In this document: piece after piece, positions 1 to 64,000 of the stretch | Layout of the letters: each line of letters opens with the position of its first letter | How positions within the stretch are numbered: position 1 is the first letter of the stretch | Assembly: GCA_964016885.1 (NCBI GenBank) | Contig: OZ024740.1 | Coordinates: 362,142,001 to 362,206,000 of the forward strand | Origin: Eledone cirrhosa | Taxonomy: Eukaryota | Direction of reading: 5' to 3' | DNA: 64,000 nucleotides | Notes under the pieces: model-generated | What the model saw: only the letters and a program-made list of their open reading frames with translations | Told to the model about the DNA's origin: nothing | Database searches by the model: none | Program-made: the position numbers and the translations under genes

Positions 1-104
1 TGTTTATTTTAAAGGGCTTTTTATGTATCTAAAAACCGTCAACTATAAGAGCATTTGTTAAGCTATGTGAGTATAAAATTAAAATTATTATATATATTTT
101 TTAG

Positions 105-324
105 GATAATGGAGGCAGTATAGTTTCAAACTATGTTGTTGAAAGAATGGATGTTGCAAAAGGCAAGTGGGAACCATGTAGTCGATTTGTACGTGGTACA
201 ACATATGAAGTGATGGGTTTAACAGAAGGACAGAGCTATAAATTCCGTGTGTCTGCTGAAAATGAATATGGTGTAGGAGAGCCTCTTGAGTCAACACAAC
301 CCATTGTTGCAGCTCATCAATACA
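105..324 (+). CDS. unc-22: twitchin exon, Fn3 (DNGGSIVSNYVVERMD...AAHQY)
   Basis: tttag acceptor, gtaagt donor, Fn3 motif YKFRVSAENEYGVG. Confidence 0.93.
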
Positions 325-455
325 GTAAGTAATAATGAACTGCCTGATTATCACATTCTGATAGGCTTAATTCCCCTTTTTAAATGATAAAAATGGAATT
401 TTTTTGAAACTAACAAAGTTAAAGGGTTCAGTGGATGCTTTATTTATTTTTGACC

Positions 456-547
456 ATGAAAATAACCAAATAAGTTGGGCACATAAGGCCCTAGAGATGG
501 AAAAGTCTCCAGGGGATTATGTGCCCAACTTGTTAGACTATTTTCAT
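456..547. repeat. ~90-bp imperfect foldback (MITE-like)
   Basis: atgaaaata..aagttgggcacataa / ttatgtgcccaactt..tattttcat inverted arms. Confidence 0.6.
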
Positions 548-774
548 TGTAAAAAAGAAAAAAAAACAATATAGAATGTACTGAGTGCTATTTAGTGAGT
601 CACTGGCATGTATATATACACATGATGAAATCTTCAAATAGAACAATGTTTCTTGTTTCCATTTTAAATAATTACAATCAATAAGCATACATGTAATTCT
701 GAATAGGAAAATAATTGAACTTTATATGGTTCATATGAAATGAAAATTTCTTGTTACTTTCTTTTAATTATTAG

Positions 775-963
775 CTACTCCTCAAGCACCAGCAACTCCA
801 GAAATAATGGATGTTGATGAGAAGTCTGTTAGTTTAGCATGGTCACGTCCTAAAGATGATGGAGGAAAGAAGGTCCAAGGATATATTGTAGAATACAAAG
901 AAGCTGGAACCAATAAATGGAAACCAGCAACAGACTTTGCTGTTAAAGATACAATGTTCACAG
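775..963 (+). CDS. unc-22: twitchin exon, Fn3 N-half (TTPQAPATPEI...DTMFT)
   Basis: ttag/gtacat; W..P.DDGG motif; phase 1-1. Confidence 0.93.
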
Positions 964-1371
964 GTACATACTTATTTAACAAACTCTCTTTCTCTCAGCA
1001 ACTAAATTGGCAAATACTATTGGTAGTATGTTCATTAAAATGATTTAAATGGATAATTTGAAACAAATTTTCTTATATTCCTTAAGTGTACATACACCAC
1101 AGGGAATTATTTTAAATGTAAATAAAATATTAATTTCTTATTTAATAGAAAATTATGATGTATAAAAATTTTACTATTAAGAAGTAAAATTGATGTAGAA
1201 TGAATTAAGAGTTGTTTATATTTTTCCTTTTAACTTTTTTAATGTTTGAAGACAATATGAATGATGCTTTTTAATTATTACACTCTATGATGATTTTTCT
1301 GTATGTTATATAACATTTTACAGTTGTTATCTTACATTAAAAGATTAATTATAATTATAATTTCTTTTTAG

Positions 1372-1485
1372 TTGAAGGACTAAAGAAAGATAACGAATAT
1401 GAATTCAGAGTTAGAGCCAAGAACATCGCTGGTGTAGGTGAACCAAGTAATAGTACAGGAACAGTTATGTGCAAGCCTAAATACA
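1372..1485 (+). CDS. unc-22: twitchin exon, Fn3 C-half (VEGLKKDNEYEFRVRAKNIAGVG...)
   Basis: tttag/gtgagt; translated by hand. Confidence 0.93.
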
Positions 1486-2089
1486 GTGAGTATCTAGGCA
1501 TTTGTATTTTAACCTTATTGTGATCTATGTAGACATAAGCATGGGTGAGGAAGTAAGGAGTTCACTTTGCAATCAAGCTCTAAGTTCCATCCCACTGTGT
1601 GTGATCATAGGCAAGTGACTTTAACATAACCTTGGACAACTCAAGTCTTTTGAGTAAAATTGGGTAAACAGAAACTATGTGGAAGCCCATCAGATGGATT
1701 GTACTGTACCTGTAATTCAAAAGTTCAACCTTGCTACATATTGTATCATCATGATTTGGCTGGAGAATTATGTTAAAGGTACAGATATCTGTGGAATACT
1801 CAACCACTTACACTAGAAGATAGATTGTACATGTAATTCAAAGGTCCAGCATTGTCTGTCATGCTGATTTTATCTAAAAATTATGTTATCTTTGGAGTAC
1901 TCAACTACTTTTTGTTACTTCATAAGTCAGAGGTCTTTTTATTGAACAACTGAATGTTCATCATCGAAGTTAGCAGGGGATCCATCAGTTTAATAGAAAA
2001 TATTATAAATTTTATAAATTTTATATATATATATATTTAATCTTATTTTATTTTAGATTTTTCATGATAATTTTGAATCTTTATTACAG

Positions 2090-2194
2090 CCAAGCCTGCA
2101 GCTTGTACCAAACCTTATGCCACAAATGTAGGCCAAACTTTTGTTGAACTTAAATGGGACAAACCCAGACAAGATGGTGGCAGCAAGATTACTG
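2090..2194 (+). CDS. unc-22: twitchin exon, Fn3 N-half (KPAACTKP...WDKPRQDGGSKIT)
   Basis: tacag/gtaagt; in phase with neighbours. Confidence 0.92.
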
Positions 2195-2216
2195 GTAAGT
2201 GAAAATATCAGCCATT

Positions 2217-2403
2217 ATTGGCAGTATCGGTAGAGGGACGGACGCCATGCTTTCCAGCATAGTTATGTCCCTTTACGATCTGAGTTCAAATCCCGCCGAG
2301 GTTGACTTTGCCTTTCATCCTTATGGGGGTCGATAAAATAAAGTACCAGTAATGCACTGGGTAATTGCTGGCCTTGTGCCTAAAGTAGAAACAATTATTA
2401 TAA
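2217..2403 (+). mobile_element. tRNA-derived SINE family A (CORE-like)
   Basis: A-box tggcagtatcgg, B-box gagttcaaatcc, cctttcatcctt..ggtcgataaa core, (att) tail; near-identical to other copies in the window. Confidence 0.85.
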
Positions 2404-3528
2404 TAGATACAATGTGAGTTCATCTGTGTCTGTGACTATTTATGTCCCACATCTTAGTGGGTTGATGAAATATGTATCAGATTTGATAAATTAAGTACTG
2501 GTGTTGATATGATTGACTAAATTAAGGCAGTCTCAGCTAATGGCTAAAACAATAAAAAAATGTATACTTATATGTGCAGGCATAGTTGATTGTTTATGAG
2601 GTTAGATTTGCAGTCATGAAGTCTATGATCCCACTGTGTGGTATCTGAGCTAAGTGTCTTTAACCAAAGCCTCATTTTATTCCAAATCTGTGAGTGAGTG
2701 AAATTTGGTAGACAGAAACTGTATGAAAGCCTCTGGAATGAACTGTACCTGTATATTAAATGTACAGCCTTGTCACACAATATAATGCTGAACACACTTT
2801 AGGATTACGTTAAAAGTAAATGTGCCTGTGGACTATTCAGCCACCATCATTATCATCATTTTTATGTCCGTTTTTTTTCACTTAAACTTACTTCAATGAG
2901 TAGGTAGTTCTGATGATAAAACAACTGGAATACTCATTATTGAAACTGATGGATAGAAGACAAGAAGAAGTTGCTAATCCTTTTGTGTCCCTTTTAAATA
3001 TAAGGTGTAACTACTTTTCAAAGAGGTCTCTGTTATCAGTATAAATTTATTTTTCTTCCCATCAAATATTTCTCATTAAATTGAACAAATGAACAAAGAT
3101 ATATCTGCTATCTCACACTGGAATGATTTTCAGTAGATAAGCCTTACTTTCCATAGAAAAAACTGAGTCATATGTATATATGCATATTTGCAGCATAATC
3201 ATTTTCTGTGTGTATCCAATTCAGAATAGGTAACCTATATCCCTGTCTATTGTAAGAGGCAACTAAAAAGGCTGGCACCAGTAAGGAAACCTGGATATAT
3301 TACATTGCCTCACAAAGGACCCCATGATGAGCATGAAGCCTATGATGAGGTTAACAGGGCTAACTCCTGCTTTTCTGGGTAAAATGGCCTTGAAAGACTT
3401 GCAATAATTTTTTTTAAAAATTCTTTCTACATACCATTTCCAAACCAACCACAATTCTTTCTCCCAATAATCATACTGTGGTTCATGTTTATACAAATTA
3501 TGACTTTATATTTATATAAATATTACAG

Positions 3529-3726
3529 GTTATCTAATTGAACGAAAAGATCCCCATAGCAACCAATGGATCAAAGCTAATGATTATCCAGTAATCGATA
3601 CCAGTTACACAATATCAAATCTACCAGAAAATTCTGAACATGAGTTCCGGGTGAGTGCCATCAATGCAGGTGGAGCAGGAGAACCAAGTCCTTCTAGTGG
3701 ATCAATCAAAGTCAAAGAAAAGATTG
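3529..3726 (+). CDS. unc-22: twitchin exon, Fn3 C-part (GYLIERKD...EFRVSAINAGGAG...KEKI)
   Basis: tacag/gtaagt; in phase. Confidence 0.93.
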
Positions 3727-4080
3727 GTAAGTTTAACCCTTTCATGATGAAATACACTCTATTTCAATTAAATGATGAAGAATTTTGAATGATGTACAAA
3801 AATTAATAATAATTTTGAAGTTCTACTTGTTTGGTGTCAGATAAGGATTTAGGATCCACCAGTATTACTTTTTTGTCCTGGTGATAATCATGGACATACA
3901 GCACCATGTAAATGAGCACTGGTGCAAATGTTCATATTTCATGACTCTCAGTAATGAAAATGAGAAGAGACAAGATTTGTTTGGCAAATGATATGATTTA
4001 AGACCATCTGTTTAAACTAAAACAATCACTACATGGCAGTCATTTTAACCATTTAAAAACACAAAATTGTTAACTTTAAA

Positions 4081-4430
4081 ATAATAATAATAATAATAAG
4101 GAAATTATTGTGTACAGTGCTCAGGTGCACTACAACTCATCAAAGGTGCATGTATAGTACATAGAATAATGTACAAATGCCAGGATAGTGAACAGTGTAT
4201 GAGTCATGGAAGAGGCATATCAGGTTTAGTGTTGGCGAATTTCAGGAAGTATGGAGGTTTTAAAGGATGCAATGTCTTGGCAGCTAACAACTGATGCAGG
4301 TAGTTTGTTCCATGCTTCAGCAACTCTGAGCGTGAAAAAATGTTTCTGAAAGTCATGGGAGCTGTTTTCTGACTTTGTAGGCATGCCCATGTGTGTTAGA
4401 GACATGGAATTCAAAGAGGTGCTCAGGTAA
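4081..4430 (-). mobile_element. CR1-type LINE 3' fragment
   Basis: Same family as 10020-10331 (KHFFTLRVAEAWNKLPASVVSC, 3' UTR, (att)n tail). Confidence 0.9.
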
Positions 4431-5082
4431 ACAACTTTCCTGGTGCCACAATTTTCATCACACTATCTGCAATCTTGTCATTGACAGTTTACTGCAGCAG
4501 TTTTTTCCGTGTTTTTTTTTTTTTTTTTTTTTTATTGCTAAATGGCTATTCTATGCAGTAATTTTATTAATCATTTAATTATTAAGATAGTAACTTATCA
4601 TATGGTTATTATATAAAATTATGTTAGAAGATTTTAATTTAAATAGGAACTCTTTTAAATGGGTGGTTTTGCTTTGGCCATGCTGATATCAAAAGAATTA
4701 ACAAACTTTCTTGAGCTGTATCTGGAAGTTTATTTAAGCATTCTATTTTTGTTTTATTTTAAACACCTATTATATTGAAGCTGATGTATATTTTGTATAA
4801 AACGTTTGTTGTGTGTATGTACAAGGCCCACATATAATATATTAAAGCTGTGGTAAATTGTCGGTCATGCTGGAAAGGGGATAGGGTATGAGTAAGAGAG
4901 AGAGAGAGAGAGAGATGATGGTAGCAGCATTTTTTTTATCCCTCACTGTAACAAGATTCTATAGAAATGGGATAATAATCATTTATATAATGCTTAACAT
5001 TGAAATCTAACTTCTATTTGAAACTTCTGCTAGGTTCACTGGTGTAATGATAACTTAACTAATACTATATATTTATTTACAG

Positions 5083-5194
5083 TTGGAACTATTCCTGAAT
5101 TTACCAAAAAACTGATGAATACTAGTGCTCCACTAGGTGGTAAAGCTACCTTCCAAATTGAAGTAGATGGCAAACCTGATCCTGAAATTCGCTG
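5083..5194 (+). CDS. unc-22: twitchin exon, Ig N-half (VGTIPEFTKKL...GKPDPEIRW)
   Basis: tacag/gtatat; I-set motifs. Confidence 0.92.
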
Positions 5195-6091
5195 GTATAT
5201 ATTCCATCATTGAATGATATTAATTTTATTTTTAATAACTTTATGGGGATATAAATGTGTTTATTATGTTACATTCGATAACAAAGTGACAAGTTTATAT
5301 ATATATAAATCATCATTATCATTGTTTAACGTCCATCTTCCACGCTAGGAAAAAACTAAATTGAGAAAAAAGAATAGAATGTAAAATAAGAAAATATTTA
5401 AAAAAAACAAATTCATGTGAAAGGTATAGTAAAAAAAATGGTACTTATTTTCTTGAAGGGATAAAAGGAAAATCAAATCCAGATTTGAATTAAGAATTTG
5501 AAAAGACAAAAATAGGCAGTGAATTGACTTAACTCTTTAGAATTTAAACCGAAAATTCTCTCACCTCTTTCTGTTCAAACCAGCCATAATTGGCCACTCA
5601 TACCAACATTAAGGTATTATTCTCAAAATAAGGTATTATTATCAAAATCTCATAGATTTGATATTATGAGCATCAGGCTTAATCACTTACTGTATTTAGT
5701 ATTGTCTCTCTCTACATTTCAACTTCTTATTCTACCAGGAGTCAACGTTTTAGTCCGTTCTTTACCATATGTTTTAATGAAAGACACAATCTCAGATTTT
5801 CAAATATTAAAAAAAATAAAGAATTTGAAGAGATTTAGCAATAAAACTAATTTTCTCCTGTTTGAAACATAACTTAATATATGTTCTTATATAAAGTTAT
5901 GATGGAAGGTTTTTAAATAAATATATGCACTAAAGTAAACAGTTTTGTGCCATAGAACAAGTGGTGGTTTCAGACAGTTCAGCTTCAAAAGTGTTAAATC
6001 TATTTTTAAACTTTATATTGAATAACAATATTTTACTTTGAAATATTTACTATTTCATAATTTTATAAATTCCTTTTTTTTTTAAATCTAG

Positions 6092-6264
6092 GTTGAAGAA
6101 TGGTATCGAGTTTGGTAGTAGCAGCAGAGCTTCTGTTAAACGAGATGGAGATCGTTATACACTTACTTTGAGTGATGTCACTGCTTCAGATGCTGGTGAT
6201 ATCACTTGTGAGATTACTAATCCTAGTGGTTTTTCTACTACTTCCTGTAACTTCACTGTTAAAT
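6092..6264 (+). CDS. unc-22: twitchin exon, Ig C-half (LKNGIEF...DAGDITCEITN...)
   Basis: tctag/gtaagt; phase 2-1. Confidence 0.92.
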
Positions 6265-6779
6265 GTAAGTAAAAGTCACATAATAAAATGTATATCTTTT
6301 AATGTGTCAAGTATCATCATAATCATTATCCTCACTGTTTTAAATCCTTTTTCAACATTTGCCCTGTCCAGATAGGTTATGTTCTGAGATTTGGAACAAA
6401 TCAGATGATCAAATCTTGCTCATATGTTTCATTTTGGCTTGGTTTCTAAAGCTAGATGCCCTTCCTAACACCAACCACCTAACAACATGCAATCTTTTAA
6501 TGTGTCTACAATCATCATCATCACTCTTTTATTCTTTTATGCCATTTTTCCTCACTGACATAGGATGGTCAAGTAGCATATTATGAGATATGGCAAGTCA
6601 AATGATCATGTCTTACTCATACGTTTCATTTTGTCTCATGTTTTACTCATACATTTAATTACAACTGGATACTCCACCTAATGATACCAGTGTTGGTATC
6701 ATGATCATGAATGATCATGATACCAACACTTGTATTCAGTGCTAAAAAAAGATTGATGATCTTGTAATATGTAAAATGA

Positions 6780-7303
6780 AATGTATCGAATTAGACAGCT
6801 TATAAGATGCATTCTTTTTTCCAAAAAATGTCCCAGAAAATCACTCTACATCTTTAAGGTCAAGGGTCAATTTGGATTACTGGCTAATGGAGTTCTAGTG
6901 GCTCTTAAATTAAACTGCAATCATCTCCGCAAATGTAGACAAGGTGGTGACCATTTCTACACCAACAATAGCAACACTTTTCTAAAAAGCTACAATTTTG
7001 ATAAATTTTATGATGAATAAAATAAATTTATTTTCATTTTCTTTTGTTTTAAAAACGTACCAAATATTTCAACAAAAATACGGTGTAAAGTAAATTTATT
7101 TTCAAACTTCCTTATGTTTTAAAAATATACTAAAATATTACAACTAGAATTACAATGTAGAATGATAATAAAAAAGTACAATGTACAAACTTTATACCCT
7201 TCACCTGACATTCGTAATTTAAGCCCATTTTTTTTTAAGTGCCTGCCCAAATTGAGGTACATTTTATAAACCCATGCATCTTATAAGCCATCCAATACGG
7301 TGT
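6780..7303. mobile_element. old pogo/Tigger-like non-autonomous element
   Basis: Degenerate ends (tataagatgcattc.. / ..catcttataagccatccaatacgg) resemble Tigger-type TIRs. Confidence 0.35.
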
Positions 7304-7559
7304 ATTTAATTTTGAGAATGTGGTCACTATATACTATGAGATTTATTTTATTTAGTTATCTATAAAGAGATTCTATTTGATGAAATGTTTATATTTCTAT
7401 ATAATCTTTCTATGCAAGCCAACATAGCTGAATGCTTAAGATGTTTGCTTCTCAATCTAAAGTTCTAGGTTTGATTCCATTGTGTAGCATCTTAGGTGGG
7501 TTCCTTTAATGTAGTCTCTGATTAATCCAAGTGAAATTGGATAAACGGGAATTGATTGA

Positions 7560-10331
7560 TATACTGGGCACATCCCTTACTCTGTGATGGGGTTTTCAGC
7601 ATGACTGGCTACAACCTGTTTCGTAAAGATCGTATTAATCATGGTGGTGGTGGTGTAATGGTCTACGTTCGGTCAAATCTGTCGGCAATTCCTTGTGCTG
7701 ATTTGAACCAATCACAGCAGGAAGTTTTTTTCTGCGATATACGTATGACCATGTCAACACTGCTACTTGGAGTCATTTACCGTCCCCCAAATTACCATCA
7801 GGACACTCAACTTTGTGATATCCTCAGAGCTGCTGCCAGGAAGACAGCCACTTATGTTTTCATTGCAGGTGACTTCAATCACTCTGAGATTGACTGGGAG
7901 ACCTTTCGTTGGCTGCCAAGTGCAAATGACTTCCTTGAGCTGGTGCTGGACTCGAGTTGGTCCCAGGTGGTCACCTCCACCACCGAGAGGTGACAACACT
8001 TTGGACCTACTCTTCACCACTACTCCTGAAACGGTCATTAGTGTTACTGCTGAGGAACCTTTAGGTGACTCTGATCATGCTATGATCATTGCCAATCTAT
8101 CCCTCATGGGCAGTAACAAGAACCACAACCATCTCCAAACTGCTCACTTTGACTGGAATAAAGCAGACTGGAACTGTTACTGCACCGAGTTGCAACGGCC
8201 AAACTGGCTTGAGTTCTACGACTCCGGAGATGTCAACACTGTACTCCAGAACATCCTGAGATCAATATGGACAGCATGTGCAGCATCAGTGCCATGTAAG
8301 CGGAAAAAACATCCCAAAAGCGCAATTTGGGAGACTGCAGCAGTCCGTCTTGCCAGAAAAGAACGGTGCAATGCTGAACGTGAGTACAAACTTCACAAAT
8401 CAGACATTAATAGGAAGAGGCGAAATAGATCGTCCAACCACCTCAAACAGGTGACAAAAAAGGCAGTGCTTCAATTTGAGCAGCGCATAGCAACCAGCCC
8501 TGACAGTAAGGTGTTCTGGAAGTATGTTCACTCAAAGCAGAGGCCTCACTCTCCAGTTGGTCCTCTTCGCAATCCCTACACAAGCCAGGTTACTGACGAC
8601 CCCAAGGAATGTACAGAGCTCATTGCTGAATGCTATGCAGGCATTTTCACTATTGAAGACCAGAGTGTACCATCTCCACCACCTATGACACCAGACTCTA
8701 TTACAACCATGGAATTTACACCTGCAATGCTGCGACGTCACCTAAAAAATAAACGCAACCATGCCTCTCCTGGTCTTGATGGTGTTACGTACCTGCTTCT
8801 TAAACGTGGTGGGTAGTTCCTTCTACACCAGTTATCACACTTCTTCCAATTCTGTCTGAACAACAGTGCTACTCCAGAACAGTGGAAAACTGCCAGTGTC
8901 ATTCCTCTGTTCAAAAAGGGTGACCGCACATCACCTGTGAACTATCGTCCAGTCAGTCTTACTAGTTGCCTCGCCAAACTGATGGAATCCTGTGTCAGAG
9001 AAACACTTTGGAACTTCTGGAGCTCTCACAGTCTTATCCGGCCCTCACAATTTGGATTTATCCCCAACTCCAGCTGCTGTGATCAACTTATAGAGTTTCT
9101 TGAGGACATCACTCGGATCACTGATGGCGGCTCATGGGTGGATGTTGTTTACCTTGATTTTGCGAAGGCCTTCAATTCTGTGCCACACAAAAGGCTTATG
9201 GCAAAACTCTCTGCAATGGGTGTGAAGGATGATCTTTTCAACTGGTTGAAGTCCTTCATTCTCAGTCGAAGAGAGGTAGTCACGGTTCTGGGACAGCATT
9301 CCTCACCATATGAGATGTCATCTGGTGTACCACAGGGATCTGTTCTTGGCCCCCTTTTGTTTGTGGCATATATTAATGACATAGATGCCAACTTAAGGAA
9401 TGCCACAGTACTAAAGTACGCAGACGACATCAAGCTGTACCTTGAGATAAAAAGGACAGATCCTGAACACTATAGATCTTGCTTGCAGTCTGACCTGGAC
9501 ACAATGCAACAGTGGATCTCAGACTGGCAACTCAAGCTAGCTGTGGACAAGTGCACCACCATGCATTTTGGGAGTAAAAACCCAGCGTCTACATACTCCC
9601 TCCACAGCACTAATATCAAGAAGTCTTCCTGTGAACGTGACCTGGGCATTACGGTCAGCAGCGATTTGCGTTGGACGAGGCACGTCTCTAAAATTGTCAA
9701 GAGGGCGGAGGGTGTCTTAGCATCACTCAGCAAGACCTTTGTCAGCTGCTCTCCAGCTATCTATTTAAGGCTGTATACAGCTATGGTGCGACCACACTTA
9801 GAATTTGCATCACCAGTCTGGAACCCCTATCTTGCTCAGGACATTGACCGCCTGGAAACTGTTCAGAGACGTGCAACCAAGCGAATACCCTCCATCAGGC
9901 ATCTACCATACTCTGAGCGCCTTGCTTCCCTGGGCATGGATTCATTGAAGCTCCGACGCCTGGCAACTGACTTGGTAAACACCCACAAAATTGTTAACCA
10001 TGTTGCCAACAACAACCCTGAGTACCTTTTCGATTTCCATGTGTCTAACACACATGGACATGCCCACAAAGTAAGAAAACAGCACAGTTCCCATGACTTT
10101 CGGAAACATTTTTTCACGCTCAGAGTTGCTGAAGCATGGAACAAACTACCTGCATCAGTTGTTAGCTGTTGAGACACTGCATCCTTTAAGGCCTCCATGC
10201 TTCCCGAGATCCGCCAACAGAACAGCTAACACATACACACATGTACTTCCCTGTCATTTGTGTATTATTCTATGTACTATATTGACGAGTTGTAGTGCAC
10301 CTGAGCACTTTACACAATAATTTCATTATTA
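7560..10331 (+). mobile_element. 5'-truncated CR1-clade LINE (APE endonuclease + RT), disrupted
   Basis: EN motifs (GGGVMVYV, IYRPP, GDFN, LDL, SDH) and RT motifs (NYRPVSLTS, DFAKAF, GVPQGSVLGP, YADD); frameshift near 7985, stops at 8814 and 10170; (att) tail. Confidence 0.95.
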
Positions 10332-10862
10332 TACACTGTATCTAAAAAATAAAAGCGTCAACTTTGTTATTAAATCATTCATAGAATTACATTAAGGATA
10401 CAGAAGAAGAGCATTAAGCAAGAGAAAACTTGTCAAACAAAGTTGGGAGGATTCGTTAGCTGTGTCACAGCTATGACAATTTCACTAGTGCTGTTTCCAT
10501 GATAATATGCATTTGATAGAATGTGGGAACATATGTAAGTAAGATCCAAGCTCCCAGCCTCTCTCAGTAGAGTGTGGGTAACATATATAAGAAAGAAGCT
10601 GCCTCTGGCTCATCTGAGAAGACAGTGATGCCCATACTAACAGAAAAATAGACATTAAATGATGATGATGATGTCTGTGAAGTACTCATTCACTTATACA
10701 TTAATTTAATGAATAGACCGTTCTTGTGATCAAACAACTGGAAGACTCATCAGAGTTCTATTTATCTATCACAAACTATTTGTAATATCTATTAGTTAAA
10801 AATATTTAAAATTATGTACATAATTGAAACATGTTATAATAAAACATTTGTTTACTTTTTAG

Positions 10863-11051
10863 CTCCTCCATCATTTGATAAGAACATTGGAGATCAAGTT
10901 TGTGAAATCGGAGAACAATTTAAATTGAAAGTTCCTTTCAGTGGAACAGGACCATTCGATTTTAAAATAAAGAAAGATGGTAAAGAAATTGCCGATGGTG
11001 ACCGTGCGAGAATATCTGTTTTTGATGACTATGTTATCATTGTTTTGAAAG
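10863..11051 (+). CDS. unc-22: twitchin exon, Ig N-part (SPPSFDKNIGDQ...IIVLK)
   Basis: tttag/gtaagt; within ORF 10814..11059. Confidence 0.92.
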
Positions 11052-11429
11052 GTAAGTAAAATATATAAATACAGTCATATATAAATACATATACACAGAG
11101 ACACAAGGAGCTAAACTCAAAATATGTTTGAAGTACACTGAACAACTACATATATTAAATATGGTTACACATACACAAATTTCTATTGCCTGCATATGGT
11201 AGCAACTAGTTTACTCAATGGCATAGCAAGGATTCTCAAACATAATCAACAAACATAATAGGCCAGCTGTTGCACCTAGAGCCAACTGGCCAATTGCTCA
11301 TCTTTCCCCATTTCTAAATTTACTTGTTTTGTCAAAATTTGTGTTACACATCGAAACATATAGAACATGTAAACACACACAGACACACACACGTACATAC
11401 ATACACACATACATACACACATACACACA

Positions 11430-11461
<32 letters not shown>

Positions 11462-11819
11462 CGATATATTAACAAATGTAAACTATAGTTATAAAACCAT
11501 ATTTATTTCATTATACATATTTCAAGGGCCACCAAGGCAGATTATGGTGCGCTTTCATCAGATAAAATAGAATACAGATTAGTTTTATAAATAAATATTG
11601 ACATACCCTGAAAAAATGCAACCTTAACGGTTGGAGCTTCCTGCATATATACATATGCAGAAGTTATATTTAATTTGTTGGGATTCCAACAAACTTAAAA
11701 GTTTATAACTGATATAGAACACTCAAAAGGTTATAGGAGTAAATATTCAATATATTAATATATATATACATATATATATACATATATATATATATACATA
11801 TATATACACATATATATAC

Positions 11820-11887
<68 letters not shown>

Positions 11888-11889
<2 letters not shown>

Positions 11890-13060
11890 GAATACAAAAA
11901 ACAACAACGCAGGAGTACAAGTTACAAATAGTATTAGTTTTATGCTTAGTGAGAGTGGGGTGTATGGGTGCAACGTTTTGGGCATAAGCCCGTCATCAGG
12001 AGAGTGGGGGGGGGTGACTCCGAGAAGGAGTGAGAGGGAGTTAGTGAAAAAAAGGAGATAAAGATAAAACATGAAGTGGAAAATAAAAGTTGTAAAAAGA
12101 TGAGAGGGGTGTAGGGGTCGGGGAGGACATGGGTGTGGTGGTGCGTAGGGGTGGATGGGGGAAGAGAGGGGGGAAGGAAAAATGGAGTCCAAGCGGGGAT
12201 GATGGAAGGTGAGGTGTGTGTGTGTGTGTGTGTAGATGTACGTATGTGTGTTTATGCGTGGATGTAAGTGTGAGAGTCTGGGGGAGAGCGAGGTTACATG
12301 CTTGTAGGTTTTGAAAAACCATTGTGTATGTTGGAGTGGAGTGTAAGTCTGTGATGGGGTGGTGGAGATCGTGCAGAATCCGGAGACGGTGTGGGTGTAT
12401 GTGCGGATGTGCACGTGTGTGTGTTTTTGTGGTGAAGAGAGGATGATATGGGTTCATGTGAAATGTATGGTTGTGTGTGCGTGAAAATGGTGTAAGTTTG
12501 TGTGTCTAAATTTCTGAATGGTTGCCTCTGTGTGTGTATAAGTGATGGCACGGTTCCAAGTTGAAATCGCATTGGTATCCAAGGGTGTAAGCCCTTGTGG
12601 TAGGGTCTGTAGGAATGGTGAGGAGGAAGTGGAATGTTATGAGGTGCACGCAACAGAAAGTGGTCAAGATGCTCAAGCCAAGGGGTGGGGGATGGCAGGG
12701 CAATGTGTGAGAGGGAGGGGAGGAGGTGGGACCAGCAGAACAGACTGGTGGGAGGTAGTAGGATTGCTGTCAGTAGTAGTAGTAGGAAGAAGCTGTGTAG
12801 AAAGCAGGTATGTGTGGGTGACATGTGTGTAAGTGTGTGTGTGTGGAGTTGTGTGTAGGTGTGTGCGAAGGTGTGGTGGACATGAGAGGAGGTGAGGTCA
12901 GTGTGAAAAGTTGGAGAGGGTGGTGGGTATGTGGGGGTGTATAATAGTGGAGGTGTTAGTAGGATGTGGGTGTTTGGGTGGAGGTGGTGTTGGTAGTATG
13001 GGGGAGAAGGGGGGGATATATATGTAATGTTAAAAGCATCTAGGGAAGCAGGAGTTGAAC
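11888..13060 (-). mobile_element. degenerate Penelope-like element 3' end with hammerhead-like motif
   Basis: CA-rich minus strand ending at a TA array; CTGATGA-C-GGGC-TTAT-GCCC-AAAAC-GTTG at 11971-11999; weak resemblance to a GIY-YIG C-terminus (LSHLHPRIN). Confidence 0.5.
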
Positions 13061-13089
13061 TATCACTCACATAGTCAATAAGATAATCA

Positions 13090-14621
13090 GGACAGAGCCA
13101 TATCCAATGACTGGTGCCGCAGCATAATCATTAATTGATACAAAGGAAAAAAATAATGCTCTAGAAAGAAGCAACTACAGAGGAATAAAGCTAATGGATC
13201 ATGTTATGAAAGTGACAGAAAGGGTTCTAGCGCATCTAGTTAGGGAGAGAGTGAAATTATATGAGATGCAGTTCAGTTTCATGTCAGGAAGAAGCACCAG
13301 AGATGCACTTTTTTAGTAAGACAACTACAAGAGAACAAGAGAAATTCTTAGCTACAATTAAGCCTCTATACCTAAATTTTGTTGATCTAGAGAAAGCCTT
13401 TGACAGAATACCACAATCTGTCATCTGGTGGTTCTTAAGGAAACTAGGTGTCGAAGAGTGGCTTCTTAGAACACTGCAAGCCATGTACAGAGGAGCTGTA
13501 AGTAAGGTTAGAATAGGAAGTGAGTTTAGTGAAGAATTCACGGTACAGGTAAGAGTGCATCAGTGTTCAATCCTTAGCCCACATCGGTTTATCATAGTCA
13601 TCGATGCCACAACAGAGGGGTTTAAGACTGGTTGCCCCTAGGAACTTCTGTACACTAATGATCTGGTCCTCATAACTGAATCTGTGGAAGAACTAGAAAA
13701 TGAATTCCAACTGTGGAAACAGAACTTAGAATCAAAAGAGTTTAGAGTAAACTTAACAAAAACCAAAATGTTGATCTCATCAGGGAAGTGGCCTTGCTCA
13801 ACATATAGAAAAAGAGTAAGCATAAACTCTATATGATGTACACAATTCAAATCTTGGGTACACGAGAGGTGTAATGGGAAAACAGACAAACTAATACGAA
13901 AGGAAGACTGTGTATATAGTAGATATTCAGGGTCAATTGATAGTAAGAGTGCCAATAACAACAAAAAAAAACTATAATTTTTTCCAATTCCAGAAGGATC
14001 CATTGGTTGATAGCTTCAGCTACCTAGGTGATAACAGTAGGGGAATGTGATCTGAGAGTAACTATACTCTCAGATCACATTCCCCTACTGTTATGGACAG
14101 TTAGGGAACTGCTACCTCTGTTGACAACAAAAGGTTTCTCCTTAGGAATGAAAAGTTGACTGTATGATGCCTGTGTGTGAAGTGTGATGCTGCATGGTAG
14201 TGAGACATGGGCAGTGAACACAGAGGACATGAAAAGGCTGGAGAGGCAAGCATGTTTCAATGGATGTGCAATGTTAATGTGTGAAAATGACAAAGCATGG
14301 GTGAACTAAGAGAGAATCTGGATATAAGAGGAATCAGATATAGTGTGCATGAGAGAAGACTGTGTTGATATGGACATGAGATGCATACAGATGTTGATCA
14401 TTGGTGAGGAAGTGCCAAGTAATCCCAGTGGAGGGAAGCTGCAGTAGAGGCAGATCAAGAAAGATGTGGATGAAAGTGGTGAGAGTTGATCTCAAATCGC
14501 TGAAACTCACAGAGGAGATGACAAAGGAACATGAAAAGTGGAGCCTTGCTGTAGTGAGAAGGACTTGTCCAACCCATGCAAGCATGGAACAATGGACATA
14601 AAATGAGGATGATGATGATGA
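13090..14621 (+). mobile_element. decayed RTE-clade LINE (RT to 3' end)
   Basis: FVDLEKAFDR, GCP, post-RT Cys region, 3' aacccatgcaagcatggaa and (gat)n tail; many stops. Confidence 0.9.
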
Positions 14622-14719
14622 TTAGATATTCAAGCTGGAAAGACAATTCTGATTGTCATTGGTATGGAGGTGGTGCATAGCAAAATAATATGAATAATAA
14701 TTATTTAATTACTTTTCAG

Positions 14720-14809
14720 ATAATGTAAAAGGTGATTCAGGAAAATACACTCTGGAACTTGGAAATGAAAGTGGAAATGTATCTACTTCTTTTAATCTGA
14801 ATGTTGTCA
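14720..14809 (+). CDS. unc-22: twitchin exon, Ig C-part (DNVKGDSGKYTLELGNESG...)
   Basis: ttcag/gtaagt; DSGKY motif. Confidence 0.92.
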
Positions 14810-15370
14810 GTAAGTATTAAAACTTTAACATCTTTTGATTAAAACCCTTCAATTAAATGGAAATCTTGTTGATTGAAAATTATAGATTATAGATAATCAG
14901 AGAAAAATGATATAAGGGTTGGCTCAAGAAATTCCAGAAAACTTTTTTGTGAATCCTTTAGATATGGTATTAACTAATTAAACTCTATACTGTGCCATAT
15001 TAACCCACGGCTAGTTTCCTAGACTTTCAAGTATATCTGACTTCTTCTGCCACAACAATCTTTCAGAGATTATGAATAATATGACCTTGAATTTATATCA
15101 ATACCAGAGAGTAATGTATCCATCATATTTGAATAAATTATAGTTAATATATGTATTGTGGCAGCTCTTCTACTTTAATCAAAGTTCAGGAATTTGAGGG
15201 GAGGGGAAAGTTGATTAAATCAGCACCAGTACTTGACTGGTATCTTATATTATTGACCTTCAAAGGATGAAGGGTATAGTTGAATTCAGAATGGCAGCTT
15301 TTCATAATAAAGACATATAAATTTCAAATTTTTTTAGAAACTTAATATATTTACTCTTATCACATTTTAG

Positions 15371-15543
15371 GTCCTCCCTCTGCACCAGAAGGTCCTCTTA
15401 ATGTCTCAGATATTACAAAAAGTACATGCCATCTGTCTTGGAAACCACCAAAAGAGGATGGTGGAAATCGTGTAAAAAATTATGTAATTGAACGACAAGA
15501 AGTTGGCAAACCATACTGGATAACTGTGTCTTCTACATGCAAG
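15371..15543 (+). CDS. unc-22: twitchin exon, Fn3 N-part (SPPSAPEGPLNVSDI...STCK)
   Basis: tttag/gtaaga. Confidence 0.93.
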
Positions 15544-16060
15544 GTAAGATGTTTAGAATTCTATATATAATTTATTATATACAATTAATGCCATAATAAA
15601 ATGCTTTCGGTTTGCCAGTTTGTCCTATAAAGTGTATACTAATTCAATGATAAAATGTCCACAGTAAACTCAGAAAAGTGGTGGTGCCCATGTCAAGATA
15701 AAATGCACCTAGTACACTCTTTAAAGTGACTGGGATTAGGAAAGGCTTGTAGCCATAGAAATCACACCAAATATAAAACATAAGAGTCAAAACGTGGCTC
15801 TCTAGCCAGTCTAATCTCAGACTATAATGAGGTGTCCAAACCATGCCAGCATGGAAAGTGAACATATGATGATGATGATGTTGATTCATTGTGAGGTTAA
15901 AATATTTTAAATTGTATTTTTTATGAGACTGAAGAACATCCAGCCATAGAAAACTTGCCAAATTGTGTTAAGAGAAACCTTCAATGGTCACAAAGTCATG
16001 ATAACCTCTCTAGTGCTGGTGTCATGACAGAATGCAACCAGTAAACTCTGTAATGTGTTA

Positions 16061-16244
16061 TAATTGTTTCTACTTTTGGCACAAGGCCAGCAATTATCCC
16101 AGTGTATTACTGGTACTTTATTTTATCGACCACATAAGGATGAAAGGCAAAGTTAACCTCGGCGGGATTTGAACTCAGTCCGTAAAGGGACGTAACTGTG
16201 CTGCAAAGCATGGCGTCCGACCCTCTACCGATACTGCCAATCCA
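16061..16244 (-). mobile_element. SINE family A with TSD
   Basis: Reverse complement of family A; atgtgttataat repeated at both flanks. Confidence 0.88.
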
Positions 16245-16399
16245 TGTGTTATAATATATGCAAATGAGATGTAGGCCTCCAGCCCATCTGAGAGAACAGT
16301 AGCTCTGATTAATACTGACTTTGTGGCAACTCGTCCAAACAGCATGGAAGAACAGTTGTTGATGATGATAATGTTATATGAAATGTTTTTATTTTGCAG

Positions 16400-16529
16400 G
16401 ATACTAGCTTTGATGTCCAAGGTCTCTATGAAAACAACGTTTATAATTTCCGGGTTGCTGCAGTGAATGATTACGGCGCTGGAGATTTCATTACTACACC
16501 AAATTCAATTGTTGCTAAAATGCCTTTTG
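16400..16529 (+). CDS. unc-22: twitchin exon, Fn3 C-part (DTSFDVQGL...AKMPF)
   Basis: tgcag/gtatgt. Confidence 0.93.
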
Positions 16530-17521
16530 GTATGTTATGTTTTAACTCTTTTAATACCAACCTGGTCAAAACTGCCACTGGTGCTATAAATCAGAATCTT
16601 CTAACATAATTTTATATAAAAACTAAATATTTCAGTAATGAAATAATTGACAATTTTTGTAAATGTCTCACAATAGAATGCATCCAGTACACACTGTTAT
16701 GTGATTAGCTTTCAAAATAAGCCAATATAGTATAGAGAAAAAATTTCAGTCTGGTTGAGCATATGACAACCTTTCTGGGACTGGTGCCATGATAAAATGC
16801 CTTAGTATACCCTGTAGAGTGGTTGGTGTTAGGAACGGCATCTAGTTGTAGAAACCATGCCAAGTATCGAACATACGAACAAGATAAGGTCTCTATAACC
16901 TGTTGTCTCATCCAATCCATGCCATTGGCGAAAGGGGACGTAAAATCCTGAAGATTGAGAGGGGGGGGATTCTCCTATGGATTGCTTTCCCAATGTCTAC
17001 TACTTAAATGTGATGGGTTTCAAGATTTTAGATTTAAGGTAAAATGTTAACAAAGAAAAAAATGAAGAAAATTCAATAATTCATTAATTCTTTTTTTGTT
17101 TACATTTTGTGGCTGATAGATAAGGCTTATAGAAAAGAAGGATAAGTGCTTTACTTTTGTATAATATTGACACAGCCATCTAGCATACAGCAGATGTGAG
17201 TTCAATTCAGGCATGCAACATTTTCCATTTTTTTTTATTTCCAGGGTTTTATTTACATACCCAACATGTTTGACTATTTTATAGTTAAGTCTGGATTATA
17301 GCAGCTTACAATGGTTTCTTATTTAAGTGGAGGGTAAAGATTATATCAACCAAAGTATTTGACTAGCACTTTATATTTTGTGGAATTTGAACTTAGATTG
17401 TAAAGGGCCATAAATAAATGCCACAACACAATTTGTTTGTTGCTTTAATGATTCTATCAATCCACTGCCCTAAGCTATCATACTATCAAAATTAAAATTC
17501 AATATGTTTCTCTTTGTTTAG

Positions 17522-17824
17522 ATGCACCTGGTATTCCAGGAGTTCCTGAAGTGACAGAAGTAGGTGGTGATTTTGTCAGTCTTTCTTGGGATAAACCATC
17601 TACTGATGGAGGTGGTAAAATCCTTGGATACTGGATTGAGAAAAGAGAACATGGATCAGAGAATTGGTCTCGTATTAATATGCAGCCATGCATCACTACT
17701 ATGTTCAATATTCCTAATTTAATAGAAGATCGAAAATATGAATTCAGAGTATTTGCAGAGAATGAAGCTGGTATGAGTAAACCATCAATGGCTTCTAAGG
17801 TAGTCAAAGTAAAGGATCCTAAAG
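17522..17824 (+). CDS. unc-22: twitchin exon, complete Fn3 (DAPGIPGVPEVTEVGG...VKDPK)
   Basis: tttag/gtgagt. Confidence 0.94.
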
Positions 17825-18275
17825 GTGAGTATGCTATAGTGTTGCTATAATTTATCTTTGACAGTTTTGATATGAACCAAGACAAAAACTGGCTCTGATT
17901 CTGTTAAACAAAACCTTCCATTTAAAGGGGCTCCAATTTAAATTAAAATCTTTCAATATAATTTTATATAATAATGATATGTTAAGTTACTGTCTTAGTA
18001 ATGTGATAATTAATAATTCTAGTAAATTCCTCAAACTCCTTCACTAATTAATTGAAATATGGTCATAGAAGAGCTAAATGTAAATTTTGAAAATATCTTC
18101 TCATGAAAGACAAAGTCATCTATAAAAAGATGAGATATAAAAAAGTTAATATTTTTAATAGAATAATACTTAACTATTTTAATCAAATGGAATTTTCTTC
18201 ACATACTAATCACTTCTAATAGAATTGAAAATTTAGTGTAATTGAAAAAGCTAACTTTTTGTATTCTTGTTTTAG

Positions 18276-18387
18276 CTGCTGTTATTCCTGAATTTTCTAT
18301 GCCACTGAAGAAAACAGTAGGAGTACAAGGCAAAAGTGTCAGTTTTGAATGTGCTGTTCATGGTACTCCAAAACCAGAAATTTGTTG
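18276..18387 (+). CDS. unc-22: twitchin exon, Ig N-half (AAVIPEFSMPLKK...GTPKPEICW)
   Basis: tttag/gtttgt. Confidence 0.91.
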
Positions 18388-19709
18388 GTTTGTATAATTC
18401 TTTTTTCTTTATATGCCTGTGTGTATACCTTTGCTCACAAATATACATGAATATACATATTTGATTTTGTTAAAGTCAGAATTGATCATAATACCCAATT
18501 TCTTTGTAAATTTATTGTTTTGTTTGACCAGGTCTCTTTAGTTTAATGGCTATTGCAGCCATCTGGTATGCAGTAGATGTGTGGTTTGGCTCCCACGGGC
18601 ATCCTTGTCCAATCTTTTCAATCTCCAAGGGTAATTTACCCGACTTATTTGCCTACTTAATAGTTAAAATATGATTTGAGGCAGCTTTACACCATAAAAG
18701 CAAATAAACTAAAAAAAATAATCATTGTATATCAGTCTTCAAATTATGGGAAATGGCTGTTAAATAAATTAACTTCTCTTGACTTTCTCTTAGTAGTACA
18801 GTAATGAAAGTCTACAATAGCTGTCATCACTTGGGTCATATTAACCCAAGGCTGGGTCCCTAGGCTTTCAGGAACTTTGGGCCCCTTCTAGAACTGCAAT
18901 CAAATAACAGTGCCAAGGAAAAAAAAAAAAAAAAAAATGATGGGCCTTAGCAGTGCATCTTGGCTTCAGCCTAGTCACTGAATAATGTAGCTCTGGTTAC
19001 CAACTGAAATTTGTTACTCTTCCTTTAGATTTACTAACCTTAATCACATTTCTTTTAACATTCTTAGATATTGATTTAGATTTATTCTTTATTCTTACCA
19101 AGCTCTCCACTGCATATTTCTAATTATGCATATATCATTTGAAGCATTGGAGCAAATATCTTGACATTTCTAATCGATCAAAAAATTTGATATCATATTG
19201 GAAAACGAGAAACAAATTAACTTCATCTTTTCAATATGAAACTGCTAGAAACCAAAGCTGGTTTTATGATACAAAGCTGTTTATTTTTAAATGTGTATAT
19301 TTATCTAACAACTTTTCTTCATAATTTGTGGAAGAACCTTTGTTAACTTATGTTCCAAACATCAACCTAATAGTGAGAGAGTTTTGTTATTAAATCCCAG
19401 CAAATTCTTGATTATTTTCAAAATTATTTGAAAAATATAGGTAGAGGTTTACAATAGAAATATAGTAAAAAGAAAAGGGTTAAATCATTCTTTTATCTCA
19501 TCTCTCCTTTTGGATTACGATATCAAACATTTTCCTTGAATTGTATATATAAATCATGTCAAAAATATATTTGGAGATGTCAAAATTTAACTTTATATTT
19601 TACATAAAGAGGTTGATAATTAACTTATCAACCTCTTATTTCTGCTGTTAAAATGAAAATAAATATATAAACTAGCAACTAAAATTCAAAATTTACTTTA
19701 AATTTATAG

Positions 19710-19882
19710 GTTTAAAGGAGTTCGAGAGATCTTTGATGGAACAAAATATACTATTACCAACGATGGAGAAAAATATACTCTAACAATTAATGATATTTTT
19801 GGAGAAGATGCTGATGAGTACCAAGTCCGAGCAACAAACAAAGGAGGCAGTCGTAATTCAAGGGCTGATTTGGAGATTAAAT
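19710..19882 (+). CDS. unc-22: twitchin exon, Ig C-half (FKGVREIFDG...DADEYQVRATNKGG...)
   Basis: tatag/gtatgt. Confidence 0.93.
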
Positions 19883-20244
19883 GTATGTTAAATTTACACC
19901 TGTATTTCATTTAATGCTTTTGATTTTCAAGAGATTTATCGTATTTAAAATTGCAATATTTTAAAGCAGTTTATACACATATAAAAAAATTTGCTCTCTT
20001 AATTTTTTGCCACATAATTGGGATTTTTCTATGTATCTCATGTAAAAGTTGACCCTGGTTCTTTATGGACAACAGATAAACATTTGTGGATGAAGGTATT
20101 ACAATGAAGAAATTTAATTTTACTGTGCTAATATGTCCTGATGTACACAAGTGGAAATATTCATAGGAGCCATGTGGCTTTATGTGTTTTAGTAGGACAA
20201 AGTGTTCTGATCTATAGAATCATTGGTATTATTACTGTGATTCA

Positions 20245-20430
20245 GGGCGGTGAATTGGCAGTATCTGTAGAGGGTCGGACATGCTTTCCAGCATAGTTAT
20301 GTCCCTTTACGATCTGAGTTCAAATCCTGCCGAGGTTAACTTTGCCTTTCATCCTTACAGGGTCGATAAAACAAAGTACCAGTAATGTACTGGGTAATTG
20401 CTGGCCTTGTGCCTAAAATAGAAACAATTA
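20245..20430 (+). mobile_element. SINE family A, full length with ~17-bp TSD
   Basis: attattactgtgattca at both flanks. Confidence 0.9.
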
Positions 20431-20794
20431 TTACTGTGATTCATTGTTTTATTTCTATTCATTTTGAGTCCATTTGAGCTTCTGTTTGTTGATATTGTAT
20501 TTTGGATTTGTAGTATCTATATCACTCTCTGAAGTAATTTAACCTAAAAAAAGCTGACAAAATCTAACTTTTACCTGAGTATATATGGTATATAAAAGAG
20601 AAAATTCTGGATATCAAAATTGATGCTGAAAATTCTGGGTTATACATTTATTTAGGATTTATAATGTAATAATAATTATTTGAATTAAAATCATTATTAT
20701 ACAGTAATATAGAAATCATTATTTGAATTTAATTCAAAACTATTTTATATTAGTTATTCCTTTATATTTCCACTTGTTTTGTTTTTCTTTTTAG

Positions 20795-21079
20795 CTTCTC
20801 CCAAAATAAATGTACCACCTCGATTCCGTGATATATCAACCTTTGAGAAGGGTGAATCAGTAGTTATCAAAATTCCCTTCACGGGCAACCCTAAACCAAC
20901 TGTAAAGTGGATTCGGGATGGAGAAGAACTTCATGGTTCACATTATCATATAGAGATTACTGAGAGACATGCTCTCCTTACAATTAAAGATGCAAATAAA
21001 GATGATGATGGACCTTATCGGCTTAGTTTAGAAAATGATCTCGGTGCTGACAGTGCTATCATAAAGATTCAAGTTAATG
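20795..21079 (+). CDS. unc-22: twitchin exon, complete Ig (SSPKINVPPRFRD...IKIQVN)
   Basis: tttag/gtaaga. Confidence 0.94.
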
Positions 21080-21380
21080 GTAAGAACATTTTGATAATAT
21101 ACTGTCTGAAACTATTGTCGATTTTAAAGTTTTTATCATCATCATCATCATCGTTAATTTAAAAACGTTCCACCATAATTTCATGTAAGAACCTATATTA
21201 AATTATGCCCCTAGAATCAGCTTAATATTGAGAAGGTTAGTCATATTCCAAAATTCATCCAAATTCTTTATTTTTTTCAAAACTAATGTGACTTAAAACT
21301 AATGTGATTAAAAATATGATACCAAAAGGGTTAAATTTGAGAAACTTTTAATTTCTTTTGAATGAATGACAGTCTGTTTC

Positions 21381-21595
21381 AAAGTTAAATCCTAGCTACT
21401 GCTGGTACTCATTTTTTTAGTTGAGTGAATTGAAGCAACGTCAAATAAAGTGCCTTGCTCAAGGACAAAAGGACACAAGGATACAAGGCAAAGTTAAATC
21501 CTAGCTACTGCTGGTACTCATTTTTTTAGTTGAGTGAATTGAAGCAACGTCAAATAAAGTGCCTTGTTCAAGGACACAAGGATACAAGGATACAA
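21381..21595. repeat. tandem duplication (~109-bp unit x2) of a SINE-B fragment
   Basis: aaagttaaatcctagctactgctgg...gtgccttg.tcaaggaca repeated almost exactly. Confidence 0.88.
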
Positions 21596-22140
21596 AAATA
21601 AAAAATTCTGAAGAAACAAACTAAGAATTTACATTATTTTTAGTAAAATAAAGTCTAGTCATTTTATTTGGAATATCTGAGTATAATTAACGTTCTATTA
21701 AAATTTTGAAGAATAAAATTGTATAAGTTATCAAATAACCCCCCCCCACACACACACACACACACATACACACACACACTCTTTGACAAACAAACAAAAA
21801 TGAAAATTTCTAAATTGTAATTTGGTGAAAGAATCTAAACTATTTGGATGCTAGTCTAAATTAGATTGTAAAGTACTTCAACTATTTTGATACCAACCTG
21901 GCCCAAACCCCCTCTGGTTTTATGAACCAAAACTACCTATTTAAATTACAGTCTTCCAACATACCCTTACATAATAACCATTTTGTTAGAAAATATTATC
22001 TTACAAATGAAATAATTAATCATTTTAGTGAATCCCTCAAAATTCTTCATTGATTAATTGAAATAGAGATGTGTCATTAGATATTTCAAATGGTATTCTG
22101 TATAGTAAAGGTGTAATTTTTAAATGTTCATCTAATTTAG

Positions 22141-22306
22141 ATCGACCTGATCCACCAAGATTCCCAGTAGTTGAAAACATTCGAGCTGATTCTGTTGTAC
22201 TGTCATGGAAACCTCCATTGAATGATGGTGGTAGCTTTATAACAGACTATATCATTGAGAAACGAGAGCCACCACAACAAAACTGGGTTAAATGTACATC
22301 TACAAG
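22141..22306 (+). CDS. unc-22: twitchin exon, pre-kinase Fn3 N-part (DRPDPPRFP...CTSTR)
   Basis: tttag/gtttgt. Confidence 0.93.
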
Positions 22307-22339
22307 GTTTGTTTTACTAATTTTTCTTTACTTTACCTC

Positions 22340-22555
22340 CTTTTGACTTGAAACTGGCCAAAACCACTTCTAGTTCAACGAATATAAAACACACATTTAA
22401 AATAAAATTTTCCAGCATAATTTTATATAAGACGCATATATTTAGTGACTTTTAGTACTGAAAGAATTAATAGTTTCACCAGATCCCTCAAAATTCTTCA
22501 CCAATCAATTGAAATAGAATGTATTTCAATAGAAATACAGGCATGAAAGGGTTAA
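22340..22555. mobile_element. TTAA/CCC-ended (piggyBac-like) MITE family, representative copy
   Basis: Ends catgaaagggTTAA; related copies near 3733, 5530-5998, 16543, 17863, 19300-19483, 21150-21334, 21880, 23164, 24780, 26821, 27260-27366, 29770, 35391-35611, 38325-38528. Confidence 0.6.
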
Positions 22556-22794
22556 ACAATTTTTTTATAGGTGAAAAACAATATAGATAGTAGCAGTAAA
22601 ATATTGTTTTAATTCCAGAGGAATATGTTATTTGTATCATCTTCATCCCTGTTTTATGTCCGTTCTTCCATGCTAGCATGGGTTAGATGGGTTGTCCTGT
22701 TGTGGGCAGTGTCCAGTCAGCTGACCTTGTCTTGCTCATACAGGAACTGATTCTGGCTGGATTTCTACAGCAGGATGTCTATATGTTTCAGCTT

Positions 22795-22866
<72 letters not shown>

Positions 22867-23394
22867 AACTTATAAATATAACATTTATGTCATATTAATG
22901 GAATTTCCACAGGGGTTAGCAAGTAATATTGAATACTACAGTCAGTATTAATTTCAATTTTTATGTTTGGTGAACAGTAAGAAGAAAAGCATAAAAATCT
23001 ATGCCAGACAGTTGTAAAATTTAATGCATACAGAAAAGCTTGAAGATTGAGACATTTATCAAGAATTAATATACGGTCAATATTAAATTATTTTAAAAGA
23101 ATTATATTAAATTTAGAATTATTTTAATGTTTTGAATATTTCTGAAAATATATTCTAGAAAATTTAACCCTTTTCAGACCAAACTGCCTGAAGCCACCCC
23201 TGGTTCCATGATACAAAACTCTTTATTTGAAAGTGTTTATATTTCATTAAAACCTTTCATCATAATTTATATTAGAATGTTTTGTTAAGTATATATTTAC
23301 AAAGGGGAAGAGAAAAAACAAATTAAATCAAAGGAAGATAGAGGGAGCAAACTCTGCACTCTTGACTAAGTGCTACATATCAGTTATGTTACAT

Positions 23395-23790
23395 GGACAA
23401 GATGGTCACAATGGTGCTGCAGAAACAGAAAGTAATAACCACAGAATCAGCTATTCTCCCTCACAGGGCTCCTTCATCAGTCAGGATGTTCTCCCAATTC
23501 TGTAGAAGAAAACAGAAGTCTATGAATCAAGGACATTGAAGATCTTGATGGCAACCAGCACAAAAAGGAAATTGTCAAAGCAGTGGAGACTTTTGGAGTC
23601 CTTGGCCCTAAGGCCACTTCTTTACTCACTCCACAGGCCAGAGTTAGCTATCCACAGGTGCAAGCCTTGCAAGCTGGAATGGCTCTTCTAGCGGGTCTCC
23701 CTCACCATCCTCCAAAGAAACATCTTCTGTGTTTTGTCTGCTGGGGGCCACGGGGCTGCAGGGCAGCCAACACATGGACCCCCATTTGCT
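23395..23790. mobile_element. CRE-clade (restriction-like endonuclease) non-LTR remnants, two divergent 3' pieces
   Basis: Plus strand: AVETFGVLGPKATS..EWLF*RVSLTILQRN. Minus strand (23395-23578): FLFVLVAIKIFNVLD..RIG..EPCE. Confidence 0.65.
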
Positions 23791-24004
23791 TATAATAGTG
23801 AGAGATGGAGGTAGTAATAATGGCAGTTTAGTTCCTTTGGGTTTGAACTTTATGTATATGTTTCATGGACATACACTCATAATATGGTAAATGTAAAAAA
23901 ACAGTGTTTTATTGTAAAATAAAAAAAAAATAATAATAAATTTACATTAAAAATATTAGAATTGTTACAAATTTCATTAATATAGCAAATTTCTTTTGTA
24001 ACAG

Positions 24005-24162
24005 AATGTGCTTCCACAATATTACGGGGTTGACATTTGAAAAAGAATATGAATTTAGAGTCATTGCTGAAAACTTCTATGGACGAAGTGATCCATGTGA
24101 AGAAACCGAAGCTGTTCGTACTGATGCTGCAGAAGATATTAAGAAGAAGAAGCAGCTTGAAG
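24005..24162 (+). CDS. unc-22: twitchin exon, pre-kinase Fn3 C-part and linker
   Basis: aacag/gtattt; YEFRVIAENFYGRS. Confidence 0.93.
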
Positions 24163-24279
24163 GTATTTAGTGAAAGTTTTTAAAATATTGTTCATACTCT
24201 CTGTGAATGAAATCTTTGAACATTAATATTTCATTTGCTTTATATTGCAAAATTTTACATCCTCTTTTTACTTTTGCAG

Positions 24280-24345
24280 ATGAATTTGGTCGAAAGATCC
24301 GAACCAATTATACAGGACCAAAGATCAATGATTATGATAAATTTT
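24280..24345 (+). CDS. unc-22: twitchin exon, kinase N-terminal linker (DEFGRKIR...INDYDKF)
   Basis: tgcag/gtaagt. Confidence 0.92.
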
Positions 24346-24596
24346 GTAAGTATTGAAAATCTTGCATATAAATATATTTCATTTTGCTTATCACTATACA
24401 AATTCTTTTGTTAAGGCACAGTTATAATTATATGCACATAATTATTATTAGTAATTATATTTAAGATTTTACTAATGTAAAACAATAAAGTGTAACTATC
24501 ACATCTATGAATTTTTCATTTGATTACTTTTATAAACTTTAATCTTCATTAAAACGTGATAGCTTAATGACAATTTCCTTATTTCAAAAATTATAG

Positions 24597-24690
24597 ATGA
24601 AGACATTTGGAAGAAATATGTTCCACAACCTGTTGAGATCAAGTCAGGAAGTGTATATGATTATTATGATATTCTTGAAGAATTAGGAAG
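24597..24690 (+). CDS. unc-22: twitchin exon, linker and kinase start (YEDIWKKYVPQPVE...EELG)
   Basis: tatag/gttagt. Confidence 0.94.
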
Positions 24691-25072
24691 GTTAGTGTTT
24701 TATTTTGACAAAATAGAGTTTCAAATTTTCATGTTAATTACAAGATATTAATTAATGTCAAGGATTTAAATAACAAACCCCTTCAAACTGCCTCTAGTTT
24801 TATGCGAACATTTAAAAAAAGTATTTATATTTATCTAAACACCAGTCATTATAACTTTATGTAAGAGCCTTTGTTAAATTATGTTACCAATACCAACATA
24901 ACAATCATATTACTAAATCCTTTCAAATTCATGATTATTTTCAAAATTATTTGAAAAATCATAGAAAGTTTCTTTCATGTAAAATATGGCAATGAAAGGG
25001 TTATGGATTGTCTGTGAAGAAAATTCTGAAGACTTTATGTGATATATAATATTTTTATTTTATTTTTTCTAG

Positions 25073-25276
25073 TGGAGCATTTGGTGTTGTCCATCGTTGC
25101 ATTGAAAAGTCAACTGGTCGTACTTTTGTAGCTAAATTCATCAACACTCCTTATCCTCTTGATAAGGTAACTGTTAGAAATGAAATTAATGTGATGAATC
25201 ACCTACATCATCCCCAGCTCATGAATTTGCATGATGCTTTTGATGATAAATATGAAATGGTGCTAATTTTTGAGTT
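25073..25276 (+). CDS. unc-22: twitchin kinase exon, Gly loop/VAK/alphaC
   Basis: tctag/gtaagt; SGAFGVVHRC...FVAKF. Confidence 0.95.
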
Positions 25277-26047
25277 GTAAGTATAAACTATTTACAAATT
25301 ATTTACAAAATATTACAATGGTTGCATAGGCTGGACAATAACATAGACAATTAGTGTTAAGATGTTTCAATCATGGATTTTGTAGCTGGATGTCCTTTCT
25401 ATCAGCCACCAATTAAATCACTTAATAGCATGAACTGGGTGCATTTTATTATGCCAGTAGCATTGCAGAGGCTTGTATGGCAAGACTAAAGAGAATTTTC
25501 GACATGCATCAATTTATATTTTGAGTGACTACTCTCATAGTTGCCTTCCCTCTATCTGACAGAGCCCATGACTTTCCCTTATATACATAAGTTGTATCTT
25601 CAGAGGATGATATCATTAATGATCTAGTCCTCCGAACGTACAATTTTTTTTGGGCTTTGCTGAATCCTATTGTATAATCATTTATAGTGCTTCTGAAGAT
25701 GAACAGTATATAATAATGCTCTTTAGGTAAATTGGAATAACATAGGCATTAATTGAATAAAATGTATTGAAAATGTAACGCCAAAAGATGGTTAAAGAAA
25801 TCTACATTATCATTTCATATTGTTATATATGCTCTGTGTTATTATATGCCCTCACATTCTTCTCTTCCTTAAATAACATCTCTTCTGACTGTCTGTTTTT
25901 GTCTATAATGACATAAACACATTGAGTTCGAAACCATTATTATTTGGCAATATTAACTTTGTTTGGATTAACTCTATATATATTTGCTGATGCTGTCTTA
26001 ATGCTATATAATTGGCAGTAGCACTAAGACAGTTTTGTATTATTTCC

Positions 26048-26212
26048 TTCAAATAGCTGTCAGTAAAAAATGCATTCCTATTAAGATGTGTTCCATTTTA
26101 ATGATACATTACAATCAAAACTCATATGTATATATTTTATTGTAATGTATCATTAAAATGAAACACATCTTTGTCAATAAGAATACATTTCTTTTCTGAC
26201 AGCTATTTGAAA
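26048..26212. repeat. ~165-bp foldback element
   Basis: ttcaaatagctgtcag..cattttaatgatacattacaat / attgtaatgtatcattaaaatg..ctgacagctatttgaa. Confidence 0.75.
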
Positions 26213-26583
26213 GCAATTATGCACAACTTTATGTCTGCTATCCAAGCTAGCATGGGTTGGACAGGTTATCATGGTTTGAGACCAGATAGGTTAGAGTGAC
26301 CTCAACTTGTTCATATGTTCCATATTTAGCATGGTTTCTATGGCTAGATGACCTTCCTAACACCAACCATCTTGCAGAGTATGTTGGATGCATTTTATCA
26401 TAGCACCAGTACTACTACTTTATAGAGTGTAATTTATCATGTGCATTTTATCATGGCCCAACATTAATGCTTTACAAGATGTACTGGGTGCATTTTATTG
26501 TGGCACCATCATTAGCACTTTACATGTTTGATAAATAATTAATACCTTTTAATTGAAAAATAAAATGTAAATTATTTTCATAG

Positions 26584-26725
26584 CCTTTCTGGAGGAGAGC
26601 TTTTCGACAGAATCGCAGCTGAGGATTATAAGATGTCAGAGGCAGAAGTTATCAATTATATGCGACAAGTGTGTGAAGGTCTGAAACATATGCATGAAAA
26701 CAGCATTGTACATTTAGATATTAAA
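26584..26725 (+). CDS. unc-22: twitchin kinase exon (LSGGELFDRI...HLDIK)
   Basis: catag/gtaagt. Confidence 0.95.
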
Positions 26726-26948
26726 GTAAGTGAAAATACAAAAAATTTACATATTTAATCTTTACATTTTGTTTATAAAATATTCAGTTCATGTTTTACA
26801 AATTATTTATTAAAAGAATTTTTAACACTTTCAATATTATATTTCTGATGAAAAACACTGTCTATCATTTTTAAATCATTGAAAATAACCAAGAATTTGG
26901 AGAGGTTTAGAAATAAAACAAACTTTCTTATTATCAAGTTAGTATTTA

Positions 26949-27080
26949 TGAAGGCATGTGACTTTGTGGATAGGGTATTTGGCTCATGATCGTAAGGTCG
27001 TGAGTTTGATTACCGGCAATACATTGTGTCCTTGAGCAAGATACTTTATTTCATGTTGCTTGAGTCCACTGGGAAAAAAA
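26949..27080 (+). mobile_element. tRNA-derived SINE family B, 5' part
   Basis: tgaaggcatgtg..gtgagtttgatt..ttgtgtccttgagcaagatacttt. Confidence 0.7.
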
Positions 27081-27407
27081 AAGTTGATCTCATCTTCGTA
27101 CAGAACAATTTTTATTTAATTGCTGATTAACAACACTAATTTCTAATAAATGGTGTGAGAAGTTTTCTGTTAGAAAGATGAGCAAACTTCTACAATTATG
27201 CACACTCATGGTTCGATGTTAAAAGTGTTGTTACTATTAAGTCTTTATATACATCTATCTAAGAACTTTTTATCACAATTTTATGTAAGAACATTATGTT
27301 CTATGAGAAAGAGTTATATTACTTAATTCCTTTGAATTCTTGAATATTTTCAAAATGAAGGGTTAATAATTTTAAAATTAAAATACTATTATTTTTCTAT
27401 ATTACAG

Positions 27408-27607
27408 CCAGAAAATATTATGTGTGAAACAAAGAAGAGCACACAAGTAAAAATTATAGATTTTGGTTTGGCTACAAAATTAAATCCTGATGAAATAGTG
27501 AAAGTTACAACAGCCACAGCAGAGTTTGCTGCTCCAGAAATTGTTGATAGGGAAGCTGTCGGTTTCTATACAGATATGTGGGCAGTTGGTGTACTTGCCT
27601 ATGTTTT
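27408..27607 (+). CDS. unc-22: twitchin kinase exon (PENIMC...DFG...APE...DMWAVG)
   Basis: tacag/gtaagt. Confidence 0.95.
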
Positions 27608-28329
27608 GTAAGTAAAATATTTCAATATTATAATAGAAATTATAATTTATGATAACGCATTTGATGTTAAAAAAGAAAAATCCTTTAAAACTTCATAACT
27701 AAATTCTAGAATGTCAAGCCTGTCATCCATCCATGGGCCCTTAATTCATGATGTAGTCAGAGGGGTGTTGTAATGATATACAGCACCCCTGGACATTCAA
27801 ATCTGGTGGAGCCCATCCCTCTCTAGAGCTGAACATAGCTAGCTGATTTCTTCTAGAGAAAGAGAGAGAGATTGGGACAGAGGAAGTGAGAATGTGATAT
27901 ATAGGAAGAATAATCCCTTGTAATGAATTGGTACTTTATTGACTTTGAAAGGATGAAAGGCAAGGTTGACCTCAGCAGGATTTGAACTCAGAGTGCAGAG
28001 AGCTGGAATGAATACCGTGAAGCATTCTTTCTATCCAATGCACTAAGGACTCTACAAATTCATCACCTAAATCTAATATTGATTATTAATAAAAAATCCA
28101 TTATTACATTTGATGGTATATAAATCCTTGCTTTTTTCCCTAAAGATGGCTAAAGATCTCATGGACTTAAATACAAAGTTGAGATAAATGGGAAAGTGGT
28201 CTTATATGTTGTCAAATTAAGTAATTACATCTCATAAAGTTAATGATGATTCTTAAGAGATTAATGGGTTTTTTTTTTTTACAAAAGTAGTTTCTTTATT
28301 TTGTCAACATAACTGTCATCATAATATTA

Positions 28330-28690
28330 CAAATAAAAAGAAAAAAAGAAAACAAAACACACAAGTAGGTAGATCCTAGATGTGTGCATCTAGGATCACA
28401 TACAACAAAAGGCAAGCAAAAGGGCTGGACAAACAAACCGCTACCAGAACAAAAGACGATATCGCGATGAGCACTGGAAAACCTCTCTAATAATTTTTGA
28501 AGCAAGCTAGCATGTTCGCAGTGTTACCTCAGGTGATGGTAAGGCTGATGCATTGGAACAGCCAAGCATCTTCACAGGCATCACCAATTACCTCAGTTAG
28601 GTGAACCACCAGGGAAGACAAGAACCTCGCAATTAGCAGACCAACTCCCCCAAACGTCTCGAACACCCCAGGCTGGAAATTAATTCTCTA
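28330..28690 (-). mobile_element. CRE-clade non-LTR 3' remnant
   Basis: Minus-strand FQPGVFETFGGVG..FLSSL..GDACEDAWLFQCISLTIT*GN; 11-bp stem-loop gatcctagatg/catctaggatc in the 3' UTR. Confidence 0.7.
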
Positions 28691-28821
28691 ATGCATACAT
28701 TACATTTATTTATTGACTTTATATGTTATATAAAGAGAAATTTTAGAAAGAAAGAAATAGGATTATTATTTAAAATTTTGGTGTATATCTTGGTATATTA
28801 AATATCTTTCTTTGTAAACAG

Positions 28822-28974
28822 GTTGAGTGGATTATCACCGTTTGCTGGGGAGGATGACTTGGAAACCCTACAGAATGTCAAAAGGTGTGATTGGGACTTT
28901 GATGAAGAAGCATTTGGTAATGTTTCTGCTGAAGCAAGAGATTTTATCAAAAAGCTTTTGCTTAGAAATCCATC
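28822..28974 (+). CDS. unc-22: twitchin kinase exon (LSGLSPFAGEDDLETL...LLRNP)
   Basis: aacag/gtaagt. Confidence 0.95.
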
Positions 28975-30059
28975 GTAAGTATTCACATGGTTTTAAAACA
29001 GTGTTACTCCCTCTGTTCATACCATCATTATATCATTATTATTTTATGCCCATCTTCCATGCTGGTATAAGTTGGATGGGTTGTCATAATCCAATGACAT
29101 TTTGTTCGTATGTTTGATATTTGGCATAGTTTCTATAGTTGAATGCCCTTGCTAAATTAACTCCTTTACAGAGTGTACCAGATGAATTTTTCCATGGCAC
29201 TTTATATATGTCCTTTCTGTCACCAACCAATATAAATCACAAGTGTAAAAATCAAGAAATTCTATAATAGGTCACACAAATCATTGCAAAGATAAGTCCG
29301 CTATTTCATTTTGCTCTGTAAATAGTTAAATAATTGAAGATCTCAAATGTTTGACAACTATTAATTATTAGATGTAGCCCTAACAGAGCATGGTGCAAAA
29401 TAGAGCATATTTGGAAGCATAAAATATGTTTATATATAATAAATATATCTAATCTCCATGTCAGTATTTCAAGCTGTGGTCATATCATAGCTACCCCAGT
29501 AACCATTTCAGAATGCCAATTACATGCATTTTAGGACTTTTAATCCATTATCAGAGATGCTTGCTCACATAGTACTGATGGAGAGAAGCTATTGCTATTA
29601 TATACAGATCTTACAAATAATACATTCTTGATGATGGCTTACTTGAATATAGTGTTGGCTTGACAAGATAATATTAATTATTGACATTCATCTTTTCTTA
29701 TATTTATCTAAAGAATGTCCATCATGTTTTGTAAAACCTTTAAGTTATGCTCTAAATAGCAGCTTATCTATTTCAATATCAAACTGCCTGATATTACCAT
29801 TGGTTTCAAAATACAAAATAAAAATGTTTATATTCATCTAAAAATTTTCATCATAATTTTATGTAAAAGCCTTAAGTTATGTTCCAAATAGCAGATTAGT
29901 AATATTACTAAATTTCTCCAAACTATAGATTATTTCGAAAATTGTTTGAAAAATATAAGCAGTGTTTTCCATTAGAAATATGGTGTTGAGAGGCAATTTC
30001 TTTCTACGGCAGGATTTTTGATGCTATGACTCAAACTCATAAACAAGTGTTAACCAATC

Positions 30060-30358
30060 TCTGGTAATAGAAGAACTTGGGTATCAGTGAAAATATAACT
30101 ATATGTTGAACATCCATCAATTCTGATAATGAGTTGATATGATCAATGAAACAGCATGCTCATGAAATTAATGTGCAAGGCTTGAGCATTCCACAGGCAC
30201 TTAACATAGAACCCATAACATACATTTTTGGAAGATTCAGCGTGATACAATGTTTGACAATGCTGGCCCCTTTGAATTAGTGGTATAACTCGAGAATTGA
30301 ACTCACAACTTTCTGATCATGAGCCAAACACCCTAACCGCTAAGCCATGTGCCTTCAC
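30060..30358 (-). mobile_element. tRNA-headed SINE (family B head)
   Basis: Reverse complement begins gtgaaggcacatggcttagcggttagggtg..gtgagttcaattc. Confidence 0.7.
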
Positions 30359-30456
30359 ATAGCTAAATATACCATTAATATAACTATGAAATTAAATATG
30401 ATGACATAATCTCCAGTATTCAGATATATTCATTGACTTTATTTGATACTTTACAG

Positions 30457-30502
30457 GAAAAGATTAACTGTTCATGAAGCAATTGATCATGCCTGGCTGA
30501 AG
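30457..30502 (+). CDS. unc-22: twitchin kinase exon, end of catalytic core (KRLTVHEAIDHAWLK)
   Basis: tacag/gtaagt; ends in phase 0. Confidence 0.93.
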
Positions 30503-33500
30503 GTAAGTGGCACATTCAGTATTTGGAAAGGCAATATAACATATCAGCATACAGTTTTAGATATGACTTATATTATATTTATCCATTTATAATGTGTATT
30601 AATTATTATATATAATAGAGATATTTTTCAGTGGGATCAAGTTTGATTTTGAATTTAAAAAAATTCAAAATGGATGTTATGAAATTAAATAATCATTCAA
30701 ATATATTTGAACCATTAAGCATATTTAACTTCCATGAAAATTCCATAAATAGTGTGGAATAATAGCAGCAGGATATCAATATCCTATTTAAATATCATAA
30801 TGCATACTAACTATTTTATTTCATATATATTTAGTATGGATGCTTTCATTATGTACTTGGCATGTTCATTGTTTAATAATGGAAAATATATATCATGTCA
30901 TGTCTCATAAATAGACAATTAAGTTTGGCCTCAGGTAGTGATTAGCTCTGTAAATCATCTATATATGTATATATATAAATAAGTTTTAAAAATTATGAAA
31001 AGTTTTCTTCAAAAACATTATTTTAAATACTTGTAATTAAGAATGGAGGTTACAAACCTTACACTAGCAGTAAAATCCCATAAAGAAACAAATCTGAGCA
31101 CATTAGATTTTCATTATGTCTCTGAAAAGGAATTTATTCACAACTCCCTATTCTCTAAATGTTAATATGCTTTAGACGTTATGCCTATGTCAAAATAAAT
31201 TATATTTATATATTAACAAATACAGTAATATGCACATATTAATGATAACCCTTGTAAATATATCTAAGTTTCAAAAACACTTTCAAAACATTAAAGTATT
31301 CTAAAGATTAAAAAATGTAAGAAAAGATATATTGATGATATAAATAAAGTTTGAGAGAGAAAGAAGGTAGCTTTTATCTATAGGTTTTTCTACATATATA
31401 TTAAAATTCAGATTTGAAAGATAAATAAATATTCATTCTTTAGAAGTTACTGAAATTTAATTTGGTTAAATTTCATAAACAAATAACATTTCAAATATTT
31501 GTATAACTGTATTGTAGATTGAGAGTATAGATGAGCAAAATCAATAGGTTAGGGAATAACTAGCTGTGAGGTTGGCAGTTGATATTCTGTCACCAACATA
31601 GAGTACTGGGGTCGATTTAATCGACTTACCCCTCCCCTTCAAATTGCTGGCCTTGTGCCTAAAGTAGAAACAATTATTAAAAAAAGTAATTAATCCATCC
31701 ATCAATTGGTTAATCAAATATGGAGTAAAATTGAAGTAAAAATAGAGAGGAAGTACAGAAGGCAAAATATTATTGATAAAGTCACAGACTGTGATGTATG
31801 AGCTTTGACAATTAAATGATTAGTTGATTGGTTCATTAACCACTCAATTGATGGATAGATGAATTACCTGATTAATTATAAAAACTGAAGTGAAAATCAA
31901 CTGGTGTACATATTTTAATTAGCAGCATGGCCCTACCAAAGTATAACAATGTCTCAACATCATTAATCTTGGAAAATAAATACAAAAATTAAGTATAATT
32001 ATTTTGATATTTTGTACAAATGTCTGTTATTCTTGAAGTTATAAAGAAAAATAAGTATCAGGTTAAAATAAGTGGCAAATTAATGAGGGCTGATTGAGCT
32101 GTAGCCAAGGTTCCCAAATTATTATTTCTTTTACCATAAATAATATGTAAGGGCTTTGATTAAAATTTCAGCTAGTGAATCCAAGCAAGTTTATTTTGCT
32201 TCTGGTTAATTAGACAATAAGAAACTATTCAATTTTTTTTTAATGAGAAATTCACTACCTGAAAGCCAAAATAATTCATAAAAACATTCTCATTGTCATC
32301 CACATGCAACTAATGATTATTAGCTTGTTTCATTCACCCAAAAATGTTCATCAGTTATTCAGTGTGTTGCATGCTGATGACAGACCAAAACATACATGAA
32401 ATAAATGGAGGACATATGAACATCAGAGTTAACATAATATGATACACAATATAAAATGTTATCTTTTTATAAAATGGACTTTTATTTTATTAACTTCCTT
32501 TATTCTATTTAGATGAAAATATATGACTGTTTTAAGTATTATTATCTTTCACGCAATCTGTTTCATATATACTCAAAGTTATTAATGAATTTATATAATG
32601 TATTAATGTATAGGCATTTCAGGGTAATATAAAGAGAACATATATTATAACAGCATTAGTTAAGATTTATTTTTAAATATAAAATTGAAGGAGATACTGT
32701 ATATTTTATATCCTTAACATACTGTATAATAGCTATATTTTATATACCTAATATACACTATAATGTTTATATTGTTCTTATTTATCATCTTTATATTGAT
32801 ATCCGTTAATAGATCTGATTGACTTCACTAAATTTTAAAATGTGAGATATTTTGAAATTAAAGAATTTGCTAAATTTTCTCATTAATCTCAGAAAAAAAT
32901 ATGACAGTGAAGGCAATTTCAAATCACAGTAAATAATGTGCATTACTATGCAATCGTCAAATAAAATAGATAGGAGTTTTACTTCATGATAAAAAAAAGG
33001 TTATTGTTATTCATTAGTTCAAGAAGAGTGAAGAATAGTGTTGACTTATTGACGGTCATGTTGTCAATGTTTAATTTAATATATTGCAAGTTAGCAGTTG
33101 AAGAAATACATTTCTGGTAAAGAAGAAATAGGTTCATTAGTGCAGGGTCTTGAAAAAGAAACACATTAAATGTGCCAGGTGGAGAAGAGGAAAGTCCATT
33201 GTATAGATAGGTTGGAAGTGACATAAAGATTAGAATGACCTGCTATTGGTAAACAAAGCACAAAGTTTGATTATTTGTGTTGAGTGTTGATGGCTCCAAG
33301 GAAGAAAAATTAATTTTTGTGGTAGTCTTTACAATGTAGGATATACATAATAGGTTATCAGTAATTGTTAAGCCAGTGACAAGAGTGTAAATGTTTAAAC
33401 CAGGTAGTTTGAATGTGACAAATGCAGTGCTAAGGATTGGTTTCTTTAATATATATTTACCTGTGTTTTAGAGATTTTGAATGAGTCTATATTGTCAAAA

Positions 33501-34686
33501 TTCCTACAGTTAAATATTGAATATGCAGGCCTGAATAATTGCTAAGAATTTGGAAAGTATGGAAATCGATAATGGTAAACTTTTTGTTAGATTGTAGACA
33601 GAAATATTAAATGATAACCAATATACATTTTTAAATATCAGATAAATAAATATAAAAAAATAATAGTTTTTATCTGATCTTTAGTGAGTTTATAATAAAT
33701 TTAGTTGATTAAAATACATTTATAGTTGAAAGGAATAACATGATTTTTTCCTATTTTCTTCTGACCTAATTATTGCTAATTCATTTTACAATTTAAGATG
33801 AAATTACCTAAAGAACAGAGCTACCTACAATCCATAGGTTTTTATCATGTACACTATACTGATTCACCATAGACCCACCCTAAATCTCCACTACTGTTTG
33901 TACTTATTTGTTGTACATTCAATTCTCTATTCCAACGAGATGAAGTAGACTAATGATTAAGAATCATATTCCATATATTAATACCAATGAAGCAATTGCT
34001 AAAAAGCTCTTGAAACCATTGATTGCCTAAAACAATGTGAATCTTTTTTCTATCCTATCATCCTTTTAATATTCATTTTCCCCTGCTGGCATTAATTAGA
34101 CTAGTTTTATTACCACTCATATTGACCCTGTGGTGTCTCAACAATGAAGTCCAACATTTTGAGATCATATCCCATAACATCTTTGGCTTTTCTCTGCTAC
34201 AGACATCTTCTATTGTCAGAACATGGCATTTTCCCATCCTTTGCTTATCATCCATTACCATCACATATCTGTTACAGTGATGTCATTTCTCTTCAGCTGA
34301 TGACTTGAATGCCTAACCTATTTCTCACCTCACATATGCCTGGCTTATTATACAAATAAATGTAGCATATTTAATTGATCATACACAGCTCATTTGTCTT
34401 CAGCCTGTGCAGCTTCAAAGCTTACTATGTATATTTATGTAAAAGTCGATCCCATATTTTTTGCCAAAAATTTGGATTTCTTCAAAAAGTTGACCCCACT
34501 TCTATATGGAAAATAGTTCAACATTAGTGAATCAAGGTATTATCCTGAAAATAAATATTATGATGAGGATATTCATTTTTCATTGCTATTTTGTTTTGAT
34601 GTAATCAAATTGAAATATTTATAAGGACTTGTTTTGGTAGTAGGAAATGTGTTTTAATGTGTAGAAACATCCGTATTATTACTGAA

Positions 34687-34880
34687 GGGTGGTGGATTGG
34701 CAGTATCGGTAGAGGGTCGGACGCCATGCTTTCCAGCATAGTTACGTCCCTTTACGATCTGAGTTCAAATCCCGCCGAGGTTGACTTTACCTTTCATCCT
34801 TACGGGGTCGATAAAATAAAGTACCAGTAATGCACTGGGTAATTGCTGGCCTTGTGCCTAAAGTAGAAACAATTATTACT
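34687..34880 (+). mobile_element. SINE family A, full length
   Basis: Matches family consensus; attattactg at both flanks. Confidence 0.9.
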
Positions 34881-37800
34881 GTAGTTCATTTTTTTGTTTT
34901 TAATTCATTTAGAGATTGTTTAAGCTTTTATTTATTGATACAGAATTTTAGATTCCAATGTAAATTTCAGTACCTCATAAGTAACAACCAGATTATAGTT
35001 ACCTCCACAAATCTTCCCCAAAAAATATTTTTAGAAATTCGACTTTTACATGAGTATATACAGTGTGTCTCTCAAAGGAAAATGAAGCCTAATGTGGATT
35101 TGAAAAAAAATTGATGAAAAAAAATGAAACCATTTCATTTGAGAAATATCTTTAACGAAGCACATAAAAAATGATCAGCAGGGGATTTAGATTGAATAGG
35201 ATAACCTATTTACAACTTCGCACAATCTCTCAAAACATGGCCTGCTCACACTTGGTCTGCTCTAAAATACCCTTCCCTTTTTTGTACACTCATGTGTTGT
35301 ACTTCCAATTCAAATTCTTTATCCTAACATGTTAGATTGTTTATTTTAATTTGACACGTATCCTAACAATTTCTTCACTGTCCAATTTCTTTAACTCTTT
35401 TGATACCAGCCTGACCAAAACTAGCTCTGGTTCTATGAAACAAAACTACCTATTTTAAAAGATTCCTTTTTAAATTTAAATCTTCCAACATTATCTTATA
35501 TAATTTACCATCTTAGTAATGAAATAATCATTTTAGTAAATTTCTCAACATGTTTCATTAATTAGTTGAAAAAAAGCGTGTTTCATTAGAAATACTGTCA
35601 TAAAAAAGTTAGCAGTAATTTCTGGCTTTACTTTAACTCATACTATCAATATTTTAATATCTTGTTCATTCTTTCCTCATCAAAAATCTTATAGTTATAA
35701 TCTAATTTATTCCATTAAGTTGTTAGACTTTATTTTCTGCGAAGTATTGTATCTTCTTTCAGACAACATTTAAACCTGCCTCTCACTGAACTAGAAAGTC
35801 TATATTCTCCACTAGAATTCATCATCTTCATGATTAATATTAGTTCTCTTTCATGCTGGCATGGGTTGGATGTGTTGTCATGGTCCAAGATCAGAAGGAT
35901 CAGAGCTACCAATCTTGCTTGTTACATTTCATATTTGTCATGGGTTCTATGGTTGGATGTCCTTCCTAATACCAACCACCTTACAGGGTATGCTGGGTGC
36001 ATTTTCATGTCACCAGAACTACCATTTACAGAGTGAACTGGGTTCATTTTACTATGATACCTACACTAACACTTTACAGGGTGTATTGTGCACATGCTAT
36101 CATGGCACCAGCGGTAGAAAGTTTGTTACATGCTAGAAGTGTCCTCTGAAATCCTATACTGTTCTGTTTGATTTTGATTGCAAAACACTGCAGACTCCAT
36201 TCTCTCAACCCATTTACTTTCAGTAAAGTACAATTGAAATATTCCTTAGCAGTAAAGTAGCTAAAAAGTATTTTATTATTTCATTCAAGGTATATAATTT
36301 CAATCAGTATAGACTTGTTATTTTTGAAGATGTTTAATACTAGATGTACCTTTATTGTAAAATGATTCAATCAGATAAGCAAGAAAATGCTCATCAATTT
36401 TCAGTGATTCTTCTACTCATAACATTAGATAGACTCTACTAAATTCTTAAGATAACAACTTACTTAATTTGATGTCTTTATTATTGGATTAACCTTTGCT
36501 GATTCAGGCAAATTCTAGTGGTTATTTTAGTTTTAAAAAGTAGGACAGTCTACTATGCAGTCATTCTCTCATTTTAACCCTTTTTCACTACCCCTCTTCT
36601 CTTTCATATTACTTGATTATTGCCAGATACATTTAAAAAAATATTTAGTTAGAGGAAAATGGATGGAGCCCATGAACTTTGAGGCCTCCCTCCCAAGTTA
36701 GTTTAACTGATGCGATTGATGTGTAGGATTGATGGCTGTAGGAAAAATGTAAGTAGAGAGGGAATTTCAGATGGAATCAGGTCAGATGAGGAGGGATTGC
36801 ACAAAATATTCAGTGTGAAACACAGTCCAAATAATGAGGCAAAAACAGGCAGGTGCATCAGATGAACTTGAGTAGGGTAGAGTATATCTTCTTAGCCATT
36901 ATAATAATGATATATGTGGAAGAGACTAGAAACATAGCATCTGTGAGTTAATTGTGCATTGTTATGTGAGTAAATTATCAATCACCTAGATGGCATTTTT
37001 GTATTGAAATGTGGAAGTGTGGTGTGTTTTTGTAGTAACAGCTGTTTGTGTAGTAGCAGCACACCATCATAGGTATATAAGGAGTACCATATGGGTCACA
37101 CTTTAGCTACAAATACGTAGTTAGATCAATTTTGAAGTTTAATAATGAATTTAGGGCCATGCAGTCACTGCAATGTGTTTGCATGTAAGATAATTATGTG
37201 GTCATCATCAGGGTTAATGAAGCTAAGCAATTTCAGTGTCTTTGAAAGATTAAGTTGTGTGTTGTTTATGTGTAGGAAGCATGGTGTGCAAAACTATTTC
37301 CTTGATATGAATAGTAATTTTGTCTCAGAGCTGGTGAAGTCAACCAAGTTATCATGTCTATATTGTCAGTGTTTTTAGGCTGATGTTCATGTAATCAGTA
37401 AGTGTGAGGGGTCTAGGTTGCGTGGAGAACACTTGTAGGAGGGTAAGAAGGAGTAGAAAGTGTTATCATCTATGTAAGAATGTGAGTGATTAGAAGTAAC
37501 AGCAAGAAAGTTATTATTCTCAGAAAAAAGAGTATGTAAGGTAATAAAGTCCTAAGAGATAGCAAAATCTGGGGTTGATAATGTATGGGCAGAAACAATT
37601 TTTCAAAGTGCACTACAATGGAGTGGTTAACAAGAAACCCATGGTCAAGAGATTATAGATAAATGGAATCTATAGGTACATATTTATCCAGCAGCTTCCC
37701 ATAGCAGTCATGGTTGAAGGATTTTCTGATGTCAATAGAAACAAAATTGATTTTGCTAAAGCTCTTATGGGCAAGAGATCACCTTGAAGGGAAGTGAAGC

Positions 37801-38782
37801 ATCAGAGGAAACTCGAAACATTAGTTGCAAGGACCACAAAGTCCAACTGTATTGCATAGCATGCAGTTGGGATTTTCACAGTGACTTCAGGTGAGCCTCT
37901 CAATATGCTGTGCATTGTCAACTGAGTGAACAGAGGATACCGGTTTATGCACCATGAGATAAGGTGCCCTCCTCAAGCATTACTGATTATTTGGTCCCCC
38001 TGTACCCAGTGAATAAGATTGTACAAAGAAAACGTTTCCACTGATAGTCTCTGACAATCATTATGATGAACATGGGAGAATGTAGAAGGAAGCAGTAATT
38101 TAAAAGACTGCATTATCTCCAAAATGATGACAGAGTAAGTCATATTAAAGGAACCTAAAGGCCATTGGTGTTGTAAAAATAGATTTGATAGGTCTTCTCC
38201 ACCAGAAAACAATTTACTGCTTTTAAAGTTACAAATTTTATAGATTTTATAAGCATGTAGGAAATGTAATTACATAATAAAACCTAATAATGTAGAAATT
38301 ACTTGTCTTATCTATTGAATAGACTCTGATTCTATGAAACAAAACCATTCATTTTAAAGGACTCCTATTTAATTCAAAATCTTCCAATATAATTTTAGAT
38401 AAGAGCCATATATTACGTTACTATCTTAGTAATAAATTGCTTAATGATTTTAGTAAATCCCTCACAATTCATCATTAATTAAGTGAAATAGAGTATATAT
38501 AAATAAAAATTCATTCATGAAAGGGTTAATATAAGTAGCACTAACTCAAGTGTCACAAAAACTTTGCTTAGATCAAATAATTATATTGTTTCATCAATGG
38601 GCTCAATCATATTATTATATGCAATAAAACCACAAATAGAAAAATGGATATTCTTAAATAAATAATTTATTGAAAATGACTGAAGGTTTAAACAGTGTAG
38701 AAAATGGAAATAGAATATAAAACTAAACTAAATCAATCAGCAATTTCTACAACATGGAAAATCTCCATCATAAATTGATATA

Positions 38783-38863
38783 TAGAGGGTGTCCCCCAAA
38801 ATGTATACACACTTCAATATCATTCTAAGAAAAATGTGGATATATTTTTTAGGACACCTTGTA
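38783..38863. mobile_element. Tc1/mariner-like mini-MITE
   Basis: TA-gagggtgtcc...ggacaccttg-TA termini; palindromic interior. Confidence 0.6.
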
Positions 38864-39000
38864 TATACAATTAGTAATTATAAAGGTGTATATGTACACA
38901 TATAGAGTATATCTATGTATAATATACATACTTATAGTCTCAATGTGAATATTTTAAGCTGTGATTAGATCACAGCTACCTCAAAATTTATGTGGGAGCA

Positions 39001-39050
39001 CTGGATACTGATGTTTCAGAAACTCCTATTTCTTCATCAGCAGATACTTA
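39001..39050 (-). ncRNA. hammerhead-like motif (stem I degenerate)
   Basis: CTGATGA-AGAAA-taggag-TTTCT-GAAAC-atca-GTA. Confidence 0.5.
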
Positions 39051-39519
39051 CTCATTATGAAGTATTGAGATATTGGAAGCAAGTAGTGCAGGTTTGACAG
39101 GCTATTACTAATTAACAGTGTCACTAACATGGTATAGTTGAGAATACAATTGTATAGGTACACATATGCAGGTTGTTTTTTTATAAAAATTAGTACTTAA
39201 TATTATTTAATACTTAATCTAAATGTCAGTGCGCAAAACAAATTAGAAACTGGTTAGTCTAAAATGATTTCAAAAAGTTGGCTTTGCAATGTTAGATAAT
39301 TAAAAATGTTTTGATTTTTCATTTAAACAAATAAATATATATATATATATATATATATAGTGGTAGAACACTGGAAGGTAATATCCATAGGGGTAGAGCA
39401 CTCAGTCCATGGGACAAGTTAGGTAGAAGTGGTTAAACAACTGTTAGTTCACCATACCGAGAAGAATTGTTTCACCTTAGCGGATCCTCAGCTCGAAATG
39501 GACATGGTTATACCGAACA

Positions 39520-39561
<42 letters not shown>

Positions 39562-39562
39562 G

Positions 39563-39597
<35 letters not shown>

Positions 39598-39598
39598 G

Positions 39599-39641
<43 letters not shown>

Positions 39642-39664
39642 GTATATATATATATATGTATATG

Positions 39665-39697
<33 letters not shown>

Positions 39698-39740
39698 GTA
39701 TATGTATATATATATAAATATGTATATATATATATGTATA

Positions 39741-39922
39741 TATTTATTAAAATAACAGATTAAAGTTTAAGCAAAGAATCGCTGCTTGCACCCTTAACCG
39801 ATTCTTTGCTTAAACTTTAATCTGTTATTTTAATAAATATTTGCTCTAGGGTTCTTATATATTTTATATATATTTATCCTTATCGAGCCCTCTTTGGATT
39901 TTAGTCTTCAAATTTATTATTA
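39741..39922 (+). mobile_element. hairpin-capped short element family P1
   Basis: ~42-bp inverted arms followed by a unique tail; second copy at 53180-53378. Confidence 0.75.
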
Positions 39923-39923
39923 T

Positions 39924-39979
<56 letters not shown>

Positions 39980-40140
39980 TTCATTTAAATATATATATAT
40001 ATATATATATATATTTATTTATTTCATTTAAATATATATATATATATATACAAAGTTAAGTGCTCCTCAGGGCTGTATTCATAGAACTGAATACACTAAA
40101 ATTCATGGGACCCTGCAAGGATTAGGGGTGCATATACGTA

Positions 40141-40177
<37 letters not shown>

Positions 40178-40261
40178 ATGTATATGTATGTATATGTATA
40201 TATATATATATATATCCATGTATATGTATGTATATATGTATATATATAAATATATATATAT

Positions 40262-40580
40262 ATCTATCTGTCTAAGGCGGGTAAAATTCCCGAGATCCAT
40301 GGACGAGTTCTATGCAGCGGTCTCTGTCCCTCATTATCGCTGCCATGTCCTGCATCTCCAACAGACCAGTGCCTGTCCTTAGGGCATCAACATACATACA
40401 CTGAGGATGAAAAACTCAGAGCTGTATGGGAGCATCCCAAAAGTCAGCTCAAAAGTGACACAGAGGAGACTGAGGTTGGCTGGACATGCTCACCGACATC
40501 CAGAGTTGACATTGCACTCAGTGCTCCTGTGGGAGCCCCTACATGGACACACTAGAAGAGGAAGACCAAGGTTAACGTAT
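40262..40580 (-). mobile_element. RTE-type LINE 3' fragment with internal inversion
   Basis: Plus strand: [25 protein letters not shown]. Minus strand (40262-40380) gives the continuation [19 protein letters not shown]. Confidence 0.75.
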
Positions 40581-41084
40581 ATATATATATATATATATGT
40601 ATGTATATATATATGTATATATATAAATATATATATATATGTATGTATATATATATGTATATATATATAAATATATGTATATATATATGTATGTATATAT
40701 ATATGTATATATATATAAATATATGTATATATATATGTATGTATATATATATATGTATATATAAATATATGTATATATATATATATGTATATATATATAA
40801 ATATATATGTATGTATATATATATGAATGTATATATATGTATGTATGTATATGTATGTATGTATATGTATGTATATATATATATGTATGTATATATATAT
40901 GTATGTATATATATATATATATGTATATATATATGTATGTATATATATATATATGTGTATATATATGTATATATATATATGTATATATATATATGTATAT
41001 ATATATGTATATATGTATGTATAGATATATATGTATATATATATATGTATATATATATGTATATATATATATATATGTATGTAC

Positions 41085-41121
<37 letters not shown>

Positions 41122-41269
41122 TGTATGTATATATATATATGTATGTATATATATATGTATGTATATATATATATGTATGTATATATATATGTATGTATAT
41201 ATAGGTATGTATATATATGTATGTATATATAGGTATGTATATATATGTATGTATGTATATATAGGTATG

Positions 41270-41325
<56 letters not shown>

Positions 41326-41350
41326 TGTTGGCAGCCACCATATTTATATG

Positions 41351-41431
<81 letters not shown>

Positions 41432-41441
41432 GTATGTATAT

Positions 41442-41482
<41 letters not shown>

Positions 41483-41582
41483 TATATATGTATGTATATA
41501 TATATATATATGTATGTATATATATATATATATGTATGTATATATATATATATATATATGTATGTATATATATATATATATG

Positions 41583-41620
<38 letters not shown>
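40580..41620. repeat. (TA)n/(TATG)n microsatellite array
   Basis: Direct inspection. Confidence 0.98.
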
Positions 41621-41623
<3 letters not shown>

Positions 41624-43786
41624 TCATCGTTTAACGTCCATATTCCATGCTACCATGGGTTTAGACAGGAAATGTCCCACTTGAGGCAAGATTGGTCGTC
41701 TTGCTCGCATAGGACTGTCTGGCAGGTTTTCTATGGCTGGATGCCCTTCCTAACACTAACCACGTTTACAGTGTGGGCTGGGAGGTTTTTACCGTGTTAC
41801 CTACACGGCCACATCACAGCGTGGACTGTGTTTTTTTGTTGTGACACCTATACGACCATATTTATTTAGGACTGGATGTTGTGGTACCAACATCACTTTA
41901 AAGAGAATGGGGTGGTGCTGATGGGGGTGGGGGAGTTGGGGGAGTGGGAGGGGTGTGTATATTTGATAAAGAGGTGCCTTCTGACTGCAGGTTTCGCTTT
42001 TTACTTAGGCAAGGTGGGTTTTCTGTATTACTGCGTGGTGCCAAAGATCTCGGTCCAGTGACATTGTCTTAGAGAGGTGTAAGTGTGTAATGTCGGAATT
42101 TATCAAATCGTCCCAGGTTTTCTTGGGTCTGCCTACTTTTGATCACTCTGGACTTTTTTATACAGCTGTTGTCTTTCATGCGCATCACGTGACCATACCA
42201 ACGTATTTTTCTCTCGACTAAACAGAATCTGATCCCTCTTATACTTAATTTCTCACTTAGTTCATTTATGCTTTGTATATTACTATTACACATCCAGCGG
42301 GGCATGCATGCTTCGTTTCTCTGCAGTCTGTGCAGATCTTCTGCACACAATGCCCATGTCTCACTGCTATGTAACATAGCTGTTCGTATGCAGGCATCAT
42401 ACAGTCTGCCTTTCATTTTTAGAGAGAAACCTTTAGCGGCCAATAGTGGTATAAGCTCTTGGAACTTTTTCCATCCCGTTCTGACTCTGGCTACTGTACT
42501 TTCTGAACACCCACCATTGCTGATTTTGTCACCCGGGTAACAGAAAGTGTCCACTATTTCTATAGAGCCATCTGGGCAATAGAAGGAGCTAGTATCCTGT
42601 GGGCTCTTGCTACTTATTTCACCTGAGCACCGGCCACATATAAAATCTACGTTCTTAGATAGCTTACCTGTGATCCCACTACATCTTTTATGCACCCATA
42701 CTTTGCATTTGGGACATAAAATGGAATTTCTGCTTACTCCTTTCCTACACACTGAACATGGCCATTTCCAAGAGGGGACCTGTGCACTATTTTCCTTCCT
42801 ACATACTAGAACTTTAGTCTTAGACAAGTTAACTTTAAGGCCTTTTGATTCTAGGCCATGCTTCCATGTTTGGAATTTCTTCTCTAGTTCAGCCATCGAT
42901 TCAGCTATGATCGTCTGCATAGAGAAGTTGCCATGGGCAGCCAGTCTTGAACTCCTCTGTTATGGCCTGAAGGGCAATAATAAATAGGAGGGGGCTAAAG
43001 ACAGAGCTCTGATGGACACCAACTTTTACGCTAAATTCTTCACTATATTCGTTGTTAATTCTAACCTTGCTGACTGTTTCTCTATACATGGCTTGTATAG
43101 CTCTCACAACCCATTCATCAACCCCTTGTTTTCTACGGGCCCACCAGATAATGGCATGGGGGACTCTGTCAAAGGCTTTCTCCAAGTCAACAAAACCTAA
43201 GCAGAGGGGTTTACTTTTAGCTAGGTACTTCACCTGTAGTTGTTGTACAAGGAAAAGGGTGTCTGTGGTACTTTTACCTGACACAAACCCAAACTGCATT
43301 TCATCTAGATAAATTTGTTCTCTGATTAGTTGTGCTATAACTTTTTCTGTGACCTTCATGACCTGGTCAGTTAATTTAAGGCCTCTATAGTTTCCTCTAT
43401 CTAGTGTATCTCCATTACCCTTATAGCAATTAATGATGATGCTGCTACGCCAGCCATTTGGTATGACCCCATTCTGTATGACTTGATTTACTATCCGTGT
43501 GACCATAGTGTGTCCCACTGTTCCAGATGCTTTCAGCATTTCAGCAACTATCTCCAAAGGTCCAGCTGCCTTGCCTGTCTTCATATCTTTGATTATCTTA
43601 CTTATTATACTACCTTCAACTTGCACTGCTGGTCCCTCTATTGGATCGATGTGGGGCAGACTATCTTTGTCCCATTTATTCTCCTCATTTAGTAGCCTCT
43701 CGTAGTGACACTTCCAAGCTACCTTCATATCAGCATCAGTGATGGCAAGTACACCATCATCATTACGGACACACATCTCCCCGGCA
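41621..43786 (-). mobile_element. 5'-truncated RTE-clade LINE (RT + PHD-like Cys/His finger)
   Basis: ORFs 42901..43776 and 42069..42920 (NYRGLKL, DLEKAFD, YADD, CSVC..CPKC..HKRC..CGRC); (gat)n tail. Confidence 0.95.
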
Positions 43787-43801
43787 ATATATATATATAT
43801 A

Positions 43802-44225
43802 TAGGTTTCCTATCAAGTATGTACTAACTTTGATAGGTTAGACATATCCCAGGCCATGTCTAACTTAATAGCACCACCTGGCGAAGTCTTACAAATCAGG
43901 TTTTGGGCACCATGGCCCACTCGAGCAGAGAGTTATTGTTTACGGAGGCATATCCGGGTGTAGGAGGCTTATCCGGGATTTCTTGAAGGAATTTGTTCAA
44001 AGACTTCTTGAACTTGATGGGGTCTGTTTCTGTTTTGATTTGTTTTGGTGTAATGTTAAAGAGAGTAGGGCAAATTGAGGTGAAATAATTGTGCCGTATT
44101 GTTGTTATGAGATGTGAGTGAGATTTTTGTTGTGGGCGGATAGCATGGAACCCAAGCCTTGGGTGTACATTAAAGGTGATGCCAACAACATTTGGGCAAG
44201 GCTGATGGAATATTTTCCACATCAT
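43802..44225 (-). mobile_element. CR1/L2-group LINE 3' fragment
   Basis: WKI..PN..LFN..FKKSLNKFLQEIPDKP..PGY..NSL C-terminal pattern. Confidence 0.75.
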
Positions 44226-44307
44226 GCAGTGTGTGTGTGTGTGTATTTATATATCTATAAATATATATATATATATGTGTGTGTATATATATATATATAT
44301 ATGTGTG

Positions 44308-44339
<32 letters not shown>

Positions 44340-44401
44340 AGTGTATATACATATATGTATATATATATATGTGTGTGTGTGTGTATGTATCTATATATAT
44401 A

Positions 44402-44432
<31 letters not shown>

Positions 44433-44849
44433 GTACATCATCAGCATCATTGCTTAACGTGACCAGTTGACCATGGCATAGTCTGCTCATATCCTCAGCT
44501 CGTAATGGACATGTTTATAATGAACAGAAAGGACAAGCATATGAACACGCATGCGCAAAAACTGTCACTTCACACAGGCAATACTAAAAAGCGTGCGAGA
44601 GGTGTATGGGAGATAACTGCGAAAGTTCGAAAAGTTTCTAGTTGATAAAAAAATTAGGATGTTGTGATTCAATCCGGAGCTTTGTAGTTATGTAAGAGGT
44701 GTTTCGAGATGTGTGGACAACGGGTGAAGAATTCATTTCTCGTGTTTAGGCAATCACTATTGCATACTCTCTTTAGAACATTCTACCTAACTCGTCCCAT
44801 GGACTGAATGCCCGACCACTATGGATATGACATTCCAGTGTTCTACCAC

Positions 44850-46810
<1,961 letters not shown>

Positions 46811-47032
46811 AAATGTATAGGAAGGTGTTATAGCTGTAGAATATCTGCCAGACAGTCCCATACGAGCGAGACAACCAGTCTTGCCACAAGTGGGACAATT
46901 CCCGTCTAAACCCATGCTAGTGTGGAAGATAGACGTTAAACGATGATGATGATGATATATATGCATATATATGAATATATATATGTATATATATATATGT
47001 ACATATATATATATGCTTATAATATATCCATG

Positions 47033-47103
47033 TATTTTATTATGCGCTTTTCCAAAACAAATATCATCATGCAATAACATTTGTGTTTTCATCAGATAAA
47101 ATA
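47033..47103 (-). ncRNA. type I hammerhead motif family H1, degenerate
   Basis: TATTTTAT-CTGATGA-long stem II-GAAA-AGCGC-ATA-ATAAAATA (8-bp stem I). Confidence 0.6.
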
Positions 47104-47720
47104 GGAAGACATGATATGAAGGTTAAAGAACACTTGTGAATAGTGCAGTTTTAAATCAACATATGAAAAGTAGTTTTAGATTGATGTGTGATATTGGGAA
47201 AAAAAATGTTGAGGGGGGGGGGGGGGGGGGGTGGAAAGGATCAAAAGAGGAGGAGATGAGAGTAAAAAGTGGAGGGGAGGAGTATAATGAGAAGGATGAG
47301 ATAGGAGGAGAGATGGGTGATAGAGAGCGAGAGATAGCTTTTATAACTGAGAAAATATATTGTTTTACATAGAGAGGTTGAAAAACCGTTGGAAGATAAT
47401 ATATAAATTATAAGAATTTGAAAATTAACAAAGAGAAAAATAATGTTAAGTTAAGGTTTGTATATTGAAGGGTTTAATAATATGTGCGATGAAAAGAAAT
47501 TGTTAATATATATTAAGAATAATATTTAAGGGTTTAATAATATGTGCGATGGAAAGAAAATGTTGATATGTATTATTAAAAAAATATATAGCAATAGTAA
47601 TGTAAGTAAGGATATATTGTGAAAGAAGTAGAAGATGCATTGCTTTATTGTACTACAATAAAACTCACCTCCTACATATATATGCTTATATATATATATG
47701 TGTGTATATATATATGTATG

Positions 47721-47759
<39 letters not shown>

Positions 47760-47845
47760 GTATGCATATATATATTATGTATATATATATATATGTATGT
47801 ATATATATATTATGTATATATATATATATGTATGTATATATATGT

Positions 47846-47879
<34 letters not shown>

Positions 47880-48182
47880 ATATATATATACATATATATA
47901 TATGTACATAATATATATATATATGTACATAATATATATATATGTACATAATATATATATATATACATACATATATATATACATATATATATATATTCAT
48001 ACATATATATATATATTCATATATATAATAATAATAATAATGAAATTATTGTGTACAGTGCTCAGGTGCACTCAGGTGCATATATGCATATATATAGATA
48101 CATATATATATAAGCATATATATATATATATATATATACTTATATATATATGTATATAAATATATGTATATATATATGGATA

Positions 48183-48237
<55 letters not shown>

Positions 48238-48886
48238 GCATATATATATGAATATATATATATTTTGTCTATATATGTACATATATATGTACATATATAT
48301 ATATATCATCATCATCCTCGTTTAACGTCCATCTTCCATGCTATCATGAGTTAGACGGGCATTGTCCCACTTGAGGCAAGGCTGGTCGGGTGACCGTGTC
48401 TCGCTCATATAGGACTATCTGGCAGGTTTTCTACGGCTGGATGCCCTTCCTAACACCAACCACATTTACAGTGTGGAACTGGGAACTTTTTACCGTGTTA
48501 CCTACACGGCCACATTACAGTGTGGACTGTGTGTTTTTTTATCATGACACCTACACGATCTCGATCTCATATATATATATGTATGTATATATAAATACAT
48601 ATATATGTATATATATATGTGTATATATATGTACATATATATGCATGTATATATATATGTGTATATATATGCATATATATATATGTGTATATATACGTGC
48701 CTATATATTTATGAATATATATATATATATGCATATATCTATGTATATATATGTGTGCATATATATATGTGCATATATATATATGAATATATATATGTGT
48801 CCATATATATATATGAATATATATATGTGTGCATATATATATGTATATATATATATATATATATATGAATATATATATATATATAT

Positions 48887-49212
48887 GTGAAGGTGCATGG
48901 CTTAGTGGTTAGACCATTGGACTTGCAATCAAAAGGTTGTGAGTTCAATTCTAGGACCGGGTGATGTGTTGTTTCCTTGACACTTTATTTCACATTGCTC
49001 CAATTTACTCAGCTGTAGAAATGAGATGATAGGACTGGGGTCCCTATCATTCCACTGCAATGTGGTCGTTGAGGTGCCATGGAAAAAAGCACCGAGCCCA
49101 CACGGTAAAGTGGAGGTGTAGGCGCCATGGAAAAAAAGCACCCAGCACTTACTGTAAATGAAGTTGGTGTTAGTAACTGCATCCAGCTGTAGAAATCAAG
49201 CCAGAATCAGTT
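48887..49212 (+). mobile_element. tRNA-derived SINE family B with RTE-like 3' region
   Basis: A-box tggcttagtgg, B-box gagttcaattc; tail similar to the RTE 3' UTR. Confidence 0.75.
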
Positions 49213-49232
49213 CCCGTATATATATATATGTA

Positions 49233-49289
<57 letters not shown>

Positions 49290-49626
49290 TATATATGAAT
49301 GTATATATATACATATATATATATATGGTATGTATGTGTGTTTGTATATGTATATATATATACATATATATATATATGGTATGTATGTGTGTTTGTATAT
49401 GTATATATATATACATATATATATATCATGTATACATATTATTACCAGTACTGCAATGAAGCTATAACTGGAACACACATCATGTTGTAGAACTTGGAAT
49501 AATATTATCTTTAAACTGTCCCCATGTGCATGGGTGCTCCATGCCATGGATATGCCTACCAATTTATTACTATAATATATATATATATAAAAGAAGAAAT
49601 TAAAGGAGGGTTAAAAAAGTTCCATA

Positions 49627-49696
49627 TATTTTATTAAGCACATTTCAAAAACAACATCATCCTGGGACAAAAATTGTGTTCTCATCAGATAAAATA
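49627..49696 (-). ncRNA. type I hammerhead motif family H1, degenerate
   Basis: TATTTTAT-CTGATGA-GAACACAAT..TGTTTTT-GAAA-TGTGC-TTA-ATAAAATA; flanked by a ~29-bp inverted repeat (49590/49795). Confidence 0.6.
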
Positions 49697-49882
49697 AGGT
49701 AACATGATATGAGGCCTAAAACCACTTGTCAACAGGAAAGTGTCAAGTCTACATATCAAAAATATTTTTTTTAACCATCTTTTAATTTCTTCTTTAATAT
49801 ATACTCCAGTTCTACCCACTGTTGAGTGCTACTTATCTGATATATGCATAGTTTTATTGTTCTACAATATTACTCACCTTCT

Positions 49883-49925
<43 letters not shown>

Positions 49926-50374
49926 TATTGTACTTGCTTGATAATATAAGAATAGTTTAGTTATTCACATACCAAATGAAAATCCTTAATTTTCTTATTA
50001 TATTATAATTAAGGTCAATCTTTATGATTTTGTATATGTCAAGTTTCCCTGAATGAGGTCTTTATGAACCTAACAAGATTTAATATAAAAACTATATAGG
50101 ACTGAAGCAGAGTTTGATATATTCAGATGTTCTCATAAACAGTATAAAATTTATGTTTTTAATTATAAATAAGGAGTTGATAGTGAATTTCATAATATAT
50201 ATCAAATTAGTTTTTTTATGAAAAGAATTTCTATTGAAATCATATATGTGAAAGGGTGAATAAAATTTAGTTGGTATTTGGGACATTTTGCATTTGATTT
50301 TAAGGAGTCAACAACAATGAATAGGCCAGAACATTGATACTGGCATGCTATTGTTCGTTTTTCACTTTTTCCAG

Positions 50375-50413
50375 GTTTTCGAGGAGGAAGTCCAAAATAC
50401 TGACCAAGGGAAG
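50375..50413 (+). CDS. candidate alternative twitchin micro-exon or terminal exon (VFEEEVQNTDQGK)
   Basis: Strong acceptor ttgttcgtttttcactttttccag; 39 nt open in phase 0; followed by AAG/gtatag; lies in non-repetitive sequence. No transcript evidence. Confidence 0.4.
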
Positions 50414-52207
50414 GTATAGACTTCATGCCAAGTTTTTACCCTTACTGCCTCTTCTGATCATTTCCCTTAAAAATTGTGTTCAGAAGTTTTACAAACCATT
50501 GGTTTTTGATATACTGTTTTTGCTGATCTTAATTGTATATCTTAAAAAAATTCTATACTTGAAAATGTCTACACACTAAACCCTGATCTAATTTTCTCAA
50601 GGAGCATCTTTCTCAGTGTTTTATGTATATCCCCTAATGCTAATGAGCTGTTAGAGAAACACAGGATATACGTAATAATCTACTGAACTATTTCAATTTT
50701 ACTTAATATTCATTGATTCTTTTTGCAGTTGTGCAGTATTGAATCAAAATGTGACGAAAAATTAATTGTACTAACAGCATTAATTCTTTTCTAATTTAGA
50801 TTAAATTTCTTGTGAAATGATACAGGGCAGGAAAGTAAAATGAATACATGAAACCATATATATCTATTATGCAATGTCATACTTTGAATACTTTAAGTAA
50901 CTAAGAATAATTACATAGGTACTAAACAAACAGCTTAATTTTTCACATTTTATATCAATGAAAATCTAAAAACCAACAACACTAATTGTGAGTCAGATTA
51001 TATAAATGTTTCTATCAAAAATAATTATAAAATAATACATTTTATGCTTTATTAGCTCTCTATATAGTTTCTCTTAAGTTATATAAATATTTAATCTTTA
51101 CCAAATACAATAAAACAGCTATTAGTTTTTAGATAATTTATATGTATATATTTGTATAATAGTAAATATCTATATGACATTATTACATTGATTTGGATAA
51201 ATATCAGTGTCTTGCCCCACAGTTTGCTCTCCCATTGATCTACCAAACACTGCAACAGAAAAACTGGCAAACTCGGTTGTGTATGTCATGTTCATTGGAA
51301 GGTTTTTAATGGTCGAATGTCCTTCCCATCATCAGTCACTTTATTGTGCCTCTGGCATTAAAAAGATTGTCTGTGGTAGGACATGAGAATACTCACCACA
51401 CTTTCTCTACTTCCTTCCTACCACTTGCCACTTTACAGTTGTGGAATAGGAGCATTTGGGAGTAAAGTATCTTCTCTATCCATTTATCATTTGTTTCTTC
51501 CTATTTTGGCATAATGTTAACAGCTGGATATACGTTTCCTATCAACATCCAATTTACAGTAAAACACAACATGCATTTTATCATGCCACCAGTACTAGAC
51601 AGTTTTTCACCTGAGGTAAAAGTTCCCAATACTTTGTATATAATTCATTCAGAGTTACTGCTTGAGAGTATGTTTGGAGTATTCAACCTCATAGCAAACT
51701 GAAAGATCATATATCTCTATGATGTAGTCAGAGGCATAGCTATCATGGGGGTTAACACAGCATACACTAAGACTGTTGCACATTATGTTGGTAAGCAGGA
51801 GGAGATATATATAGGTACTGTGAAAATGAGATTATATAGATAAATGTGGTAGAATATATTCATCATATAAGCATTCATATTAAATACATTGTATTTACAT
51901 ACTTTCATATTAACAGTTTCAATCTTGACACACACAAAAAAAAATATATATATATATTGCAACTACAATACCAAGTTGCTTTTTATATTGTTTTCATGTA
52001 AGACTACTGCGCTTCATTTATCATAATAACATGTAGTATTCTTTAAACAATATTATCATTTAAAACTAATATGTCTATAATTATATATGTGTGTGTTTGT
52101 GTATTAGTTCTATATATAAATATTTATACATATTTACGCACACATATGCATATAAATGTGTATGTGTGTGTGCTAAATGTATGTTTACACAGATGTATGT
52201 GTATGTA

Positions 52208-52285
<78 letters not shown>

Positions 52286-52304
52286 AGAGAGAGATAGAGA
52301 GAGA

Positions 52305-52343
<39 letters not shown>

Positions 52344-52629
52344 CTGTGTGTGTACACATACAAATTTAGCAAATTTAAATGTGTGTGTCTGTGTTGATCT
52401 ATGTATCTATGTGTGTTAGTGCAATGTGTATATATACATATATATAGAGAGATAGATATATGTAATTCTCATAATCATCATTGGTTCTATGTCCTATTTT
52501 CCATGCTGACATGGGTTGGGCAACATATTTTGGTCAAAAATGAGATTGGTCACTCTCAGTATGGCACTACATAACTCACCAACCAAGAGAGTATAAATTG
52601 ATTGGCTTTAAGTAAATTAGTGGTCTATA

Positions 52630-52679
<50 letters not shown>

Positions 52680-52682
<3 letters not shown>

Positions 52683-53139
52683 CTCACCAAGACAATGTCA
52701 CTGGACCGAGACCTTTGGCGGTACTCAGTAATAGAGAAGACCCGCCTTACCTAAATACAAAGTAAAACCTACTACAGTCAGTAGGCATCTCTAACAAAAT
52801 ACACCCCCGTCCCACCACCTCCACCCCATCCACACAGCCCCCTTCTATGTAAAGTTATGTTGGTGCCACACCATCCAGGCCAAAACAAATGAGATCGTGT
52901 AGGTGTCACGACAAAAAAACACACAGTCCACCCTGTAATGTGGCCGTGTAGGCAACACGGTAAAAACCTCCCAGACCCACACTGTAAATGTGGTTGGTGT
53001 TAGGAAGGGCATCCAACTGTAGAAAACCTGCCAGACAGTCCTATGCGAGCAAGACAATCACTCTTGACACGAGTGGGAAAACCCCCGTCCAAACCCATGC
53101 AAGCGTGGAACACGGACGTTAAACGTTGATGATGATGAT
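52680..53139 (+). mobile_element. RTE LINE 3' fragment, near-duplicate of 54700-55160
   Basis: Direct comparison. Confidence 0.92.
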
Positions 53140-53179
53140 ATATATATATAGTAATAATAATTGTTTCTACTTTTGGCAC

Positions 53180-53378
53180 ATAATAAATTTGAAGACTAAA
53201 ATCCAAAGAGGGCTCGATAAGGATAAATATATATCAAATATATATGAACCGTAGAGCAAATATTTATTAAAATAACAGATTAAAGTTTAAGCAAAGTATC
53301 GCTGCTTTCAGAAGATCCCGTTAAGGGTGAAAGCAGCGATTCTTTGCTTAAACTTTAATCTGTTATTTTAATAAATAT
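53180..53378 (-). mobile_element. hairpin-capped short element family P1
   Basis: Inverted copy of 39741-39922; apex cagaaga-tccc-gttaa-gggt-gaaa. Confidence 0.75.
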
Positions 53379-53393
53379 ATATATATATATATA

Positions 53394-55175
53394 AAAAGTA
53401 ATAGCGCAACTAATCAGAGAGAGAATTGACCTAGATGAAATGCAGTTCGGGTTTGTGTCAGGCAAAAGTACCACAGACGCTCTTTTCATTGTACGACAAC
53501 TACAGGAGAAGTACCTAGCTAAAGGTAAACCCCTCTACTTAGCTTTTGTCGACTTGGAGAAAGCCTTCGACAGAGTCCCCCGCTCCATTATCTGGTGGGC
53601 TCTTAGAAAACTAGGCGTTGACGAATGGCTTGTGAGGGCTATACAAGCCATGTATAAAGAAACAGTCAGCAAGGTTAGAATTAACAACGAATATAGTGAA
53701 GAGTTTAGCGTAAAAGTTGGCGTCCATCAGGGCTCTATTCTCAGCCCCCTACTATTTATTATTGCCCTTCAGGCTATAACAGAGGAGTTCAAGACCGGCT
53801 GCCCATGGGAACTCCTATACGCAGACGACCTGACACTCATAGCGGAATCAATGGCCGAGCTAGAGAAGAAATTCCAAACATGGAAGCACGGCCTAGAGTC
53901 AAAAGGACTTAAAATTAACCTGGCTAAGACTAAAGTTCTAGTTTGTAGGAAAGAAAACAAGGCGGCGGTCCCTTCTGGGAAATGGTCGTGCTCGGTGTGT
54001 AGGAAAGGAGTAGGCAGAAACTCCATTTTATGTCCCAAATGCAAAGTATGGGTGCATAAAAGATGTAGTGGGATCACAGGTAAGCTAACTAAGAACATAG
54101 ATTTTACATGTGGCCGGTGCTCTGGTGCAATAAGTAGCAGCAAGTGCCCACAAAATACTAGCTCTTTCAATTGCGCAGAGGGTTCTATAGAAATAGTGGA
54201 CAGCTTCCGTTACCTGGGCGATAAAATCAGCAGTGGGGGAGGGTGCTCTGAAAGTACAGTAGCTAGAGTCCGAACTGGTTGGAAAAAGTTCAGAGAGCTT
54301 ATACCACTATTAGCCGCTAGAGGGTTCTCCCTAAAAATGAAAGGCAGGTTGTACGATGCCTGCATACGAACAGCAATGTTGCATGGCAGTGAGACCTGGG
54401 CATTGTGTGCAGAGGATATACGCAGACTAGAGAGGAACGAAGCTTGCATGCTCCGCTGGATGTGTAACAGTAATATACGTGAACGGCAAAGCATAAACGA
54501 ACTAAGGAAAAAATTAGAGATAAGAGGGATCAGATGTTGTTTACTCGAGAGAAGGCTACGTTGGTATGGACACGTGATGCGCATGAAAGTCGATAGCTGT
54601 ATAACAAAGTGCAGGGCAATAAAGATAGACGGTAGCCACGGAATAGGCATACCTAGAAAAACCTGGGACGAGCTGATAAACTCCGACCTCACACACTTAC
54701 ACCTCTCCAAGACAATGTCACTGGACCGAGACCTTTGGCGGTACTCAGTAACAGAGAAGACCCGCCTTACCTAAATACATAGTAAAACCTACTACAGCCA
54801 GTAGGCATCTCTAACAAAATACATCCCGTCCCACCACCACCACCCCCACCCCATCCACACCACCCCGTTCTATGTAAAGTTATGTTGGTGCCGCGCCATC
54901 GAGGCCGAAACAAATGAGATCGTGTAGGTGTCACGACAAAAAAACACACAGTCCACGCTGTAATGTGGCTGTGTAGGCAACACGGTAAAAACCTCCCAGA
55001 CCCACACTGTAAATGTGGTTGGTGTTAGGAAGGGCATCCAACTGTAGAAAACCTGCCAGACAGTCCTATGCGAGCAAGACAATCACTCTTGCCTCAAGTG
55101 GGACTACCCCCGTCCAAACCCATGCAAGCGTGGAACACGGACGTTAAACGTTGATGATGATGATGATGATGATGA
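53394..55175 (+). mobile_element. young 5'-truncated RTE-clade LINE, uninterrupted 444-aa ORF
   Basis: ORF 53440..54774 with RT (DLEKAFD, GVHQGS, YADD) and Cys/His finger; 3' UTR and (gat)n tail. Confidence 0.96.
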
Positions 55176-55200
55176 TATATATATGTATATGAATGTATAT

Positions 55201-55738
55201 ATCATCATCAGCATGATCGTTTAACGTCCACCTTCCACACTAGCATGGGTTAGATGGTTTTGTTCCATTTGATGCGGGACTGGTCGGGAGACCATGTCCC
55301 GCTCGCACGGAAGCATCTCTGGTTTTTTAACAACTGGATGCCCTTCCTAACACCAACTACATTTAGAGTGTGGACTGGGAGCCTTTTCCCTGTGTCTCCT
55401 ACATGGCCACCTTACAGTGTGGAATGTTGTGTCATCGACACAGTGGAGGGGACAGGAGAGGGAGGCTGGGGTGCAGAGGTGGGGTGTACATTGAGTTAAG
55501 AGGTGCCTACTGCCTGTAGGCTTGTGTGCAATGGCAGTCAGGGCTTTCTGTACAACTGCATGGTGCCAAAGGTCTCAATCCAGTGTCATTGTCTTAGAGA
55601 GGTGTAGGTGGGCAAAGTCAGTTTTTATCACCTCATCCCAGGTTATTCTTGGTCTACCCACTCCACAGCTTCCATCAATTTTCATTGCCCTGCACTTTTT
55701 TATACAATTATCATCCTTCATATCATCATCATCATCAT
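55201..55738 (-). mobile_element. RTE LINE 3' fragment, tail-to-tail with the previous copy
   Basis: [28 protein letters not shown] plus 3' UTR. Confidence 0.9.
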
Positions 55739-55775
55739 GAATATATACATATATATATGTATATATATATATATA

Positions 55776-55806
<31 letters not shown>

Positions 55807-55820
55807 CGTATATATATATA

Positions 55821-56557
55821 TATAAGTATGTATACGTACATACATATATGTATACAGATGTACAGTAGTGTGTATATATATATATATACATACATACATG
55901 CACACACATATATATATGTACGTACGGATTTACCGAACATTTATTATAATGCTCGATGTGTTCGGTAAATCCATACGTACATATATATATGTGTGCATGT
56001 ATGTATATATATATACATACTACTGTACGTCTGTATACATATATGTATGTACGTGTACATACTTATATTTAAGTAACAGCCGTACTAAGAGTGAGAAATG
56101 AAATTTCCTTTCATTTTTTCCGTTTATCGTTTTCGGTGTACCCGGCCGATTAACTCACTCGATATGCAGATTAGGCTGCTCAGCCATTAATATGCATAAG
56201 GAAAGTATATACTTTCAGACGTTCAATCATCTGGCAAGAAGGTATACGGTGCTGATGACAGATAATAAGCTTGAAACTAGTACATCGTTCCTTTCTCAGT
56301 GTTGAACAACAGGGCAACGATGGTTGCTAAACACTGTACGGCTTAATACGGGATGTTTGTTTACAAACACACCGAGCATTATAATAAATGTTCGGTAAAT
56401 ACATACGTACATATATGTATGTGTGTGCATTAATGTATATATATACATACTACTGTACGTCTGTATACATATATGTATGTACGTATACATACTTATATTT
56501 AAGTAACAGCCATACTAAGAGTGAGAAATGAAATTTTGTTTCATTTTTTCCGTTTAT
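55821..56557 (+). mobile_element. Penelope-LTR/retrozyme-like element: 430-bp partial tandem plus inverted 5' copy
   Basis: 55959-56127 repeated at 56389-56557; 55821-55955 is an inverted copy; hammerhead inside. Confidence 0.75.
56246..56288 (+). ncRNA. minimal type I hammerhead ribozyme
   Basis: ACGGTG-CTGATGA-cagataataagctt-GAAAC-TA-GTA-CATCGT; palindromic ACTAGT stem III; weak stem II. Confidence 0.7.
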
Positions 56558-59740
<3,183 letters not shown>

Positions 59741-59921
59741 AAATCTACCAAAATATACGGCAGTGTCCAATCCGTATGAAGAACTCAATGTAATCCAAAT
59801 ATCATGAAAAGAAAAGATGCATTCAAAAATTTTTTTAGATGAAAATCACAGGAAAACAGTCAAGATAAATTAATAAAAACAATGAATAAAAAGAAAGAAA
59901 CAGTTCCTTATATTAAAAAAT

Positions 59922-60057
59922 TCATCATTTTACGATCGTTTCTAGGATATATATGTGTGTGGTGGTATGTATATCATATAGATCTATGTAAAAATTTTAC
60001 AAACTATCAGAGGGAATATTCATATCCACACATATATATGCTGTCTTCAGAAATAAT
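59922..60057 (-). ncRNA. type I hammerhead with ~100-nt stem II (left-arm copy)
   Basis: TTATTT-CTGAAGA-...-GAAAC-GATC-GTA-AAATGATGA. Confidence 0.68.
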
Positions 60058-60239
60058 TGTTTCTACTTTAGGCACAAGGCCAGCAATTATCCAGTGCATT
60101 ACTGGTACTTTATTTTATCAACCCCGTAAGGATGAAAGGCAAAGTCAACCTCGGCGGGATTTGAACTCAGATCGTAAAGGGACGTAACTATGCTGGAAAG
60201 CATGGCGTCCGACCCTCTACCAATACTGCCAATCCACCG
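60053..60239 (-). mobile_element. SINE family A inserted in the palindrome left arm
   Basis: The right arm shows the empty site ctgtcttcagaaataatgatatttg. Confidence 0.92.
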
Positions 60240-61033
60240 AATGATATTTGTTTATTGAAAAACACCAACAAAGATTTAATATAATAAGTCTGTTTGGGAA
60301 CAGGTTTTGAATTGACCAATAGTAAGTGGTCAAGTTGATAGAATAGTAGTAGTAGAAATTTAATTTAGGGGTATAGGAATGCAGACTTCAGTTTTGAATG
60401 GAAATAATACTTTGAATGAAAAGATTACTTTGAAAAGAGGTCAAGCCGGTGAAAGTTAATGTTAAAATCGAAGGAGAATAAAATTTTAGGATAAATTTGT
60501 TAGTGAGAAATACCAATCTTATTAAAAACATAAGGAATTTAGATCTATAAAAAGAAATTAAATTAATTGATAGGTACTTATAGGGATAAATTTATATTAA
60601 TTCATATAGATATGATAAATATATATTAATTCATATAGATGTGATGTGATAAATTCTTATTTATCACATTTATATGAATTAATATAAATGTATCCCTATA
60701 AGTATACCTATCAATTAATTTAATTTCTTTTTTTAGATCTAAATTCCTTATGTTTTTAATAAGATTGTTATTTCTCACTAACAAATTTATGTTAATCTCC
60801 TTCGATTTTAACATTAACTTTCACCGGCTTGACCTCTTTTCATCCCAAAGTAATATTTCCATTCAAAGTATTATTTCCATTCAAAACTGAAGTCTGCATT
60901 TCTATACCCCTAAATTAAATTTCTACTACTACTATTCTATCAACTTGACCACTTACTATTGGTCAATTCAAAACCTGTTCCCAAACAGACTTATTATATT
61001 AAATCTTTGTTGGGGTTTTTCAATAAACAAATA

Positions 61034-61170
61034 TCATTATTTCTGAAGACAGCATATATATGTGTAGGTATGTATATTCCCTCTGATAGTTTGTAAAATT
61101 TTTACATAGATCTATATGATATACATACCAACACACACATATTTATCCTAGAAACGATCGTAAAATGAGT
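61034..61170 (+). ncRNA. type I hammerhead with ~100-nt stem II (right-arm copy)
   Basis: TCATTATTT-CTGAAGA(61043-49)-long hairpin-GAAAC(61151-55)-GATC-GTA-AAATGA. Confidence 0.72.
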
Positions 61171-61311
61171 AATTTTTTTAATATAAGGAACTGTTTCTTT
61201 GTTTTTATTCATTGTTTTTATTAATTTATATATATATATATATAAATGAAGTAATTCCATCGGAAAAGTCCAGGAAAAAAGAGTGCTCTATGTAGGCAAC
61301 AGAGCTTAATT

Positions 61312-61638
61312 ATTATTATTATGTAATAAACAACATAAGGCAATAATTCCATTTACCAGTAGTTTCTTAAAAGCAAAAAGTTTTGCTTTCAATCCCCAGA
61401 ATGAAAAAATCCTGGTTTGTTTATTGAATTTGGATTATAAAAACAAAAATGCAATCTATATGAAAGCCTCACTTTCAGCCTCACTTTCATATAGATTGCA
61501 TTTTTGTTTTTATAATCCAAATTCAATAAACAAACCAGGATTTTTTCATTCTGAGGATTGAAAGCAAAACTTTTTGCTTTTAAGAAACCACTGGTAAATG
61601 GAATAATTGCCTTATGTTGTTTATTACATAATAATAAT
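61312..61638. repeat. palindrome with ~155-bp arms and a direct-repeat spacer
   Basis: Near-perfect arms; spacer gcctcactttc x2. Confidence 0.93.
61540..61607 (+). ncRNA. type I hammerhead ribozyme, intact core
   Basis: ATTTTTTCATT-CTGAGGA-TTGAAAGCAAA-loop-TTTGCTTTTAA-GAAAC-CACTG-GTA-AATGGAATAAT. Confidence 0.82.
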
Positions 61639-61781
61639 ATATATATATATATACGTATATATATATATATACATACGTATATATATATATACGTATGTAT
61701 ATATGTATGTATATATATACGTATGTATATATGTATATATATATATATATATACGTATGTATATATATACATATATATGCG

Positions 61782-61817
<36 letters not shown>

Positions 61818-61827
61818 TATGTATATA

Positions 61828-61858
<31 letters not shown>

Positions 61859-61882
61859 GCATATATATATACATACATATTC

Positions 61883-61913
<31 letters not shown>

Positions 61914-61962
61914 TAGATACATATATATACATACATATTCATATATGTATATATATATATAT

Positions 61963-62130
61963 ATAGGAACAAGTAAGACCCCGACGGCTGAGCTCAAGCC
62001 ATTTCGACGAAACGGCTTGAGCTCAGCCGTCGGGGTCTTACTTGTTCCTATTACCCACTCTACTACCTTAAGTATTGAGTACTTTGGTGCGTTATGGTCC
62101 ACCTGGTTCCTTACCACATTTCCTTCGTTA
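61963..62130 (+). mobile_element. hairpin-capped short element family P2
   Basis: taggaacaagtaagaccccgacggctgagctcaagcc / exact inverted arm, then tail. Confidence 0.78.
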
Positions 62131-62345
62131 TATATATATATACATATATATACATACATATTCATATATATATATATATATATATATACATATTCATATA
62201 TATATATATATGTATATATATATACATATATATATTCATATATATATGTATATATATATATACATATATATACATACATATTCATATTCATATATATATG
62301 TATATATATATATACATATATATACATATATATACATACATATGC

Positions 62346-62378
<33 letters not shown>

Positions 62379-62387
62379 TACATATGC

Positions 62388-62418
<31 letters not shown>

Positions 62419-62420
62419 GC

Positions 62421-62451
<31 letters not shown>

Positions 62452-62514
62452 TATATATACATACATATGCATATATATATGTATATATATATACATATAT
62501 ATACATACATATGC

Positions 62515-62546
<32 letters not shown>

Positions 62547-62729
62547 TAGTAAAAGGAAAAGAAAATGCTGAGAAATTTTTCCCAGTGAAAAATAGTTTAA
62601 TTAGGAATAAGTAAAAATTAGTAATAAGTATTGGTTAGTATTCAGTTTTAGTTTTAAGTTTTTACCGGTTGCGCATTTCTAATGCTTTTCAAAAATAATT
62701 TTGAGATAGAGCGCCCGTGATGTTTGCTC

Positions 62730-63683
62730 TCATCTGATTAGTTTTGGAAATTCTACCTGTTTTATGTGAAAAAAGTGGCTCCAGATACACACACATATAT
62801 ACATATATATACACATATATCTCCCCAAGAAAGACCATCTGAGATCATGGATTTTATTCCTACAATCTTGCTTAGAGTCTACACTTGGATCTCCTGCTGG
62901 CTGGTTTTGCCTGTAAAATCTGTCCAGCAAGTCTTTCCACATTCTAACCACATGCCCATAGTATCGGAGTATTGATCTCTCAATTTAGGGAAGTAGTGGC
63001 TCTACCAGGAGTGACTCTCTGAGCTACGCACTCTATTAAGTAAAGTTACTCCAAGGACTCTTTGGAGAAACCCTATTTTGACTATTTGTATTCACTTTCA
63101 TATTCTTTTGGTTATTACCCAAGATTCATGACCATAGATAAGTGTTGGCATGAATACCAAATTGAAGATAGTGAGTTTGGCTTTTACACCTACCTCCCTT
63201 CTTCTGAGGACTGAATGTTGAAGCTGGTGCATTACTGCACCATCACCTGCAATTCTTGCCCTTAATTCGGTCTTTTATCATTGATGAATACGATCCAGAG
63301 ATACTTGGACTTCTCCACCTGCTTTCGTGAAACTGTATTCACATATCAAGTGCACTGCACAAGCTTCCTTATGCTTTCAGCACCAAACCTATCGAGTGTA
63401 AATTGGAGATCACCTTCTGTTGAATTATGCAATACCATGTCGTCTTCAAATTGCTGTTGAGTGATACCAATTCCAATCTGGCTGCGCATGTCAATCCAGC
63501 ACATGGAAATAATGAACAGGAGAGGTGGCAGTACACACCCTTGGCATATTCCGGCTCCTACATTGAATGGTTCCGATTTAGCACCATTTATATGAACACA
63601 AAAAGTCAGGTATTCACATAGAGACAAGAAGCTGACCATTAATCCCATACTCCTGCAGAACCTTGCACAGCAGGTCACCTGGA
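62730..63683 (-). mobile_element. decayed RTE-clade LINE RT fragment (different family)
   Basis: LQEYGING..INGAKSEPFNVGAGICQGCVLPPLLF..FEDD. Confidence 0.82.
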
Positions 63684-64000
63684 ATATATATGTATATATA
63701 CGCACATATAAACACTGACTTTGATACATTTAAACACATACACACACCGCTCAATGATAACACAAGTGAGGAGACATAGTTCATGTTATATGTTCTTAGA
63801 AAAGAAATTTTTAAATAGAAAAAAATTAGGCTGATAATCAATGAAATCTAAGAATTCCAACAATTTATCTAAGAATGAGTTGAAAAACTTACGCCTCATC
63901 ACCTTGACTAATTGGATTTGACCCTTGAAAAAATTTACCAATTACAAATATTAGAAATATTAGAAATTAATTATTAGCAAATTATGACTGGGGGCGCTTC

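Follow-up and report, generated by a model that had tools for sequence, protein, structure and literature searches.

We conclude with high confidence that the twitchin gene of Eledone cirrhosa contains a 39-nucleotide (nt), in-frame cassette exon, which relatives include or skip, and we propose, more tentatively, that its 13 residues, placed just before the autoinhibitory tail of the kinase, slacken the tether of the tail and would thereby tune its release. The exon, its frame, its conservation and, in relatives, both of its splice forms are observed; it is real, conserved, octopus-restricted as far as seen and located at a regulatory hinge. The 13-residue insert proposed in a preliminary description of this DNA is supported by RefSeq isoforms of Octopus bimaculoides, by the donor junction in a relative, by the skip junction and by conservation. 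The cassette is already present in automated annotation (RefSeq, O. bimaculoides). No mention of it was found in the available passages of the open literature searched, and it is absent from the passages available from PMC8523150, PMC4472019, PMC12040844, PMC6059360, PMC2120353 and bioRxiv 10.64898/2026.05.18.725903.

Host gene and giant intron

The window, the whole 64,000-nt stretch analysed here, spans contig positions 362142001–362206000 on the + strand. A tblastn exon map identifies its Ig, Fn3 and kinase exons as twitchin, a titin-like giant kinase, with Aplysia 1KOB as the best solved match; the gene runs from Ig/Fn3 repeats through the kinase and the CRD to C-terminal Ig domains, and its kinase-region exons share 89–100% protein identity with O. 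bimaculoides twitchin, which marks the animal as a near octopod relative of that species. The last kinase-core exon (..HAWLK; 30457–30502, + strand) ends in phase 0 before the donor GTAAGT at 30503, and its joint 28972>30457 is spliced in relatives' runs X8 and X12. The next constitutive exon (GDHSN.., the start of the linker and the tail/CRD) lies at contig position 362223136, 17 kb past the window end, so that the intron separating the last kinase-core exon from the first autoinhibitory-tail (CRD) exon measures 50,633 nt rather than the 33 kb first claimed. It is six times longer than any of the other 31 measured gaps of the gene (0.1–8.4 kb), and about one third of it is simple repeat.

Reverse-transcriptase-like retroelement copies, labelled from the appearance of their translations, lie inside introns at 13255–14600, 42072–43200 and 53395–54771. 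Near the 3′ end of the gene, an exon after the second C-terminal Ig (approximate extended coordinates 87485–87730) encodes a Ser/Thr-rich run and is open to a stop, and two O. vulgaris twitchin models end near it, losing the last Ig domains. About 42 kb downstream of twitchin, at extended coordinates 145944–146747, a long exon of a fibrinogen-domain-like protein was recognised by eye.

The cassette exon and its splice sites

The exon (50375–50413, + strand, phase 0/0) reads VFEEEVQNTDQGK, followed by GTA TAG, and is in phase with the HAWLK exon, as first described; it lies between AG and GT, its length is a multiple of three, it is stop-free and its phases fit both neighbours. A polypyrimidine tract and acceptor AG (50352–50374, + strand) precede it, and a weak donor, GTATAG (50414–50419, + strand), follows. 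With a splice-site matrix trained on the sites of the twitchin gene itself, which favours those sites, the acceptor scores 10.8 against a true-site median of 10.4 and ranks third among the 2026 AGs of the giant intron. The donor scores 2.6, below the minimum of 4.2 among 30 true donors, and ranks 960 of 2906 GTs. Together they form the best of 150 in-frame, stop-free candidate pairs, narrowly (13.5 versus 13.4); because this lead is 0.1 bit, splice-site sequence by itself is only suggestive of the exon. The region is single-copy, as the preliminary description held, except for approximately 51080–51175 (query 881–976), which matches two other places.

Three further acceptor-like AGs occur nearby in conserved sequence, at 50728, 50736 and 50799 (ranks 11, 117 and 18 of 2026); AG 50736, in phase 0, would give one codon and then a stop, the conserved sequence stops three bases past 50799, and no junction at any of the three was seen in the contigs of the relatives' runs. 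A recursive splice site is improbable here: the acceptor reads AG|GT, but the donor that it would regenerate, GTTTTC, departs strongly from consensus. Long-range pairing of the conserved sequence with the intron ends was rejected, its best energies (−28.1 and −22.4 kcal/mol) falling within the range of ten control stretches (−22.4 to −29.7 kcal/mol).

Conservation around the exon

The cassette is surrounded by a conserved block (50279–50802, + strand; 520 nt) that is likely to be splicing-regulatory and is covered in whole or in part by four of four runs from four organisms. By substitutions, the block is 96–98% identical in these four other organisms, compared with 91–94% for coding exons, and the cross-species comparison put forward in the preliminary description thereby turned out positive. 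In run X4, the block differs at 14 of 496 nt and a coding exon at 39 of 492 nt (Fisher p = 0.0004); in run X8, the corresponding counts of 20 of 515 and 10 of 181 (two listed pieces) do not differ significantly (p = 0.39), and in run X12 the coding exons differ from the window at 45 of 491 nt. A 2,257-nt contig of run X8 fits the window only over 515 nt at a threshold of 85%, and the flanks beyond the block therefore diverge.

Within the block, the flanks are conserved as much as the exon. No difference is listed in runs X1, X4 and X8 across 50334–50405, which covers a GCATG motif, the pyrimidine tract and 31 cassette nucleotides. The exon itself is identical to two relatives at 38 of 39 nt, its codon 11 encoding Q in the window and being CGA or CGC, both Arg, in relatives; on the strength of this identity, we infer that the source species splices the cassette as its relatives do. 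A further conserved stretch (30658–30929, + strand), close to where the giant intron begins and matched at 93% identity by one run X4 contig (272 nt, 19 other letters, 4 gaps), contains TACTAAC (30805) and GCATG (30860) and may contribute to the same choice between splice forms.

Both splice forms in relatives

Junction evidence comes from seven of 17 possible RNA runs of relatives, which carry no tissue labels and were used as assembled contigs that drop minor links and give no levels (runs X1, X4, X6, X8, X12 and X14 are distinct from RefSeq isoforms X1–X8). Runs X4, X6, X8 and X12 are RNA, because kinase exons are joined in them by spliced joints; that X1 and X14 are RNA is a guess. Contig 3 of run X4 departs from the genome at 50414, and the 25 letters that follow match the next exon exactly; it joins the exon end to the next exon, and the cassette donor is therefore used, as the preliminary description anticipated for position 50413. 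Such use was seen in one of the four runs that cover the block. The same contig keeps the upstream intron unspliced, with 465 nt of upstream sequence running into the cassette and from there to the next exon. Either the assembly graph linked nascent RNA to a spliced molecule, or the transcript starts upstream; the contig fits both. The skip junction behind 30503 is present in run X8, at the loose end of a contig, and in runs X1 and X8 there are contigs that cross the donor without splicing. Among the matches listed from the seven runs, none shows the upstream junction 30502>50375; its sole source is seven of the eight RefSeq predicted models of O. bimaculoides. Contig depth near the cassette is 10–14, against 420 (run X4) and approximately 2900 (run X8) in the kinase exons, hinting, as far as this poor measure goes, that the cassette form is minor in the sampled runs.

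Octopus isoforms and phylogenetic range

The RefSeq twitchin isoforms X1–X8 of O. bimaculoides (XP_052825203-211) are predicted models, the number of which carries no information on abundance. Six of the eight (X1 and X3–X7) read HAWLK-VFEEEVQNTDRGK-GDHSN, with the cassette between the kinase and tail exons. Isoform X2 is without exactly these 13 residues, the sole indel of at least three residues between it and X1, and isoform X8 continues from the cassette into a different terminal sequence and ends at 3,981 amino acids. The cassette is skipped in one O. sinensis model, in three of three models from O. vulgaris and in two older models from O. bimaculoides (octopus cluster, best 15 of 20 members among the matches listed). 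The peptide of the window genome is identical to that of O. bimaculoides at 12 of 13 residues, with Q here and R there at position 11. Exon-inclusion tables for tissues of O. bimaculoides underlie bioRxiv 10.64898/2026.09.05.749416 and may include the cassette.

Among the matches listed, none of 99 non-octopus lophotrochozoan isoforms with a kinase contains the insert; the tail starts at a spacing of 13 from H-x-W in all 99 and of 26 in the included form. This set comprises gastropods, bivalves, a brachiopod and an annelid (117 proteins listed, 4 without a kinase), its large clusters being sampled in part (best 15 of 94, 93, 33, 19 and 16 members). The insert was found in none of 80 readable junctions in an earlier search of proteins of 120–2000 amino acids, a set with no protein named as cephalopod; a representative protein search returned no close mollusc twitchin, and no squid or cuttlefish twitchin is among the matches listed. 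Even apart from the insert, animals differ by a few residues in the length of the kinase–tail linker.

Elsewhere in O. bimaculoides twitchin, isoforms differ in a segment (residues 718–835; P0385) containing RRASLADVIPDW, which we take to resemble the mollusc D1 phosphorylation site; this variable segment is relevant to catch-like muscle in cephalopods.

Predicted consequence at the kinase–tail hinge

On the 1KOB chain, the position of the insert corresponds to the step from K309 to G310, and the insert raises the core-to-tail spacing from 13 to 26. We used AlphaFold to fold two versions of the O. bimaculoides region, one that contains the insert and one that lacks it, from matched alignments of 47 rows. 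With the insert, the model superposes on Aplysia 1KOB over 365 columns for 352 residues, with 13 extra columns, an rmsd of 2.1 and a TM score of 0.96; residues 311–324 have pLDDT values below 50, and in the best model the insert is partly a helix extension. Without it, no segment falls under 50. The confidence of the first tail helix is lower with the insert (about 51–56 versus 77–84), and four of five models are near 78, compared with four of five at 86 or above without it. We do not take this drop as a sign of tail release, as the absence of the insert from the alignment lowers confidence anyway.

In the available passages on C. elegans twitchin, the two tails cooperate and removal of either yields partial activity (PMC8523150), and inhibition comes mainly from helix R2 and strand R1 (bioRxiv 10.64898/2026.05.18.725903). 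The insert leaves both helix R2 and strand R1 untouched. The models indicate that the tail of the long form probably still docks, and the kinase would be autoinhibited at rest. At the textbook contour length of 0.38 nm per residue, the 13 residues are predicted to add approximately 5 nm, and an acidic patch would come to lie beside the basic first tail helix. A longer, acidic tether would tune how easily the tail detaches. Such tuning is the function we consider most likely, although we propose it tentatively and a neutral loop is about as likely; that the insert measurably changes activity, the response to activators or the unfolding force is a possibility to which we give somewhat less than even weight.

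Candidate splicing regulation

The combination of a strong acceptor with a weak donor, set in conserved flanking sequence, would fit a regulated exon. An Rbfox-type GCATG motif (50343–50347, + strand) lies 32 nt upstream of the cassette, with no difference listed in runs X1, X4 and X8, and overlaps an in-frame ATG at 50345. Downstream, TACTAAC and a TAAT half-site 5 nt later (50769–50784, + strand) form a candidate bipartite Quaking/HOW-type element, with no difference listed in runs X4 and X8. This element is 356 nt from the cassette, in the downstream intron, and 25 nt before AG 50799 (rank 18 of 2026), for which TACTAAC may instead serve as the branch point. ACTAAT (50981) and AATAAA (51109) lie outside the conserved block. 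These motifs, ACTAAC at 50770 among them, and the acceptor AG ending at 50374 stand where the preliminary description put them. By chance, AATAAA is expected within 750 nt with a frequency of 74%, ACTAAY within 400 nt with 24% and GCATG within 50 nt with 6%, and single motifs alone are near chance level. Conserved motifs do occupy regulatory positions, but because the whole block is conserved this is weak evidence by itself. In the passages available, GCATG upstream of an exon is a repressing position under the vertebrate Rbfox rule (PMC3575530), and a full site with a half-site defines the Quaking motif, the downstream placement of which would promote inclusion (PMC9786888). By analogy, the cassette may be under Rbfox/Quaking control, and we tentatively suggest that the GCATG before the exon represses inclusion, whereas the Quaking/HOW-type element after it promotes inclusion.

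A second element in the same intron

The tail of RefSeq isoform X8 maps to contig positions 362220004 onward, in single-copy sequence 27.6 kb after the cassette in the same intron. Here lies a candidate second in-frame exon of 180 nt and 60 residues (contig 362220004–362220183), which begins with ATG ATG (MM), contains Ser/Thr/His-rich repeats and matches the O. bimaculoides X8 tail at 59 of 60 residues, apart from a 5-residue repeat indel. Its donor is good (rank 21 of 2906) and its acceptor poor (rank 829 of 2026), and the frame is lost between the two species only past the donor. It looks like an exon that either ends the protein or splices on, and may represent a second cassette, a terminal exon or a first exon. 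A search with the 60-residue element (proteins of 106–2000 amino acids) returned one candidate and none scored. A form of the X8 type, without the whole tail, should be a partly active kinase.

Alternative explanations

The strongest competitor accepts the exon and contests only the tuning step: the block would be conserved for RNA-level reasons, such as pacing or guarding the splicing of the 50-kb intron or controlling access to the terminal exon farther downstream, while the 13 residues would be a harmless loop. We put this a little short of an even chance. It accords with the flanks being conserved like the exon, with the autoinhibited fold kept in AlphaFold, with the sole modelled path to the terminal exon (RefSeq X8) running through the cassette and with the seemingly minor share of the cassette form. 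It sits less easily with the preserved frame and stop-free reading, the 12 of 13 residues identical to O. bimaculoides, the codons of the relatives at position 11, both Arg, and the long-range pairing, which is not above controls. Chance splice signals, with noise-level splicing picked up by automated annotation, are very improbable and already largely refuted: the narrow lead of the splice-site score and the absence of the cassette from other octopus annotations would suit this explanation, yet the exon-centred 520-nt block recurs in four organisms and exceeds coding-exon conservation in run X4, and the donor junction appears in independent RNA.

The cassette could also, or mainly, be an internal first exon. 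Telokin from MLCK and catchin/myorod from mollusc myosin are parallels for such short products. Translation from ATG 50345 (MLLFVFHFFQ-VFEEE..), joined to the tail exon, would yield a kinase-less tail-plus-Ig protein; the ATG is in frame, a stop lies upstream at 50318, the run X4 contig carries its 465 nt of upstream sequence into the cassette and on to the next exon, the intron is exceptionally long and myorod offers a precedent in the passages available (PMC12040844). We nevertheless regard it as unlikely, as seven RefSeq models enter through the acceptor, which equals constitutive ones in strength, the contig may join nascent and spliced RNA, and ATG 50345 belongs to the GCATG motif. Still less likely is the terminal exon of the preliminary description, in which the donor would go unused, TAG 50417 would terminate translation and the RNA would end beyond AATAAA 51109. 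Contigs of runs X1 and X8 pass the weak donor unspliced, but they pass the acceptor too, as nascent RNA would; none of the 15 listed octopus cluster proteins ends in this way, and the AATAAA lies outside the conserved block and is at chance level. A tail-less twitchin is nevertheless modelled (RefSeq X8), by way of the cassette and an exon outside the window instead of the GTA TAG route originally proposed.

A broader possibility, improbable at present, is that the 50-kb intron is an octopus-specific, three-setting splicing switch of twitchin kinase autoinhibition. Skipping would give a tight tail, inclusion of the 13 residues a slack tail with easier release, and inclusion followed by the downstream exon a form without the tail or last Ig domains and with a partly active kinase; or else the 180-nt exon would be spliced on to serve as a further 60-residue spacer.

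Significance and comparison with known systems

How the inhibitory tails come off the kinases of twitchin and titin in muscle is an unsettled question in the passages available (PMC4472019). A conserved natural pair differing only by a 13-residue hinge spacer, together with a modelled tail-less form, lends itself to direct comparison in kinase assays and by force spectroscopy. If the three-setting switch is true, the muscles of one animal would carry mechanosensors of different threshold and provide a natural series for how such kinases are switched on; should the insert have no effect, the exon is one more lineage-specific cassette of the ordinary sort, which RefSeq already contains.

The octopus kinase region shares the NL–kinase–CRD–Ig layout of the Aplysia and C. 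elegans twitchin kinases (PDB 1KOB, 1KOA and 3UTO), with 85% identity to 1KOB, and all of these solved structures are without the insert. As in vertebrate cassettes regulated by Rbfox and Quaking, the exon is short and frame-preserving, with a weak donor, conserved flanks, an upstream GCATG and a downstream ACTAAC with a half-site; unlike in those cassettes, factor binding and the direction of its effect are predictions for cephalopods, and the Quaking-type element is 356 nt off and possibly a branch point. For the kinase region of C. elegans TTN-1, splice variants have reportedly been described, in a report not found in the literature searched, and Kusaka et al. are said to have described tissue-specific D1-site isoforms of Mytilus twitchin in 2008. 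The octopus isoforms that vary around RRASLADVIPDW resemble these Mytilus forms as alternative versions of a regulatory segment; as far as the available passages go, the Mytilus D1 site is near the N-terminus, whereas the octopus cassette is at the kinase–tail hinge.

Follow-up and report, generated by a model that had tools for sequence, protein, structure and literature searches.

A lineage of Penelope-like elements (PLEs) in Eledone cirrhosa carries hammerheads by the thousand, likely self-cutting, with a stem II conserved at about 100 bases. This long-arm hammerhead is a lineage-wide structural variant of the known PLE hammerhead, and it is the variant that is new. The window analysed here is a stretch of 64,000 nucleotides (GenBank assembly GCA_964016885.1, contig OZ024740.1, positions 362,142,001 to 362,206,000 of the forward strand), which is AT-rich (16-47% GC) and rich in microsatellites. 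It contains a large palindrome, which is an ordinary dead PLE insertion and adds nothing new by itself. In the reading that we consider probable, a Hydra-clade element inserted here head to head and 5'-truncated, likely by the folding back of one cDNA, and the copy is now dead, while the stem II of about 100 nt is conserved and covarying and, in active elements, likely still folds into a weak ribozyme assisted by dimerisation or by protein. The inverted layout is normal for such elements and has been published, so the novelty lies in the lineage-wide long stem II and not in the palindrome.

The insertion occupies positions 59741-61229 and is composed of two 5'-truncated PLE 3' ends placed head to head (Table 1). 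The first-pass annotation had described a palindrome at 59865..61229 with a 4-nt loop; the arms and the loop stand, but the left arm is about 125 nt longer and reaches 59741 through a PLE tail. Aligned to each other, the arms show 554 matches and 23 mismatches, gaps excluded, together with several indels, the tail and a SINE with its target duplication. The apex is an 11-bp hairpin around the loop at 60655-60658, and beside it lies a 29-bp tandem duplication that is extra in the left arm. At the same position, the native untranslated region has a 3-bp micro-hairpin, as seen in the alignment with 25 other copies. Both arms have in common a 34-nt and an 8-nt deletion that none of the 25 other copies spanning this stretch has, in a comparison that retained 27 of 58 candidate segments. 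No ORF was found in the window by tblastn, the window having truncated PLE 3' ends only.

Table 1. Features of the inverted PLE insertion, in window coordinates; the A-box and B-box labels on the SINE are presumptive.
Feature	Positions	Strand	Basis or remark
PLE "tail", 3' extension of ~125-130 nt that equals the beginning of the 5' region of the element	59741..59864	-	Absent from right arm; adjoins (GA)n/(TA)n; BLAST of natural, near-complete copy L022 to 60056-59737, 94%
Left hammerhead 3' flank, including stem I 3' strand (59930-59924)	59865..59930	-	Arm alignment and descriptor
Left GAAA box, 2-bp stem III with palindromic GAUC loop, GUA triplet	59931..59942	-	Predicted cut between 59931 and 59930
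Left 101-nt stem II rod	59943..60043	-	-22.9 kcal/mol, z -3.0
Left CUGAAGA box (60050-60044) and 7-bp stem I 5' strand	60044..60057	-	Sequence and descriptor
tRNA-type SINE, A-box-like 60231-60220, B-box-like 60166-60157	60058..60239	-	In stem I 5' strand; ATT target duplication
Left arm, 5'-truncated 3' UTR of Hydra-clade PLE, 29-bp tandem duplication near apex	60240..60654	-	Alignment
4-nt apex loop	60655..60658		Sequence; alignment with 25 other copies
Right arm, 5'-truncated 3' UTR with private 34-nt and 8-nt deletions	60659..61036	+	Copy alignment
Right 6-bp stem I 5' strand and CUGAAGA box (61043-61049)	61037..61049	+	Sequence and descriptor
Right 101-nt stem II rod	61050..61150	+	Folding
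Right GAAA box, stem III with GAUC loop, GUA triplet, stem I 3' strand	61151..61168	+	Predicted cut after 61162
Right-arm 3' end, at the family's short (+67) end, joined to (TA)n	61169..61229	+	Survey of family 3' ends

Hammerhead cores had been proposed near both outer ends of the palindrome, and the sequence of both arms bears them out, with a stem I of 6 bp on the right and 7 bp on the left (9 bp in most family copies), within the 6-9 bp first suggested. The core on the + strand is formed by CTGAAGA at 61043-61049 and GAAACGATCGTA at 61151-61162, and that on the - strand by CTGAAGA at 60050-60044 and GAAACGATCGTA at 59942-59931. In hammerhead numbering, both arms present the type I combination of CUGANGA, GAAA, an A15.1-U16.1 pair and an NUH triplet. 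Stems I, II and III with their covariation and the 3-8 pair likewise agree with type I. The G10.1-C11.1 pair closing stem II is absent, its place being taken by C.A in families A-D, while family E has G-C. The core is kept in 25 of the 27 family segments collected by BLAST, so that other copies carry it, as had been expected.

The inserts between the boxes had been described as self-folding and about 100 nt long, and both are indeed 101 nt and fold into a rod, at -26.4 kcal/mol (right) and -22.9 kcal/mol (left), better than shuffles (z -3.8 and -3.0; as good in 0/200 and 1/200). Folding of the 146-nt motif gives z = -3.0. In order, the right rod is made of a C.A mismatch, 2 bp, a C.C mismatch, two helices of ~12 bp, 3 bp, an internal loop and a 6-bp apical hairpin. 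Across the window, a loose type I hammerhead descriptor returned 6 matches, while 50 block-wise dinucleotide shuffles averaged 0.1. The first-pass annotation foresaw that the long stem II would escape default motif searches, and Rfam gave no hammerhead above the gathering threshold in the window and none at E<=10 in 59700-62100, where a short-stem hammerhead at 61551 was missed too.

The element in the palindrome is a Hydra-clade PLE, as judged by the protein motifs that family copies encode. The right end of the insertion matches a high-copy family (724 candidates, of which 40 were scored, in a 3.0-Gb genome). In larger loci, the motif lies ~730 nt downstream of an ORF with reverse transcriptase (RT) and GIY-YIG domains, and in a tandem copy it lies ~320 nt upstream of an ATG. 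Upstream of the motif, natural copies encode RWK or RWR (RWK in L022, RWR in L028), DKT, YRDD, CxCX5C, YIG, CxxC and CxH. The signature of the Hydra clade as described in PMC8557442 (Craig et al. 2021) is thus present: RWK/DKT, the CxCX5C linker, CxxC and CxH around the endonuclease end, and a single ORF, in L022 and L028, joining the RT to a GIY-YIG endonuclease at the C-terminal end, although in both copies it is broken by stops or frameshifts. Insertion into (TA)n, inverted 5'-truncated copies and a one-sided tail are likewise common to this family and the published clade, as are a 3' hammerhead with a near-palindromic stem III and, often, a mismatch at the stem II base. RT relatives numbered 54 at E<=1e-36; Pfam left three ORF fragments of L028 without a significant match and placed GIY-YIG in a fourth fragment below the cut-off. 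The earlier suggestion of an inverted duplication of a Penelope-type 3' end is upheld. A Neptune-clade PLE would need DKG and a CX2-5CxxC linker, but DKT and CxCX5C were found instead. A non-LTR retrozyme would need units of 150-400 nt in direct tandem, every one bearing a hammerhead, whereas the locus is inverted and the family ORF-linked. Also set aside was L030, of a second family, in which nothing more than a degenerate short motif lies downstream of a Hydra-like endonuclease.

Throughout the genome (G000), 5,759 of the 5,901 exact matches to the core with the GAUC loop have a stem II of 71-135 nt. Exact matches to CTGANGA-N(x)-GAAACGATCGTA numbered 52 for x = 8-39, 90 for x = 40-70, 1,013 for x = 71-98, 3,305 for x = 99-104 and 1,441 for x = 105-135, counts that cover the GAUC-loop type only, include some double or false-core matches and, for x = 71-98, take in U3-A8 copies matched via an incidental CTGATGA. 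Reversed-pattern controls gave 0-1 per spacer bin. Conservation of the core and stem III in the sets collected by pattern is by construction. Other hammerhead families in the same loci have stems II of 14-36 nt. The matches with a 20-nt spacer represent an older short-stem family that also has GAUC as its stem III loop and may serve as an outgroup to the long-arm hammerheads. A long-spacer scan of metagenomes returned at least 120 stretches; among the 79 parsed, out of 80 retrieved, none had a stem I of at least 5 bp or a PLE protein match, so these are chance matches and are silent on other taxa.

Clustering of the motif copies gave several families, among which sister families keep the rod of ~100-107 nt while its basal helices are replaced. 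In family B, a GC-rich helix takes the place of the basal AU helix. Family C, first met via an incidental CTGATGA, has UUGANAA (U3-A8) as its true core, directly after a stem I of 9-11 bp with two compensatory changes. The U3-A8 core with a spacer of 85-125 nt gave 1,343 matches, some overlapping the CUGA searches, against 4 in the control, and stem I is at least 5 bp in 23 of 31 U3-A8 loci. Families B and C lie 0.5-1.3 kb downstream of Hydra endonucleases that are 60-73% identical to that of family A, and the apical motif keeps its sequence in all three of these families. Family E (125 matches, 95-96 nt) has a canonical G-C at the stem II base, and its arms and those of family F (93 matches, ~102 nt) are unrelated in sequence and similar in length. 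An upstream endonuclease was found for 1/30 copies of family E and 0/3 of family D, and an upstream ORF within 1.5 kb for 0/30 of the older family F, whose inserts fold weakly (z<-2 in 5/30, median -0.9). Two family E hammerheads stand in direct tandem 767 nt apart (L378 and L379, G000:C1:76544384 and 76545151), a retrozyme-like arrangement.

The sequences of the sister families show that stems I and II covary, as does the 3-8 core pair. In 13 natural copies, related to each other and preselected for a stem I of at least 4 bp, 93.4% of cells pair, with 21 double-sided changes, and 0/500 shuffles were as high; the number of covarying pairs in these copies was not above shuffles (61/500). When 12 representatives, likewise related and preselected by stem I, were compared under own-family and swapped pairing, the stem II base scored 8.8 vs 5.0 of 12 and stem I 6.6 vs 5.1 of 7, with 0/20,000 permutations as good as own-family pairing. 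The U3-A8 change is a single lineage event. Taken together, the kept rod length, the replaced helices, the stem I compensation and the U3-A8 swap point to selection on the folded ribozyme.

The length of the arm sets these hammerheads apart from the systems to which they are otherwise close. Stem II with its loop measures ~95-107 nt here, whereas the 26 Hydra rows in File S2 of PMC8557442 give about 9-26 nt, with ~22 nt for Hydra-1_oBim, and the longest entries of that table, ~50 nt, are non-Hydra PLE-X rows marked deviant. Compared with these published relatives, stem II is longer by a factor of roughly four or more. Additionally, the unit is ~3.5 kb and the tail ~130 nt here, against <3 kb and 30-40 nt in published Hydra elements (PMC8557442). 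The PLE minimal hammerheads and small variants with a palindromic helix III (Cervera and De la Pena 2014, PMC4209133) have the same type I topology and U3-A8 covariant, a short palindromic stem III predicted to need dimerisation, and dual motifs 100-700 bp apart on opposite strands. However, their "larger than usual" helix II is 6-8 bp, against a multi-segment rod of ~35 bp here, and their G10.1-C11.1 pair is not kept. The Anolis Poseidon element PAc (Frangieh et al. 2024, PMC11167929) also has two discrete 3' ends defining a tail, ATT or AT-rich targets and, in tandems, a hammerhead in the pseudo-LTR upstream of the ORF. It belongs to a different clade, its short hammerhead overlaps the start codon, and its activity has been shown, whereas that of the long-arm hammerheads is predicted. 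The discontinuous mammalian Clec2 hammerhead (reviewed in PMC6765202) is likewise a natural hammerhead with a long insertion that is still able to cleave, but it sits in the 3' UTR of a single gene, with an insertion of several hundred nt and no conserved retroelement rod. Non-LTR retrozymes (PMC7229834; bioRxiv 10.64898/2026.07.22.740005) carry type I hammerheads thought to derive from PLE pseudo-LTRs, in short direct tandem repeats, unlike the inverted locus and ORF-bearing family described here. No report of a stem II of about 100 nt in PLE hammerheads was found in a search of mostly open-access literature. The motif GAAACGATCGT was not found in the supplement text of PMC8557442, in which line breaks could hide it.

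For active elements, the best supported model is a weak type I hammerhead that would acquire an intermolecular stem III via the palindromic ACGAUCGU, whose self-duplex is predicted at -10.0 kcal/mol, while the monomer stem III adds only -0.2 kcal/mol. In a tandem precursor, the hammerhead ~320 nt upstream of the ATG would cut after GUA, and the long arm would be a binding or folding platform for the RT-endonuclease protein of the element. By analogy with the Anolis element, whose hammerhead is protein-assisted in vitro (PMC11167929), this protein is probably needed for cleavage. This arm, for which the platform role is favoured, keeps its apical motif in sequence while its basal helices are swapped. 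The C.A at 10.1-11.1 speaks against fast cleavage, as does a slightly more stable fold of the 142-nt motif, lower than the hammerhead fold by 1.7 kcal/mol, in which a competing pairing closes the core. The G10.1-C11.1 pair is called highly conserved in PMC4209133, and U.U and one C.A occur at the stem II base in the published Hydra/PLE-X table (PMC8557442); the pair is conserved rather than obligatory, with mismatches occurring in natural hammerheads. It could instead be that the long arm inactivated the ribozyme, leaving the core as a relic and the fold kept for template recognition by the RT, as a promoter or as a DNA-level hairpin. The C.A at the stem II base would suit this, as would an apex ~35 bp from the core, which rules out a canonical contact between loops I and II, the scarcity of 5' ends at the cut site (1/30), and the finding that the one PLE tested in vitro could insert without hammerhead cleavage (PMC11167929). 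We nevertheless regard a relic core as unlikely, since without selection on the catalytic core it is hard to account for the double change from C3-G8 to U3-A8, known to keep activity (PMC3088659), together with two compensatory changes in stem I of that lineage.

The inverted layout of the locus is the norm in its family. Among the 200 motifs listed, pairs within 8 kb were head-to-head in 27 cases, tandem in 4 and tail-to-tail in 0, and inverted truncated copies with tails (PMC8557442) and opposite-strand hammerhead pairs (PMC4209133) are in print, so the "twin" ribozymes are incidental. In a survey of 30 "unbiased" copies, chosen by their downstream motif, 3' ends fell mostly at +59..67 or +195..202 after the predicted cut, adjoining (TA)n-type repeats, and only one copy started at the cleavage site. 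The 5' ends of 9/30 of these copies (L203-L232), two of them SINE junctions, cluster 1-14 nt upstream of the CUGA box, equivalent to 61029-61042 in the window, and raw reads show fold-back joints at 61035-61040. In L038 and L047, stem I is preceded on its 5' side by the 3' flank in reverse complement, which is what self-priming of the cDNA through stem I complementarity would produce.

The deletions common to both arms show, at the level of sequence, a common source, and with the start of both arms at the same native micro-hairpin they lead us to infer that one cDNA likely folded back on itself. The endonuclease would nick a (TA)n tract, reverse transcription would begin at the long (+195) end and stop ~390 nt upstream of the core, and the cDNA would self-prime at the 3-bp micro-hairpin and be copied back to the short (+67) end. 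Twin priming, in which both nicked strands prime RT on two RNAs of one source locus, one per 3' start site, with the cDNA 3' ends then joined, is the less probable account. It would explain why the arms end at two different family 3' ends, the private deletions would be common to two transcripts of one locus, and a PLE protein does cleave and extend both strands from two internal start sites (PMC11167929); yet two independent cDNAs would rarely yield arms starting at one native position, with a perfect hairpin on the native 3-bp micro-hairpin as apex. It is very improbable that the 1.36-kb palindrome moves or functions as a unit of its own, with two hammerheads acting together. Both cores are intact, but they lie on opposite strands and the predicted through-transcript folds into one long duplex (-868 kcal/mol) that buries them, so they are not a dimer-cleavage unit; moreover, apex or spacing was in common with 0/19 other loci, and pair spacings vary from 130 to 7,310 nt among the 200 motifs listed. 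Neither hammerhead is expected to work at the palindrome locus. A fold-back chimera of sequencing or assembly is still harder to credit, as the arms differ by 23 substitutions, several indels, the tail and the SINE with its target duplication, and the layout is common in the family and published. No record in four public runs spans the apex, an absence that proves nothing; in these runs, two organisms carry parts of the family, none shown across the whole hammerhead.

The SINE is confined to one arm, as first noted; it is 182 nt long with a 3-nt target duplication, and it is shown to have landed after the palindrome formed, in the stem I 5' strand of the left arm. Exact SINE-hammerhead junctions number 489. 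In other copies, the SINEs inserted at this site differ in target duplication and 5' end and, among the matches listed, scatter among free SINEs in the tree, which makes them independent later insertions and rules out the SINE as a fixed promoter of a master element. Recurrent insertion at the hammerhead site was also seen in family C (L188). The window has five further copies of this SINE, at approximately 2217, 20248, 31642, 34691 and 47757, which are 92-100% identical over the matched part.

Other fold-back structures and hammerhead-like motifs lie in the same window. A second head-to-head palindrome, of another family, occupies 61311-61639 (94%) with its own hammerhead pair, of which the + member is intact (CTGAGGA at 61551, a 26-nt stem II and GAAACCACTGGTA at 61584-61596) and the - member has a mutated core (61399-61354). 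A near-perfect palindrome of 89 bp at 61963-62051, between (TA)n tracts, is probably a short fold-back insertion. Type I hammerhead-like motifs of other families were seen at 56252 (+) and 11561 (-), with stems II of 14 and 31 nt.

PLE hammerheads cleave poorly alone, and one is protein-assisted. Tentatively, and with the odds somewhat against it, a radiation of Hydra-clade Penelope elements may have evolved an active hammerhead subclass with a stem II of ~100 nt and ~35 bp, near-constant in length over unrelated arms, which would recruit the element's own protein to switch on cleavage. Within one genome, cores of the C3-G8 and the U3-A8 type occur along with swapped helices and a large conserved appendix, a natural set of ready-made constructs that could test whether stem II serves in RT-endonuclease binding or in the gating of cleavage. 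There is also a blind spot: several thousand motifs of one animal genome are missed by the Rfam models, and they also fall beyond the core spacer of 7-17 nt by which other PLE clades were judged to lack hammerheads. If long-arm hammerheads are indeed invisible to short-spacer descriptors, some PLE families regarded as "ribozyme-less" or "half-core" may carry them.
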